A stretch of 64,000 nucleotides of DNA from Candidatus Fervidifonticultor secundus (lineage in GTDB: Bacteria > Sysuimicrobiota > Sysuimicrobiia > Sysuimicrobiales > Humicultoraceae). The stretch is taken from contig JAVKIP010000003.1 in assembly GCA_031459385.1 (NCBI GenBank), forward strand, positions 40,413 through 104,412. Direction: 5' to 3'. Position numbers and translations under genes: made by a program. The notes under the pieces were generated by a model. It was not told the origin of the DNA. It searched no databases and saw nothing but the letters and a program-made list of their open reading frames with translations. Shown piece after piece: positions 1-64,000 of the stretch. The number at the start of each line of letters is the position of its first letter. The stretch's first letter is position 1.

Positions 1-1263
1 GTTCCGGGGGCGGATCACGGGGCCCATGGGCGCCCGCGCCGCCCGTGGGTCCGGTGGCTGCTGTGGGGCACTCCTGCGCTGATCGTGATCGTCGGCGGGC
101 TGCTGGCAGGCCTCTACCTGTACCTCGTGGGTCAGGTGGCGGTGCGCGAGGTGACGGTGCGGCGGCCGCGCGTCCCCGCGTTCGCCTGGCCCCTGCGGCT
201 CGTCGATCGCGTCAACGTCCTCGTCATCGGGACCGACATCACCCTGGACAACCGGCGACGTGTCCTGAACGTGGCGCGCGCCGACGCGCTGGCGCTCGTG
301 ACCTTCGACCCGGAGCGCGGCCGCATCGGTGTCCTCTCGATTCCCCGCGACACCCGCGCGGTGATCCCCGGCCACGGGGAGGCCAAGATCAACGCCTCGT
401 ACGCCTATGGCGCGGCCGGGCTGACCATCCGTACGGTCGAGCAGCTGCTCGGCGTGCGCATCCCCTACTACGTCAAGCTGGGTCCGGACTCGTTCGCCAG
501 GATCATCGACGCGCTGGGCGGGGTCGAGGTCGAGGTGGAGAGGGACTTGAAGTACACCGACTCGTGGGCCGGCTACACCATCGACCTCCGCAAGGGCCGA
601 CAGCGCCTCACGGGCGAGCAGGCCACGGGCTACATCCGTTTCCGCCACGACGCCCTGGGGGACATCGGGCGTGTGGAGCGCCAGCATCGTCTGCTCGGGG
701 CCCTGCTAGCGCAGCTCAAACAGCCGTCGACGCTGCTGGCGGCGCCCCGTCTGCTGCGGGCCGTGAGCGCGCACACGGACACGAACCTGCGCCCGGCCGA
801 GTTGATGGCGCTCGGCGTCTTCGCCCTGCGCGTGCGCGACCACCCGCTGCAGGTGCACACGCTGCCCGGGACCTTCGCGCCCCTGTACTGGGAGCCCGAC
901 CGCGCCCGGGTGCGCGCGCTCGTCGCCGACCTCTTCTACGGCGTCACCCTGGAGGAGGTGGCGGCGGTCCGCGTGGAAGTGCTGAACGCCAGCGGCACCA
1001 CCAGGCTGGCCCGGCGCGTGGCCGAGCGCCTGGCGGGGCTGGGGGTCACCAGGATCCGCGTGGATCGCAGCCCCCGTCCTGCGGATGTCACCACGATCAT
1101 CGACCGGACCGGGCGCCGCGGGCTCGTCCAGATGGTGGCGACGGCCCTGGGGGGAGCGGCGGTCCGCCGCGAGGCGCCCGCAGGCGAGCCTTCGATGACG
1201 ATCGTCCTGGCCAGGGACGCAGCCCGCGTCCTCTCCGCCACGCCGTTTCGACGGACCGACTGA
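1..1263 (+). CDS. LCP (LytR-CpsA-Psr) family cell-wall polymer ligase with C-terminal LytR_C domain; 5' end runs off the window
   Basis: Frame is open from base 1. N-terminal TM helix; motifs NVLVIGTD, RAD, LSIPRDT, KINASY, YIRFRHD..GDIGRVERQ; C-terminal VEVLNASG (LytR_C). Confidence 0.9.
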   Translation, partial: VPGADHGAHGRPRRPWVRWLLWGTPALIVIVGGLLAGLYLYLVGQVAVREVTVRRPRVPAFAWPLRLVDRVNVLVIGTDITLDNRRRVLNVARADALALVTFDPERGRIGVLSIPRDTRAVIPGHGEAKINASYAYGAAGLTIRTVEQLLGVRIPYYVKLGPDSFARIIDALGGVEVEVERDLKYTDSWAGYTIDLRKGRQRLTGEQATGYIRFRHDALGDIGRVERQHRLLGALLAQLKQPSTLLAAPRLLRAVSAHTDTNLRPAELMALGVFALRVRDHPLQVHTLPGTFAPLYWEPDRARVRALVADLFYGVTLEEVAAVRVEVLNASGTTRLARRVAERLAGLGVTRIRVDRSPRPADVTTIIDRTGRRGLVQMVATALGGAAVRREAPAGEPSMTIVLARDAARVLSATPFRRTD

Positions 1264-1350
1264 CCGGGGGCGACCGCACGCGCCGGGTTGACGCGCGCAG
1301 CGGCCGGACGGCACGCCGGTCGGCACGCTGTGCGACACGGCGGGCCGCAC

Positions 1351-1440
1351 AAAATGTCAGCGGCCGCCGCAACCGAGTTAGGCCGGGTCGCTCCCGAGGG
1401 AGTACCTCACTCCCACCTCAGCCGCCAGCAGACCGCTGAC
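1351..1440 (-). ncRNA. Unassigned structured RNA element (long helix capped by two hairpins, followed by AUUUU); may also act as a terminator
   Basis: On the minus strand GUCAGCGGUC..GCGGCUGAG pairs with CUCGGUUGC..GGCCGCUGAC, using several G-U pairs that would be A-C mismatches on the + strand. Inner hairpins GGGAGU/ACUCCC and UCGGG/CCCGG. Confidence 0.45.
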
Positions 1441-1472
1441 GAGTTTCACCCTATCACGGGACCTTCGGGCCG

Positions 1473-2720
1473 TCAATCCGAAACGGTCGTTCCCCTCCTG
1501 TGGATCGTGTGGACAGGTGGCGCCACCTGACGCACGAGCGCCGCGAGCCGCGCGATCCCGGCGCGAATCGCGTCCTCGGACGAGTAGGAGAAGTTCAGGC
1601 GCAGCGTGTTGCGGCCGCTGCCGTCGGCAAAGAACGCCTGGCCGGGGACGTACATCACGCCGGCATCCACCGCCGCGCGCAGCATCGCCCCGGCGTCGAG
1701 CCCCTCGGGCAGCCGCACCCAGAGGAACAGCCCGCCGTCCGGGCGCGTCCAGCTCACGCCTGCCGGCATCTCCTGCGTCAGCGCCTCCAGCATCACGTCG
1801 CGCTTGCGCCGGTACAGCGCCACCGTCGCAGGGAGACGTCGCAGCAGATCGCCCCGCCGCAGGAGCGCCGCTGCGATCGCCTGGGTGAGGGACGGGCTGC
1901 AGAGATCCATGGCCTGCTTGACAGTGACGCAGTGGGCCACGACCGGCTCAGGGGCGGCGATCCACCCGATGCGCAGGCCCGGCGCCAGCGTCTTGCTGAA
2001 CGTGGACAGGTAGAGCGTGCGGGCCTCGCCGTCCAGTGCCGCGATGGGCGGAGGCGCGGTACCGGCGAACCGCAGCTCCCGGTAGGGGTTGTCCTCCACC
2101 ACCAGGGCGCCAAACTCGCGGGCCAGGGCCAGCAGCTGCTCGCGCCGTGCGCGGCTCCAGGTGACCCCGGAGGGGTTCTGGAAGTCCGGCACCGCATACA
2201 GCAGTTTGATCCGGCGCCCCGCGCCCCGCAGGCGGTGCAGGGTCTCGGCCAGGCGGTCCACAGCGATGCCCTCGTCGTCCTGCGGGACGCCCACCAGGTC
2301 GGCGCCGTAGGCGCGGAAGGCCTGCAGGCCGCCGAGGTAGGACGGCAGCTCCACCACCACGACATCGCCCGGATCCAGGAACACCTTGCCCACCAGATCC
2401 AGCGCCTGCTGGGACGATGTCGTGACCAGGACGTGCTCGCGGGTCAGGTGCAGCCCGTCCTTGGCCATCCAGGTCACGAGCTGGTCGCGCAGCACCGGGT
2501 CGCCCTCGGTGGGCCCGTACTGCAGGCAGAGCGCGGCCTCCGAGCCCAGGATCTCCTGCGTCACCTCCGCGATCTCGGCCACCGGGAATGTGGACGGGTC
2601 GGGGAACCCGCCCGCGAAGGAGATGACGTCGCGCTGCCGGGACACCTTGAGCAGCTCGCGGATCAGCGAGCGTTCGGCCGTGCGGGTCAGGCGGGCAAAG
2701 AGTGCCTGGTAGTCGATCAT
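1473..2720 (-). CDS. PLP-dependent aminotransferase class I/II (2-aminoadipate/aromatic aminotransferase, LysN/Aro8-like)
   Basis: ISFAGGFPDP, LQYGPTEG, PDFQNPSG, EDNPY, STFSKTLAPGLRIGW, GGLFLW, LRLNFS; GGAGG before ATG at 2720. Confidence 0.9.
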   Translation of the reverse strand: MIDYQALFARLTRTAERSLIRELLKVSRQRDVISFAGGFPDPSTFPVAEIAEVTQEILGSEAALCLQYGPTEGDPVLRDQLVTWMAKDGLHLTREHVLVTTSSQQALDLVGKVFLDPGDVVVVELPSYLGGLQAFRAYGADLVGVPQDDEGIAVDRLAETLHRLRGAGRRIKLLYAVPDFQNPSGVTWSRARREQLLALAREFGALVVEDNPYRELRFAGTAPPPIAALDGEARTLYLSTFSKTLAPGLRIGWIAAPEPVVAHCVTVKQAMDLCSPSLTQAIAAALLRRGDLLRRLPATVALYRRKRDVMLEALTQEMPAGVSWTRPDGGLFLWVRLPEGLDAGAMLRAAVDAGVMYVPGQAFFADGSGRNTLRLNFSYSSEDAIRAGIARLAALVRQVAPPVHTIHRRGTTVSD

Positions 2721-2766
2721 CGTGCCCTCCCGGGATGCTCCCCCGGGGTCTTCCCTGCCGGCGGCG

Positions 2767-3642
2767 TCATTCCCTGTCCCTGGCATCGGCCAGGCGCGCG
2801 AACTCCTCGACCGAGAGCGTCTCGCCGCGCCGCCGCGGGTCGATGTCCGCCCGCGCGCACCAGGCCACCACATCCGCGGCGGTCAGGCGCCGCTCGCCGA
2901 CCTGCCGCAGCGCGGCCCGCAACATCTTGCGCCGCTGCGCGAACGCGGCCCGGGCCACAGCCACGACATCTGCGAGACGGTCGGGGGACCGGATCGGCTG
3001 CGGGCGCACGTCCAGGCGGACGACCGCCGAGCGCACGCGCGGCGCCGGGTAGAAAGCGGTCCGCGGCACCCGTGCCACCAGCGCCGCACGCGCGTACGCG
3101 TGCACGAGCACCGTCAGCAGACCGTAGGCGGGCTGGCCGGGCGCTGCCAGCAGGCGGTCGGCCACCTCCTCCTGCACCATCACCACCAGCCGGCGCCCCG
3201 TGCCGGTTTCGAGCAGGCGGACCAGCAGCGGCGACGCAATCGAGTAGGGCAGGTTGGCGACCACCGCCGTGGGCGCCCACGGCAGCCCGATCCAGGGCAG
3301 GGCCAGGGCGTCGCCGTGCACGACGTGCACCCGCGGCTCCCGCGCACAGACCGCTCGCAGCACCGACACCAGCCGCGGATCCACCTCGACGGTGATCACG
3401 CGCGCGCCGGTGCGGGCCAGCGCCGTGGTCAGCGTGCCGATGCCGCCGCCGATCTCCAGGACGACGTCGTCGGGGTCCAGGCCTGCAGCCGCCACGATCC
3501 GGTCGAGGAGCCGCCGGCTGACCAGGAGGTGCTGGCCACGCGCGGGCCGCAGCCGCAGGCCGAACGTGCGCAGCACCGTGGCGGCGCCGGCGCGGCTGGC
3601 GAGGTCGAGGTCAGGAGGGAGCGCCGGGGCGCCGGCGGTCAA
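2767..3642 (-). CDS. rsmA: 16S rRNA dimethyladenosine transferase
   Basis: GQHLL, VLEIGGGIGTLT, VANLPYSI, MVQEEVADRL, FYPAPRVRS, AFAQRRKML, RRGETLS. Confidence 0.95.
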   Translation of the reverse strand: MTAGAPALPPDLDLASRAGAATVLRTFGLRLRPARGQHLLVSRRLLDRIVAAAGLDPDDVVLEIGGGIGTLTTALARTGARVITVEVDPRLVSVLRAVCAREPRVHVVHGDALALPWIGLPWAPTAVVANLPYSIASPLLVRLLETGTGRRLVVMVQEEVADRLLAAPGQPAYGLLTVLVHAYARAALVARVPRTAFYPAPRVRSAVVRLDVRPQPIRSPDRLADVVAVARAAFAQRRKMLRAALRQVGERRLTAADVVAWCARADIDPRRRGETLSVEEFARLADARDRE

Positions 3643-4655
3643 CGCGACGCGCGGGATGGGGCAGGGGTGGACAGGATGTAGACGCGCACCGGTCGCCGGC
3701 CGAACCGGATCGCCTCACGGGCCGTGTTGAACCCCAGGTCGATGCGGTGCCCCTTGATGGCGCCGCCGGTATCGCCGGCGATGGCGACGCCGTACCCCTC
3801 GATGTAGAGCCGCGCCCCCAGGGGGATCACGCGGGGATCCACGGCGACGACCCCATAGCCGGCGCGCATGCCCGTCGCGGTGACATCGTCCACTCCCCAC
3901 CCGGTCCACGGTGCGTATCCCGTGGCTTCCATGTGGAGGATCTCCTTGCCCGCGAACTCCCCGCGCGAGGCGACCATCCGCCGGGTGCCGACGTGCACGA
4001 TCCGGGCGTGCGGGGGCTGGACCAGCACGTGCCCCACGTCGCGCCGGCCGATGACGACGCCGTCGGCAAGGGTCACGGCCACGCGCCGCAGGCGCAGCCC
4101 GGGCCGGCCGGGCTGCACGACGCGCATCAGCCCCCGCGGCAGCCCGTCGTCGGGACGCAGCACGCGTCCCGGGCGCACCCGCTCCACCTCCTCGACGATG
4201 CGGGTCTCGATGCGGACGACACGGACCAGAGCGCCTGGGACCAGGGCGACGTCCCGAGCAGGGAAGACCCGATCACCAGGCCGGACCACCAGCCCGCCGG
4301 GGCGCTCGGCGAGGAGTTCGTCCACGGTCTCCGCCGCGCTCAGCACGCGGTACTGCGTCCGGCCGACCGCGACGGTCACGGGGACGGCGCGCCGCACGCG
4401 AAGCGTCGTGCCCGAAGCCACGGGCGTCGCGCGCGGAGGCCGCACGCGGTCGTGCGGCCCGAGCCGTACGCCGGCGTCGGTCAGCACCTCGTCCACCGTG
4501 GCCCGCCAGGTCAGGATCACGCGGGAGGTGGCGTCGGTGACGACGACGACGGCCTTGTAGGCGTCCGTCAGGGCTGCCGTGCTGATGGCGGTGACGAGCG
4601 TGGAGAGCACCCATACCAGCCCGAGGCGCCGTGCGGAAGCGCTCAAGCCTCTCAC
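3639..4655 (-). CDS. YabE/RpfB-like cell-wall protein (DUF348 repeats + G5 + 3D domain)
   Basis: ATVDEVL..GVRLGPHDRV repeats, G5-like segment, 3D domain (TATG, VVAVDPRVIPLG, AGDTGGAIKGHRIDL); directly upstream of rsmA. Start may be TTG at 4646. Confidence 0.88.
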   Translation of the reverse strand: MRGLSASARRLGLVWVLSTLVTAISTAALTDAYKAVVVVTDATSRVILTWRATVDEVLTDAGVRLGPHDRVRPPRATPVASGTTLRVRRAVPVTVAVGRTQYRVLSAAETVDELLAERPGGLVVRPGDRVFPARDVALVPGALVRVVRIETRIVEEVERVRPGRVLRPDDGLPRGLMRVVQPGRPGLRLRRVAVTLADGVVIGRRDVGHVLVQPPHARIVHVGTRRMVASRGEFAGKEILHMEATGYAPWTGWGVDDVTATGMRAGYGVVAVDPRVIPLGARLYIEGYGVAIAGDTGGAIKGHRIDLGFNTAREAIRFGRRPVRVYILSTPAPSRASR

Positions 4656-4802
4656 CTCCGATCGGGCTGCCTGTCAGGGTCGGCCGGGCCGTGGGAGTGC
4701 GCCCGCCCGCGCACCGCCAGCCGGCGCGCAGCAGCAACACGGCGCGCCGCTGCGATCTCCCGCTGTGCATGAATGCGTCACTGAGATGCGGAGACTACGA
4801 CC

Positions 4803-4831
4803 AGTATAGGAACTCGTGGGGCGACCCGCAA
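4803..4831 (-). promoter_or_regulatory. Sigma70-type promoter for the 3D-protein/rsmA operon
   Basis: Minus strand TTGCGG-17 bp-TATACT. Confidence 0.55.
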
Positions 4832-4858
4832 GGGACGCCGGGGCCGTCACCGCACCAG

Positions 4859-5269
4859 CTACTGTCCGCGGTCTTCCACCAGTTCCACCAGCACGCCGTG
4901 CAGGTCGCGGGGATGGAGGAAGGCCACGCGCATCCCGTGGGCGCCCGGTCGGGGCGCCCCATCCACCAGTGCCAGACCTGCCGCGCGTGCCCGGGCCAGG
5001 GCCGCCGCCACATCGGGCACCGCGAACGCCAGGTGATGCAGACCCTCACCCCGGCGCGCGATGAAGCGCGCCACGGGCCCACGGCCGTCCAGCGGCTGCA
5101 GCAACTCCAGCAGGACGGTGCCGGCGGGCACGAAGAGCACGGCGACCGCATCGTGCTCCAGGTGTTCGGGGGCGCCGGGCTGCAAACCCAGCGTCTCGCG
5201 ATAGAAGCGCGCCGCCGCCTCGAGGTCCCGCACGGCGATGCCGACGTGGTGCAGCCGCATGGCCGTCAC
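4859..5269 (-). CDS. mce: Methylmalonyl-CoA epimerase
   Basis: LHHVGIAVRDL, LELLQP, GEGLHHLAFAV, GAHG..VAFLHP..GVLVELVE; next to meaB and the mutase. Confidence 0.92.
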   Translation of the reverse strand: MTAMRLHHVGIAVRDLEAAARFYRETLGLQPGAPEHLEHDAVAVLFVPAGTVLLELLQPLDGRGPVARFIARRGEGLHHLAFAVPDVAAALARARAAGLALVDGAPRPGAHGMRVAFLHPRDLHGVLVELVEDRGQ

Positions 5270-6216
5270 CGGGACGCGCCGGCCTGCAGCAGCCGGTCGG
5301 CCGCGGCATGCGGGTCGAGTTCCCCGGTGGCTACGCGGGCGGCCAGGTCCTCGAGCAGCGCGGCGGTGGCGTGCAGCACCCGCGCGCGCAGTCGCGCTTC
5401 GGCGATGCGCAGGATCTCGCGCTGCCAGTGCGCCCGTCGCCGGGCCTGCAGCGCGCCGGTGCGCTCCAGGTGCGCCCGGTGCTCGCTCAGCGCGGCCAGC
5501 ACGGCCCCCACGCCTTCGCCGGTCGTGGCCACGGTCGTGAGCACCGGCGGGCGCCAGCCCGCAGCGGGCAGCAGGTGCACGACCAGCTGCAGGTCGCTCA
5601 CGAGCCGGCTGGCCTCGGGCCGGTCGGCCTTGTTCACGACGAACAGGTCGGCGATCTCCATGACGCCCGCCTTCAGCGTCTGGATGGCGTCGCCCATGCC
5701 GGGGGCGGCCACCACCACCACGGTGTCGCATGCGGACACGACGTCCACCTCGGCCTGGCCGGTGCCGACCGTCTCCACGAGGATCGTGGTCGCGCCCCAC
5801 GCGTCCAGGATCGCCACGGCATCGCCGGTGGCCGGCGCCAGCCCCCCGAGGCTCCCCCGCGTCGCCATGGAGCGCACGAACACCTCGGGATCCGTGCTGT
5901 GATCCATCATGCGAATCCGGTCGCCGAGCAGCGCGCCGCCGGTGAAGGGGCTCGTGGGATCGATGGCGACCACCGCAACCCGCTGGCCGGCCTGCCGCAG
6001 GCCGCGGATCGCGGCGTTCACCAGGGTGCTCTTGCCCGATCCGGGCGGGCCGGTGACGCCGACGACGTGGGCGCGGCCCGTGTGGGGATGCAGCGCAGCC
6101 CGGGCGTCCCGCGCCGTCGCGCCGTCGTTCTCTACCAGCGAGATGAGCCGCGCGGCGGCCTGGGCCGACCCGGCCAGCACGGCGTCGGCGAGCCGGCGGG
6201 CGACCTCGGCGCTCAC
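5266..6216 (-). CDS. meaB: Methylmalonyl-CoA mutase-associated GTPase
   Basis: [53 protein letters not shown]. Confidence 0.95.
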
Positions 6217-7805
6217 ACCACCACGGGCGGTCGGTACGTGGAGAAGACGCCCCGCAGCGCGTCGCAGATCTCGCCCACCGTCGCGTACGCCTCCACGGCG
6301 TCGAGGATGTAGGGCACGAGGTTATCGCGCCCGCGCGCCGCCTCGCCCAGGCGGCGCAGCGTGCGCGCGACGGCGCCGCCGTCGCGCCCGGCGCGCACCT
6401 GTCGGAGCCGCGCCTGCTGGCGCGCCACCACCTGCGGGTCGACGCGCAGCGTCTCCACCCGGGCCGGCGTGGCGCTCTGGAACCGGTTGACCCCGACCAC
6501 CACCTTGTCCCCGCGCTCGATGGCCTGCGCCTCGCGGAAGGCGCTCTCGGCGATCTCGCGCTGGATCAGGCCCGCCTCGACCGCCCGGAGCACGCCGCCT
6601 GCGGCCTCCACCTGCTGGATGCGCTCGCGGGCCCGGCGTTCGATCTCGTCGGTGAGACGCTCGATGAAGTACGCGCCGGCCAGAGGGTCGGCGGTGGCGG
6701 CTGCGTCGGTCTCGTAGGCGATGATCTGCTGCGTGCGCAGGGCCAGCAGCGCGGCGTCCTCGGTGGGCAGGCCCAGGGCTTCGTCGCGGGCGTTGGTGTG
6801 CAGCGACTGCGTGCCGCCCAGCACCGCTGCCAGCGCCTGGAGCGTGACGCGCACGACGTTGTTGTCGGGCTGCTGGGCCGTGAGCGCCGCGCCGGCAGTC
6901 TGCGTGTGGAACCGCAGCATCGCCGCCCGCGGCTCGGACGGGGCAAACCGCTCACGCACCAGCCGGGCCCACAGGCGCCGCGCCGCGCGGAACTTCGCCA
7001 CCTCCTCGAGCACCGGCATCTGGGCCGCGAAGAAGAACGACAGCCGGGGGCCGATCTCGTCGACGCCCAGGCCGGCGTCCACCGCGGCCTGCAGGTAGGT
7101 CAGCCCGTTGGCCAGCGTGAACGCCACCTCCTGCACGGCGGTGGCACCGGCCTCCCGGATGTGGTATCCGCTGACGCTGATCGGGTTCCATCGGGGCAGG
7201 TGCCGCGCGCAGTAGGCGCAGAGATCGGTGACCAGGCGCAGGGACGGGCCCGGCGGATAGATGTAGGTGCCGCGGGCGATGTACTCCTTGAGGATGTCAT
7301 TCTGCGTCGTCCCGTCGATGCGGTCGCCGGGCACGCCCTGCTTGCGCGCCACGGCCACGTACATCGCCAGCAGGATCGCCGCGGTGGCGTTGATGGTCAT
7401 GGAGGTCGAGACGCGATCGAGCGGGATGCCGTCCAGCAGGACCTCCATGTCGGCCAGCGAGTCGATGGCGACGCCGACCTTCCCCACCTCGGGCTCGGCC
7501 AGGGGATGATCGGAGTCGTAGCCCATCTGCGTCGGGAGGTCGAACGCAATCGACAGGCCCGTCTGGCCCTGAGCCAGCAGATACCGGTAGCGCCGGTTGG
7601 ACTCCTCGGCCGTGCCGTAGCCGGCGTACTGCCGCATCGTCCACAGCCGGCCACGGTACATCGTGGGGTAGATCCCCCGCGTGAAGGGAAACTGTCCGGG
7701 CGCACCCAGGTCGCGCGCGTAGTCCACGCGCACGTCGTCGGGGCCGTAGACCACGGCCAGGGGCATCCCGTCGGTGGTAGTCACCTGGCGCGTGTCCTGG
7801 CTCAT
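6213..7805 (-). CDS. Methylmalonyl-CoA mutase, large substrate-binding subunit (no fused B12-binding domain)
   Basis: [17 protein letters not shown] (Tyr, as in MCM rather than ICM), [40 protein letters not shown]. Confidence 0.93.
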
Positions 7806-8332
7806 ACGCCCCCACCGGGGTGGGCGCCGCTCGCGTGCAGCACGACCAGCACCTGCGCGCCGGCGACCTCCTGGCCGGGTCGCACGCGCACCTCGCCGAC
7901 CCGTCCGGCCGCAGGTGCCGGCACCTCCATCTGCATCTTCATGGCTTCGACGACGGCCACCGCCTGGCCCGCCGTCACTGCCTGACCCGGCGCGACGGGC
8001 ACGGCCACCACCAGTCCCGGCATCGGCGCGTGCACCTCCACGGCCCGGGCGCTGGCCGCCGCCGCCGCCCGCCGCGACGGCACCGGCAGCGCGCGCCGCA
8101 CCGTCAGGTCCGCGCGCGCCGGGCCCACGGTGACGCGCAGCCCTTCCTGGTGGGGGCGGATCCGGACAGCCCACCGCTGGCCATCGGCCTCCAGGCGCCA
8201 CCACTCGGCGCCTGCCAGCCGGTGGAGCCGCACGTGCCGGCGGGTCTCGCCCCACGCCACGACCAGCGCGTCCGCGTCCTCGCCCACCGCCACCCTGTGG
8301 AGCCGGCCTGCCAGTGCGACCTCCACGATCAC
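7802..8332 (-). CDS. Biotin carboxyl carrier protein (acetyl/propionyl-CoA carboxylase)
   Basis: APMPGLVV and VEAMKM biotinylation motif; GTG start overlaps the upstream stop. Confidence 0.9.
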
Positions 8333-9795
8333 CGCAGCGCCTCCTCGCGCGCGGCGGCGACCCAGCGCAAGCCCGCACCATCCGCCGGCAGCAGCGGCGC
8401 GGTCAGCTGTCGGTAGAACCACGCGGCTGCGGCCAGCACGGCCACGTCGTCGATCTCCCCGGCGCCCCATGTCTCGGCGAACCGCACGTCGTAGGTGCCG
8501 GCCTGGAACACGGGTTGCTCGAGCGCCCACAGGTGGAAGGGGATCGTCACATCGACGCCCGAGATGTAGTACTCCGACAGCGCGCGGCGCATGCGGGCCA
8601 GCGCCACCTCGCGGCGCGGCCCCCAGGCAATGACCTTGGAGAGCAGCGGATCGTAGTGGCGCGAGACCCGCTGGCCGACCCACAGCCCACTGTCCACGCG
8701 GATGCCCGGACCGGCCGGCTCCACGAGACCGTCGATCACGCCCAGCGACGGCAGGAACTGCGCATGCGGGTCCTCGGCGCTGATGCGGCACTCCAGCGCC
8801 GCGCCCTGCCAGGCGACGTCTTCCTGCCGCAGATCCAGGGGCCAGCCTGCGGCGAGCTGGATCTGCCAGGCGACCAGGTCGCATCCGGTCACCACTTCGG
8901 TGACGGGATGCTCCACCTGCAGGCGGGCGTTAACCTCGATGAAGTAGAACTGGTCGCCGTCGAGGAGGAACTCCATGGTGCCGGCCCCGCGATAGCCCAG
9001 GGCGCGCGCCACCGCCACCGCTGCCTCGCCCAGGGCCGCGCGCGTCGCCGGCCGCAGCCCCGGCGCCGGCGCCTCCTCGATCAGCTTCTGGTGCCGCCGC
9101 TGCACCGAGCACGCGCGCTCGCCCAGGTGCACGACGCGGCCCGCGGCATCGGCCAGCACCTGGACCTCGACGTGGCGGGGCGCTTCCAGCCATCGCTCCA
9201 GGTAGACCCGGGGGTCGCCGAACGCGGCCTGTGCCTCGCCGCGGGCCAGCCGCAGCGCCGCGGGCAGCTCGTCCGGCGCCCCGACATGGTGAATGCCCTT
9301 GCCGCCGCCGCCGCCCACGGCCTTGATGAGCAGGGGGAACCCCAGGCGCGCGGCCTCGCCCGCGGCCTCCTCGTCGGTCACCGGCCCGGTGCCCGGGAGC
9401 ACCGGGACGCCGGCCGCCGCGGCCGCGGCGCGCGCCGCGGCCTTGTCGCCGCAGCGGGCCAGCACCTCCGACGGCGGGCCGATGAAGGTCAGCCCGGCGG
9501 CCTCGCAGGCAGCCGCGAAGGCCGGGTTCTCGGCCAGGAACCCGTAGCCCGGATGCACCGCGTCGGCGCCGTGGCGGCACGCGAGGTCAACGAGCAGCGG
9601 CAGGTTGAGGTAGCTCTCGGCCGGCGCGTCGCCGGGCAGCGGCAGCGCGGCATCCGCCATCCGCACGTGCGGGGCGCCGGCGTCCACCGGCGCGTAGACC
9701 GCCACCGGCGCCACGCCCAGGTCGCGGCACGCCCGGACGATCCGCACCGCGATCTCCCCTCGATTGGCGATCAGTAGGCGGCGAACCGGCCGCAT
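8329..9795 (-). CDS. Biotin carboxylase subunit (acetyl/propionyl-CoA carboxylase)
   Basis: [56 protein letters not shown]. Confidence 0.95.
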
Positions 9796-9805
9796 CCCGA
9801 TCCGC

Positions 9806-10324
9806 TCACGCGTCGTCCTGCTCGTCCTCGTCCTCTTCGTCGGTGGAGCGGGGACGGTCCGGCCGGTACACCAGCGAGTAGCGCGCGATCTGAAACCCGC
9901 AGGCTTCCCAGAAGCGCAGGCCGCGCAGGTTGCCGGCCACGACGCCCGACTGGATCTCATCGGCCCCATGGCTCTTCAGCCAGTCGATGACGGCCTGGGC
10001 CAGCTTCCGGCCCAGGCCCTCGCGGCGGTACTCGGGATAGACGAAGAACTCCCCGATCTGCCCCACGGTGCGCGATTGGTCCGCCCAGTGCTTGGCCAGC
10101 ACGGCCACGACGAAGCCCACCTTGCGCCCGTTGTCGACGCCCCACCAGATGAACCGCCGCGCGGGGTCGGCAAAGAGCACCTGCAGGTAGCGGTCGAGCC
10201 AGGCGTCAGGCGGTGGCTCACCCATGATCTCCTCGCGGTAGCGCCGCAGCCAGTCGCGAAAGCGGGCGTCGCCGGCAAAGACGGGTTCGAGCTTCATGGG
10301 CACGAGAGTCCGCACGGAATTCAC
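9806..10324 (-). CDS. GNAT family N-acetyltransferase with acidic C-terminal tail
   Basis: FFVYPEYRREGLGRKL (motif A), N..GLRFWEACGF (motif B), tail DEEDEDEQDDA. Confidence 0.85.
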   Translation of the reverse strand: MNSVRTLVPMKLEPVFAGDARFRDWLRRYREEIMGEPPPDAWLDRYLQVLFADPARRFIWWGVDNGRKVGFVVAVLAKHWADQSRTVGQIGEFFVYPEYRREGLGRKLAQAVIDWLKSHGADEIQSGVVAGNLRGLRFWEACGFQIARYSLVYRPDRPRSTDEEDEDEQDDA

Positions 10325-10331
10325 CGCAGAG

Positions 10332-10359
10332 ATTCCACCTGTCCCGGGCGGATTCCTGG
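10332..10359 (-). promoter_or_regulatory. SigH-like promoter, probably leaderless for the GNAT gene
   Basis: Minus strand CCAGGAATC-12 bp-GTGGAAT, ending 7 nt before GTG at 10324. Confidence 0.45.
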
Positions 10360-10440
10360 CTCGGCGGCCGCCGGGTCAGGCACCGCCGCCACGACCGGCC
10401 GATCCCGGTCGGCCCGCTGGTGCCACCATGGCCGTTCTCC

Positions 10441-11988
10441 CTACAGCGGGATGTTGCCGTGCTTGCGGCGGGGAACGCTCACGCGCTTGCGGTGCAGGAC
10501 CTCCAGTGCCGCGACCAGCCGGCGGCGCGTCTCACGCGGGGGGATCACATCGTCGATGTAGCCACGGGCGGCCGCCACGTAGGGGGTGGCGAACTGCGCC
10601 CGGTATTCGGCGACCAGCTCGCGACGCCGGACCTCGGGATCGGGAGCCTCGGCCAGCTCCTTGCGGAAGATGATGTCGATGGCGCCTTCCGGCCCCATCA
10701 CGGCGATCTCGGCCGTGGGCCAGGCCAGGTTCAGGTCGCCGCGAATGTGCTTGCTGGACATGACGTCGTAGGCGCCGCCGTAGGCTTTGCGGGTCACGAC
10801 GGTCAGCTTGGGCACCGTGGCCTCGCAGTAGGCGTAGAGCAGCTTGGCGCCGTGGCGGATGATGCCCCCGTGCTCCTGCGCTACGCCCGGCAGGAACCCC
10901 GGCACGTCCACGAACGTGACCAGCGGCAGGTTGAACGCGTCGCAGAACCGGACGAACCGGGCGCCCTTGACCGACGCGTCGATGTCGAGCACGCCGGCCA
11001 GCACCGCCGGCTGCTGCGCCAGCACGCCCACCGGCCGGCCCGCGAGCCGCGCGAAGCCGCACAGCAGGTTGCGGGCGAATCCCGCGTGAACCTCCAGGAA
11101 GTCGCCGTCGTCGACGATGCGCCCGATCACCTCGTGCATGTCGTAGGGCTTCGTGGGATCCTCGGGCACCAGGGCATCCAGCGCCGGATCGGCCCGCGCG
11201 GGATCGTCCGTGGGCGGCCGCCGCGGAGGTTCGTCCAGGTTGTTCGACGGCAGGTAGCCCAGCAGCCGGCGGATCAGGGCGAGGCACGCCTCGTCGTCGG
11301 CCGCGACGAAGTGGGCGATGCCGCTGCGCTCGGCGTGCACATCAGCGCCGCCCAGCGCTTCGAACGACACCTCCTCACGGGTCACCGCCTTCACCACCTG
11401 GGGGCCGGTCACGAACATGTACGACGTGCCTCGCACCATGACGACGAAGTCGGTGATCGCCGGCGAGTAGACGGCGCCCCCGGCGCACGGTCCCATGATG
11501 GCCGAAATCTGCGGGATCACGCCGCTCGCCTGCGTATTCCGCCAGAAGATCTCGGCGTAGCCGCCGAGGCTCATCACGCCCTCCTGGATCCGCGCGCCCC
11601 CGGAATCGTTCAGCCCGATGATCGGCGTGCCGGTGCGCAGGGCCAGGTCCATGACCTTGCAGATCTTCTCGGCGTGCGCCTCGCCCAGCGAGCCTCCCAG
11701 CACCGTGAAGTCCTGCGAGAAGACGTGCACCGGTCTGCCGTCGATCGTCCCCCACCCGGTGACGACGCCGTCGGCCGGAGCGTCGACGCGGTCGAGCCCG
11801 AAGTCGCGGTTGCGCGGAGCGGCGAAAGGGTCGAGCTCGATGAACGAGCCGGGGTCCAGGAGCGCGTCCAGACGCTCGCGCGCGGTGAGCTTCCCGGCCT
11901 CGTGCTGCCGGCGGACCCGCTCGGGCCCGCCCATGGCCAGGACCCGCTGGCGGCGACGGCGCAGGTCATCCAGGCGGTCGTCAGGCAC
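10441..11988 (-). CDS. pccB: Acyl-CoA (propionyl/methylmalonyl-CoA) carboxyltransferase beta subunit
   Basis: [62 protein letters not shown] terminus. Confidence 0.93.
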
Positions 11989-12008
11989 GACGCCGCGGCG
12001 GAAGCCGG

Positions 12009-13241
12009 CTAGGCCGTGACGTCGGGATCCGGGGGCAGCGGCCCGTGGGGCCGGATCGCAATGATCCCGTGCTTGAAAAGCAGCTCCTGCACGCCGTTGA
12101 CCTCGACGATCAGGCTGTACGTGCCGTACTCCCGGACGATCGCCGACGGGAGCTCGTAGCCGTCGCGGCAGCGGATGTGGACCGGCGCGGCCGAGAGCAC
12201 CAGCCGCCGGTAGAAGGCGTCCTCGACGGACAGCTTGCCGACGGCGGACCTGCCTGGCGTGGGCCCGTCGGTCCGTGCCTCCTCGCGCATCACGGTGGGT
12301 GCACCTCCCTGGCGTTCAGGACGGATCTCGCGCATGTCCCTGACGACGTCTTCCGCCACGGGCTCAGGCGGCGCCGCGGGCGGCGCAGCCTGCACCCGCT
12401 CGCCAGCGCCCACCTGGTCGGCGGGCGGCTCCGCCCCCAGCGTGACCGCAGTGGCCCAGGTGGCCGCAGTCTCCGCGGCGTCAGGCGACGCCGCGGCGGG
12501 CCTTCCGGCGGCGAGCGCGGGCCCCCGGATCAAGCGCTCGTAGTGCTGGCGCAACCCCTCGACCTGCCGCCGGCGGTCGGGCCGGAGGGGCTGGGCCGGC
12601 CGCGCGCGCTGCGGCTTGCGGGCCGCGTCGATGACCGCCGCCACCACCGCCTCGGCCTCGCTGGCATCCACGGTCTCGGCGCCCACGTGGAGGAGCGTCC
12701 CGCGGTGGGAGGCCAGCGACACCGCTGCCAGCGCCACCGTGACGCCGGCGAACGCCGTCAGGGTGAGGCCCTCCAGCGCGGGCCGGAATCCGCCGCGCTC
12801 AGCCAGGGGCCGCAGCGCCTCCACTGTGGCCAGGGCGACGGTGCGCAACCGGTGCATCTGCCCGGGCGGCGCCTGCGCGGAACCCGCGACGGTCTTCTGC
12901 GCGCCCTCGCGCTCGTAGCGCAGCTCGACGACAGCCCGCGCCAGGGTTTCGGTCAGGGTCTCCTCGAGCCGGACGAGCTGGCAGGGGGGGATCACCTCGG
13001 GCGTGGGCTGCGGCTCGAGGTGCGCGATCTGCACCCGCCACCCGTCCACGGGCAGCCCGTACTGGCTGATCAGTGCCGAGGTGATGGCGCGCCGGATCGC
13101 CCCGTCGTCGCGGGTCGACTCTGTGGTGACGTAGATACGCTCGATCTCGCCGCCCTCATTGGCCACCACCCGAGCGGCGGCGACGGCCTCCAGCCGCTCC
13201 AGGAACGTCTCGATCTCGTCGGCGAACACCTCACGGGGCAC
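12009..13241 (-). CDS. Multidomain protein: conserved uncharacterised N-terminal region, Ala/Pro linker, C-terminal Hfq-like Sm domain
   Basis: C-terminus [50 protein letters not shown] aligns by eye with Hfq (SLQDPFLNAL..PVSIYLVNGIKL..QMVYKHAISTVVP). GTG start with GGGAG upstream. Confidence 0.75.
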
Positions 13242-13280
13242 CGGCGACTCCCCACTGCTGCCCTCAACGGTTTCCGTTAC

Positions 13281-13307
13281 CTTCTGCGGTGCACAGACGT
13301 CTCCTGC
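13281..13307 (-). promoter_or_regulatory. SigH-like promoter upstream of the Hfq-domain gene
   Basis: Minus strand GCAGGAGAC-11 bp-GCAGAAG. Confidence 0.4.
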
Positions 13308-13312
13308 CCGGC

Positions 13313-15903
<2,591 letters not shown>

Positions 15904-15908
15904 CTACC

Positions 15909-16193
15909 CTACCATGCCGCCGCGCCCCCGGCCATGGCAGGGATGATGGAGACCTCCGCGCGCTGGTCCAGCGGGGTGTGCAGGCCCTGCAGCGTACGCA
16001 CGTCCTGCTCGTTCACGAAGACGTTCACGAAGTGGTGGAGCTGGCCGTCCCCGTTCACCAGCCGCTCGCGCAACCCCGGGAAGCGGCGCTCGAGTTCGTC
16101 GATGGCCTCCGCCAGCGTCAGCGCCTCCACCGTGACCACCCGTGCGCCGTTCGTGTAGCGGCGCATGGGTGAGGGAATGCGAATCGTCGCCAC
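15909..16193 (-). CDS. Ubiquitin-like sulfur carrier protein (CysO/MoaD/ThiS family; MetO-like)
   Basis: IRIPSPMRRYT, FPGLRERL, FVNVFVNEQDVR, VSIIPAMAGG followed by an AAAW extension; GAGGAG RBS. Confidence 0.88.
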   Translation of the reverse strand: MATIRIPSPMRRYTNGARVVTVEALTLAEAIDELERRFPGLRERLVNGDGQLHHFVNVFVNEQDVRTLQGLHTPLDQRAEVSIIPAMAGGAAAW

Positions 16194-16204
16194 CGTCGTC
16201 CTCC

Positions 16205-17431
16205 TCACGAGACCCTGGCCAGCACCGCGTCTTCGAACGCCCGCAGCGACGGCCGCACGCGCACAGGCGCCGCCACCGCGTCGGCCAGGTGGTCTGCGGT
16301 CTTCAGCCCCATGCCCGTGATGAACGCCACCGTGACGCCCGCGGGATCCAGGGCGCCGCCTGCGGCCAGCTTCTTGAGCACCGCGATCGTCACCCCGCCG
16401 GCGGTCTCGGTGAAGATCCCCTCGCACTCGGCCAGCAGGCGGATGCCGTCGACGATCTCCTCATCGGTGGCGTCGTCGATGCGGCCGCCGCTGGCTCCCA
16501 CCGCGGCGATGGCGTACCGCCCGTCGGCCGGCGTGCCGATGGCCAGCGACTGCGCGATCGTACGGGGCCTGACGGGGGTGATGGCCCCGCCCCGTTTGAA
16601 CGCCGTGCTGACCGGCGCGCACCCTGCCGGCTGCGCGCCGTGCACGCGCGTCGTCGCGGCGGCGACCAGGCCCACCGCGGCCAGTTCCTGGAAGCCGCGG
16701 TGGATCTTGACCAGCAGGTTGCCCGACGCGACGGGCACCACCACGTCAGCGGGCACCTGCCATCCGAGTTGCTCGGCCACCTCGAAGGCCAGGGTCTTCC
16801 CGCCCTCGCTGTAGTACGGCCGCATGTTGACGTTGAGGAAGGCCCAGTGGTGCTCCTCGCCGATCTCGGCGCAGAGCCGGTTGACGTCGTCGTAGCTGCC
16901 CTCGACCTCGACCACGGTCGGCCCGTAGATGGCCGAGGCCAGCACCTTGCCGCGCTCCAGGCCGGCGGGGATGAAGACGTAGGCGCGCATGCCGGCGCGG
17001 GCCGCGTGGGCAGCCACCGAGTTGGCCAGGTTGCCGGTAGAGGCGCAGGCGAGCACGTGGTAGCCGAACCGGCGCGCCGCCGCCGTCCCGATGGACACCG
17101 ACCGGTCCTTGAACGACCAGGTGGGGTTGGTGGAATCGTTCTTGATGTACAGGCGCTGCAGCCCCAGGCGCTCGCCCAGCCGGGGCGCCGGCACCAGCGG
17201 CGTGCACCCCGGGGAGAGGTCTGCGGCCGGATCGCAGGGCACCGGCAGGAGATCGGCGTAGCGCCAGATCGACCGGGGTCCGGCCTCGATCCGCTGCCGC
17301 AGCGGCAGACGGCGCAGCGTCTCCAGGTCGTACACCGGTTCCAGCGGGCCCAGACAGCGCTCGCACACGTACACCGGCCCGGCCGGCACCTCCGCGTCGC
17401 ACTCGCGACACCGCAGCCGATCGACTGCCAT
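16205..17431 (-). CDS. Threonine synthase-family PLP enzyme, probably a sulfur-carrier-dependent O-phosphohomoserine sulfhydrylase (MetM-like)
   Basis: N-terminal CxxC..CxxC, NPTWSFKDR (PLP Lys), CASTGN, EGGKTLAFE, ETAGG, TGMGLKT; between thrB and a sulfur carrier, under a SAM riboswitch. Confidence 0.85.
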   Translation of the reverse strand: MAVDRLRCRECDAEVPAGPVYVCERCLGPLEPVYDLETLRRLPLRQRIEAGPRSIWRYADLLPVPCDPAADLSPGCTPLVPAPRLGERLGLQRLYIKNDSTNPTWSFKDRSVSIGTAAARRFGYHVLACASTGNLANSVAAHAARAGMRAYVFIPAGLERGKVLASAIYGPTVVEVEGSYDDVNRLCAEIGEEHHWAFLNVNMRPYYSEGGKTLAFEVAEQLGWQVPADVVVPVASGNLLVKIHRGFQELAAVGLVAAATTRVHGAQPAGCAPVSTAFKRGGAITPVRPRTIAQSLAIGTPADGRYAIAAVGASGGRIDDATDEEIVDGIRLLAECEGIFTETAGGVTIAVLKKLAAGGALDPAGVTVAFITGMGLKTADHLADAVAAPVRVRPSLRAFEDAVLARVS

Positions 17432-17463
17432 CTCTCTCCTCCCCCGCCCGGTGTTCCCGGCGG

Positions 17464-18363
17464 TCAGGTCGCCAGGGCTCCCCGGGGTTCGATGCGTGTC
17501 TCGATCGCACGGCTGTGCACGCCCACCGCGGCGAAGGCAGCCACCATGGCGGCGCCCACCGCGCCCGCAGCCTCCGGTGGCGCCAGCGCCGCCACCGTGG
17601 GCCCGGAGCCGCTCAACACCGCGCCGTAGGCACCCGCGGCCTCGGCAGCGCCCACTACGGCCTCGAAGCCCGGTACCAGCGACGCCCGGTACGGCTGGTG
17701 GAGCCGGTCGCGCAGCGCGCCCCGCAGGGCCCCGGCCTGACCCGTGGCCAGCGCGGCGACCACCAGCGCCACCTGCGCCAGGTTGAACACGGCATCCGCG
17801 CGCTCGACCTGGGCCGGCAGCACGCGTCGCGCCGCCGCGGTCTCCACCTCCAGCGCCGGCACCGCCAGTACCACGGCCACCGGGAGTGCCGGGACGATCC
17901 GCGCCCACCGCAGTGCCGTCCCGTCGCGGGCCACGATCACGACGCCGCCGAAGAGCGCCGCCGCCACGTTGTCCGGATGGCCTTCCAGGTCCGTGGCCAA
18001 TCGCAGCAGCCTCTCGGCGTCCAGGGCGTCGCCCAGCAGCCGGTGCGCGGCCACGAGCCCCCCGACGATGGCCGCAGCGCTACTCCCCAGGCCGCTGCGC
18101 AGGGGAATCGGCGAGCGCGCCCGCAGGGCGAAGGCGCCCTGCCAGCCGGTGGCGGCAGCGGCCACCTGCGCGCTGCGGTAGATCAGGTTCGAGACGTCCT
18201 GTGGGACGTCGACGCCCGCGACCTCGACAGAGGGCGTCGGCGCTGCGGCCAGCGTGACCTCGGCAAACAGGCCAACCGCCGCCCCCAGGCAGTCGAACCC
18301 CGGCCCGAGGTTGGCGACGGTTGCCGGCACCTGCACAGTGACCTGGTCGAGCGCGACGGCCAC
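17464..18363 (-). CDS. thrB: Homoserine kinase
   Basis: VPATVANLGPGFDCLG, IPLRSGLGSSAAA (GHMP), EGHPDNVAA, DRLHQPYR, LSGSGPT. Confidence 0.95.
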   Translation of the reverse strand: MAVALDQVTVQVPATVANLGPGFDCLGAAVGLFAEVTLAAAPTPSVEVAGVDVPQDVSNLIYRSAQVAAAATGWQGAFALRARSPIPLRSGLGSSAAAIVGGLVAAHRLLGDALDAERLLRLATDLEGHPDNVAAALFGGVVIVARDGTALRWARIVPALPVAVVLAVPALEVETAAARRVLPAQVERADAVFNLAQVALVVAALATGQAGALRGALRDRLHQPYRASLVPGFEAVVGAAEAAGAYGAVLSGSGPTVAALAPPEAAGAVGAAMVAAFAAVGVHSRAIETRIEPRGALAT

Positions 18364-18382
18364 GCCCCATCTCTCCCGCACA

Positions 18383-18421
18383 TAACAAGAAACCCCTCCA
18401 CTTCCTGCGCCGGGAGGGGTT
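18383..18421 (-). terminator. Intrinsic terminator of the SAM riboswitch expression platform
   Basis: Minus strand AACCCCTCC...GGAGGGGTT stem followed by TCTTGTT, just downstream of the aptamer. Confidence 0.75.
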
Positions 18422-18426
18422 CTACC

Positions 18427-18531
18427 CTCTTATCCGCCGGAACTGGGTTCCGCGGGGCTTGGCACCTTACCGCCCATGCGGCAGGTTGCCGGGGGTCATC
18501 GGGCCCGTCCCTCACCCACTCTTGATAAGAG
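18427..18531 (-). ncRNA. SAM-I (S-box) riboswitch
   Basis: Minus strand CUCUUAUCAAGAG..GAGGGACGGGCCCGAUGACCCCCGGCAACC..AAGGUGCCAAG..GAUAAGAG matches the SAM-I core; P1 = CUCUUAUC/GAUAAGAG. Confidence 0.95.
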
Positions 18532-18552
18532 AAACGTATGCAGTTGAGAGTC

Positions 18553-18581
18553 AACCTAGCATAGCGTGGCGCACGCGTCAA
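18553..18581 (-). promoter_or_regulatory. Sigma70-type promoter of the SAM-riboswitch operon
   Basis: Minus strand TTGACG-17 bp-TAGGTT with extended TG. Confidence 0.55.
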
Positions 18582-18661
18582 CCCCTTGCGCGCGGTCGGC
18601 GCGGCCGGCGAAGGCTCCCGCGGCTACGTCCCGCTCGCCATCCCCCAGGGCAGAGGGGCGC

Positions 18662-20059
18662 CTACGGCAAAGCGACGAGCTTGCCTGGGTTCATGATGTT
18701 GTGTGGGTCGAGGGTCTGCTTGAGGGCGCGCATCACTTCCAGGGTCTCGCCGTGCTCCCTGGCCATGTACGGCAGCTTGCCGATGCCCACGCCGTGCTCG
18801 CCGGTGCAGGTGCCGCCCAGGGCCAGGGCCCGCAGGACCATGCGCTCGTTGAGGCGTTTCACTTCCGCCATCTCCGCCGGGTCGTCCGGATTCACCAGGA
18901 ACACCAGGTGGAAGTTCCCGTCGCCGACGTGGCCCACCAGCGCCACCGGCACGGGCGAGGCTGCCAGGTCCCGCTTCGTCTCCACGATGCACTCGGCCAG
19001 GCGCGAGATCGGCACGCAGACGTCGGTCGTGAGCCCGCTGGCCCCCGGCCGCAGCGCCAGCGCGGCCCAGTAGGCGTCGTGCCGCGCCTTCCACAGCCGC
19101 GCCCGCTGGTCGGCGTCGGTGGCCCATCGAAACGCCTGGCCGCCGTGCTGGAGGGCGATCTCCTTGACCATGTCGGCCTGCTCGGCCACGCTGCGCTGGC
19201 TCGGCCCGTGAAACTCCAGGAACAGCGTGGGCGCCACGGGACAGTCGAGCCCCGCGTGGCGGTTGCAGGCGGCCATCTGCACCTCGTCCAGGAGTTCGAT
19301 GCGGGCCACCGGGATGCCCAGCTGCACCGTGGTGATGACGGTGTCCACGGCTCCGGCGATCGCCTCGAAAGCACACGTCGCGGCCGCCACCGCCTCAGGC
19401 ACCCCGTGCAACCTGACCGTGACCTCGGTGATGACGCCCAGGGTCCCCTCCGAGCCCACGAAGAGCCGGGTCAGGTCGTAGCCCGCGGCCGACTTGCGCG
19501 CGCGCGTGCCAGTGCGGATCACGCGCCCGTCGGCGAGCACCACCGTGAGGCCCAGCACGTTCTCCCGCATGGTGCCGTAGCGCACCGCGGTGGTCCCCGA
19601 CGCGCGCGTGGCGGCCATGCCGCCCAGGGTGGCGTCGGCCCCCGGGTCCACGGAGAAGAACAGGCCGAGCCCGCGCAGGTGGCGGTTCAGCTGCCGGTGC
19701 GTGACCCCCGCCTCGACGGTGGCGTCCAGATCCTCGGGGCTGACCCGCAGGATGCGGTTCATCTGGGAGAGGTCGATGCAGATGCCGCCCTGCGTGGCGG
19801 CCACGTGGCCCTCGAGCGACGTGCCGGCGCCGAAGGGGATGACCGGCGCGCCCGCGCGGGCGCACACCTCGACGATCGCCCGCACGTCGTCGGTGGAGTG
19901 CGGGAACGCCACCGCGTCCGGCGGGTGCGGCGGGAGGTACGTCTCTCCGCGGCTGTGGTGCTCGCGCACCGCCGTGGCGGTCGAGAGGCGGTCGCCGAGC
20001 AGCGCCCGGAGCTCGGCGATCACCCGCTCGGCGGCGTAGGGGCGCGGCACCACGCTCAT
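18662..20059 (-). CDS. FAD-linked oxidase (D-lactate dehydrogenase/GlcD family)
   Basis: PFGAGTSLEG, DPGADATLGGM, KSAAGYDLTRLFVGSEGTLG, GHVGDGNFH, TGEHGVG, NPGK. Confidence 0.92.
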   Translation of the reverse strand: MSVVPRPYAAERVIAELRALLGDRLSTATAVREHHSRGETYLPPHPPDAVAFPHSTDDVRAIVEVCARAGAPVIPFGAGTSLEGHVAATQGGICIDLSQMNRILRVSPEDLDATVEAGVTHRQLNRHLRGLGLFFSVDPGADATLGGMAATRASGTTAVRYGTMRENVLGLTVVLADGRVIRTGTRARKSAAGYDLTRLFVGSEGTLGVITEVTVRLHGVPEAVAAATCAFEAIAGAVDTVITTVQLGIPVARIELLDEVQMAACNRHAGLDCPVAPTLFLEFHGPSQRSVAEQADMVKEIALQHGGQAFRWATDADQRARLWKARHDAYWAALALRPGASGLTTDVCVPISRLAECIVETKRDLAASPVPVALVGHVGDGNFHLVFLVNPDDPAEMAEVKRLNERMVLRALALGGTCTGEHGVGIGKLPYMAREHGETLEVMRALKQTLDPHNIMNPGKLVALP

Positions 20060-20375
20060 GGCATGTCGCTGTCCACGATCGCGCCGCCCGGGCCAGCGGC
20101 CCGGAACGTCAGATTCCCATCCCACACCGTTCGAATATGCTCTCGTGGCATGTCCTGCCCCCCGCCGTCATCTCAGCGTCTCACGCCAGGGACCGCACGC
20201 GCCGCGCCGGCTCCAGACCTCGTCGTGACCTCGCGCGTCGTGCGCCACGGCACCGTGCATCCGTTCTCCACATCCGCGAAGACCTCCCCCGTGCACACCG
20301 CGCACGCTCTCCCGACGTCCGGGCGCCGGCCACCCAGGGCGCCTGTCGGGGCAGATCGATCCAGGCGGGGCCTGC

Positions 20376-20404
20376 TTGAGGCCCTCTCGCCGCAGTGCTA
20401 GACT
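20376..20404 (+). promoter_or_regulatory. Sigma70-type promoter for lgt (very short leader)
   Basis: TTGAGG-17 bp-TAGACT with extended TG, 10 nt before GTG at 20415; no SD. Confidence 0.5.
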
Positions 20405-20414
20405 TGGGCCCGCT

Positions 20415-21143
20415 GTGGATCCCGTGCTGGTGCAGCTCGGTCCCGTCGCGATCCGCTGGTACGGCGTGATGCTGGCCACGACGATCGTGCTGAGCCTGCT
20501 GGTCGCGTACCGCATCGGCCCTCGTCTGGGCGTGCCGGCCGCCGTGCTCGACCGCACCGCCACGGCGGCAGTGCTCGTCATGTTCGTCGGGGCGCGCCTG
20601 GGATACGTGGTCTCCCATCCCAGCCAGTTCCTCCCGGCCCTCTGGGAGATCGTGCGGATCGACCGGGGCGGGCTCTCGTCGCACGGCGCCATCGCCGCGG
20701 GCCTGCTCTACGCCGCCTGGGCCGCCCGGCGCACGGGCGTCTCGCTCTGGCAGTTTGCCGATACGTTCGGCTGGGCGATCCCCATCGGCAACATCTTCGT
20801 CCGCTTCGGCAACTTCATGAACGGCGAGCTCTACGGCGACCCCACGGGGCTCCCCTGGGGTGTCGTCTTTCCGACGATGCCCGACGCCCCTCGCCATCCG
20901 CTGCAGATCTACGAGATGCTCCTGGCGGTCGTCGTCCTGCTCCGGGCGCGCACGGTCGCCGCCCGCCCGCGATTCCCGGGGGAGGTGTTCTGGAGCATCG
21001 TGGTGCCGACCTCGGTGGGGCGGCTGGTGTTCGACGCGCTGCGCAGCGAGATGCGGGCCCTGGGCCCGCTGACGCTGGGCCAGCTCCCGGCCCTGGTGCT
21101 CATCGGCTGGGGGCTGTGGGACCTGCGCCGCCAGCGGCGGTAG
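20415..21143 (+). CDS. lgt: Prolipoprotein diacylglyceryl transferase
   Basis: IRWYG, GARLGYV, GGLSSHG, RFGNFMNGELYG, PRHPLQIYE; multiple TM helices. Confidence 0.92.
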   Translation: MDPVLVQLGPVAIRWYGVMLATTIVLSLLVAYRIGPRLGVPAAVLDRTATAAVLVMFVGARLGYVVSHPSQFLPALWEIVRIDRGGLSSHGAIAAGLLYAAWAARRTGVSLWQFADTFGWAIPIGNIFVRFGNFMNGELYGDPTGLPWGVVFPTMPDAPRHPLQIYEMLLAVVVLLRARTVAARPRFPGEVFWSIVVPTSVGRLVFDALRSEMRALGPLTLGQLPALVLIGWGLWDLRRQRR

Positions 21144-21201
21144 CGCCGGCGCTGGCAGCGACGGCGGCAACCGCAGCGTTTACCGCGACGGGGAGACCAG
21201 G

Positions 21202-22110
21202 ATGAACGTCCGCATCGGCGCTGCGCCCATCAGCTGGGGCATCTGTGAGATCCCGGGGTGGGGACCGCAACTGCACTACGACCGCGTGCTGGACGAGATG
21301 CAGCTGGCCGGGTACGCCGGCACGGAGCTGGGCCCTTGGGGGTTCCTCCCGACCGATCCCGACGTGCTGGCTGCGGCGCTGGCCCGCCGGAGCCTGTCGC
21401 TGGCGGCGGCCTTCGTGCCGCTCCCGCTCAAGGACCCGTCGGCCTACGCCGAGTGCGAGAAAGGCGTGCGCGAGACGGCCGCACTGCTGCAGCGCCTGGG
21501 CGCCGGTGACATCCTGCTGGCCGACGCGGGCGACGAGACCCGCCGGAAAATCGCAGGGCGCCCGGAGGAGACCCGCGCGCACGGGTTGCAGCCCCGCGAG
21601 TGGCCGGGCTACGCCGCCCGGGTGGAGCGGCTGGCGCAGATCTGCCGGTTCGACTACGGGCTGGTGCCGTCCTTCCACCCGCACGCCGGCACGTTCATCG
21701 AACACCCCGACGAGATCCGCACGCTGCTCGAGCGCTGCGACCCGCACCTGGTGAAGTTCTGCCTGGATACCGGGCACGTAGCGTTCGGCGGGGGCGATCC
21801 AGTGGCGATCGCCAGTGCACATGCGCCGCGACTGGGGTACGTGCACCTCAAGGACATCGACCTGCCCAGGTTGCGGACCCTGCTGGTCGCGGGGAAGGAC
21901 TACGTCGCCGCGGCTCAGCGGGACGTGTTCGTCGAACTGGGCCATGGGTCCCTGGACCTGCGGGCGCTCGTCGAGACGCTGCGCACCGCAGGCTACACGG
22001 GCTGGATCGTCATTGAGCAGGATCGCGTGGTGCAGGCTGACACCGACACCCTGGGCCGTGCCCGGCGCAACCTGGCCGCTCTCCGGGCGTTGCTGGAGGC
22101 TGCGTGCTAG
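21202..22110 (+). CDS. Sugar phosphate isomerase/epimerase TIM-barrel protein (IolE/myo-inosose dehydratase-like)
   Basis: APISWG, GYAGTELGPWGF, FHPHAGTFIE, CLDTGH, VHLKD, FVELGHG, WIVIEQD. Confidence 0.85.
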   Translation: MNVRIGAAPISWGICEIPGWGPQLHYDRVLDEMQLAGYAGTELGPWGFLPTDPDVLAAALARRSLSLAAAFVPLPLKDPSAYAECEKGVRETAALLQRLGAGDILLADAGDETRRKIAGRPEETRAHGLQPREWPGYAARVERLAQICRFDYGLVPSFHPHAGTFIEHPDEIRTLLERCDPHLVKFCLDTGHVAFGGGDPVAIASAHAPRLGYVHLKDIDLPRLRTLLVAGKDYVAAAQRDVFVELGHGSLDLRALVETLRTAGYTGWIVIEQDRVVQADTDTLGRARRNLAALRALLEAAC

Positions 22111-23558
22111 CGCCCGGCCCCCAGCGCGCTCACCTGCTGCGCGAAGCCGACAAGGGCCCCCGGCAGGACGCCCACCTGAACGATGGTCAGGACCGCCAGC
22201 GCCAGGACCGCGGTCACCAGCGGACTGCGGTGCAGGCGCACGGCGGCGGGCGGCTCGCCCGCGTACATCACGTACGCGACCCGCAGGTAGTAGTAGACCG
22301 AGATCACGCTGGTCAGCACCCCCACCAGCGCCAGACCCAGGCCCAGCCGCCCGCCGCCCTCGATGGCCGCGGCGAACACGCCCAGCTTGGCGACGAATCC
22401 CCCAGACGGGGGCAGCCCGGCCAGCGAGACCATGCACACCGCGGTGGCGAAGGCCAGCAGCGGCGCCCGGGCGGCCAGGCCAGCGTAGTCGTCGATGCGG
22501 TCGGCCTCGCGCCCGGCGCGCTCCAGCCCCGCGGCCACGGCGAACGCGCCGAGGGTCATCGCGGCGTAGACCGCCAGGTAGCCCACGACCGCCGCGGTGG
22601 CCGCCGCGGTGCCCGTCGCGACGCCGATCAGCAGGTACCCCGTGTGCGAGATGCTGGAGTAGGCCAGCAGGCGCTTGTAGTTCGTCTGCGCCAGCGCGGC
22701 CAGGTTCGCCACCGCCATGGTGACGATCGCCAGCGCCCCCGCCAGCGGGCGCCACTGGTCGGCGAGCGGCGCCAGCGTCAGCGGGAAGACGCGCAGCAGC
22801 GCCGCAAACGCGCCCACCTTGGCGATCACGGACATGAATGCCGCGGCCGGCAGCGGCGCGCCCTCGTAGGCATCCGGTGCCCAGGTGTGAAAGGGCACCG
22901 CGGCGGCTTTGAAGCCCAGGCCGATGGCCACCAGGCCCATGCCGGCGGCAGCCGCAGGGTCGAGGGGACGCTGGGCCAGCGCCGCGGCCAGCTCGGGCAG
23001 GCGCGTCGTCTGGCCGACCCCGTAGAGCAGCGCCACACCGAAGAGCAGGAACGCGCTGGCGAACGCGCCCAGGAGGAAGTACTTCATGCCGGCCTCCTGG
23101 GAGCGTGGCAGGCTGCGGTGCCAGGCGGCCAGAACGTACAGCGGGATCGACAGCGTCTCCAGCGCCAGGAACAGCAGGAGCAGATCGCGGCTGGCGGCCA
23201 TCAGCATCGCGCCCGCCGTCGCCACCAGCACCAGCACGTAGTATTCGCCCCGCTCGAGCCCGGCCCGCCGCAGGTAGTCCGGCGCCACCGCCAGGCCGAA
23301 CGCGCCCACCGCCGCGGCGATGGCCTGGGCCGTGCGCGTGAGCCCGTCGCGCACGTACATGCCGGCGAACCCGGCGCCGTCGGGCGTCACGGCGGCCGCC
23401 CACCCGGCCCACACCGCGCCGGCGATGCCGGCCGCCACGAGCCAGCCGCGTCGCGACGGCGGCATCCACAGGTCCGCGAGCAGCAGGACCAGCGCCGCGC
23501 TCAGGACGATCAGCTCTGGCGCCAGCAGCTCGAGGGCCACCGGCGGCGGGGAGATCAT
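22107..23558 (-). CDS. nuoN: NADH-quinone oxidoreductase subunit N
   Basis: EAGMKYFLLG, FKAAAVPFHTWAPDAYEGAP, KRLLAYSSI; last gene of the nuo operon. Confidence 0.95.
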   Translation of the reverse strand: MISPPPVALELLAPELIVLSAALVLLLADLWMPPSRRGWLVAAGIAGAVWAGWAAAVTPDGAGFAGMYVRDGLTRTAQAIAAAVGAFGLAVAPDYLRRAGLERGEYYVLVLVATAGAMLMAASRDLLLLFLALETLSIPLYVLAAWHRSLPRSQEAGMKYFLLGAFASAFLLFGVALLYGVGQTTRLPELAAALAQRPLDPAAAAGMGLVAIGLGFKAAAVPFHTWAPDAYEGAPLPAAAFMSVIAKVGAFAALLRVFPLTLAPLADQWRPLAGALAIVTMAVANLAALAQTNYKRLLAYSSISHTGYLLIGVATGTAAATAAVVGYLAVYAAMTLGAFAVAAGLERAGREADRIDDYAGLAARAPLLAFATAVCMVSLAGLPPSGGFVAKLGVFAAAIEGGGRLGLGLALVGVLTSVISVYYYLRVAYVMYAGEPPAAVRLHRSPLVTAVLALAVLTIVQVGVLPGALVGFAQQVSALGAGR

Positions 23559-25123
23559 CGCCTGCGCTCCGCGGGGGCTGGCGCTGCAGGCGCGCGGCGC
23601 TCGACGGCCACAGGCGCGCGGCGCTCGACGGGCGCGGGTCGCTGAAGAGCCACCGGCGCCGACACCCGCTGGAGGGCGGCAGCCGCCGCCGCCTCGGACC
23701 GGTCCAGCAGCACACGCGGGGAGAGGCCGATGAGGAAGATCAGCACCACCAGCGGCGCGAACACCGCGACTTCGCGCGCGCTCAGATCTGCCAGCCGCTC
23801 GCGGTGCGCGGCCTGCACGGGGCCGTGCATCACCCGCTGGTAGGCCCAGAGCAGGTAGACGGCAGAGAGGATCACCCCGCCCGCAGCCAGCGCCGCCCAC
23901 CACCGCGAAGCGCGGAAGGCGCCCAGCAGGATCAGGAACTCGCCGGCGAAGCCGTTGGTGCCCGGCAGCGCCGCCGACGACAGCATGACGATGGTGAACA
24001 CCGCGGCGAAGCGCGGCATCAGCGCCGCGACACCGCCGTAGGCGGCGATCTGCCGCGTGTGGGTGCGCTCGTACAGCACCCCCACGATGAGGAACAGGGC
24101 ACCGGTGCTGATGCCGTGGTTGACCATCTGGAGGAGGCTGCCCTGCAGGCCCTGCACGTTGAGGGCAGCGATGCCCAGCATCACGAACCCCAGGTGGCTC
24201 ACGCTGGAGAAGGCCACCAGCCGCTTGAGGTCGGACTGCGCCCACGACACCGCCGCGCCGTAGAGGATGCCGACGATGGCCAGTGCCGCGATCAGCGGGG
24301 CGGCCCCGGCCAGCGCCTGGGGGAACAGCGCAGGGCCGAACCGGACGAAGCCGTAGGTACCCATTTTGAGCAGCACGGCGGCCAGGATGACGCTGCCGGC
24401 GGTGGGCGCCTCGGTGTGCGCATCCGGCAGCCAGGTGTGCAGGGGCCAGACGGGCACTTTGACCGCGAAGGCCAGGGCGAACGCCGCGAACAGCCACGCC
24501 TGGACGCCGGGGTCCAGGCGCACCGTCGCCAGGCGCTCGAGGTCGAAACTGCGGGCGCCCAGCTGCCCGGAGGCGACCACGTGGAGAGCCAGGATCGCCA
24601 CTAGCATCAGCACGCTGGCGGCCATCGTATAAAGGAAGAACTTCAGCGCGGCGTACCGGCGGTGTTCGCTGCCCCACAGGCCGATCAAGAACGCCATGGG
24701 GATCAGCACGGCCTCCCAGAAGACGTAGAAGAGAATCAGATCGAGGCTCAGGAACGTCCCGAGCACTGCGGTCTCCAGCCCCAGCATCGCCACCGTGAAC
24801 GCCTTCACGCGCTCGGTGACGGCGCTCCAGGCGCCGAGCAGGGCCACCGGGAAGACCACCGCCACCAGCCCCGCCAGCAGCAGCGAGATCCCGTCGATGC
24901 CCACGGCGTAGCCGATGCCGAGCTGGGGCACCCAGGGCACCCGCTCGACGAGCTGCAGCCCGCCGGACGACGCGTCGAACGCGCCCCAGACCGCCGCGAA
25001 GACGGCCAGCGTCGCCAGGCTCGCAGCGAGGCCGGTCCATCGGACGAGATCCTCGCGGTCGCGCGGCAGCAGGGCCACCACCGCGGCGCCGGCCAGGGGC
25101 AGGAAGATCAACCAGGACAGCAC
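23555..25123 (-). CDS. nuoM: NADH-quinone oxidoreductase subunit M
   Basis: FYVFWE, KFFLYT, VKVPVWPLHTWLPDAHTEAPT, LKMGTYG, LPGTNGFAGEF. Confidence 0.95.
   Translation of the reverse strand: MLSWLIFLPLAGAAVVALLPRDREDLVRWTGLAASLATLAVFAAVWGAFDASSGGLQLVERVPWVPQLGIGYAVGIDGISLLLAGLVAVVFPVALLGAWSAVTERVKAFTVAMLGLETAVLGTFLSLDLILFYVFWEAVLIPMAFLIGLWGSEHRRYAALKFFLYTMAASVLMLVAILALHVVASGQLGARSFDLERLATVRLDPGVQAWLFAAFALAFAVKVPVWPLHTWLPDAHTEAPTAGSVILAAVLLKMGTYGFVRFGPALFPQALAGAAPLIAALAIVGILYGAAVSWAQSDLKRLVAFSSVSHLGFVMLGIAALNVQGLQGSLLQMVNHGISTGALFLIVGVLYERTHTRQIAAYGGVAALMPRFAAVFTIVMLSSAALPGTNGFAGEFLILLGAFRASRWWAALAAGGVILSAVYLLWAYQRVMHGPVQAAHRERLADLSAREVAVFAPLVVLIFLIGLSPRVLLDRSEAAAAAALQRVSAPVALQRPAPVERRAPVAVERRAPAAPAPAERRR
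23587..23631. repeat. 21-bp direct repeat (24-bp period) in the nuoM 3' tail
   Basis: CAGGCGCGCGGCGCTCGACGG at 23587 and 23611; encodes VERRAP twice. Confidence 0.8.
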
Positions 25124-25127
25124 GCCG

Positions 25128-26993
<1,866 letters not shown>

Positions 26994-26996
26994 GGG

Positions 26997-27299
26997 CTAC
27001 CCGCGCAGGAGGTCCACGTCGTCGATATCGACGGTGGCGCGGGCGCGGAAGATGTTGACGATGAGGGCCAGGCCCACCACCACCTCGACGGCCGCCACCA
27101 CCAGCACGAAGAAGACCACCACTTGGCCATCGGGCGCGCCGTGCTGGCGCGCGAAGGTCACGAACGCCAGGTTGACCGCGTTCAGCATGACCTCCACGCT
27201 CATGAAGATGATGAGGGCGTTGCGCCGCACCAGCACCCCCGCCGCGCCCAGCACGAAGAGCGCCGCGCTCAGCGCCAGGTAGGCGCCGGCAGGGACCAT
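26997..27299 (-). CDS. nuoK: NADH-quinone oxidoreductase subunit K
   Basis: [24 protein letters not shown]; 100 aa hydrophobic protein. Confidence 0.95.
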
Positions 27300-27302
27300 T
27301 GC

Positions 27303-27923
27303 TCAGCGCGCCTCCTCGGACGGCACTGCCGTCTGGTGGGTCTCGGCGGCCGGCGCACGCGGCCCCCACGCCTGGCCGCCCGGCGTATCGTGCGCGCCCC
27401 GGGACGGCCCCGGGAGGGCGTCGTCGGAGGGCTCGCCCGTCCGCCGACCCAGCACCGCCGCGGCCACGATGCCCACCAGGAGGATCACCGACGCCAGCTC
27501 GAAGGGCAGCAGGTAGGTCACGAAGAGTGCCTCCCCCACCTGCTGGGCGGTGCCGAACGCCTCGGGGGGCGGCCCGAACGTCCCGGCCGCCGCCAGGACC
27601 GCGCCCAGCAGCACCCCCAGGTAGAGGGCCGCCATCAGGATGGCGGCGCGGCGCTGGCGCGGCAGCTTCTCGGTCGGGCCCTCGCCGGACCGCGCGTGCA
27701 GCAGCATGATAACGAAGAGGAACAGCACCACCACGGCGCCGGCGTAGATGATGACCTGCACCATGGCGATGAACTGCGCGGCCAGCAGCAGGTAGGTGAC
27801 GGCCAGCGAGGCCAGCACCAGCAGCAGGGCCAGCGCGCTGTGCACCGGCGCGCGCGCGGCGATGACGCCCACGGCGCCGGCCAGCGCCGTGGCGGCCGCG
27901 GCCAGGAAGACCGCCCACTCCAC
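27303..27923 (-). CDS. nuoJ: NADH-quinone oxidoreductase subunit J
   Basis: PVHSAL, QVIIYAGAVVVLFLFVIM, PFELAS. Confidence 0.93.
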   Translation of the reverse strand: MEWAVFLAAAATALAGAVGVIAARAPVHSALALLLVLASLAVTYLLLAAQFIAMVQVIIYAGAVVVLFLFVIMLLHARSGEGPTEKLPRQRRAAILMAALYLGVLLGAVLAAAGTFGPPPEAFGTAQQVGEALFVTYLLPFELASVILLVGIVAAAVLGRRTGEPSDDALPGPSRGAHDTPGGQAWGPRAPAAETHQTAVPSEEAR

Positions 27924-27924
27924 G

Positions 27925-28398
27925 CTAGACGTCCCTCCGCGGATCGCGCCCCGAGGCGCCGGGATAGGGCTCGGTGAGCATGGGCTTGGTGTAGATCATC
28001 GCCTCCCGCGAGGAGCTGGCGAGCTCGTACTCGTGGCCCAGCACGATGGCACCCGTCGGGCAGGCCTCCTCGCAGAAGCCGCAGAAGATGCAGCGCAGCA
28101 TGTTGATCTGGAACTCTTCGGCGTAGCGTTCCCCCTTGCTCACCTGGCGCTCCGGGGTGTTCTCGGCGGCCCTGACGTAGATCGCCTGGGAGGGACAGAC
28201 GATCACGCACAGCTCGCAGCCCACGCACCGCTCGAGCCCGTCGGCGTAGCGGGTGAGCCAGTGACGGCCCTTGAATCGCGTCTCGACGCGCGTCTTCTCG
28301 TCGGGATACTGGATCGTGACCGGGCGGCGCAGGGCATACCGGCCCGTGACCAGCAGGCCCCGAACCAGGGCCACCGTTTGCCGCAGCAGCCCCGCCAC
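27925..28398 (-). CDS. nuoI: NADH-quinone oxidoreductase subunit I
   Basis: TIQYP, two 4Fe-4S motifs CVGCELC..CP and CIFCGFCEEACP. Confidence 0.95.
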   Translation of the reverse strand: MAGLLRQTVALVRGLLVTGRYALRRPVTIQYPDEKTRVETRFKGRHWLTRYADGLERCVGCELCVIVCPSQAIYVRAAENTPERQVSKGERYAEEFQINMLRCIFCGFCEEACPTGAIVLGHEYELASSSREAMIYTKPMLTEPYPGASGRDPRRDV

Positions 28399-28402
28399 CC
28401 GG

Positions 28403-29389
28403 CTAGCCTCCCCGGAGGGCCACGACGGCAGCCGTGACTACCACGTTGGCCAGCCCCACGGGCACCAGCACCTTCCACCCCAGGGCCATGAGCTGGTCGT
28501 GCCGGACCCGCGGCATCGTCGCCCGCAGCCAGATGAACAGCGCCACAAAGCCGAAGGTCTTCAGCACCACCCACACCGGCCCGGGCAGCAGCGGTCCCTG
28601 CCACCCGCCGAAGAAGAGCGTGGTGGCCAGCAGGCTCATGGTCACGATGCCGATGTACTCGCCGATGTAGAACATCGCGAACTTGAAGCCGCCGTACTCG
28701 GTCTGGAACCCGGCGATCAGCTCCTGCTCGGCCTCGGGCAGATCGAACGGCGCGCGGTTCGTCTCGGCCACGGCGCCGATCAGGAAGAGCAGGAACCCGA
28801 CCGGCTGCACGGCCACGAACCAGACCCGCGCCTGGGCCCGGACGATCTCCACCAGGCTCAGCGAGCCCGCCGTCAGCACCACCGCCACTACCGCCAGGCC
28901 GATGGCCAGCTCGTAGCTGATGAGCTGGGCGCTGGAGCGCAGGCTCCCCAGCAGCGCATATTTGTTGTTCACGGACCAGCCGCCCAGGATGATGCCGTAG
29001 ACGCCGATCGACGACGCCGCCAGCACCAGCAGGACTCCCACGTTGACGTCGGCCAGGTAGAGCGGGATGCGCGCGCCGAACACCGTGATCTCTGGCCCCA
29101 GGGGGAGCACCGCGTACACGAACAGCGCGGCGACCATGGAGATCGCCGGCGCGACCCAGTAGACCAGCACGTCGGCGCCGGCGGGCATGAAGCTCTCCTT
29201 GAAGAGGAGCTTGATGCCGTCGGCCAGCGGTTGGAGCAGGCCGAACGGCCCCACGCGGTTCGGCCCGTAGCGCAACTGGAACCTGGCCAGCAGGCGGCGC
29301 TCAAGGAGCGTCATGTACGCGCACGCCGTCAGCAGCACGACCAGCAGCACGATGCTCTTGGCCGCCGCGGCCAGCACCGCGCCCGTCAC
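28403..29389 (-). CDS. nuoH: NADH-quinone oxidoreductase subunit H
   Basis: RYGPNRVG, QPLADGIKL, QLISYE, AETNRAPFDLPEAE. Confidence 0.95.
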   Translation of the reverse strand: MTGAVLAAAAKSIVLLVVLLTACAYMTLLERRLLARFQLRYGPNRVGPFGLLQPLADGIKLLFKESFMPAGADVLVYWVAPAISMVAALFVYAVLPLGPEITVFGARIPLYLADVNVGVLLVLAASSIGVYGIILGGWSVNNKYALLGSLRSSAQLISYELAIGLAVVAVVLTAGSLSLVEIVRAQARVWFVAVQPVGFLLFLIGAVAETNRAPFDLPEAEQELIAGFQTEYGGFKFAMFYIGEYIGIVTMSLLATTLFFGGWQGPLLPGPVWVVLKTFGFVALFIWLRATMPRVRHDQLMALGWKVLVPVGLANVVVTAAVVALRGG

Positions 29390-29432
29390 CGCCGGCCCTC
29401 CTGCCCGGGCCTCCCGTGCCCACCGGGCCGGG

Positions 29433-31874
29433 TCATGCGTCCCCTCCGGGGATGGCCGCCGGCACCAACGCCCGCACTGTGGCGCGGGCGACGATCTCGG
29501 GCCAGCGCACGAGGTGGTGGATCGGCAGGCCCTCGGCCCGGCGCGGGACCAGCACCTGCCCGGCTGGCGTCTCGTCGCTCACGCGGGCCTGCAGGACCAC
29601 GGCGCCAGCGGCCGTGGCCACCTGAACGAGCGCGCCGTCGGCGATCTCCAGGCGCGCCGCGTCGTCGGGGTGGACGACGCACTGCGGCGGCCCGGCCAGT
29701 TCGGCCACACCCGGGCAGCGCGCCGTCATCGTCCCCCGGGTGAACAGCGCGTCCACCGGCAGCACGGTCAGCCGGTCGCCGTCGGACCCGGCCGCAGCGG
29801 CCGTCTCCGGCGCCGCGGGCAGCGCCACAGGCACCCGCACCGGCCCCACCGGGCTGGCGGCCTCGAGCGCGAGCCCGGGGAGCCGCCGGCGCATCAGCGC
29901 CAGCAGCTCGTCGGCCGTGCCAGGCGCCAGGGTGGCGCCCAGGCGATCGGCCAGGCGCATGAAGATCTCGGCGTCGGCTCGTGCCTGGCCGGGACCGGCC
30001 ACCGCCGCGCGCAGCGGCAGCAGCCGCCCCTCCAGGTTCATGACCGTGCCGTCCTTTTCCGGTAGCACCAGCGCCGGCAGCACCACGTCTGCGCTCTCCG
30101 CTGTCGGCGACAGGAACGCTTCGTGCACCACGACGAAGCCCGCGCCCGCGCGGGCCGCCGGCCACGCTGTCGCATCCGCCGCGTCGGTGGCCGGGTCGGC
30201 ACCCGCGACGTACAGCACGTCCACCTCGCCCGCCGCGGCGCGCTGCAGAATCTGCGGCGCGGTCCAGCCGCCCTCGCCCGGCAGCAGGCCGAGGCGCTGC
30301 GCGCCGATGTCGTTGCCGCGGCCGCGCATGACGTGCACCAGCCCGCCGACGCGCGCGGCCAGGTCGGCAGCAGCGCGCAGGATCGAACGGCCGGGCGGCC
30401 CGTCCAGCGCCACGCGACCCACGAAGACGTGCACCTGCCCTCCCGCGGCCACGGCCCCCCCAGCCCCGACCAGCGCCGGGGCCGCCCCGTCGTGATCTTG
30501 CCCCGTGGCCGGCCCGGGCGGCCGGCCGTCCTTTGCGGCCGAGGTCGCAGCGCGCAAGTCCATGACCGCCTGCGCCAGGCGGTCGTAGGGCCGCACGATC
30601 GTCCAGTGCGCCCAGCGGGCGACCTCCGGCCGCCTCACATGGAGCAAGATCAACCGTGCGCCACGGTCGAGCGCCTGCTTGAGGCGCAGCCATAGCACCG
30701 GGTACTCCTCGGTCAGGTCGCAGCCGATGAGCACGAAGACGTCCCCGCGGCCGATCTCCTCGATGGGCGCGCGGAGCCCCCAGGCGACCTCCAGGCTCGG
30801 GCTCCCCGCCGGGACGTCGGTCCGATGGTCGAGGTGCGGCGTGCCCACCACGTCCCGGAAGAGCGTCGCCGCCAGCACGATGTCCTCGTTGGCCAGGCGC
30901 CGTCCGCCGAGAAACGCCACCCGCTGCGGCCCGCGGGCGCGCGCGGTGGCCAGGCGCGCGCCCACGAGATCGAGGGCCTCGGCCCAAGTGGCCTCCTCGA
31001 GCCGCCCGTGGCGTCTGATGAGCGGCACCCGCAGGCGGTCGGGCGAGGCCACGTAGTCGTGGCCGAAGAACCCCAGGTCGCACAGCCAGATGTCGTTGAT
31101 CGCGGCGGACTCGCGGGCGCGGGTGCGCACCACCTGGCCGTCGCGCACGTCCAGCCAGACCGCACAGCCGAGCCCGCACAGCGTGCAGGTCGAAGCCACG
31201 GGCCGGCTATCCCATGGCCGCGCGCGGAACCGGTAGGTGCGGCTGGTCAGGGCGCCGACGGGACAGATGGCGATGGTGTTCCCGATGAACCTGGAGTCGA
31301 CCGGCAGGGCAAGCGGCGTGTTGATCTCGCTGGTGAAGCCGCGGGCGAAGCCTTTCAGCGCATGATCGCCGGCGACGATTTCACCGAACCGGACGCACCG
31401 CCAGCACAGGATGCAGCGCTCGCGGTCGAGCATCAGCACCGGGCCCAGGGCGACCGGCTTGGCGAAGTCCCGCTTGGCCTCGACGAACCGGCTGCGGCCG
31501 GGCCCGAAGCGGAGCGTCTGATCCTGGAGCGGACACTCGCCGCCCTTGTCGCAGATCGGGCAGTCGAGCGGGTGGTTGATCAATAGGAACTCGAGGATGG
31601 CTTCCTGCCCCGCCCGCACCTCCGCCGACTGCGTGTCCACCACCATGCCCTCGGCCGCCGGCAACGTGCACGCGGTCTGCAGTTTCGGCATCTTCTCGAC
31701 CTTCACCAGGCACATGCGGCAGGCGCCCAGCGGCGGCATCCGGTCGTGGTAACAGAAGATGGGGATCTCGCTGCCCGCGGCGCGGGCGGCGTGGTAGACT
31801 GTGGTGCCCTTGGGCACGGTGACGGTCCGGCCGTCGATCGTGAGGGTGACGACCTCGGGCGGGCTAGTGGCCAT
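29433..31874 (-). CDS. nuoG: NADH-quinone oxidoreductase subunit G (with N7-type cluster motif)
   Basis: FCYH..GACRMC, HPLDCPICDKGGECPLQ, RCILCWRC, CTLCGLGC..C. Confidence 0.95.
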   Translation of the reverse strand: MATSPPEVVTLTIDGRTVTVPKGTTVYHAARAAGSEIPIFCYHDRMPPLGACRMCLVKVEKMPKLQTACTLPAAEGMVVDTQSAEVRAGQEAILEFLLINHPLDCPICDKGGECPLQDQTLRFGPGRSRFVEAKRDFAKPVALGPVLMLDRERCILCWRCVRFGEIVAGDHALKGFARGFTSEINTPLALPVDSRFIGNTIAICPVGALTSRTYRFRARPWDSRPVASTCTLCGLGCAVWLDVRDGQVVRTRARESAAINDIWLCDLGFFGHDYVASPDRLRVPLIRRHGRLEEATWAEALDLVGARLATARARGPQRVAFLGGRRLANEDIVLAATLFRDVVGTPHLDHRTDVPAGSPSLEVAWGLRAPIEEIGRGDVFVLIGCDLTEEYPVLWLRLKQALDRGARLILLHVRRPEVARWAHWTIVRPYDRLAQAVMDLRAATSAAKDGRPPGPATGQDHDGAAPALVGAGGAVAAGGQVHVFVGRVALDGPPGRSILRAAADLAARVGGLVHVMRGRGNDIGAQRLGLLPGEGGWTAPQILQRAAAGEVDVLYVAGADPATDAADATAWPAARAGAGFVVVHEAFLSPTAESADVVLPALVLPEKDGTVMNLEGRLLPLRAAVAGPGQARADAEIFMRLADRLGATLAPGTADELLALMRRRLPGLALEAASPVGPVRVPVALPAAPETAAAAGSDGDRLTVLPVDALFTRGTMTARCPGVAELAGPPQCVVHPDDAARLEIADGALVQVATAAGAVVLQARVSDETPAGQVLVPRRAEGLPIHHLVRWPEIVARATVRALVPAAIPGGDA

Positions 31875-33153
31875 GCGCGGCTCCTGCGGCGCCGCCCGAC
31901 GTCGGCGCGCCGGGGGCGCCGGCCCGGGCGATGTGGCGCTCGTACCCATGGCGGAAATGGCGCAGGGACGCCACCAGGCTCGGCGGCACGCTCTCCCCCA
32001 GGGGGCAGAAGCAGGTGCCGGTCATGCCCCGGGCGATGCTCTCCAGCAGTGCCAGATCCTCGGGGCGGCCGCGCCCGTGGAGGATCCGGTCGAACACTTG
32101 CGTGATCCACACCGTCCCCTCGCGGCAGGGCGTGCACTTGCCGCACGACTCGTCGCGGTAGAACTCGACGATGCGGGCCAGCACCTCGACCATGTCGGCC
32201 GAATCGTCGATGACGATCACGGCCGCCGAGCCCAGCATCGAGCCCACCGCGCGCAGGCTGTCGTAGTCCATGGCCACGTCCAGGTGTTCCTCGGTCAGCA
32301 GCATCGACGACGACCCGCCCGGGAATGCCGCCTGGAAGCGCCGGCCGGGTCGCAGCCCGCCCGCGTGCTCGAAGATTATCTCGCGCAGCGGGGTACCCAG
32401 GGGCAGCTCGTAGACTCCGGGCAGGGTCACGTGGCCGCTCACCGAGAACAGCGCCGGGGGGCCCAGCTCCCGGTAGCGCTCGGGGCCCAGCGCGAGGACC
32501 GCGGGCACGTGGCAGAGCGTCTCGACGTTGTTCACCAGGGTCGGCATCTGGTAGAGTCCCGCCTGCGCCGGAAACGGCGGCCGCAGCCGCGGCAGCGCGC
32601 GCCGGCCCTCCAGCGACTCGAGCAGGGCCGACTCCTCGCCCGCGATGTAGGCCCCCGCCCCGGTGTGGACCACGATCTCCACGGTGTGCTCGCCGCCGAA
32701 GACCCTCCTGCCGATGAACCCGGCGGCCCGGGCCTGCGCCACGGCCTGCTCCAGCAGGCGGCGGGCGCGGTGGAACTCACGCCGCAGATAGATGTACGCC
32801 TTCTGGGCGCCCACGGTCACGGCCGCGATGATGATGCCCTCCAGCAGCAGGTGGGGGCAGCCCTCCAGGAGCGTGCGGTCCTTGAACGTGCCCGGCTCGC
32901 CCTCGTCGGCGTTGACCACGACGTACTTCACCGGCGCGCTGCGGGGGATGAACTTCCACTTCTGGCCGGTGGGGAACCCCGCGCCGCCCTTGCCCCGCAG
33001 CCCCGACTGCACCAGCAGGTCGATCACCGACTCCGGCGGCAGCTCGCCGGTCGCCACGCGCCGCGCCGCCTCGTACCCGCCGGCGCGGCGGTAGGCCGCC
33101 AGGTCGTGCACCCCGCCGTTTCGCGTCCACCTCAGCAGGATCGACTCACGCAT
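31864..33153 (-). CDS. nuoF: NADH-quinone oxidoreductase subunit F
   Basis: GLRGKGGAGF, NADEGEPGTFKDR, GAGAYIAGEE, ESCGKCTPCREG. Confidence 0.95.
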   Translation of the reverse strand: MRESILLRWTRNGGVHDLAAYRRAGGYEAARRVATGELPPESVIDLLVQSGLRGKGGAGFPTGQKWKFIPRSAPVKYVVVNADEGEPGTFKDRTLLEGCPHLLLEGIIIAAVTVGAQKAYIYLRREFHRARRLLEQAVAQARAAGFIGRRVFGGEHTVEIVVHTGAGAYIAGEESALLESLEGRRALPRLRPPFPAQAGLYQMPTLVNNVETLCHVPAVLALGPERYRELGPPALFSVSGHVTLPGVYELPLGTPLREIIFEHAGGLRPGRRFQAAFPGGSSSMLLTEEHLDVAMDYDSLRAVGSMLGSAAVIVIDDSADMVEVLARIVEFYRDESCGKCTPCREGTVWITQVFDRILHGRGRPEDLALLESIARGMTGTCFCPLGESVPPSLVASLRHFRHGYERHIARAGAPGAPTSGGAAGAAHGH

Positions 33154-33162
33154 CGCCAGACC

Positions 33163-33675
33163 TCACGGATACCGGGCCAGGAGTTCGTCCACGGCTGCGG
33201 GCCCCACCCGCGGCCACCGGTCCTCGTCGATGAGGACGACCGGCGCCTCCTCGCACGCCGCCAGGCACTCGGCTGCCCGCCACGTGAAGCGGCCGTCGGG
33301 GGTGGTGCCGCCCGGGCCGACGCCCAGGCGCTCGTGCAGCCGCCGCACCACCGCGCTGCAGCCAGCCAGCATGCACGAGACGTTGGTGCACACCTGGATG
33401 ACGTGCCGGCCGACCGGCTCGAGGTAGAACAGATGGTAGAACGAGGCGACCGACGCGACCTCGGCCAGCGGCAGGTCCAGGGCCGCCGCGACGCCGTCGA
33501 GCGCTTCGGGCGGGAGCCACCCGTACTCGGCCTGGGCGACGAAGAGCGCGGGCAGCAGCGCGGACTGCCGGTGCTCGTAGCGGGCGGCCAGCCGTCGGAT
33601 CTCCCGCCGGGCAGCCTCGCTCAGCGGCCGCCCGCCGGCGCGCGGCGCGCCCGCCGGCAGCCGCGCCGCGCTCAT
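33163..33675 (-). CDS. nuoE: NADH-quinone oxidoreductase subunit E
   Basis: VASFY, CTNVSC, CLAAC 2Fe-2S ligands. Confidence 0.93.
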   Translation of the reverse strand: MSAARLPAGAPRAGGRPLSEAARREIRRLAARYEHRQSALLPALFVAQAEYGWLPPEALDGVAAALDLPLAEVASVASFYHLFYLEPVGRHVIQVCTNVSCMLAGCSAVVRRLHERLGVGPGGTTPDGRFTWRAAECLAACEEAPVVLIDEDRWPRVGPAAVDELLARYP

Positions 33676-34865
33676 CGGTCCACGTCCCCCAGCACCGGGT
33701 CCACGGTGGCGATGACCACCACGATGTCGGCCATGGAGTGGCCCCGCAGCAGCACCGGCAGCGCCTGGAGGTTGTTGAACGACGCCGAGCGCACCCGCAC
33801 CCGCGCCGGCCGGTTGCTGCCGTCGCTGACCAGGTAGTAGCCCTTCTCGCCGCGCGGCGACTCCACCGCGTGGTACACTTCGCCCGCCGGCGGGTGCAGG
33901 CCCTCGCTCACCAGCTTGAACTGGTGGATCACCGCCTCCATGCTCGACACCAGTTCCCCGCGCGGCGGCAGGGCGACCTTGCGGTCGTCGACGATCCAGG
34001 GCCCGTCGGGCAGCCGGTCGAGCGCCTGGAGGATGATGCGGCGCGACTGCCGCATCTCCTCCATCCGCAGCCGGTACCGCTCGAACGAATCGCCGCTGGT
34101 GCCCACCGGGACGTCGAACGCGTACTGCTCGTAGCCACTGTACGGGAACGCCTTGCGGACGTCGTAGGGGACGCCCGACCCCCGCAGCAGCGGGCCCGTG
34201 CAGCCGAAGCGCACCGCATCCTCCGCCGACAGCACTCCTATGCCCTCGGTGCGCCTGCGCCAGATCAGGTTGTCGGTCAGCATCGCCTCGAGGTCGTCCA
34301 GGTGCCTGGGCAGGGCAGCCAGGAACCGGCGCACGCGGGGGACGAAGCCCTCCGGCAGGTCCCACGCCAGGCCGCCGATGCGCATGTAGCCGTGCATCAT
34401 CCGCTGGCCGGAGACCATCTCGAAGATGTCCAGGATGTCTTCCCGCGCCTGGAAGCAGTAGAAGAAGCCGCTGGTGACGTTGAGCTCCAGCACGCTGGTC
34501 CCCAACCACACCAGGTGGCTGGCGATGCGCGACAGCTCCATGAGGATCACGCGGGCCACCTGCGCGCGCTCGGGCGGGGTGAGGTCCATCAGCTTCTCCA
34601 CCGCCAGCACGTAGGCACACTCCTCGATGAACGTCGCCAGGTACTCGATGCGCGCCGGGAAGACGATGTTCTGGTGATAGGTACGATGCTCCATCGTCTT
34701 CTCGAACCCGGTGTGGAGGTAGCCGATCACCGGCCGGCAGCCCACGATGGCCTCGCCCTCGAGGTCGAGCAGCACCCGCAGCACCCCGTGGGTCGCCGGG
34801 TGCTGCGGCCCCACGTTGATCGTCAGCGCCTGGGTCCGGAGTTCTGTCACGCCTCGCTCACCCAC
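33672..34865 (-). CDS. nuoD: NADH-quinone oxidoreductase subunit D
   Basis: GPQHPATHGVLR, GYLHTGFEK, ELSRIASH, ESPRGE, GDVDR; GGAGGG SD before GTG at 34865. Confidence 0.95.
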   Translation of the reverse strand: MGERGVTELRTQALTINVGPQHPATHGVLRVLLDLEGEAIVGCRPVIGYLHTGFEKTMEHRTYHQNIVFPARIEYLATFIEECAYVLAVEKLMDLTPPERAQVARVILMELSRIASHLVWLGTSVLELNVTSGFFYCFQAREDILDIFEMVSGQRMMHGYMRIGGLAWDLPEGFVPRVRRFLAALPRHLDDLEAMLTDNLIWRRRTEGIGVLSAEDAVRFGCTGPLLRGSGVPYDVRKAFPYSGYEQYAFDVPVGTSGDSFERYRLRMEEMRQSRRIILQALDRLPDGPWIVDDRKVALPPRGELVSSMEAVIHQFKLVSEGLHPPAGEVYHAVESPRGEKGYYLVSDGSNRPARVRVRSASFNNLQALPVLLRGHSMADIVVVIATVDPVLGDVDR

Positions 34866-34915
34866 CCGTGTCCCTCCGTGCCCGCCCTGCGGGTGCCCGG
34901 GACACACCCGCGACG

Positions 34916-35440
34916 CTAGCGCCGCGGCGGCGATGTCGGAATGATCTGGCTGGGGACGTTCGGGACGTGCCCGATGAACTCCACCGGCTCCTCGGTCAGC
35001 GGGAAGTCCTTGCGCAGCGGGTGCCCCTCCCAGTCGTCCGGCAGCAGGATCCGCGAGAGGTTCGGGTGGCCCTCGAAGCGGATCCCGAACAGATCGTAGA
35101 CTTCACGCTCCAGCCAGTCGGCGCCGGGCCACAGCCCGGTAACGCTGCCGATCACCGGGCGGTCGGCCGGCAGGCGTGCCTTCACGCGCAGGCGCACCGG
35201 TGGCTGCAGGCCTGTCAGCAGGTAGACGACCTCGAACCGCGGCTCCGTCGGATGCCGGTCGACCGCCGTCAGGTCGGTGAGCATCCAGGGTCCACCGGGC
35301 GCGGCGCGCACCGCTTCCAGCGCCTCGCGCACCCGGTCCGCGGGCACGACCACCGTGACCTCGCCCCGGAACTCGACGCGCTCGAGGGCACCGTCGCCCA
35401 GGTGCGCCTGCACCCGGGCCACCAGCGCCTGGGGCTCCAT
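34916..35440 (-). CDS. nuoC: NADH-quinone oxidoreductase subunit C
   Basis: [33 protein letters not shown]. Confidence 0.95.
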
Positions 35441-35934
35441 CAGCGGCGGCCTCCGCCGGCGGCGATCTTCTCGCGAAGCTTGAGCACGCCGTAGAGCAGG
35501 GCTTCGGGGCGCGGCGGGCACCCGGCGACGTAGACATCGACGGGGACGATCTTGTCGACGCCCTGGACCAGCGCGTAGTTGTTGAAGACGCCCCCGCACG
35601 AGGCGCAGTCGCCCATGGCGATGACCCACTTCGGCTCCAGCATCTGGTCGTAGATGTGCCGCAGGACGGGCGCCATCTTCTGCGAGACGCGGCCCGAGAC
35701 GATCAGCAGATCGGCCTGGCGGGGGGAGGCGCGGAACACCTCGCTGCCGAAACGGGCGATGTCGAAGCGTGCGGCGGTGCTGGCCATCATCTCGATCGCG
35801 CAGCACGCCAGCCCGAACTGCGCGGGCCAGATGCTGCCCGAGCGCGCCCACGCCACCATCTTCTCCACGGTGGTGGTCAGCAGACGCCGCTCGAACGCGC
35901 GAGCCTCGGCGGACTCGCGCGCGGTCACTGCCAT
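35440..35934 (-). CDS. nuoB: NADH-quinone oxidoreductase subunit B
   Basis: [30 protein letters not shown]. Confidence 0.95.
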
Positions 35935-36287
35935 TCCAGGGCCTGCCGCTTCCAGGCGTAGAGGAGCCCGATGCCCAGCACGCCGACGAACACCAGCATC
36001 TCCACCAGCCCGAAGGTCCCCAGCCGCCGGAAGACCACCGCCCACGGGAACAGGAAGACGATCTCGAGGTCGAAGAGGATGAACAGCATGGCGATCACGT
36101 AGTAGCGGATCGGCACGCGTTCCCGTGAGGTCCCCATGGCCCACATGCCCGATTCGTAGGCCTCGACCTTCGGCGGCGTGGGCCGGCTGCCGCCCAGGAG
36201 GGCGTGGGCGGCGAGCAACGCGCCCGTGAGGCCCACGACCAACACCAGATGCACCAGAATGGGGAGGTAGTCGACCAGCACCGTCAT
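35925..36287 (-). CDS. nuoA: NADH-quinone oxidoreductase subunit A
   Basis: [24 protein letters not shown]. Confidence 0.93.
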
Positions 36288-36399
36288 CGTCGGCCCGAAG
36301 CCTCGTCCCGACTGCGTCGCAGGCCATCCCTCATCATCGCAGAGTTCCCAGGGAGCGTCAACACGCACGCCAGGACGGCGCGCGCCGGCGCGCGGGCGT

Positions 36400-37572
36400 T
36401 CACCGGCCGCGCGCGGCCACGGCTCGCACCGATGCCAGGACGCGTGGCAGGATCTCGAGCACCGCGTCCACGTCCGCCTCGGTGCTCCAGCGGCCGAGCG
36501 AGAACCGCAGGGTGCCCGCCGCGTAGGCCTCGGGCACGCCCAGCGCCGCGATGACGTGCGAGGGTTCCAGGCTGCCCGAGGTGCACGCCGAGCCCGACGA
36601 GGCGGCGATCCCCTCCAGGTCGAGGGCCAGCAGCAGCGACTCGCTGTCGGCGTCGGCGAAGGAGACGTTCACGATGCCAGGCAGCCGCCGGGTGGGGTGG
36701 CCGTTGAGCCGGGCGCCCGGGAGCGCGGCGAGGCCGGCCGCCAGACGGTCGCGCAGCGCGCCGATCCGCGCCGCCTCTTGCGCCATCTCGGCCTGCGCCA
36801 GGGTCGCCGCCACGCCGAACCCCACGATCGCCGGCGTGTTCTCGGTGCCGCCGCGGCGCCCGCGCTCCTGGCTGCCGCCGTGGAGCAGGGGCGTCAGCGT
36901 CACGCCGCTGCGGATGTAGAGGGCGCCGATGCCCTTGGGCCCGTACCGCTTGTGCGCCGACAGCGAGAGCAGGTCGATCCCCAGGGCCCGCACGTCGATC
37001 GGCACGATGCCGGCGCTCTGGGTCGCGTCGGTGTGGCAAAGGACGCCCGCCTCGCGGGCGATAGCCGCCACCTCCGCGACCGGCCCCAGCGTGCCGATCT
37101 CGTTGTTGCCGTGCATGATCGAGATCAGCACCGTCTCGGGCCGCAGCGCCCGGCGGACGTCGGCCGGATCCACCAGGCCGTGCCCGTCCACCGGCAGGAT
37201 CGTGACGGCCACGCCCCGCTCGGCCAGCCAGCGGCACGGCTCGAGTACCGCGTGGTGCTCCGTCGCCGCGGTGATGACGTGCGCCGCTCCCCGAGGGCTG
37301 GCCCAGACGGCGCCCAGGATCGCGGCGTTGTTGGCTTCCGTGGCCCCGGAAGTGAAGACGATCTCGCCGGGCCGGGCGCCGATCAGGCGGGCCACCGCCG
37401 CGCGGGCTTCGTCGACGGCGGCCCGCGCGGCCTGGCCGAACTGGTGCACGCTTCCGGCATTGCCGAACCGCTGGCTGAAGTACGGTTGCATGGCCGCCAC
37501 GACCCGGGGATCGGTGGGCGTGGTGGCCGCGTAGTCGAGGTAGCCCCTGGCTGGCGGGTGCACCGACGTCAT
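36400..37572 (-). CDS. iscS: Cysteine desulfurase (IscS/NifS group I)
   Basis: YLDYAATTP, FTSGATEANN, SAHKRYGPKG, SSGSACTSGS (catalytic Cys). Confidence 0.92.
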   Translation of the reverse strand: MTSVHPPARGYLDYAATTPTDPRVVAAMQPYFSQRFGNAGSVHQFGQAARAAVDEARAAVARLIGARPGEIVFTSGATEANNAAILGAVWASPRGAAHVITAATEHHAVLEPCRWLAERGVAVTILPVDGHGLVDPADVRRALRPETVLISIMHGNNEIGTLGPVAEVAAIAREAGVLCHTDATQSAGIVPIDVRALGIDLLSLSAHKRYGPKGIGALYIRSGVTLTPLLHGGSQERGRRGGTENTPAIVGFGVAATLAQAEMAQEAARIGALRDRLAAGLAALPGARLNGHPTRRLPGIVNVSFADADSESLLLALDLEGIAASSGSACTSGSLEPSHVIAALGVPEAYAAGTLRFSLGRWSTEADVDAVLEILPRVLASVRAVAARGR

Positions 37573-37645
37573 CCTGGTCAGAGTATAGCGCACGGGCCTT
37601 CCGGCAGAGCAGCCCGCACGCGCGGGACCGGGCGCCGGGCCGGGG

Positions 37646-38155
37646 CTAGGGCGCCGGCACCACGCCCAGATCGTCCAGGTAGCCCAGGACCTCGTCCGGC
37701 CGCTGGATGTCGTGCCCCATCTGGAGGAACCGGACCGGTCCCACGCTGGCGTGGATCGCGTCCAGGTGGATACGCCGGTCGTCCACGTAGAGGATCTCCT
37801 CCGGGCGCAGGGCGAGACCACGGCCGGCGAGCTCGCCCACGAGCGCGGCCACCATCCGCTCCTTGTGCGGGTGCGGTTCGACCTTCCTCAGGTCGAAGTA
37901 CGGCTCAAGCCCCAGCAGCGCGAAGATCTGGGCCACCGGCTCCGGCCGGTTCCAGGAGGCGGCCGCCACCACCAGCTTCCGCGCCCGGAGGCCCGCCAGC
38001 AGCCGGCGCACGCCCGGGTACAGCGCGACGCGGACTCCGTCCTGGTCGCGCACCGCATCGTCGCCGTCCCGCTCGAAGGGCAGCCGCAGCGCGGTGACGT
38101 TGGCGTGGTTCCACAGGGTCAGATCGCAGTCGAGGATCACCAGCCGGACAGCCAC
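37646..38155 (-). CDS. Magnesium-dependent phosphatase-1 (HAD subfamily IIIC)
   Basis: ILDCDLTLW, LYPGV, ASWN, YVDDR; GGAGG before GTG at 38155 (alternative ATG 38167). Confidence 0.82.
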   Translation of the reverse strand: MAVRLVILDCDLTLWNHANVTALRLPFERDGDDAVRDQDGVRVALYPGVRRLLAGLRARKLVVAAASWNRPEPVAQIFALLGLEPYFDLRKVEPHPHKERMVAALVGELAGRGLALRPEEILYVDDRRIHLDAIHASVGPVRFLQMGHDIQRPDEVLGYLDDLGVVPAP

Positions 38156-38228
38156 GACGACCTCCATCCTCTCCGACCCCCGCACGCCGCCCCGTGGCCG
38201 CCCCTCCCCCGCCCGCAGCCGGCGCAGC

Positions 38229-38834
38229 TCATGGCTCGTTGGCGGCTGGCGGTGGGGCGGCCTCGGCCACCCTGCCCTCCAGGACGTCCAGCAGGTTCCG
38301 GATGATGCGCGCCGTGAGCCCCCAGACGGTCCAGCGGCCGCAGTTGTAGTAGAGCAGGTCCACGACCCGGCCTGCGCGCACCACGCGCTCCGCGCGCACG
38401 CGGCCGGGTTCCTGGAAGATCGCCAGGGGCAGGGTCACGATCTCGTCGATCTCGTTCGGGTTGGGTCGAAGCCGGTTCGGCGGCGGGATGGCGCCGACGA
38501 ACGGCGTCACGGCGAACCCGGACACGACCGTCTCGACTTCATCCAGCCGACCCAGGATCTCCACGGTGGATGGCTCGAGGCCGATCTCTTCATAGGTTTC
38601 CCGCAGGGCGGTCTCGCGCAGCGACGCATCCCCGGGCTCCTCCCCGCCTCCCGGGAAGGAGATCTGTCCCTTGTGGTGCTCGACCGTTTCCGTCCGCTTC
38701 GTCAGGAGCAGGTACGTGGTGCCGTCCCGCTCGAACACCGGCACGAGCACGGCCGCCCGGCGCCAGGAGTGGGAGGGCAGGTCTTGCGGGCGATGCGCCC
38801 GTAGCTGCTCCCGCAGACGGGCCAGCAGGCTCAC
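38229..38834 (-). CDS. Nudix hydrolase, CoA pyrophosphatase type
   Basis: AAVLVP, LLTKR..HKGQISFPGG, TALRETYEEIG, VWGLTA. Confidence 0.9.
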   Translation of the reverse strand: MSLLARLREQLRAHRPQDLPSHSWRRAAVLVPVFERDGTTYLLLTKRTETVEHHKGQISFPGGGEEPGDASLRETALRETYEEIGLEPSTVEILGRLDEVETVVSGFAVTPFVGAIPPPNRLRPNPNEIDEIVTLPLAIFQEPGRVRAERVVRAGRVVDLLYYNCGRWTVWGLTARIIRNLLDVLEGRVAEAAPPPAANEP

Positions 38835-38911
38835 GTGCTCGTGTTGGCTGCCAGCCCCCCGCAGTCCTTCCAGGTCGGGTGCCCGATCGAACCGGGCTGG
38901 GCCTGGTCCTC

Positions 38912-38958
38912 ATACAAAATGTTGCGAAAATTGTCGAAGAAACCACTAGATCTAGGAA
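38912..38958. promoter_or_regulatory. Tandem NrdR boxes upstream of thyX
   Basis: ataCAAAATGTTGcga (38912-38927) and ccaCTAGATCTAGgaa (38943-38958) both fit the CwAnATnTwG core and are 31 bp apart. Confidence 0.75.
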
Positions 38959-38982
38959 GGAATTCCGGCTCGGATGCGGAAT
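38956..38982 (+). promoter_or_regulatory. SigH-like promoter for thyX
   Basis: GAAGGAATT-11 bp-GCGGAAT matches the Bacillus SigH consensus RNAGGAWWW-11/12-RNNGAAT. Confidence 0.55.
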
Positions 38983-39010
38983 ACGTGCAGGCGACCCCGG
39001 GGGGAAGGCC

Positions 39011-40519
39011 ATGATACCACAGTTCGCCTCCATCGACGGCTCTCCATCGCTGCGCCACCGCGACATATACCTCCTCAGCCCCAGGCTCCTTCCCCCCGAG
39101 GTCATAGCCGTGGCCTTCGCCAAAACCTCCCGGAGCCCCAAACCCTTCCGGGAGATCGCGGCGGAGCTCACCGAGGAGTCATCGAGCGCGTTTCACGAGA
39201 AGTGGGTGCTGGGGTACGGCCACGGCTCGGTCGCGGAGCACGCCGTCCTCCACCTGGCCCTGGAGAACCTCTCGCGCCTGGCCATCGAGTGCCTGGAGAG
39301 CAACCGGCTCTGCTCCTATACGGAGAAGTCCACCCGCTACCAGATCTTCGACGCATTCTACGTCCCGCCGGCCGTCGCGGCCTCGGCCCACGCTGCGCTG
39401 TACCTCCAGACGTGCCAGCGCCTGTTCGAGACCTACCGGGCCAGCCTGGAGCCGGTGCGGCGCGTCATCGAGGCCCAATCCCCCCGGCAGGCGGAGGAGA
39501 CCGACCGGGCCTACGCCGCGCGGATCCGCTCCAGGTACATCGACGTCTGCCGGTTCCTCCTGCCCTGCGCCACCCTGGCCAACGTGGGCATGACCGCCAA
39601 CGCCCGGGCCCTGGAGCACGCCATCACCAAGATGCTCTCGCATCCCCTGGAAGAGGTACGGGCGATCGGCGCCGAGGTCAAGGCGGTGGCCTGCACGGAG
39701 GTGCCCACGCTGGTCAAGTACGCCGATCCCAATCCCTACCTGATCGAGACTGCGACGGCCCTGGCCGCCGTGGCCGAGGGCGAACCTGCCGACAGCGACC
39801 CCTTCGACGGCGTCGCCGCGCCCGGCGTCCGGCTGGTGCACTACGACCGCGACGCGGAGATCCGCGTCGCGGCGGCCTGCCTGTACCGCTACGGCCGGTC
39901 GTCCTACCAGCGGGCGTGGGCGCGGGCCGCGGCCATGCCGCCGCAGCAGCGCGCGGCGATCATCGAAGAAGCGCTGCGGCGGCTGCAGCGACATGACGCC
40001 CCGATCCGGGAACTCGAGCACGTGACCTACACCTTCGACATCGTCTGCGACCAGGGCGCCTACTTCGACCTGAAGCGCCACCGCATGATGACCCAGAGCC
40101 CCCAGGCGCCCACGGTCGATCTGGGCTACGCGGTCCCTCGCGCCATCGCCGCCGCCAGCCTGGAGGGGGCATTCCGCGCGGCGCTCGACCAGGCCACCGA
40201 GGCCTACCACCGGATCGCCCGCGACCTGCCCCACGAGGCCGCCTACCTGGTCACGAACGCCCACAACCGGCGCTTCCTGGCCACCATGAACCTGCGCGAG
40301 CTGTACAGCGTGGTCCCGCTGCGGGCGCGGGAGAGCGGACACTTCTCGTACCGGCGCATCGCGCTCCAGCTCTACGAGGCGGTCCGTGCGGTGCACCCCG
40401 GGCTGGTGGGACACGTGCGGTTCGGCTACGCGCCCCCGGCGGCGGCCGACCTCGAGGCCCAGTTCTTCACCGACGTGGCAGCCCGGCCGGGTGCCGTACC
40501 GGCGTTCCCCGTGGGCTGA
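39011..40519 (+). CDS. thyX: FAD-dependent thymidylate synthase, long tandem-domain form
   Basis: YGHGSVAEH, SYTEKSTRY, RFLLP in the first half; DLKRHR, NLREL in the second; ~500 aa. Confidence 0.88.
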   Translation: MIPQFASIDGSPSLRHRDIYLLSPRLLPPEVIAVAFAKTSRSPKPFREIAAELTEESSSAFHEKWVLGYGHGSVAEHAVLHLALENLSRLAIECLESNRLCSYTEKSTRYQIFDAFYVPPAVAASAHAALYLQTCQRLFETYRASLEPVRRVIEAQSPRQAEETDRAYAARIRSRYIDVCRFLLPCATLANVGMTANARALEHAITKMLSHPLEEVRAIGAEVKAVACTEVPTLVKYADPNPYLIETATALAAVAEGEPADSDPFDGVAAPGVRLVHYDRDAEIRVAAACLYRYGRSSYQRAWARAAAMPPQQRAAIIEEALRRLQRHDAPIRELEHVTYTFDIVCDQGAYFDLKRHRMMTQSPQAPTVDLGYAVPRAIAAASLEGAFRAALDQATEAYHRIARDLPHEAAYLVTNAHNRRFLATMNLRELYSVVPLRARESGHFSYRRIALQLYEAVRAVHPGLVGHVRFGYAPPAAADLEAQFFTDVAARPGAVPAFPVG

Positions 40520-40549
40520 CCCTCAGGGAGCCGCCTCAGGCGTCGGGGA

Positions 40550-40876
40550 TCATCCGGCCGCAGCCGGGGCCAGGACGTAAGCCAGGGTGAGTTGCTCCTT
40601 GTTGCCGTGGAAGCGGTGCGGCAGCCCTGCGGGCACGAAGATCACGGAACCCGGCGCCACGGGCGCATCGCGGTCGTCCAGCCGGATCAGCCCGTGGCCC
40701 CCCACGCAGGCGTAGACCTCGTCCTGCTGGTGCGTGCCCTGCAGGTCCAGGCCGCCGGGGAGGACGCGGAGGACGCCCACGACCAGGTCCGGTCGGGTCA
40801 GCAGCCGCTGGAACTGCTGGGCCGGGCCCTCCATCGCGGCTGCGACCTGAAAGGCGTCCCAGACCTGTCCGTCCAT
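40550..40876 (-). CDS. Cupin domain protein
   Basis: H.QDEVY..VGG.G and VPAGLPHRF cupin motifs; AGGAGGAG SD. Confidence 0.85.
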   Translation of the reverse strand: MDGQVWDAFQVAAAMEGPAQQFQRLLTRPDLVVGVLRVLPGGLDLQGTHQQDEVYACVGGHGLIRLDDRDAPVAPGSVIFVPAGLPHRFHGNKEQLTLAYVLAPAAAG

Positions 40877-41007
40877 GGCGGGCTCCTCCTGCGTGGGGCG
40901 TCCGGCCGTGAATTCTGGCGGGCGTGGGGCGGCCCCTGCCGGCCGCAGGGATCACCGGGGTTGCCCGGAACATTCCCTGACGACCAGACCACGCTGCGAG
41001 GTGAGGC

Positions 41008-41928
41008 ATGCGGTTCGTCACGTACGAGGCGCGGGGCGCCGCGCACCTGGGGATGCTGGAGGGGGACTACGTCTTCGCCTTCGCGCCCCTGGCGCGCCTG
41101 GCCGCCCGCACGGGCCCGCGCGCCGGCCCGCGGGCCGAGGTCCCGGACGATCTGGTGGGCTTCATCGAGCGCGGCTCGCTGGCGCAGGCCCGGGCGGCCC
41201 TGGCGCTGGGCCGACGGCTCCTCAGGGAGGGCAGGGCGCGGGACCTGGTAATGCCCCTGGCCCGCGCGCGGCTGCTCGCGCCGATCCCGCGGCCGCGCAA
41301 GAACATCTTCTGCATGGGGCGCAACTACGCCGAACACGCGAAGGAGAGCGGCAGCGAGGTCCCTCCCGTCCCCGTGTTCTTCACCAAGCCGCCCACGGCG
41401 GTGGTCGGGCCCAACGCGCCGGTGATCCACCACCGCGTGACCGAGCAGCTCGACTACGAGGTCGAGCTCACTGTCGTGATCGGCCGGCGCGGCCGCGACA
41501 TCCCGGTCGAGCGGGCGCTGGACTACGTCTTCGGGTATACGATCATGAACGACATCACCGCGCGCGACCTCCAGCGCCGCCACCTGCAGTGGTTCAAGGG
41601 CAAGTCCCTGGACACGTTCGCGCCGCTGGGCCCCGTGGTGGTCCACCGGTCGCTGATCCCCGACCCCCAGCACCTGCGCCTGCGGTTGCGCGTCAACGGC
41701 GAGGAGCGCCAGCACGCCTCGACCCGCAGCATGGTCTTCTCGGTGGCGCGGTTGATCTCGGCGCTCTCGGCCGGCATGACGCTCGAGCCGGGGGACCTGC
41801 TGGCCACCGGTACGCCCGAGGGGGTGGCGATGGGCCGCACCCCGCCACCCTGGCTGAAGCCGGGTGACGTCGTGGAGGCCGAGATCGAGGGGATCGGCGT
41901 CCTGCGGAACCCGATCGTCGCGCCCTGA
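41008..41928 (+). CDS. Fumarylacetoacetate hydrolase family protein
   Basis: CMGRNYAEH, FTKP, LDYEVEL, NDITARD, KGKSLDTFAP, LATGTP. Confidence 0.92.
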   Translation: MRFVTYEARGAAHLGMLEGDYVFAFAPLARLAARTGPRAGPRAEVPDDLVGFIERGSLAQARAALALGRRLLREGRARDLVMPLARARLLAPIPRPRKNIFCMGRNYAEHAKESGSEVPPVPVFFTKPPTAVVGPNAPVIHHRVTEQLDYEVELTVVIGRRGRDIPVERALDYVFGYTIMNDITARDLQRRHLQWFKGKSLDTFAPLGPVVVHRSLIPDPQHLRLRLRVNGEERQHASTRSMVFSVARLISALSAGMTLEPGDLLATGTPEGVAMGRTPPPWLKPGDVVEAEIEGIGVLRNPIVAP

Positions 41929-42033
41929 CCCGACGGCGGCGTGACACGTTCGATACATGGGTACGGTAGGAACAGGCCTGCCGGCCCGCGCCCGGGCGGC
42001 GCGGGCGGCCATCGCCATCGACGGAGGGAGCGT

Positions 42034-42462
42034 ATGAGGTCCAGGCTCGTGTGGATCGTGCTGCTGGCTGGTGTGGTGACGCTGGGGGCGCCGGCGCGCA
42101 CCCCGGCCCAGACGCGGTCGCCCAAGGTCTACGAGATCACGATGACCTCGTTCAGGTTCGAGCCCGACCAGATCCGCGTCACCGAGGGCGATACGGTCGT
42201 CCTGCGGCTGCGCAACGCGGATACCGAGCGGCGCTTCGCCCACGACATCGCCTCGCGCTACTTCGTCGGCGTGCCCCTCACCGTGCGCGGCACCGCCCGC
42301 CTGGGCGAGGAGGAAGGACGCAGGTTCGTCCGGCTCGACTTCGGCCAGAGCGCAGAGGTGGAGTTCGTGGCCCAGAACCCGGGCTCGTACGCCTTCATCT
42401 GCAGCGTCTTCATCCATTCGTGGGCGGGCATGACGGGCGCGCTGTTCGTGGAGCGGCGATAG
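42034..42462 (+). CDS. Exported cupredoxin (type 1 blue copper protein; His/Cys/His/Met)
   Basis: Signal peptide, FRFEPD, AHD, GSYAFICSVFIHSWAGM. Confidence 0.85.
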   Translation: MRSRLVWIVLLAGVVTLGAPARTPAQTRSPKVYEITMTSFRFEPDQIRVTEGDTVVLRLRNADTERRFAHDIASRYFVGVPLTVRGTARLGEEEGRRFVRLDFGQSAEVEFVAQNPGSYAFICSVFIHSWAGMTGALFVERR

Positions 42463-42523
42463 GCATCCGCCGACAGCCGTCCCGCCAGGCCGCGGGAGAC
42501 GCGCCTGCACAGGAGGAGGAGCC

Positions 42524-42900
42524 ATGCACGCACGGGCCCCGCGCAGACCCTCACAAAGCGTACCATCGAGGTGGTGATGACCTCGTACAAGTACGAGCCG
42601 AACCAGCTCCGCCTGGTAGACGGCGAGATCGTCGTGCTCCGCCTGCGGAACGCCGACGCCTTCGGCCGGACGCACAACTTCGCCTCCGCGTTCCTCGTGA
42701 ACATCCCGCTGGTGGTGCGGGGCGACGGCCTGGAGGGCACCAGTGAAGGGCGCAGGTTCGTCTCGGTGGAGGCCGGAAAGACGGCCGAGGTGGAGTTTAC
42801 CGTCCGGGGTCGGGGGTCGTACGCGTTCCTGTGCACGCTCTTCGACCACGCGTTCCGGGGACAGACGGGCATCCTGATCGTCCAGGCCCCCCCGCCCTGA
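42524..42900 (+). CDS. Second cupredoxin paralog (His/Cys/His/Gln); 5' end appears disrupted, possible pseudogene
   Basis: THNF..YAFLCTLFDHAFRGQ. The ATG at 42524 after AGGAGGAGG is out of frame with the domain, there is no hydrophobic signal, and the first in-frame start is GTG at 42571. Confidence 0.65.
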
Positions 42901-42934
42901 CCGGCCTGTGCGCTGGCAGCCCGCTGGCCGCGCG

Positions 42935-43321
42935 CTACCCGTCCAGGTCGCGGGCGTAGCGGATGAGCAGGGGGCGGTCGCGGCTCGCCCGCCCGGCGCA
43001 CAGCCTGCGGCGCCCGCGCACAATCTCGAACTGCACGCCCTGCACGTGGCGCAGCACGTGGAAGATGGCGCCGGCGGCCAGCTGGACTTCCGCCTGCAGG
43101 AGCTCACGGGTGAACGCCGCGCCGTTGGTCGGCTTGAAGGTGGCCGACTCCCACACCAGGTCCACGGCGCGCCCGTCCTCGATCATCCGGCTGCTGTGCA
43201 CGGTCCCCTTGCCCAGGATGTTCTCGGCCAGGGTGCGGGCGATGGTCGCCTGCTCGTCGCCACGCGCCGCGGCGGCGGCGAGCAGCGCGAGGACCGTGGC
43301 AGCCACGAGGAAACGAGCCAT
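42935..43321 (-). CDS. Exported hypothetical protein (128 aa)
   Basis: Signal peptide MARFLVAATVLALLAAAAARG; typical codon usage; fills the gap between genes. Confidence 0.7.
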   Translation of the reverse strand: MARFLVAATVLALLAAAAARGDEQATIARTLAENILGKGTVHSSRMIEDGRAVDLVWESATFKPTNGAAFTRELLQAEVQLAAGAIFHVLRHVQGVQFEIVRGRRRLCAGRASRDRPLLIRYARDLDG

Positions 43322-43329
43322 AGCCCGGC

Positions 43330-43356
43330 ATTCGCCGTGCGACCGGGGGCTCCTGC
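43330..43356 (-). promoter_or_regulatory. SigH-like promoter, probably leaderless
   Basis: Minus strand GCAGGAGCC-11 bp-GGCGAAT, ending 8 nt before ATG at 43321; no SD. Confidence 0.5.
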
Positions 43357-43483
43357 TGTCGGGCCGGCCGCCCGGGGCGCCGCGCCGCCGGCTGATGGTG
43401 GGGAGGGAACGTGGGCGCAACGTGGTAGTGTTCAGGCGATCCTGCTCCGGTGTCGTACCAGTTGGACGGGAGGAGGGAGCGCG

Positions 43484-45079
43484 GTGAAGACAGGGATCCG
43501 TACGGGACTCGCGCTGGTCCTGGTGGCCGGCCTGCTGGCCCTGCAGCAGGTGCAGGCTACGGCCCAGGCGATCCCCCGGCAGTTGCGCGTGGCCATCGGG
43601 ATCGACGCCGACCGGCTCGATCCGGCAGAGCAGACCACCACCACGATCGCCAACGTCGTCGACTACATGTTCGAGACGCTGGTGGACCTGCACCCGGTCA
43701 AGAACGAGATCGTCCCGCGGCTGGCCACCCGCTGGCAGGTCTCGCGCGACGGGCTGACGTACACGTTCACGCTGCGCCGCGGGGTGACGTTCCACGACGG
43801 GACGCCGTTCAACGCCCAGGCGGTGAAGTTCACGCTGGAGCGGCTGCAGGACCCGCGGATCGCGGTGGCCCTGCGGTTCCTCGTGACCCCGATCAAGAGC
43901 GTGGAGACGCCCAGCGACGATACGGTGCGCGTGACGCTCACCAAGGTCACGCCGACGTTCCTGGCCGACCTGACCACCACGCAGTTCGCCGTCGTCTCAC
44001 CCGCGGCCGTGCAGCGCGCGGGCGACCGGTGGCGGGCCGCGCCGACAGGCGGGGGGACCGGGCCGTACATCTTCAAGGAGTGGCGGCGGGGCGACTCGAT
44101 CCTGCTGGAGCGCAACCCCACCTACTGGGGCAAGAAGCCGATCTTCGACGAGATCCTCTTCCGCGTGGTCCCCGACGCGGGCACGCGCCTGACGCAGGTG
44201 CTGGCGGGCGACGTGCACCAGGCGATGTTGCCGCCGGCGCCCGACGTCAAGGGCCTGCGCCGCAACCCCCGCGTGACCGTGGTCGAGGCCCCCAGCGACC
44301 GGGTCATCTTCATCGTGCTGAACACCCAGTGGGGGCCGTTCAAGGACGTGCGGGTCCGCCAGGCGATGAACTACGCCGTCAACAAGAAAGCGATCCTGGC
44401 CAGCGTGCTGTTCGACCTGGGCACGGTCGTGGACGGGCCGTGCCCGTCCATGATGTTCGGGTACTCCAAGGTCCAGGACGGTGGCTGGCCGTTCAACCCC
44501 ATCAGGGCCAAGCAGCTCCTGGCCGAGGCGGGCTACAGGGACGGGTTCGAGGTCAACTTCTTCTCGCCCACGGGCCGCTACATCCAGGACTTCCAGTTCG
44601 CGCAGGCGATCGCATCCCAGCTGCGCAACGTCAACGTCCGCGCCACCGTCAGCACCATGGACTGGCCGTCGTACGTGGCCATGATCCAGACGCCGCTGGA
44701 GCGCACGCGGGTGCAGATGATCGTGCTGGGCTGGGCCTGGCCGGTCCTGGACTGCGACGGCGTGCTGTACGGGCAGTTCCACTCGTCCAACCACCCGCCC
44801 CGGGGCCTGGCGCCGGCCTACTACAGCAACCCGAAAGTGGACCAGCTCCTGGACCAGGAGCGCCAGGAGGCCAACGTCGAGCGGCGGAAGGCGATCATGA
44901 AGGAGGCGCAGGAGATCATCTGGAACGACGCGCCGTGGATCTGGCTGTGGAGCCAGAAGTGGTACGTCATCACCGCCAAGAACCTGGAGGGCGTCCGCAT
45001 CCACCCCATCGAGAAGTGGACGGCGCTCTGCGAGGGTGGCGAGCCGCAGGTCTCGCACCACTGTGTGACCTGGAAGTGA
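43484..45079 (+). CDS. ABC transporter substrate-binding protein, family 5 (peptide/glutathione, GsiB/DppA-like)
   Basis: Signal peptide, LRRGVTFHDGTPFNA, GTGPY, VRQAMNYAVN; GGAGG SD. Confidence 0.92.
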   Translation: MKTGIRTGLALVLVAGLLALQQVQATAQAIPRQLRVAIGIDADRLDPAEQTTTTIANVVDYMFETLVDLHPVKNEIVPRLATRWQVSRDGLTYTFTLRRGVTFHDGTPFNAQAVKFTLERLQDPRIAVALRFLVTPIKSVETPSDDTVRVTLTKVTPTFLADLTTTQFAVVSPAAVQRAGDRWRAAPTGGGTGPYIFKEWRRGDSILLERNPTYWGKKPIFDEILFRVVPDAGTRLTQVLAGDVHQAMLPPAPDVKGLRRNPRVTVVEAPSDRVIFIVLNTQWGPFKDVRVRQAMNYAVNKKAILASVLFDLGTVVDGPCPSMMFGYSKVQDGGWPFNPIRAKQLLAEAGYRDGFEVNFFSPTGRYIQDFQFAQAIASQLRNVNVRATVSTMDWPSYVAMIQTPLERTRVQMIVLGWAWPVLDCDGVLYGQFHSSNHPPRGLAPAYYSNPKVDQLLDQERQEANVERRKAIMKEAQEIIWNDAPWIWLWSQKWYVITAKNLEGVRIHPIEKWTALCEGGEPQVSHHCVTWK

Positions 45080-45146
45080 GGATCGCCCGGGGGACGGCAC
45101 CCGACGGCCGTCCCCCGGCACCCTGCCTCCGCCCGCGTTCTCCTCG

Positions 45147-46067
45147 ATGGGGAGCTACCTGCTCCGTCGCCTCGGCCTGGCCGTCCCGACACTCATCGGC
45201 GTCACGGTCATCGTCTTCGCCCTCATCCGCCTGATCCCGGGGGACCCGGCCCGGCTCATCCTGGGACTGCAGGCCTCGGAGGACGAGGTGCAGCGACTGC
45301 GCCTCGAGCTGGGGCTGGACAGACCGCTGTACGTCCAGTACGCGCGCTTCCTGGCCCGACTGGCCCGCGGCGACCTCGGGCAGTCGGCCGTGACCCGCGA
45401 GCCCGTCATCGACGAGATCGGCAGCCGGCTGCCGGCAACGGTCCAGCTGGCGGTCTCGAGCATCGTGGTGGCCACCCTGGTGGGGATGGCCGCGGGGATC
45501 CTCTCGGCCACCCGGCAGTACGCCGCCGCGGACTACCTGGTGATGACCGTGGCCCTGTTCGGCGTCTCGCTGCCGGTCTTCTGGCTGGGCCTGATGCTGA
45601 TGCTGCTGTTCTCCGTCTACCTCAACTGGCTGCCGGCGGGCGGCTACGGCACGCCCGCGCACCTCGTGCTGCCCACTGTGGCGCTGGCGGCGTTCTCCAT
45701 CGCCATCATCGCCCGCATGACCCGCAGCAGCCTGCTGGAGGTGTTCAACCAGGACTACATCCGCACCGCCCGCGCCAAAGGGCTGCACGGCCGGGTGGTG
45801 ATCCTCCGCCACGCGCTGAGAAACGCGCTGATCCCGGTGATCACGGTGATTGGCCTGCAGTTCGGGGCGCTGCTGGGCGGGGCCATCCTCACCGAGACCG
45901 TGTTTGCCTGGCCGGGCATGGGGCGCCTGCTGGTCACCGCCATCACGTCCCGCGACTACGCGGTGATCCAGGGCGTGGTGCTGATCTTCGCCGGGCTGTT
46001 CACCCTGGTGAACCTGGTCGTGGATGTCCTCTACGCCTATGTCGACCCGCGCATCCACTACGGTTAG
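45147..46067 (+). CDS. Peptide ABC transporter permease (DppB/GsiC-like)
   Basis: IPGDPA, GLDRP, DYIRTARAKG, HALRNA, ETVFAWPGMG, DPRI. Confidence 0.92.
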   Translation: MGSYLLRRLGLAVPTLIGVTVIVFALIRLIPGDPARLILGLQASEDEVQRLRLELGLDRPLYVQYARFLARLARGDLGQSAVTREPVIDEIGSRLPATVQLAVSSIVVATLVGMAAGILSATRQYAAADYLVMTVALFGVSLPVFWLGLMLMLLFSVYLNWLPAGGYGTPAHLVLPTVALAAFSIAIIARMTRSSLLEVFNQDYIRTARAKGLHGRVVILRHALRNALIPVITVIGLQFGALLGGAILTETVFAWPGMGRLLVTAITSRDYAVIQGVVLIFAGLFTLVNLVVDVLYAYVDPRIHYG

Positions 46068-46083
46068 GTGGCTCCCAGAAGCC

Positions 46084-46932
46084 GTGGAGGTGCGCGCGCG
46101 GCCCGGCGTCTGGCGCCGGCTGCGCCGGCACCGGACCGCCGTCGTGGGCCTGGCGGTCCTGGCGCTGTTCCTGGTCAGCTCGCTCCTGGCCCCCCTGCTC
46201 TTCACCGAAGATCCGACCGAGGCGAACTTCGAGCGGGTGCTGCAGCCGCCGTCGCGGGCGCACCTGCTGGGCACCGACAACCTGGGCCGCGACCTGCTGG
46301 CCCGCGTCATCTACGGCGCGCGGGTCTCGTTCCTGATCGGCCTGCTGGCGGTCAGCCTGAGCGCGGCGCTCGGGGTCCCGGTGGGGCTCGTCTCGGGCTA
46401 CTACGGCGGCGGCGTCGACATCGCCATCCAGCGCCTGGTGGACCTGATGCTGGCGTTCCCGGGCTTCCTGCTGGCCCTGACCCTGATCGCGGTGCTGGGC
46501 GTCGGTGTCCCCAACGTGGTGGTGGCGGTCGGGCTGGCGACGGCGCCCGTCTACATCCGGCTGGTCCGCGGGGTGGCGCTCTCGATCCGCACCCAGGTGT
46601 ACGTCGAGGCGGCCCACGCGCTGGGGGCCTCGGCACCGCGCATCCTCCGGCGGCACGTGCTGCCCAACTGCCTGCCCCCGGTGATCGTGCAGTCGACGCT
46701 CCAGCTGGGCACGGCCATCCTGACGGCTGCGGGCCTGGGCTTCCTGGGTCTGGGCGTCAAGCCCCCGACGCCCGAGTGGGGTACGATGCTGGGCGAAGGC
46801 CAGACTTACCTCTTCTCGTCCTGGTACATGGCGACGTTCCCGGGCCTAGCCATCTTCCTGGCGGTGATGGCGTTCAACCTGCTGGGCGACGGGTTGCGCG
46901 ACGCGCTCGACCCCCGCATGCAGCTCCCCTGA
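46084..46932 (+). CDS. Peptide ABC transporter permease (DppC/GsiD-like); start uncertain
   Basis: LGTDNLGRD, YVEAA..LGA, RHVLPN, PEWG, GDGLRDALDP. Confidence 0.9.
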   Translation: MEVRARPGVWRRLRRHRTAVVGLAVLALFLVSSLLAPLLFTEDPTEANFERVLQPPSRAHLLGTDNLGRDLLARVIYGARVSFLIGLLAVSLSAALGVPVGLVSGYYGGGVDIAIQRLVDLMLAFPGFLLALTLIAVLGVGVPNVVVAVGLATAPVYIRLVRGVALSIRTQVYVEAAHALGASAPRILRRHVLPNCLPPVIVQSTLQLGTAILTAAGLGFLGLGVKPPTPEWGTMLGEGQTYLFSSWYMATFPGLAIFLAVMAFNLLGDGLRDALDPRMQLP

Positions 46933-46944
46933 GCCGATGCGGTC

Positions 46945-47577
46945 ATGGCCGCGAACGCGCCGACGGACGCCGAGATCCCCTCGCTCTCCTCGATTCTCGA
47001 GGGAGCGCTGACCCGGGCCGGGCCCCATCCCCTGCGACTGGGCGACCTGCTCGACGAGACCGCCGAGCGCGGCTTCGGGCTGCTGATGCTCCTGCTGGGA
47101 CTGCCCATGCTGATTCCGGTGCTGCCGCCCGGGTCGTCGACCGTCGTGGGCCCCATCTACGCCGTGTTCGCGATCCAGATGCTGCGGGGCAGCGGCCGGC
47201 CCTGGCTGCCCCGGTCGCTGCAGAACCGTACGCTGTCGCCCCGGGCGGTCCAGCTCCTCCGGGACCGCGGGCTGCCCATGATCCGCGCCATCGAACGGTG
47301 GTCGCGGCCGCGCGGCTTCTGGCCGGGCGAGCGGGTCGGTGTGCGCATCGTGGCGGTGGCGATGCTGTTCATGGGCCTGATCCTGCTGGGTCCGTTTCCG
47401 TTCCTGAACACCCCGCCGGCAGTGGCGGTGATGCTGCTGGGGGTAGCCCTGCTCAACCGGGACGTGGTGTTCCTGCTGGCCGGGCTGGCGGTGGCCGCGG
47501 TCTCGGTGGGCATCCTGCTGGTGACCGTCGGCCTGCTGGTGAGCCTGTTGGCGTTCCTGCGGGCGGTGCTCCCCTGA
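46945..47577 (+). CDS. ExoD family (exopolysaccharide synthesis) membrane protein
   Basis: LGDLLD..ERGFGLLMLLLGLP..IP, QML..PWLP, PFLNTPPA. Confidence 0.8.
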   Translation: MAANAPTDAEIPSLSSILEGALTRAGPHPLRLGDLLDETAERGFGLLMLLLGLPMLIPVLPPGSSTVVGPIYAVFAIQMLRGSGRPWLPRSLQNRTLSPRAVQLLRDRGLPMIRAIERWSRPRGFWPGERVGVRIVAVAMLFMGLILLGPFPFLNTPPAVAVMLLGVALLNRDVVFLLAGLAVAAVSVGILLVTVGLLVSLLAFLRAVLP

Positions 47578-47586
47578 TCCGCACGC

Positions 47587-48564
47587 TCACGCGTGCAGCT
47601 CGAGCACGTCGCGGTCGCGCAGCACGTGGTCCCGGCCGACCATCTGGCCGTCGTACTCGCCCTGCCGCCACAGCCGCGCGTAGCGCAGGTGCTCGGCGAA
47701 GTCCTTGTGCACGGCCGCCGCGGCGTCCTGCACCGTCGTGCCCGCCGGCAGGATGAAGGGCACGTCCAGGTCGGGTTTCCCACCGGGCTTCTTGCTGTAG
47801 ACGCGGATCTTGCCCAGCAGGCGGAACATCTCGCGCCGCAGTTCGCTCAGGTTGACGTCCTGCTCCGCGGAGACGGGCAGCACCGGCAGGCGCCCGCCGT
47901 AGAACTCCTTGAAGATCTCCAGCGCGTCGCGGGCGCCGGGCGCGTCCAGCTTGGCCGCGACGAACAGCCCCGGGGTCTGCCGTGGGCCGCGGGACGCCTC
48001 CGGGGGGATGATCTCGACGCCGCCGGCCGCCAGGAGGGCCAGCACCTGCTCGGTGGACGACAGGAGGTCCGGGTCGGCCAGGTCGACGACGACCAGCGCG
48101 CCGTCGGCGCCGCGGATCAGCGCGTACAGCCAGCCCTCGGCCACTTCGGGGCTCACCGGCGGCAGGTCCACGAGCTGGATCGGCACGTCCTCGAACGCCG
48201 CCATGCCGGCCAGCGGCACCCGCGTCGTGAAGGGATAATCAGCGATCTCTGGTGAGGCGTTCGTGAGCGCCGCCAGGAGCGACGACTTCCCCGCATTCGG
48301 GCCGCCCACGAGCGCGATCTGACCGGCGCCTTCGCGGTCGACGTGGTAGAAGGGCCGGGCGCGCGCGGCCCCGCGGCGCCGCTGCGTCTCCTGGCGCAGC
48401 CTGGCGATGCGGCGCTTGAGATCGGCCTGCATCTTCTCGGTCCCCTTGTGCTTGGGGATCACGGCCAGCATCTCTTCCAGCGCCGCGAGCTTGGCCTGGG
48501 GCGTGGTGGCCGCTTTGAACTTCCGGTCAGCGGCCAGGTACTCTGGCGTCAGGTTCGCAGGCAT
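47587..48564 (-). CDS. DRG/Rbg-type OBG-family GTPase with C-terminal TGS domain
   Basis: MPANLTPEY, IPKHKGTEK, GGPNAGKSS, YPFTT, QLVDLP, IRVYSKKPG, VHKDF, DHVLRDRD. Confidence 0.88.
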   Translation of the reverse strand: MPANLTPEYLAADRKFKAATTPQAKLAALEEMLAVIPKHKGTEKMQADLKRRIARLRQETQRRRGAARARPFYHVDREGAGQIALVGGPNAGKSSLLAALTNASPEIADYPFTTRVPLAGMAAFEDVPIQLVDLPPVSPEVAEGWLYALIRGADGALVVVDLADPDLLSSTEQVLALLAAGGVEIIPPEASRGPRQTPGLFVAAKLDAPGARDALEIFKEFYGGRLPVLPVSAEQDVNLSELRREMFRLLGKIRVYSKKPGGKPDLDVPFILPAGTTVQDAAAAVHKDFAEHLRYARLWRQGEYDGQMVGRDHVLRDRDVLELHA

Positions 48565-48653
48565 AGCGCTGGTTGTTATTGTAGCAAGCCCGGGAACCCT
48601 CACGCGCCGCCGGCCGTTCTCTGGCCGGAGATCCTGCCCATGGAGGTGTCTGC

Positions 48654-49355
48654 ATGCGCACGCTATCGCTCGCTCTGCTGGTGATGGTGGTCGCCGTCCC
48701 CGCCGGGGCTCAGGCACCGGACGTGCGGCCGCCGGACGGCGGCCGGAATCAAATCGTCGCCACAGGCACCGGCCGCCTCGAGGTCGCCCCCGACCAGGCC
48801 ACGCTGACGATGGGCGCGCAGGTCCAGCGGCCCACAGCGGCCGAGGCCCTGGCCGAGGCCGGGCGCGTCGCTGCCCAGGTGCGGGCGGGCTGGCAACAGC
48901 TGGGCATCCGGACCGAGGCGATGCGCACTGCGATCCTGGACGTGCAGCCGGTGTTCGGCCAGAGCCGGAACGGCGCCCCGCCGCGCATGACCGGGTACCA
49001 GGCCACGGCTCTGCTCGCCCTCACCGTGGACCAGCTGGCGCTCCTGGGCCGCGCCATCGACGCCGGGATGACAGCGGGCGCGAACGTGCTGCACGGCCTG
49101 ACCTTCGGCGTGCGCGACGCCTCCCGGGCCCGGCGTGACGCTCTGGCCGCGGCTGTGCGCGACGCGCGCGAGCGGGCCGAGGCCATGGCGCAGGCCGCGG
49201 GCCTGCGGATCCGCGGCGTCGAGCGGATCGTGGAAGCCGAGGCAGTGGTCGTGACGCGCGAGGTCAGGCTGCGGGCGGCCGCGGCGCCGGCAGTGCCGGT
49301 CGAGCCCGGCCTCGTGACCGTCACGGCGCAGGTGACGGTGGTCTTCTCCTACTGA
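48654..49355 (+). CDS. SIMPL (DUF541) domain periplasmic protein
   Basis: Signal peptide, GTGRLEVAPD, GAN..GLTF, AVRDARERAEAMA, VTAQVTVVF. Confidence 0.85.
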   Translation: MRTLSLALLVMVVAVPAGAQAPDVRPPDGGRNQIVATGTGRLEVAPDQATLTMGAQVQRPTAAEALAEAGRVAAQVRAGWQQLGIRTEAMRTAILDVQPVFGQSRNGAPPRMTGYQATALLALTVDQLALLGRAIDAGMTAGANVLHGLTFGVRDASRARRDALAAAVRDARERAEAMAQAAGLRIRGVERIVEAEAVVVTREVRLRAAAAPAVPVEPGLVTVTAQVTVVFSY

Positions 49356-49487
49356 ACCGTCCGGCGGGCCGGGGCCAGCGCGGACGCGACGCGGCCACCC
49401 GTCCGGGCGTGTAGACGCCCGGCGACCGCCGCGGGTACGATGAAAGCGAACCCGTCGCCACGCTGTCGAACCCGATCGAGGAGGTGC

Positions 49488-51005
49488 ATGGTGAACGTCA
49501 CGTACGCAGGCCGCAGTGCCGTCCTCCTGGCCCTGGTCGTGGTCCTGGCCGGCGCGGGCCTCGCGCCCGCCGGGCCCGCCGCCCCGCCGGGGACGCTGCG
49601 CATCGCCTACCCGCAGCGGGCGGTCTCCCTCGACGCCCACGGCCCGGCGGCCGCCGAGCGCATCTCGATCATCATCGGCCGCCATCTCTACGACACCCTG
49701 GTGACGTGGGACCCCAAGGCCAAGCAGTTCCAGCCAGCGTTGGCCGAGCGCTGGCGGAGCGTGGATCCCACCACGTGGGAGTTCCAGCTGCGCCGCGGCG
49801 TGCGGTTCCACGACGGCAGCGAGTTCACCTCCGCCGCCGTGAAGACGTCGCTGGAGCGCGTGGTGGCCCTGCGCGGGCCGCTCACGCCGCTGTTCGCGCC
49901 TGTGGCGGCCGTGGACACCCCCGACCCGTACCGCGTCGTGGTCCGGACGCAGACGCCCATGGGCACGCTGCTGTCCAACCTGACGATGCTCTACATCGTG
50001 CCGGCGGGGACGCCGCCGACCCCTGCGTTCGCCGAGAAACCGGTCGGCACCGGCCCGTTCCGGTTCGTGGAGTTCGTGCGCGATACGCGCGTGGTGCTGG
50101 AGGCCAATCCCACCTACTGGCGGCGCGGGATCCCGAAGCTGCAGCGGCTGGTCTTCGTGGACATCCCCGAGCTCTCGGCGCGTGTGACGGCACTGGAGAC
50201 CGGCGAGATCGACATGACCGTCCAGCTCACCCCGGAGGAGATCAAGCGCCTGCGCGGCAATCCCCAGATCAAGATCGAGATCGGCCCGACTTACTACACG
50301 CGCTTCCTGTGGATCAACCCCACGCGCAGGCCGTTCGATCACCTCAAGGTCCGCCAGGCCCTCCAGCACGCGCTGAACATCCCGGCGATCACCAGTTCGC
50401 TGCTGGCCGGCATTGCCAAACCCGCGCGGGGCCCGATCGCAGCCAACGTGCTGTGCGCGGTGGAGTTCCCGCCGCGCGCCTTCAACACGCCGCTGGCCCG
50501 CCGGCTGCTGACCGAGGCCGGCTACCCCGGGGGGTTCGAGACTGAACTGAAGTGGAACGACGCGCTACCCAAAGAGCGGGAGGTCGCCGACGCCATCGTG
50601 GGACAGCTGGCTCTGGTGGGTATCCGCGTGAAGAACACGCTGCAGCCGCGCGCCATCTGGCTGGATGATCTGCTCAAGCTCAACTGGGAGCTGAACCTGC
50701 TGGGCACGGGCGCCGTGACCGGCGATGCCGACTACACTCTGGGGCGCCTGTACCACTCGCGGGCCAGGCGGACCGGCTACGCCAACCCGGAGGTCGACCG
50801 GCTGCTGGAGCAGGCCGCTGCCACGGTGGACCTCAACCGGCGGTGCGAGATGTACAGGCGGGTGCAAGAGATCCTCTGGACCGAGGGGCCGGCGGTGTTC
50901 CTCTTCGAGGCGCTGGAGAGCTACGCATACCGCACCCGCGTCCAGGGCTTCACGCTGCCGCCCAGCGAGATCTTCGAGCTGTCGGAGGTCACCGTCTCGC
51001 CCTGA
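49488..51005 (+). CDS. ABC transporter substrate-binding protein, family 5
   Basis: LRRGVRFHDGS, PVGTGPF, VRQAL; GGAGGT SD. Confidence 0.9.
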   Translation: MVNVTYAGRSAVLLALVVVLAGAGLAPAGPAAPPGTLRIAYPQRAVSLDAHGPAAAERISIIIGRHLYDTLVTWDPKAKQFQPALAERWRSVDPTTWEFQLRRGVRFHDGSEFTSAAVKTSLERVVALRGPLTPLFAPVAAVDTPDPYRVVVRTQTPMGTLLSNLTMLYIVPAGTPPTPAFAEKPVGTGPFRFVEFVRDTRVVLEANPTYWRRGIPKLQRLVFVDIPELSARVTALETGEIDMTVQLTPEEIKRLRGNPQIKIEIGPTYYTRFLWINPTRRPFDHLKVRQALQHALNIPAITSSLLAGIAKPARGPIAANVLCAVEFPPRAFNTPLARRLLTEAGYPGGFETELKWNDALPKEREVADAIVGQLALVGIRVKNTLQPRAIWLDDLLKLNWELNLLGTGAVTGDADYTLGRLYHSRARRTGYANPEVDRLLEQAAATVDLNRRCEMYRRVQEILWTEGPAVFLFEALESYAYRTRVQGFTLPPSEIFELSEVTVSP

Positions 51006-51062
51006 TCCCGGCGTGGGAGAGGCGGCGGCCTCGTGGGTGCCGCCTCCCCCACCGCGCGCCGC

Positions 51063-51983
51063 ATGGGCCCCTATCTGCTGCGCCGGCTCCTGGCCGCGAC
51101 GCTCGTCGTCTGGGGCGTCCTGACCGTCATCTTCCTCGTCGTCCGGGTGATCCCCGGGGACCCGGCCGCGGTGCTGCTCGGGACGTTCGCGACCGCCGAC
51201 CTGGTAGCCGAGCAGCGCGCGAAGATGGGGCTCGACCGGCCGCTGCCCGTGCAGTACTTCCTCTTCCTGCGGCAGGCCATCGCGGGCGACTGGGGCCGGT
51301 CCTACCACGAGGGCCGCGAGGCGTTCGCCATGGTGCTGGAGCGCCTGCCTGCCACGCTGGAACTGGCCGTCGCGGCCATCGTGCTCACTACCGTGGTCAG
51401 CTTCGCGCTGGGATCGGTCGCCGCCCGCAGGGCGCAGTCAGCCGTCGACCGCGCCATCGGCCTGGTCTCCCTGGTCGGCCAGGCGGTGCCGAACTTCTGG
51501 CTGGGCCTGGTGTTCATCATCGTCTTCGCCCGGATGCTCCACTGGCTGCCCTCGTTCGGGCGCGGTACGATCTGGCACCTGGTGCTGCCTACGGTGACGC
51601 TCTCGGTGCAGCTGATGGGCGTCATGACCCGGCTGATCCGGGCCGGGCTGCTGGAGACGCTGGGCCAGGAGTACGTGCGGACCGCGCGCGCCAAGGGGCT
51701 GGCGGAGGCGGCGGTGCTGGCCCGCCACGTCTACCGCAACATGCTCATCCCGGTGGTGACGATGCTGGGCCTGCAGCTGGGCGCCCTGCTGGGCGGCGTG
51801 GTGGTGCTGGAGACGGTCTTCGCCTGGCCGGGCCTGGGCCGGCTCATCGTCACCGCCATCAACAACCGCGACTACCCGGTGGTGCAGGCCGCGGTGACGT
51901 TTGCCGCGCTCGCGGTGGTGGCGCTCAACGTCCTGGTCGACCTGACCTACGCGTACCTCGATCCGCGCATCCGCTACACGTGA
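51063..51983 (+). CDS. Peptide ABC transporter permease (DppB-like)
   Basis: IPGDPA, EYVRTARAKG, ETVFAWPGLG, DPRI. Confidence 0.92.
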   Translation: MGPYLLRRLLAATLVVWGVLTVIFLVVRVIPGDPAAVLLGTFATADLVAEQRAKMGLDRPLPVQYFLFLRQAIAGDWGRSYHEGREAFAMVLERLPATLELAVAAIVLTTVVSFALGSVAARRAQSAVDRAIGLVSLVGQAVPNFWLGLVFIIVFARMLHWLPSFGRGTIWHLVLPTVTLSVQLMGVMTRLIRAGLLETLGQEYVRTARAKGLAEAAVLARHVYRNMLIPVVTMLGLQLGALLGGVVVLETVFAWPGLGRLIVTAINNRDYPVVQAAVTFAALAVVALNVLVDLTYAYLDPRIRYT

Positions 51984-52957
51984 CGCCCTCCCGTCCCCAG
52001 CGCCAGCCCGACCCGGGCGCCGCCCCGCCGGCCGCGCCCGGCAGCAGCGCGCCTGCGCGGGCCGCTCGGCGGCGGGCGGCCGATGCCGACGCGCGCGAGG
52101 CCCGCCGGCCCCGCCGCCGGCTGTGGACGACCCGCAAGGGACGGCGCATGGCCCTCACCGGCGCGCTACTGCTCGCGACCGCGGTGGCGGGCCTGGCGGG
52201 CCCGGCCGTCGTGCCCTACGACCCGCTCGCCCTGCGCCTGGACGCGCGGCTGCTGCCGCCCGGCGCCCGGCTGCCCGAGGGCGGCATCGCCTGGTTCGGC
52301 ACCGACCAGCTGGGGCGCGACCTGTTCGGGCAGGTGGTGCACGGCGCCCGGGTGTCGATGCTGGTCGCCCTCAGCACCGTCGGCATCGCGGGCGTCGTCG
52401 GCACGGCGCTCGGCCTCCTGGCGGGCTACGCCGGCGGGAAGACCGACATGGTGGTGATGGGCCTGGTCGACGTGCAGCTGGCGATCCCGCCCCTGCTGCT
52501 GGCCATCTTGATGGCAGCGATGCTGGGCCCGTCGGTACCCAACGTCATCCTGACCCTGTCGGTGATTCGGTGGGCCGTCTTCGCCCGCCTGGCCCGCGGC
52601 TCGACCCTGGCCCTGCGCGAGAAGGAGTTCGTGGAAGCCGCCCGGGCGTTGGGCGCCAGCCACGCGCGCATCATGGGCCGCCACCTGCTCGTGAACATCC
52701 TGACGCCGCTGGTGATCCTGGCCACGCTGCAGATCGCGCTGCAGATGCTGGCCGAGGCTGCCCTCTCGTTCCTGGGCCTGGGGATTCCCCACCCCCTGCC
52801 GTCGTGGGGCGTGACGATCAGCCAGGGCCGCGACTACCTCCAGAACGCCTGGTGGATCGCGACGATCCCCGGCGGCGTCATGACGCTGGCGGTGCTGGCT
52901 GCGGGCGCGTTCGGCGACGCGCTGCGGGACTACCTGGACCCGCGCTTCGGGTACTGA
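51980..52957 (+). CDS. Peptide ABC transporter permease (DppC-like)
   Basis: FGTDQLGRD, EFVEAARALGA, AALSFLGLG, GDALRDYLDP; GTGA overlap with the upstream gene. Confidence 0.9.
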   Translation: MTPSRPQRQPDPGAAPPAAPGSSAPARAARRRAADADAREARRPRRRLWTTRKGRRMALTGALLLATAVAGLAGPAVVPYDPLALRLDARLLPPGARLPEGGIAWFGTDQLGRDLFGQVVHGARVSMLVALSTVGIAGVVGTALGLLAGYAGGKTDMVVMGLVDVQLAIPPLLLAILMAAMLGPSVPNVILTLSVIRWAVFARLARGSTLALREKEFVEAARALGASHARIMGRHLLVNILTPLVILATLQIALQMLAEAALSFLGLGIPHPLPSWGVTISQGRDYLQNAWWIATIPGGVMTLAVLAAGAFGDALRDYLDPRFGY

Positions 52958-53007
52958 GGGCCGCCCTGTCGGCCTGGCACGCCCGGCCCTGCGTTGCCGG
53001 CTCCCGG

Positions 53008-54174
53008 CTACCGGCCCAGCGCCCGCGCCATCCGCTCCAGGATCTCGTCCAGCAGCGCCGGCGTCGTGGCGAAGTTGAGCCGCACGCACGACGGGGGCCC
53101 GTTGAACTCGGCGCCGTCGCTGAGCGCGACGCGCCCCTGCGCCAGGAAGAACGCCGCCGCAGGCTGCGGCAGGCCCAGCGCGCGGCAGTCGAGCCACGAC
53201 ATGTAGGTCCCCTCGGGCGGGCGGTGGCGGACCTCCGGGAGCCGCCCCCGCACGAACTGCGCCACGGTCCTGCGGTTCGCGTCGAGCTGGCGGAGGACGG
53301 CCTCCAGCCACGGCCCGCCCTCCCGCCACGCCGCGGCGGTGGCCCGCAGCCCGAGCACGCTGGGCGTCCCGCGCATGCGCGGGGGCAGGGCCTCGAAGCG
53401 CGCCCGCAGCGCCGGGGTGCCGAAGACCGCCACCGCGCAGCGCACGCCGGCGATGTTGAACGCCTTGGTTGCCGAGAGGAGGGTGATCGTCCGGGCGGCG
53501 ACATCCCCGCCCAGCGAGGCAAACGGGATGTGGCGCACCCCCGGGTAGACGACGTCCATCCAGATCTCGTCGGCGACGACCACCAGGTCGTGCGCCAGGA
53601 CCACCGCAGCGATGGCCTCGAGCTCGTCGCGGTGGAAGACGCGACCCGAGGGGTTGTGCGGGTTGCAAAGCAGCAGGAGCCTGACGCGCGGGTCTGCGGC
53701 CAGCCGGCGCAGGCCGTCCGGGTCCACGGCAGCCTCGCCGCAGGGGTCGCGCAGCGGGTTGTCCACGAGCCGCCGCCCCAGCGCCGCCACGCTCGAGAGG
53801 AACGGCGGGTAGATGGGGCTCTGGACGATGACACCGTCGCCCGGCTCGGTGAAGGCGTAGATGGCCAGGTAGAGGCCCTGGATCACGTCGGTCAGGACCG
53901 CCATGCTGTCGGCGGCCGGGGTCCAGCCGTGGCGGGCCGCCAGCCAGGCGGCCGCCGCACAGAACACGTCGTGCGCGTCCTCGGGCCGCTCGTAGCCCAG
54001 CGCCGAGCGCTCGGCGCTCCACCGCAACACGTCGCGCACCGGCTCGGGCGCGGGGAAGTCCATGTCCGCCACCCAGGCCGGCAGCACGTCGTCGCCGTAC
54101 CTGGTCCATTTGTGGCCGCGCCGCTCCCGGCAGTCAGCCTCGGTTGCCCCTACGCAGGGATCGATCCCCAGCAT
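53008..54174 (-). CDS. MalY/PatB family PLP enzyme (cystathionine beta-lyase-like)
   Basis: KW..Y..DVLPAWVADMDF, LCNPHNPSG, DEIW, SATKAFNIAG, EGTYMSWLD, RLNFAT. Confidence 0.9.
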   Translation of the reverse strand: MLGIDPCVGATEADCRERRGHKWTRYGDDVLPAWVADMDFPAPEPVRDVLRWSAERSALGYERPEDAHDVFCAAAAWLAARHGWTPAADSMAVLTDVIQGLYLAIYAFTEPGDGVIVQSPIYPPFLSSVAALGRRLVDNPLRDPCGEAAVDPDGLRRLAADPRVRLLLLCNPHNPSGRVFHRDELEAIAAVVLAHDLVVVADEIWMDVVYPGVRHIPFASLGGDVAARTITLLSATKAFNIAGVRCAVAVFGTPALRARFEALPPRMRGTPSVLGLRATAAAWREGGPWLEAVLRQLDANRRTVAQFVRGRLPEVRHRPPEGTYMSWLDCRALGLPQPAAAFFLAQGRVALSDGAEFNGPPSCVRLNFATTPALLDEILERMARALGR

Positions 54175-54321
54175 CTCGCCTCCTCGTGGCTGGTTCCCTG
54201 TCACCTTCGACGCGTCCCGGCGGTGCTTCCTCGTGCGGCGCGGGCAGCTGGAGGGACGGGCTGTGCACCCCCGGCCCTGCTGTGGTGAAATGAGAGGGCA
54301 CGACAGCTGCCGGAGGAGCAC

Positions 54322-55692
54322 GTGCTCATGGACACCGAACGCCTGGCGTGGACCGTTCCCGTGATCGCCGCCCCCGACGTGCTGGTCGTGGGCGGCGGGT
54401 CAGCCGGGATCGCCGCGGCGGCCGCGGCGGCCCGCACCGGCGCCCGCACGCTGCTGGTGGAGCGCTACGGCTTTCTCGGGGGTACCTCCACCGCAGCGCT
54501 GGTGGGCCCGTTCATGACCTCGTACACCACCGAGGGCCACCAGCCCGTGGTGGGCGGCATCTTCCGCGAGGTCGTCGACCGCATGATCGCCCTCGGGGGC
54601 GCCGTGGATCCGGGCGAGGTGCGCGAGGCCGGCTGGTGGGGCGCCTACATCACGATGGGCCACGCCCACGTCACGCCGTTCCACCCCGAGGCCCTGAAGC
54701 TGGCGGCCCAGGAACTGCTGGTGGAGGTCGGCGTCGACCTTCTCTTCCACACCACGTTCGTGGACACGCTGCGCGACGACCGCCGCGTGCGCGGCGTGGT
54801 GGTGGTGACCAAGGCGGGCCTCGGGGTCATCCGCGCGCAGGTTGTCATCGACTGCTCGGCCGACGGCGACGTCGCCGCGGCGGCCGGTGCCGAGTACATG
54901 AAGGGCCGCCCTGAGGACGGACGCATGCAGCCGGCCACGATGTTCTTCCGGCTGGGCGGGGTCGACGACGCGGCGGTGGCGGCGTGGATCGAGGAGCATG
55001 AACGCCTGCACCCCGGCGAGCGCATGTACGAGTGCGTCGTCCAGGCGGCCAAGGCCCGGGGCGAGTGGACCCTGCCCCGCGAGTACCTGAACTTCTACCG
55101 CGAGCCCGAACCCGGCGTCTGGCGGGTGAACGTGACCCGCGTGCTCGGCGTCGACGGCACCGATCCCCGCAGCCTGACCCAGGGAGAGCTCGAGGGGCGC
55201 CGGCAGGCCTGGTGGCTGGTGCAGTTCATCCGGCGGTCGTGCCGGGGCTTCGAGGACGCGCGCCTGCTTGAGATGGGCACGCAGCTCGGCGTGCGCGAGA
55301 CGCGCCGGATCGTGGGCGAGTATGTGCTCACCGGCGAAGACGTGCGTGAGGGCCGCCGCTTCCCCGACGCCATCGCCCGCGGCTCCTACCTGATCGACAT
55401 CCACGACCCCACAGGCACCCGCACGCGGCTCGAGCAGGTGCAGGCGCCGTTCTACGACATCCCCTACCGCGCGCTGGTGCCGAAGGCCACAGAGCAGCTC
55501 CTGGTGGCGGGGCGCTGCATCTCGGTGGACCACATCGCCTTCGGGTCCACGCGTGTCATCCCCACCTGCTACGCCACCGGGCAGGCGGCCGGGACGGCCG
55601 CGGCGCTGAGCGTGCAGGCCGGGGTGCCCCCGCGGGCCGTGGACGTGGCCCGGCTCCAGACGGCGATCCGCTCCGCCGGCGGCCTCTGCTGA
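54322..55692 (+). CDS. FAD-dependent oxidoreductase (FAD_oxidored family)
   Basis: DVLVVGGGSAG, ERYGFLGG, IDCSADGD, RETRRI.G.Y, YDIPYRALVP, LLVAGRCIS. Confidence 0.88.
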   Translation: MLMDTERLAWTVPVIAAPDVLVVGGGSAGIAAAAAAARTGARTLLVERYGFLGGTSTAALVGPFMTSYTTEGHQPVVGGIFREVVDRMIALGGAVDPGEVREAGWWGAYITMGHAHVTPFHPEALKLAAQELLVEVGVDLLFHTTFVDTLRDDRRVRGVVVVTKAGLGVIRAQVVIDCSADGDVAAAAGAEYMKGRPEDGRMQPATMFFRLGGVDDAAVAAWIEEHERLHPGERMYECVVQAAKARGEWTLPREYLNFYREPEPGVWRVNVTRVLGVDGTDPRSLTQGELEGRRQAWWLVQFIRRSCRGFEDARLLEMGTQLGVRETRRIVGEYVLTGEDVREGRRFPDAIARGSYLIDIHDPTGTRTRLEQVQAPFYDIPYRALVPKATEQLLVAGRCISVDHIAFGSTRVIPTCYATGQAAGTAAALSVQAGVPPRAVDVARLQTAIRSAGGLC

Positions 55693-55969
55693 GCGTGCCG
55701 CACGCGGGACGACCGCACCGTCTCCCCCTGGACCACCGGATCGTCAGCTTCGGATTCGCGCCCCGCGAATCTCGTCGCCCGTGTGACGTCGTCACCGTCA
55801 GACCGTGGTTCCTACGCTGGGGGCCAGCACGACCAACGGAGGGGATCATGAGGCGCACCATGCCCAAGACCGGCCGGGCTGACATCCCGCACGGCCGTCT
55901 GATGCTGCCCGTCCCGGCGGGTGGGGCCACGAGGTCCGCAGACGGGTGGGCCCCTGACGTGACCGCCTC

Positions 55970-56016
55970 TTGACAGAAGCTCCCAGTTCGGGTACGTAGG
56001 TGATAACGTTTTCACC
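55970..56016 (+). promoter_or_regulatory. Promoter plus LacI-family operator for the TRAP operon
   Basis: TTGACA at 55970; near-perfect palindrome GGTGATAACGTTTTCACC (55999-56016) with a LacI-type AACGTT core. Confidence 0.65.
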
Positions 56017-56075
56017 ATTCGGTATCACTTTCTTCTCGGCTGGGCAGGACGCATTCGACAGGGGAGGTGAGCGGT

Positions 56076-57059
56076 GTGCGGCTGCGGTATGCGGCAGTAG
56101 CGCTCGTGTCCCTGGTGCTGGTGACCGCAGGCGGGCCGGTGGGCGCGGCCGTCCTGCTTCGATGGGGAGAGGTACTGCCGGCCGACCATCCGTCGGTCCA
56201 GATGGTGTATCGCGTCGCCAGGCGGGTCGCTGAGGCGACCCAGGGGCGCGTGACCATCCAGGTGTTTCCCGCGGGCCAGCTGGGGAGCACCAGGGACCAG
56301 ATCGAGAACGTGATCCTGGGGACCCAGCACATGACCACCGAGGGCGCGGCCGCCATCAGCCAGTTTGTGCCGGCGCTGGGCGTCATCGAGGCGCCGTACA
56401 TCTGGCGTGACGTGGCCCACCTGGCGAAGGTCATGGAAGGGCCCGTCGGGCAGGAGCTCTCACGCCAGCTCGTGGAGAAGGCTGGCATTCGCGTCCTGGG
56501 GACCACCTACTACGGCGTGCGCCATCTGACGACGTCAACCAAGCCCGTCCGTACGGTGGCGGACATGCGCGAGTTCAAGCTCCGGGTACCGGAGAACGAC
56601 GTCTTCCTGGCCATGGCGCGCGCCTGGGGAGCCAAACCCACGCCTATGGCCTTCGGGGAGCTGTACCTCGCCCTCAAGCTGGGAGTCGTCGACGGGCAGG
56701 AGAATCCGCTGCCCACCATCGACTCAGGGAAGTTCTACGAGGTGCAGAAGTACCTGGTACTGACCGGCCACATTCTCACCCCGCGGTTGGTCCTGATCAA
56801 CGAGCGCTCGTTCCGCACCCTCCTTAGCGCCACAGACCAGGCGGCGCTGGTGGAGGCCGTCGCTGAAGGCATCGCCTGGCAGAACCAGCAAATTCAGGTC
56901 CTGGAGGGCACGCTGACGGGAAAGTTCAGGCGGGCGGGGATGGAGATCCTCCAGCCCGACGTGGAGTCGTTCCGGCGGCCGGTTGTGTCGGCGCTCCCCG
57001 CGCAATTCGAGTCCCGGTGGGGCGCGGGGCTCTATCAGCGCATCGCCGCCGCCCGATAG
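56076..57059 (+). CDS. dctP: TRAP transporter substrate-binding protein (DctP/SiaP family)
   Basis: FPAGQLG, KLRVP, PTPMAFGELY, VDGQENP, FYEVQKY. Confidence 0.9.
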   Translation: MRLRYAAVALVSLVLVTAGGPVGAAVLLRWGEVLPADHPSVQMVYRVARRVAEATQGRVTIQVFPAGQLGSTRDQIENVILGTQHMTTEGAAAISQFVPALGVIEAPYIWRDVAHLAKVMEGPVGQELSRQLVEKAGIRVLGTTYYGVRHLTTSTKPVRTVADMREFKLRVPENDVFLAMARAWGAKPTPMAFGELYLALKLGVVDGQENPLPTIDSGKFYEVQKYLVLTGHILTPRLVLINERSFRTLLSATDQAALVEAVAEGIAWQNQQIQVLEGTLTGKFRRAGMEILQPDVESFRRPVVSALPAQFESRWGAGLYQRIAAAR

Positions 57060-57090
57060 CGCATCTCGACATTCTGCCGGGGCGGTGCCG

Positions 57091-57579
57091 GTGCCCGCGC
57101 TCAGGCGGTTCAACGCCAGCCTGGACCGGTGCGTGAGCGCGGCGGCGGTGGCGTGCTTCGCGGCCATCTTTGCCGTCGTGCTCGTCCAGATCGTGTTCCG
57201 CTACGTCCTTAAGGCCCCGCTGGTGTGGACGGAGGAGGCGGCCCGCTATCTCTATATCTGGACCTGCTACCTCGGGGGCGCGATGGCGTACCGGCGAGGC
57301 CAGCACATCGTGATCGAGGTCCTCCTCAAGCGCGTCTTCCTGCGGGCGGCGACGGCCGCCCGCGTCGCGGGCCAGCTGCTGGCCGGTGCCTTCTTTCTGA
57401 CCCTGACCGTGCAGGGCGCGCGTCTGGTGATGCGCACGGGCTCTGTCCTGGCCATCACGCTGCCGCTGGCGTGGTCGGTCATCTACGCCGCCGCGCCGCT
57501 GACGGCCGCTGTGATGTTCTTCCAGACCCTGGAGATGCTGGGTGACGCGCTGATCGGATCGCGCAGGCGCGAGCGGTGA
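57091..57579 (+). CDS. dctQ: TRAP transporter small permease
   Basis: QIVFRY, WTEEAARY, HIVI; 4 TM helices; start approximate. Confidence 0.88.
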   Translation: MPALRRFNASLDRCVSAAAVACFAAIFAVVLVQIVFRYVLKAPLVWTEEAARYLYIWTCYLGGAMAYRRGQHIVIEVLLKRVFLRAATAARVAGQLLAGAFFLTLTVQGARLVMRTGSVLAITLPLAWSVIYAAAPLTAAVMFFQTLEMLGDALIGSRRRER

Positions 57580-58856
57580 CACCGACCGCGCTCATGGGCG
57601 TGTGGCTGGCCCTGGTGGTCCTGGGGATGCCGATCTTCCTGAGCCTCGGTGTTGCCAGCCTGGGCTACCTCTGGGTCCACGGCGACGTCCTGCTCGCCGT
57701 GCCGCAGCGGCTGACCGCCGCGGCTAACTCCTTCACGCTGCTGGCCGCGCCCTTTTTCATGCTCGTCGGACTGGCGATGAACACGGCCGGCGTCACCCAG
57801 CGCATCTACCAGTTCGCCGAAGGCCTCACCGGCTGGCTGCGCGGCGGCCTGGCGCACGTGAACGTGGTCGGCAGCGTGATCTTCGCCGGGATGTCGGGAT
57901 CGGCCGTCGCCGACGCTGCCGGATTGGGCGCCATCGAGATCAAGGCCATGACCGACGAAGGATACGAGCGCGAATTCGCCGCCGCGGTCACCGCGGCGTC
58001 GGCGACCATCGGCCCGATCATCCCGCCCAGCGTGCCGCTCCTCTTCTACGGCGTCCTGGCCGATACGTCTATCGGGCGCCTGTTTCTCGGCGGCCTGGTC
58101 CCAGGGTTGCTGATGGCCGCCCTCCTGATGGTCATGGTGGCCTGGATGAGCCACCGCCGTGGCTACCGGGCCCACCCCTTCCCGGGCATCCGGGAGATGA
58201 CGCACCGCACCTGGCGCGCCGCCCCTTCCCTGCTGACGCCGGCCCTGCTCCTTGGTGGAATGCTCGGCGGCGTCTTCACGCCGACGGAAGCGGCGTTCGT
58301 CGCCGCCGCCTATGCGCTGGTGCTCGGGCTCGTGGTGCACCGTGAGTTGCGCTGGCGCGACGTCCCCCGGCTCTTTCGGGAGACCGTCGAGACCAACGGG
58401 GTCGTCCTGCTGCTGGTCATGGCCTCGTCGCTGTTCGGGTGGGTGCTGACCCGGGCGCAGCTCCCCCAGCAGCTCGGCGCCTGGTTCCTGGCGGCCTCCA
58501 CGGACCCGCTGGTCGTGCTCCTGCTCATCAACCTCTTCCTCCTGGTGGTGGGGTGCTTCATGGAGGCGCTGGCGGCGCTGGTGATCCTGGTTCCGCTGTT
58601 TCTACCCGTCATCAAGACGCTGGGGATCGACCCGGTACACTTCGGCGTCCTGATGGTCCTGAACCTCATGATCGGGACCCTCACGCCGCCGATCGGCATC
58701 GTCCTGTTTGTCGTCTCGCGGGTGGCCAACCTGCCCTTCGAGGCCGTGGTCCGATCCACGCTGCCCTTCCTGGTGCCTCTGGTGTGCGTGCTCCTGCTCA
58801 TCACGGTGTTCCCGGACCTGGTCTTGTTCGTGCCGCGGCTGGTCCTGGGCCCCTGA
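57576..58856 (+). CDS. dctM: TRAP transporter large permease
   Basis: GGLAHVN, SGSAVAD, IIPPS, FTPTEA, IDPVHFG, TPPIG. Confidence 0.92.
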   Translation: MTPTALMGVWLALVVLGMPIFLSLGVASLGYLWVHGDVLLAVPQRLTAAANSFTLLAAPFFMLVGLAMNTAGVTQRIYQFAEGLTGWLRGGLAHVNVVGSVIFAGMSGSAVADAAGLGAIEIKAMTDEGYEREFAAAVTAASATIGPIIPPSVPLLFYGVLADTSIGRLFLGGLVPGLLMAALLMVMVAWMSHRRGYRAHPFPGIREMTHRTWRAAPSLLTPALLLGGMLGGVFTPTEAAFVAAAYALVLGLVVHRELRWRDVPRLFRETVETNGVVLLLVMASSLFGWVLTRAQLPQQLGAWFLAASTDPLVVLLLINLFLLVVGCFMEALAALVILVPLFLPVIKTLGIDPVHFGVLMVLNLMIGTLTPPIGIVLFVVSRVANLPFEAVVRSTLPFLVPLVCVLLLITVFPDLVLFVPRLVLGP

Positions 58857-58938
58857 TCAGTGGCCCGGCGGCGTCGTCTGGAATCAGGCGTGCCCGGCCT
58901 GCCCGACTCGCCCGGGACCTGACCCCAGGCACGGCCGG

Positions 58939-60252
58939 TCACCCGCCCTCGGCCAGCAGCACCTCCAGCAGGCGGTCGGCCGCCCGGCGCATGAACGCGG
59001 CCACCTCCTCCGGGGCCTGGGGATCCGGCTCATCCGGCCCCGGGTTGAGCACCGCCGTGGCGTAGAACTCCAAAAACGGCGAGATGCTCTTGAAGGGGTA
59101 GAGGACGTAGACTTTCTTCCCCGTGGTGTGGGCGTGCACCATCTCCGAGAGCACGCCGAACGACATCTGGCTGGTGGGGTAGAACACCACGTTCAGGTCG
59201 GACTGGTCGATCAGGCGCAGGTCGCGCACCACGGTGGCCCGCCCCAGGGCCAGACGCGTGCGATCGTCGAGGCGCTGCGCCCAGCGGCGCAGGTGCTGCA
59301 GCGACCCGGCCCAGGCCTCCAGCTCCGCGCGCTGCTCGGCCGGGAACTGCCGGACGAACTCCTCCTCGTCGAGCTGGCCGAACGCCGCCGCCTCCTCGTC
59401 CCTCACCGACAGGGGGTCGAAGACCACGAAGTGCTGGCGCAGGCGCTCGCCGAACTGGCGGGCCAGGGCGATCAGGTCGGCCTGCCCCTCGCGGCGCAGG
59501 TTGGTGATGGGGTAGCCTAGGTAGACGCAACGCCTTTTTTTGCAGATGAGGTCGACGAGGGTCCAGACCGGCTCGTCGTGCGCGATCAGGTAGTGCGGCA
59601 CGCGCTCGTAGGCGGCGAACATCTTGGAGACGAACACCTCCTGCTCCTGCCAGGCGATCAGGTCGCTCGCCTCCAGCTTGCCGCGCCACTGGTCGGTCTC
59701 CTCCAGGCGCCGGTGGATCTGGTAGACGCTGTCGACCAGCGTGATGTAGAAGATGCCCTCGGGTCGGACCGGCGGTGCGAGGCGCAGGCCGGGCAGCGTC
59801 TCCTGCACCGCCCCTGCCTCGGCCGGCTGGCGGCGCCGGGTCTCGTCGAAGAGCAGCTTGAGGTAGTGGGTGTCCAGACCGGGGATCAGGTGCCCCTTCC
59901 ACCAGAAGCAGGCGTGGGTCACCAGAATCGTGCACAGGTCCGGCTCCCACAGCGCGGGGTCGTTCACGACCTCGGTGAAGACGATAGCCCGCAGCTCCTG
60001 CAACGCCTCGGGCGACATGTCGAGGATCGTCTCGGTGCGCACGTCCAGCCCCAGGTCGCGGGCCCGCTCCAGCATCCGGCCGCCCAGGTCCACGGCGCGC
60101 AGGCGGCGGATCGGCCAGACCCAGCGCCCCGCGCGCAGCTCCTGCTGGATGCGCCGGTTCCCCTCCTCGACGACGCGGGCCAGGTAGCCCGGGGCGCCGC
60201 CGACGTCGCGGAGCTTGCCGGTGCCCGAGATGCCCGTGGCGATGACGATCAC
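58939..60252 (-). CDS. Fusion of an archaeal-type adenylate kinase (AdkA-like P-loop) domain and a nucleoside 2-deoxyribosyltransferase/Rcl-like domain
   Basis: N-terminal: TGISGTGK, VDLGGRM, LVTHA, LIPGLD. C-terminal: VYLGYP, FDP, RDLRLIDQSD, SFGVLSEM..A...GKKV. Confidence 0.7.
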   Translation of the reverse strand: MIVIATGISGTGKLRDVGGAPGYLARVVEEGNRRIQQELRAGRWVWPIRRLRAVDLGGRMLERARDLGLDVRTETILDMSPEALQELRAIVFTEVVNDPALWEPDLCTILVTHACFWWKGHLIPGLDTHYLKLLFDETRRRQPAEAGAVQETLPGLRLAPPVRPEGIFYITLVDSVYQIHRRLEETDQWRGKLEASDLIAWQEQEVFVSKMFAAYERVPHYLIAHDEPVWTLVDLICKKRRCVYLGYPITNLRREGQADLIALARQFGERLRQHFVVFDPLSVRDEEAAAFGQLDEEEFVRQFPAEQRAELEAWAGSLQHLRRWAQRLDDRTRLALGRATVVRDLRLIDQSDLNVVFYPTSQMSFGVLSEMVHAHTTGKKVYVLYPFKSISPFLEFYATAVLNPGPDEPDPQAPEEVAAFMRRAADRLLEVLLAEGG

Positions 60253-60269
60253 CGCGTCACCTCACGGCG

Positions 60270-61397
60270 TCAGGCCGTGACCTCGTAGCGGCGGATCAGG
60301 TCCCAGTTCAGGTCGAGCCCGAGCCCCGGGCTCGCGGGCAGCGCCAGCATGCCGCGCCGCGGCGCGGGGAACGGCTGCACGAAGATGTCGCGCAGGGCGT
60401 TGGGCGCGTAGAAGTACTCGTAGGTGGAGACGTTCGGGAGCGCCGCGGCCAGGTGCAGCGACGCCAGGTGCGCGACCCCGCCGGAGAACCCCGTGTGGGG
60501 CGCCACCCGCAGGTTGTAGGCGTGGGCCAGCGCCGCGGCCCGGCGGGCACCGACGAAGCCGCCGATGCGCGCGATCTCGGGCTGCAAGATGTCCACCGCC
60601 CGCCGCTCGATCAGGTCGCGGAACCCGAAGACTCCGAACTCCGACTCGCCGCACGCCAGCGGGATCGTCGTGCGCTGCCGCAACAACGCGTAGCCGGAGA
60701 GGTCGTCGGGCGGCACGGGCTCCTCCAGCCAAGCGACGTCCAGGGGCTCCAGCTGCCGGGCCACCCGGACCGCGGTGGCCGCGTCGTAGGCACCGTTGGC
60801 GTCCAGCATGATCTCCACCTCGGGTCCCACGGCCTCCCGCACGGCGCGCACCGACGCCACATCGGCCCGCAGCCCCCCGAGGGCCGGCGGCCGGCCGATC
60901 TTGACCTTGATGGCGACGTGCCCGGCGGCGGCCTGGGCCGCGGCCTCGGCCGCCATCTGCTCGATCGGCGCGAAGTAGACCGACGAGGCGTAGCACCGCA
61001 CCTCGGTCCGCCCGGCGCCGCCCAGGAACTTGTACAGGGGCACCCCGGCGGCGCGCGCCAGCAGGTCGTGGAGCGCGATGTCGATGCCACTCAACGCCTC
61101 GAAGACGAACCCGCGGTAGTGCCCCCAGCGCCGCAGCTGCTCGAAGAGCAGGTCCCACAGCCCCTCGAGGTCGCGCGGGTCGCGGCCCAGCACCAGCGGC
61201 GCCATCAGGTGGTGGATGGCGGTCGTGACAACCTCGGGGGCCTTGCGGGCGATCGCCTCGCCCCACCCTACATGGCCGTCGTCGGTGCGCACCTCGACGA
61301 GTGTGGCCGTAAACGTCCCGAACGCGCCGATCCCGAACAGCAACGGCCGGTCCAGGGCGGCGGACAGCGTGTAGGTCTTGACAGACGCGATCTTCAC
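60270..61397 (-). CDS. Mandelate racemase/muconate lactonizing enzyme family (enolase superfamily)
   Basis: GWGE, SGIDIALHDL, KVKIG, MLDAN, WLEEP, ACGE, APH. Confidence 0.9.
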   Translation of the reverse strand: MKIASVKTYTLSAALDRPLLFGIGAFGTFTATLVEVRTDDGHVGWGEAIARKAPEVVTTAIHHLMAPLVLGRDPRDLEGLWDLLFEQLRRWGHYRGFVFEALSGIDIALHDLLARAAGVPLYKFLGGAGRTEVRCYASSVYFAPIEQMAAEAAAQAAAGHVAIKVKIGRPPALGGLRADVASVRAVREAVGPEVEIMLDANGAYDAATAVRVARQLEPLDVAWLEEPVPPDDLSGYALLRQRTTIPLACGESEFGVFGFRDLIERRAVDILQPEIARIGGFVGARRAAALAHAYNLRVAPHTGFSGGVAHLASLHLAAALPNVSTYEYFYAPNALRDIFVQPFPAPRRGMLALPASPGLGLDLNWDLIRRYEVTA

Positions 61398-61455
61398 CGG
61401 CGCTCCTCACCTTCCCGGGCGACGCCCTGTGGGCCTGGCCGGGCGCCGCCCCATG

Positions 61456-62211
61456 CTAGCGGAACAGGTCTTCCTCCTCCGGCCGCACGAGCTCCGCTGC
61501 GCGTCCCGTGCCGCGGTAGTCGAGCCCGCGGATCAGCACGAGCGGCGTCCCCTCGGCGGCCTGCCCCTGGAGGAGGTTCGCCAGCGCCGCGCACTCATCC
61601 GCCACGGCCTCCATCGACACCCGCAGCACGTACCCGTAGCGGTCCTCCTCGCCGATATACGAGCGCAGGACGGTGAGGCCCGCCGCCCCGATCGCGGTGC
61701 CCGTGGTCCCCTGCCTGAACGGCCGCCCATGGCTGTCGTTGACGACAACCGCGACGTCTGCGCCGAACGCCTCCTCCAGCCCGGTCCGGATGCGCGCCGC
61801 AGCCGCATCCGGATCGGCCGGCAGCAGCGCCACGACGTGCTCGCCGAGGCCCACGTTCGAATGGTCCACGCCCGCGTTGGCGCACACGAAGCCCAGCCGG
61901 TGCTCGGCGATGATCAACCCCGGCCGCACGCGGCGGATGGCCCTCGACTCGCGCAGGATCACCTCCACCAGCCGGGGATCCTTCTTCGCCTCCTCCGCCA
62001 GGGCCAGCGCCTGCGGCGAGGGGGTCACCGTGCGCAGGTCGACGACACGCCCGTCGGCCTTGGAGACCACCTTGTGGGCCACCACGACGACATCGCCAGC
62101 GACCGGCACCAGGCTAGCACCGCGCAGCGCGGCCACGATCGCCCCGATGAGGTCGTCGCCCGGCCGGATGTCGGGAAACGGCTCGGGCGCCCACGCCAGG
62201 ACGGTCTTCAT
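61456..62211 (-). CDS. cofE: Coenzyme F420-0:L-glutamate ligase
   Basis: PGDDL, HKVVSKADG, CANAGVDHSN, LLPADPD, DSHGRPFRQG, AVADE. Confidence 0.9.
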   Translation of the reverse strand: MKTVLAWAPEPFPDIRPGDDLIGAIVAALRGASLVPVAGDVVVVAHKVVSKADGRVVDLRTVTPSPQALALAEEAKKDPRLVEVILRESRAIRRVRPGLIIAEHRLGFVCANAGVDHSNVGLGEHVVALLPADPDAAAARIRTGLEEAFGADVAVVVNDSHGRPFRQGTTGTAIGAAGLTVLRSYIGEEDRYGYVLRVSMEAVADECAALANLLQGQAAEGTPLVLIRGLDYRGTGRAAELVRPEEEDLFR

Positions 62212-62286
62212 CGTGCCAGGATGGTGGGCATCGGCCCACGACCGTCGTCATCGGGCAGGACCGCGGTCATCGCTCCACGTCGGTCC

Positions 62287-62961
62287 TCATGGTGCAGGCC
62301 CGGCCAGCCGCGGGCGCGGCCGCGCGCCGGGGGGCAGGTGCGCGATGCGGATGCCCAGGTGCCGGCGGCCGTACCGCACGTTCAGGTTGATGACGAGCAC
62401 GGCCAGCGCCTCCAGCGTCGGCGCCCAGCGCAGGCCCCCGGCGTCCACTCCACGCGCGCCGACGGACGCGATGATGTTCATCACCACTGCCTTGGCCCCG
62501 TCGTCATCGCCGCAGACCAGCACGTCCTGGTCGAGCGGGCGACCGACCTCGGCCAGCAGGCGCGCGGAGACCGAGTGGAACGCCGCCACCACCCGCGCCC
62601 GGGGCGCCAGACGCTGCGTCTCCTGGGCGCACGAGCCGTCGGGCGGCGGCGCGTAGGTCAGGCCGGCACCCAGGGGCACCACGGCGTCTACCACGACCTT
62701 GTCGGCCAGCAGCGGGGCGAGGTCCCTGACCAGGGCCGCGTGTCCCTCGTGGGGGCACGCGACGATCACCACGTCGGCCTCGCGAGCCGCGTCGGCGTTG
62801 GCGGCGCCTCGCGCGTTGGCGAGCCCCAGGCGCGCGGCCACCTCCTGGCCCCGCGCGGCAGAGCGCGAGCCCAGCACGACGTCGTGCCCGGCCGCGCACA
62901 GGCGCAGGGCCAGCCCGTGGCCCAGATCCCCGGTGCCGCCCAGGATGCCGACGCGCGTCAC
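62287..62961 (-). CDS. npdG: NADPH-dependent F420 reductase (F420H2:NADP+ oxidoreductase)
   Basis: GILGGTGDLG.GLA.R, LGSRS, DAVVPL, GSCAQE, VVAAFHSVSA, VLVCGDD; adjacent to cofE. Confidence 0.88.
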   Translation of the reverse strand: MTRVGILGGTGDLGHGLALRLCAAGHDVVLGSRSAARGQEVAARLGLANARGAANADAAREADVVIVACPHEGHAALVRDLAPLLADKVVVDAVVPLGAGLTYAPPPDGSCAQETQRLAPRARVVAAFHSVSARLLAEVGRPLDQDVLVCGDDDGAKAVVMNIIASVGARGVDAGGLRWAPTLEALAVLVINLNVRYGRRHLGIRIAHLPPGARPRPRLAGPAP

Positions 62962-64000
62962 CCGGGTGGCTCCGGCGCGGCGATCGCCAGCGTGTAAGCG
63001 TCGGTGGGGAACCGGCGCATGGCCGCCACGACGTCGTCGCGGGCGATCCCCTCGACGAGCGCCGGATACCGCTCGAGGTAATCGAGGCCGAGACCGTAGA
63101 GCTCGATCTCCGCCAGGGCCTGGGCGATGCCCTGGTTGGTCTCCAGCCGCACGGCCATCGACCCGACCAGGTAGCGCCGCGCGTCGGCCAGTTCCTCCTC
63201 GGTCGGGCCGTCGCCCGCCAGGCCGGCGATCTCGGTCAGAATGGCCTCCACCGCGCGCTCGAGGTTGGCCGGATTGACGCCCGCCCGCACCCACCACGGC
63301 CCCGCCAGCAGGCCCGCGCGCAGGTCGCTGAAGGCGTAGTACGCGATGCCCTGCCGCTCACGCACGTGCTCGCCGATGCGGCCCATCATGCCGAGCTGGC
63401 CGAGGAGCAGGTTCGCCATCATCGCGGCGTAGTAGCCGGGGGCGGTCCGGCTGATGCCGACGGTCCCCAGCACCAGGTCGGCCTGCGTCTTGCCCGGCAG
63501 GGTCACCTCCTGGCGCTGCGGCGCCGGGGGACGCGCCGGCTCGGGCACGGCCGGCAGCGCCCAGGGCGCGCCCGCCGGCCACGCCTCGAACCGCGCGGCC
63601 GCCAGGTCGGCAGTCCGTCCGGCGTCCACGTCGCCGACGATGGCAAGCGCCGTGGCCTGCGGGGTCACGTAGCTGCGGTGAAAGGCGTGCAGGTCCTGGG
63701 GCAGGAGCGCCGCCAGCACCGTCTCCTCGCCGTCCGGCGCCTGGCTGTGGGGATGCGCGGGCGGGAACGCCAGCCGCCGGAACAAACGCTCGGCGGCGTG
63801 CCGCGTGTCCAGGGCGTTCACCCGTGCCGCAGTGATCAGCTGCCCGCGCACCTTCTCCACCTCGTCCGGGGCATACGCAGGCGCCATCAGCACGTCAGCG
63901 GCCAGGTCCAGCCAGGTTCCCAGGTCGTCCGGAAGCGCCCGGCCGCCGATGGAGGTGGTCTCGAGGCCCGGCGCCACGACCAGCGTGGCCCCGAGGCCAT
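62958..64000 (-). CDS. M16 family (pitrilysin-like) peptidase subunit; 5' end outside the window
   Basis: HPHS, LAIVGDVD, KTQAD, GRIGEHVRERQGIAYY, GPTEEELADA, LETN. Confidence 0.85.
   Translation of the reverse strand, partial: GLGATLVVAPGLETTSIGGRALPDDLGTWLDLAADVLMAPAYAPDEVEKVRGQLITAARVNALDTRHAAERLFRRLAFPPAHPHSQAPDGEETVLAALLPQDLHAFHRSYVTPQATALAIVGDVDAGRTADLAAARFEAWPAGAPWALPAVPEPARPPAPQRQEVTLPGKTQADLVLGTVGISRTAPGYYAAMMANLLLGQLGMMGRIGEHVRERQGIAYYAFSDLRAGLLAGPWWVRAGVNPANLERAVEAILTEIAGLAGDGPTEEELADARRYLVGSMAVRLETNQGIAQALAEIELYGLGLDYLERYPALVEGIARDDVVAAMRRFPTDAYTLAIAAPEPPG

Follow-up and report, generated by a model that had tools for sequence, protein, structure and literature searches.

A SAM riboswitch-led thrB operon with candidate MetM- and MetO-like genes in an uncultured high-G+C bacterial lineage

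In Mycobacterium tuberculosis, CysM, CysO, Mec+ and MoeZ synthesize cysteine from a phosphorylated hydroxy-amino acid and a carrier thiocarboxylate. In plants, O-phosphohomoserine (OPH) is the branch point of threonine and methionine synthesis, and reacts with cysteine to form cystathionine. A MetM/MetO/Mec/MoeZ route from O-phospho-L-homoserine to homocysteine has been described in Streptomyces albulus (Hasebe et al. 2024, Appl Environ Microbiol, as cited in PMC13759103 and PMC12172450). This pathway and its four proteins are listed by GapMind 2026, with MetO entered as a required step (PMC13759103, Table 2 and S1D Text), together with a caution about MetM, which is 'often misannotated' as a threonine synthase (PMC13759103). 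In the account given in PMC12172450, the S. albulus metM is preceded by a SAM riboswitch. The same account includes the 'ThrC' of Microcystis aeruginosa PCC7806, which is described there as lacking a SAM riboswitch, as forming threonine from OPH and deaminating threonine in vitro, in assays that did not include a carrier thiocarboxylate, and as not raising methionine in cells (PMC12172450).

The window analysed here is a stretch of 64 000 nt from Candidatus Fervidifonticultor secundus, whose genome assembly is 3.3 Mb and 97.6 % complete. The features of interest are listed below in the direction of transcription.

18553-18581, minus strand: promoter-like site (TTGACG at 18576-18581, a 17-nt spacer and TAGGTT at 18553-18558; weak)
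18427-18531, minus strand: SAM-I riboswitch aptamer (RF00162, 87.1 bits, E 2.8e-19, matching the whole model, 1-108)
18383-18422, minus strand: intrinsic-terminator-like hairpin and U-rich tail (GAACCCCUCC / 13-nt loop / GGAGGGGUUU)
17464-18363, minus strand: thrB, homoserine kinase of the GHMP type (TIGR00191, 245 bits, cut-off 168)
16205-17431, minus strand: candidate MetM-like homocysteine synthase, a ThrC-family PLP enzyme of 408 aa (PALP, 233 bits; TIGR00260, 265.8 bits)
15909-16193, minus strand: MetO-like sulfur carrier with a ThiS/MoaD fold, 94 aa (PF02597, 49 bits)

Covariance model and profile matches placed the aptamer, thrB, the ThrC-family gene and the ThiS/MoaD-like carrier gene, in that order with the hairpin following the aptamer, where the first-pass annotation had located them. 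The gaps are 63 nt between the aptamer and thrB, 32 nt between thrB and the ThrC-family gene, and 11 nt between the latter and the carrier gene. The parts, their order, the clade of the enzyme and the presence or absence of other pathway genes were read from the sequence, and we consider it probable that this is a SAM-repressed operon for a MetM/MetO route to homocysteine.

The aptamer score is well above the RF00162 gathering score of 44.4 bits, and this match, immediately 5' of the operon, is the only one in the 3.3-Mb genome. The terminator proposed in the first-pass annotation is represented by a G+C-rich hairpin of 10 bp at 18390-18422, followed by UUUCUUGUU, with a fold of -19.1 kcal/mol. 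A consensus terminator scan of the leader reported none, because the hairpin loop is 13 nt. However, in a motif-based count the CCCCUCC...GGAGGGG hairpin and its U-rich tail were retained in the leaders of all 21 relatives, and GAGG was found upstream of the hairpin in 20 of the 21. An expression platform in the form of a predicted terminator thus appears to be present downstream of the aptamer. Pairing of GAGGG at the 3' end of P1 with CCCUC could provide an antiterminator, a structure that is absent from the MFE fold of the leader. The proposed promoter is a weaker candidate: TTGACG is present, but TAGGTT agrees with the -10 consensus at only 3 of 6 positions and a consensus promoter scan of the leader reported no promoter.

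The thrB reading frame starts with GTG at 18363, after GGGAGAG. A second GTG lies upstream at 18381 and the frame is also open from there; the match begins at residue 1 of the 18363 start in 16 of 30 loci from the phylum, the locus studied here included. This thrB is the sole match above the TIGR00191 cut-off in the genome, and the thrB_alt model had no match in the genome. It therefore appears to be the only recognisable homoserine kinase that the organism has, and the suggestion that the module carries its own kinase as an additional copy was not borne out. An apgM-like gene on another contig (C4:14106-15422) was rejected as a homoserine kinase, as it scored 244 bits against the HomK model TIGR02535 (cut-off 446) and passed the phosphoglycerate mutase model (402 bits, cut-off 320). 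Among the 77 genomes of the phylum that have both genes, a single thrB adjoins metM in 48, and this pattern is fixed in several families.

The ThrC-family enzyme exceeds the cut-off for the NCBIfam thrC equivalog TIGR00260 (167.1 bits), which explains its database name. Wherever the source supplied a name among the 120 matches listed in each of three homolog searches, that name was 'threonine synthase', in agreement with the prediction that automated annotation would mislabel the enzyme. In maximum-likelihood trees of 74 and 73 ThrC-family rows, built under LG+G4 and LG+C20 PMSF, the window enzyme fell within a clade of 56 rows that had SH-aLRT support of 100 under both models and that takes in all 48 tree rows in which a MetO-like gene closely follows. 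The 11 canonical ThrC rows, 6 of which adjoin hom or thrB, lie on the opposite side of a branch with SH-aLRT support of 99-100. The window enzyme is 53-67 % identical to members of its clade, 38 % identical to the thrC product of its own genome and 35 % identical to a third paralog.

The enzyme shares its PLP fold, and probably its substrate, with canonical threonine synthase (TIGR00260; structures 1UIM from T. thermophilus, 6CGQ from B. subtilis, 2ZSJ from A. aeolicus and 2D1F from M. tuberculosis). Sixteen columns, as well as the region of the PLP lysine (SFKDR), are invariant across all three groups. It differs in having an additional Cys4 ribbon (C8, C11, C23 and C26), about 50 residues long, at the N terminus, in its separate clade, and in L135, E159, N202, R204, Y207, S295, A297, G304 and T378. 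The clade and the canonical rows are each fixed for a different state in 34 columns altogether. Residue substitutions account for 23 of them, with canonical T, S, N and R replaced by L135, N202, R204 and Y207, respectively, among others, and the remaining 11 comprise the N-terminal ribbon and W224, where the canonical rows have a gap. At the columns that correspond in T. thermophilus ThrC to T88, S155, N157 and R160, all 56 clade rows have L, N, R and Y, and all 11 canonical rows have T, S, N and R; we take T88, S155 and R160 to have roles in phosphate handling. Neither by clustering nor by its active-site columns does the window enzyme fall in the canonical ThrC group. Identity as a cysteate synthase was rejected (TIGR03844, 34 bits, cut-off 325).

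These differences bear on whether the enzyme is simply a second threonine synthase, possibly a bifunctional synthase/deaminase, in a threonine operon of the ordinary kind placed by chance behind a SAM riboswitch. The TIGR00260 score, a thrB that is the only homoserine kinase, and the threonine synthase and deaminase activities reported in vitro for the Microcystis member of the clade (PMC12172450) are all in its favour, and the last of these indicates that clade members can retain ThrC chemistry. However, an ordinary thrC was found on another contig, between hom and ask (aspartate kinase), so a separate canonical gene, as anticipated, is already available for threonine synthesis. The separate clade, the residues at the four ThrC positions, and a SAM-I element upstream of the enzyme homolog in 26 of 80 loci from other phyla also argue against this explanation, and threonine synthesis has no role for the carrier gene. 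We regard it as very unlikely.

The carrier ends in ...IIPAMAGG-AAAW, with four residues past the GG, and trimming would therefore be needed first. Alignment of the homologs shows that the tail ...PA[VIM]AGG is conserved. A carrier gene was found downstream of the enzyme homolog in 72 of the 80 loci from other phyla and adjacent to it in 30/30 loci of the own phylum. For SAM-I upstream of the homologs in these loci from other phyla, Rfam itself confirmed 6 of 19. Prediction of a complex between the enzyme and residues 1-90 of the carrier gave scores of 0.37, 0.28 and 0.29, on both sides of the mark of 0.32. The enzyme might instead use free sulfide or another small donor directly, with the carrier dispensable or serving another purpose, such as protein modification. 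No adjacent carrier gene was found in the other 8 of the 80 loci, and the genome encodes a second, CysO-like carrier beside cysM that is 49 % identical to the window carrier, such that the carriers could be interchangeable or redundant. Set against this are the adjacency of the carrier gene in most loci, across several phyla, the conserved tail, and the place of MetO as a required step in the published route as listed in PMC13759103. Direct use of sulfide appears very unlikely.

Elsewhere in the genome, MetX and MetA/HTS were searched for and not found. The expectation that the canonical homocysteine genes would be missing holds for these, but two full-length Cys_Met_Meta_PP (Cys/Met-metabolism PLP) paralogs are present, and the genome is thus not entirely devoid of PLP enzymes for sulfur amino acids. 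These paralogs could serve another sulfur route. They could also cleave cystathionine, which would suit a different gamma-replacement on OPH, for example with cysteine to give cystathionine, or one leading to another sulfur amino acid, with homocysteine not the direct product. However, no feature of the locus suggests cysteine as a co-substrate, and both the SAM control and the conservation of a thiocarboxylate-type carrier are consistent with the homocysteine route as published. Of the explanations considered here we judge this to be the least probable, with only a very slight chance of being correct. The clade, the separate thrC and the searches that found no MetX or MetA favour the MetM/MetO-type route, from OPH and a carrier thiocarboxylate to homocysteine, that the first-pass annotation had proposed.

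Candidates for the remaining proteins of that route are also encoded. The single ThiF-family gene in the genome (C58:125429-126760) specifies a MoeZ-like E1-rhodanese protein that matches positions 14-384 of the 392 in the MoeZ model with 423 bits, below the cut-off of 647, and in which residues 291-387 form a rhodanese domain. A Mec-like JAMM hydrolase gene (C34:70739-71152; PF14464, 94 bits; motif HSH...S..D) adjoins cysM, and this cluster on contig C34 consists of the genes for the CysO-like carrier, CysM and the JAMM hydrolase. The hydrolase may also act on the window carrier. MetE-like and homocysteine-methyltransferase domains are encoded in the genome.

For the MetM/MetO-type route, we infer every catalytic step, the carrier trimming and the on/off logic as follows. 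ThrB would convert homoserine to OPH. The four residues after the GG of the carrier would first be cut, with the Mec-like JAMM hydrolase beside cysM as the likely protease, and the trimmed carrier would be adenylated and sulfurated by the single MoeZ-like ThiF-rhodanese enzyme. The MetM-like enzyme would then exchange the gamma-phosphate of OPH for sulfur from the C-terminal thiocarboxylate of the MetO-like carrier, and the resulting homocysteine would be methylated by the methionine-synthase-like proteins that other parts of the genome encode. At high SAM levels, P1 of the aptamer would close, the terminator would form and transcription would halt ahead of thrB.

No homoserine kinase other than this thrB is recognisable, so threonine synthesis must be fed from the operon too, an awkward match for repression by SAM. 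With the sole kinase inside a SAM-switched operon, SAM would gate the intermediate shared by threonine and methionine. We tentatively suggest that OPH is the single branch point, as it is in plants, that SAM throttles entry into both branches at once, that threonine synthesis depends on read-through of the riboswitch, with residual OPH captured by the canonical ThrC, which is not regulated, and that one MoeZ and one Mec serve MoaD, CysO and MetO; this extended scheme is possible rather than probable.

Compared with the S. albulus system, the locus has an enzyme of the ThrC family annotated as 'threonine synthase', an adjacent carrier with a GG tail and an upstream SAM riboswitch, in a genome that also has MoeZ-like and Mec-like genes. 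It differs in that the operon begins with thrB, which is also the only recognisable homoserine kinase gene in the genome, in the GG-AAAW extension of the carrier, and in the lineage, which is not actinobacterial. The latter agrees with the first-pass annotation, as the nearest named matches among those listed were 'Armatimonadota bacterium' and 'Bacillati bacterium ANGP1'. Streptomyces proteins were not among the 120 matches listed for a Mycobacteriales query or the 120 listed for a Nonomuraea query, and a search of a plasmid collection returned a Nonomuraea record, with no Streptomyces among 25 of the 40 matches or in the organism tally. The enzyme of the window can be linked to S. albulus MetM (UniProt A0A059WBP2; the MetO entry is A0A059W7F4) via a Microcystis homolog, to which it is 53 % identical; from that genus, the PCC7806 protein is reported to be 51.6 % identical to MetM (PMC12172450). 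The Microcystis homolog is a member of the carrier-linked clade, with a gene for a MetO-like protein behind its own, and the PCC7806 protein is placed in this clade on that basis; no SAM-I element was found at the locus of the homolog. Membership in the MetM system is thus suggested indirectly, by clade, context and this chain. The resemblance to M. tuberculosis CysM/CysO lies in the proposed use of a PLP beta-family enzyme with a phosphorylated hydroxy-amino acid and a carrier thiocarboxylate, assisted by a JAMM hydrolase and by an activating ThiF-rhodanese protein. However, the substrate here would be O-phosphohomoserine, the enzyme has the ThrC fold rather than that of CysM, and the product would be homocysteine.

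As this pathway has been published and entered in GapMind, the locus is to be seen as a member of a known system and not as a discovery; most likely it is a new, mislabelled member of the MetM/MetO/Mec/MoeZ system. The operon-borne, only homoserine kinase and the GG-AAAW end of the carrier appear to be particular to the lineage. The analysis corrects the annotation of an enzyme family for which every name among the matches listed is 'threonine synthase', and the clade-specific residues could allow automated annotation to tell MetM and ThrC apart. With MetX and MetA not found, metabolic reconstruction would wrongly call the organism a methionine auxotroph. The known range of the route described in 2024 would come to include a high-G+C lineage of uncultured bacteria, with the enzyme carried by 81 of its 94 genomes, and SAM control over the sole homoserine kinase raises a small regulatory question about the balance between threonine and methionine.

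The first-pass annotation listed a SAM-I aptamer and genes for a homoserine kinase, a threonine-synthase-family enzyme and a ubiquitin-like sulfur carrier in one co-oriented row, and all four were recovered on the minus strand by RF00162 and family scans. The features of the region are as follows.

18576-18581, minus strand, TTGACG hexamer
18427-18531, minus strand, SAM-I aptamer (RF00162, 87.1 bits, E 2.8e-19, whole model)
18390-18422, minus strand, hairpin (GAACCCCUCC, 13-nt loop, GGAGGGGUUU) followed by CUUGUU
17464-18363, minus strand, thrB (TIGR00191, 245 bits, cut-off 168)
16205-17431, minus strand, ThrC-family gene (408 aa), behind GGGAGGAG
15909-16193, minus strand, ThiS-family carrier gene (94 aa), behind GAGGAGGA

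The 408-aa enzyme matches Pfam PALP (233 bits) and TIGR00260 (265.8 bits, cut-off 167). The carrier matches PF02597 (49 bits), with SAMP1 and MoaD_arch slightly below their cut-offs. Further downstream, ligA (13837-15840) lies on the same strand, 68 nt 3' of the carrier gene. Between them, at 15880-15904 on this strand, is a G+C-rich hairpin (GGAACCGG...CCGGTTCC) that lacks a U run. ligA likewise follows the carrier gene in a relative (L123), so read-through into ligA is possible.

RF00162 is the sole Rfam family exceeding its gathering score in the window, and the element before thrB is the only match in the genome (3.3 Mb, 72 % G+C, 59 contigs, 97.6 % complete), whose contig C23 includes the window. 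The terminator in the first-pass annotation is supported by a leader hairpin of -19.1 kcal/mol (ViennaRNA). A simple scan of the window reported no terminator and missed this hairpin because it accepts only 3-8 nt loops, and the loop here is 13 nt. The leaders of 21 same-phylum relatives with the aptamer before thrB, identified using our own covariance model, were compared. All 21 share CCCCUCC, a loop and GGAGGGG, with 5 or more U among the 14 nt that follow, and 20/21 have GAGG immediately 5' of the hairpin, at the 3' end of P1. This pattern of hairpin, U-rich tail and GAGG leads us to read the leader as a probable transcriptional OFF switch. This GAGG may form an antiterminator with CCUC, a pairing that minimum free energy folding of the leader did not produce. 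The promoter that had also been listed was not recovered; a consensus scan of the window reported none, leaving the TTGACG site without confirmation.

Three genes in the genome, including that for the enzyme, exceed the thrC cut-off. The gene at C58:82669-83766, flanked by homoserine dehydrogenase and aspartate kinase genes, is taken as the second, canonical thrC that the first-pass annotation suggested looking for. The enzyme shares 38 % identity with the product of this gene and 35 % with the third paralog (C1:207157-208446, locus L003:1267-2556; NF006050, 597 bits). This third protein carries a Cys4 ribbon, its gene adjoins an AstE/AspA-like gene, and in the tree it belongs to a third group, distinct from both the canonical ThrC and the MetM-like rows.

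Homologs were collected from 80 loci in named genomes of other phyla, and all ThrC-family genes were taken from 12 of these genomes, 11 of which have at least two. Removal of 5 partial or alternative ORFs and of identical copies reduced the 116 extracted ORFs to 98; keeping one cyanobacterial row in five and including E. coli ThrC then gave a 74-row tree (LG+G4). The enzyme falls in a 56-row clade (SH-aLRT 100) that includes all 48 rows in which a carrier gene immediately follows the enzyme gene. Outside it are the canonical rows, 6 of which adjoin hom or thrB. These genomic-context labels are independent of the sequences. In an LG+C20 PMSF tree without E. coli, one branch separates the 56 rows (100) and another 11 canonical rows (99), though the three groups in this tree were set by best BLAST query and are thus partly circular. 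The phylogeny suggested in the first-pass annotation therefore places the enzyme apart from canonical ThrC, and it is predicted not to be an ordinary ThrC.

At 34 alignment columns, the 56 clade rows are fixed for one state and the 11 canonical rows for another. The first set comprises an N-terminal Cys4 ribbon absent from the canonical rows, and the second L135, E159, Y180, N184, N202, R204, Y207, S295, A297, G304, T343, G345, G346 and T378. Of the latter, L135, N202, R204 and Y207 align to T88, S155, N157 and R160 of Thermus thermophilus ThrC. In ThrC, the substrate phosphate directs water to C-beta, and we take T88, S155 and R160 to be the residues that hold this phosphate. If these roles are right, the phosphate site would have been rebuilt in the clade, in keeping with a different second half-reaction.

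The window carrier aligns over its full length with the downstream genes from other loci and has the same [IV][IV]PA[VIM]AGG tail. Among the 72 complete carriers from other phyla (drawn from 72 loci plus a Nonomuraea record), 56 terminate exactly at GG and 15 extend 1-13 residues past it. The remaining one (L057:4782-5291, Syntrophaceae MAG) is a fusion with a NIL domain at its C-terminus (PF09383, 52 bits); the window operon has no NIL gene. In the phylum studied here, 13/29 stop at GG and 15/29 extend 1-13 residues further, the extension being AAAW in the window carrier and APAW in both congeners. Because thiocarboxylate formation requires a free GG, the window carrier would need C-terminal trimming.

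The only ThiF-family gene in the genome (C58:125429-126760) encodes a C-terminal rhodanese domain and aligns over nearly the full length of the MoeZ model, with a score under the cut-off. A JAMM protein with an HSH...S..D motif is encoded at C34:70739-71152, directly 3' of cysM (TIGR01138, 396 bits). The order at C34:68615-72372 (loci L019 and L027) is a CysO-like carrier (49 % identical to the window carrier, tail AMAGG-A), a 280-aa ORF without a Pfam match, cysM, JAMM, an Rrf2 regulator and an ECF sigma factor. This row has the appearance of a CysO/CysM/Mec-type cluster, resembling mycobacterial thiocarboxylate-type cysteine synthesis. The third ThiS-fold domain belongs to an apparent MoaD-MoaE fusion (C58:142089-143231), in which a MoaD-like domain with a VSGG end is followed in the same frame by a MoaE-like domain.

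The first-pass annotation had suggested looking for the absence of metA, metX, metY and metB, and this holds in part. Neither MetX (TIGR01392) nor MetA/HTS (PF04204) was found in the 97.6 % complete genome, while control genomes matched; however, two full-length Cys_Met_Meta_PP paralogs (C43 and C4) are present, both under every NCBIfam cut-off. Candidate homocysteine consumers are two adjacent short MetE-like genes (C8:53815-56036; Meth_synt_2, 44 and 159 bits) and homocysteine S-methyltransferase domains on C1 and C58. The MetE-like pair resembles split/core MetE forms given in GapMind 2026 (PMC13759103).

A module with its own kinase had also been proposed. The kinase gene is indeed in the operon, but it is the sole homoserine kinase match over cut-off in the genome and would also be needed by the canonical ThrC. 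No Pseudomonas-type thrB was found in the genome, and an apgM-like gene considered as HomK was rejected, being a phosphoglycerate mutase by score. Since no other homoserine kinase was found, the O-phosphohomoserine used by the canonical ThrC must presumably also derive from the SAM-gated thrB.

The 80 loci from other phyla include Chloroflexota, Cyanobacteriota, Actinomycetota, Nitrospinota, Nitrospirota, Aquificota, Verrucomicrobiota, Methylomirabilota and others. The carrier gene is downstream of the enzyme gene in 72, and one of the other 8 has just ~220 nt of downstream sequence. A SAM-I element is just upstream on the same strand in 26/80 using our own model, and 6 of those 26 had been used in building it; Rfam reported SAM-I in 6 of the 19 loci scanned. 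thrB is upstream of the enzyme gene in 2/80. A 27th match to our model (24.8 bits), absent from the Rfam report, is in a Chloroflexi MAG (L088) with the gene row hom-thrC-thrB-metM-metO; this weak SAM-like match (L088:2911-3014) lies between thrB and the MetM-like gene, and a T-box leader (L088:5196-5622, 104 bits) is just 3' of the carrier gene.

Within the phylum, 94 genomes including this one were surveyed; the counts include an unpublished genome (G024, locus L129), on which no claim depends alone. The enzyme is found at E <= 1e-60 in 81/94, any MetX-like match in 7/94 and thrB in 86/94, always as a single gene, with two partial pieces in one genome. Among the best 30 loci, 29 have the order thrB-enzyme-carrier and in the other a contig end interrupts the row. 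Of these loci, 21 have the riboswitch before thrB and one more has a cut copy of it; 3 have room yet no match, and 5 lack room. Where both genes occur (77 genomes), the distance from thrB to the enzyme gene is at most 400 nt in 48 and at most 3 kb in 2; in the other 27, 22 of them from one family, thrB is elsewhere. Unlike in families f1, f3 and f5, thrB in family f4 (G057-G079) is far from the MetM-like gene or on another contig in 22/22 genomes with both. MetX-like matches are concentrated in f4 (5/23 genomes). All 8 genomes of genus g12 (G026-G033) lack both a MetM-like gene at E <= 1e-60 and MetX, and 6/8 keep thrB.

Streptomyces MetO, Mec, MoeZ and MetM are listed as experimentally supported in GapMind 2026 (PMC13759103). 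PMC12172450 reports a SAM riboswitch upstream of Streptomyces albulus metM and MetM homologs in cyanobacteria, including a Microcystis protein 51.6 % identical to S. albulus MetM, with a neighbour 47 % identical to MetO. In vitro, the Microcystis enzyme produced threonine and alpha-ketobutyrate, a carrier thiocarboxylate not being among the substrates reported as tested (PMC12172450). This in vitro activity is the main caution against inferring function from the clade alone. The reading of the window locus as a mislabelled member of the MetM/MetO system, predicted to form homocysteine from O-phosphohomoserine and a carrier thiocarboxylate, is well supported by sequence and context. To that system this lineage adds a sole homoserine kinase within the SAM-controlled operon and, by prediction, a carrier requiring C-terminal trimming.
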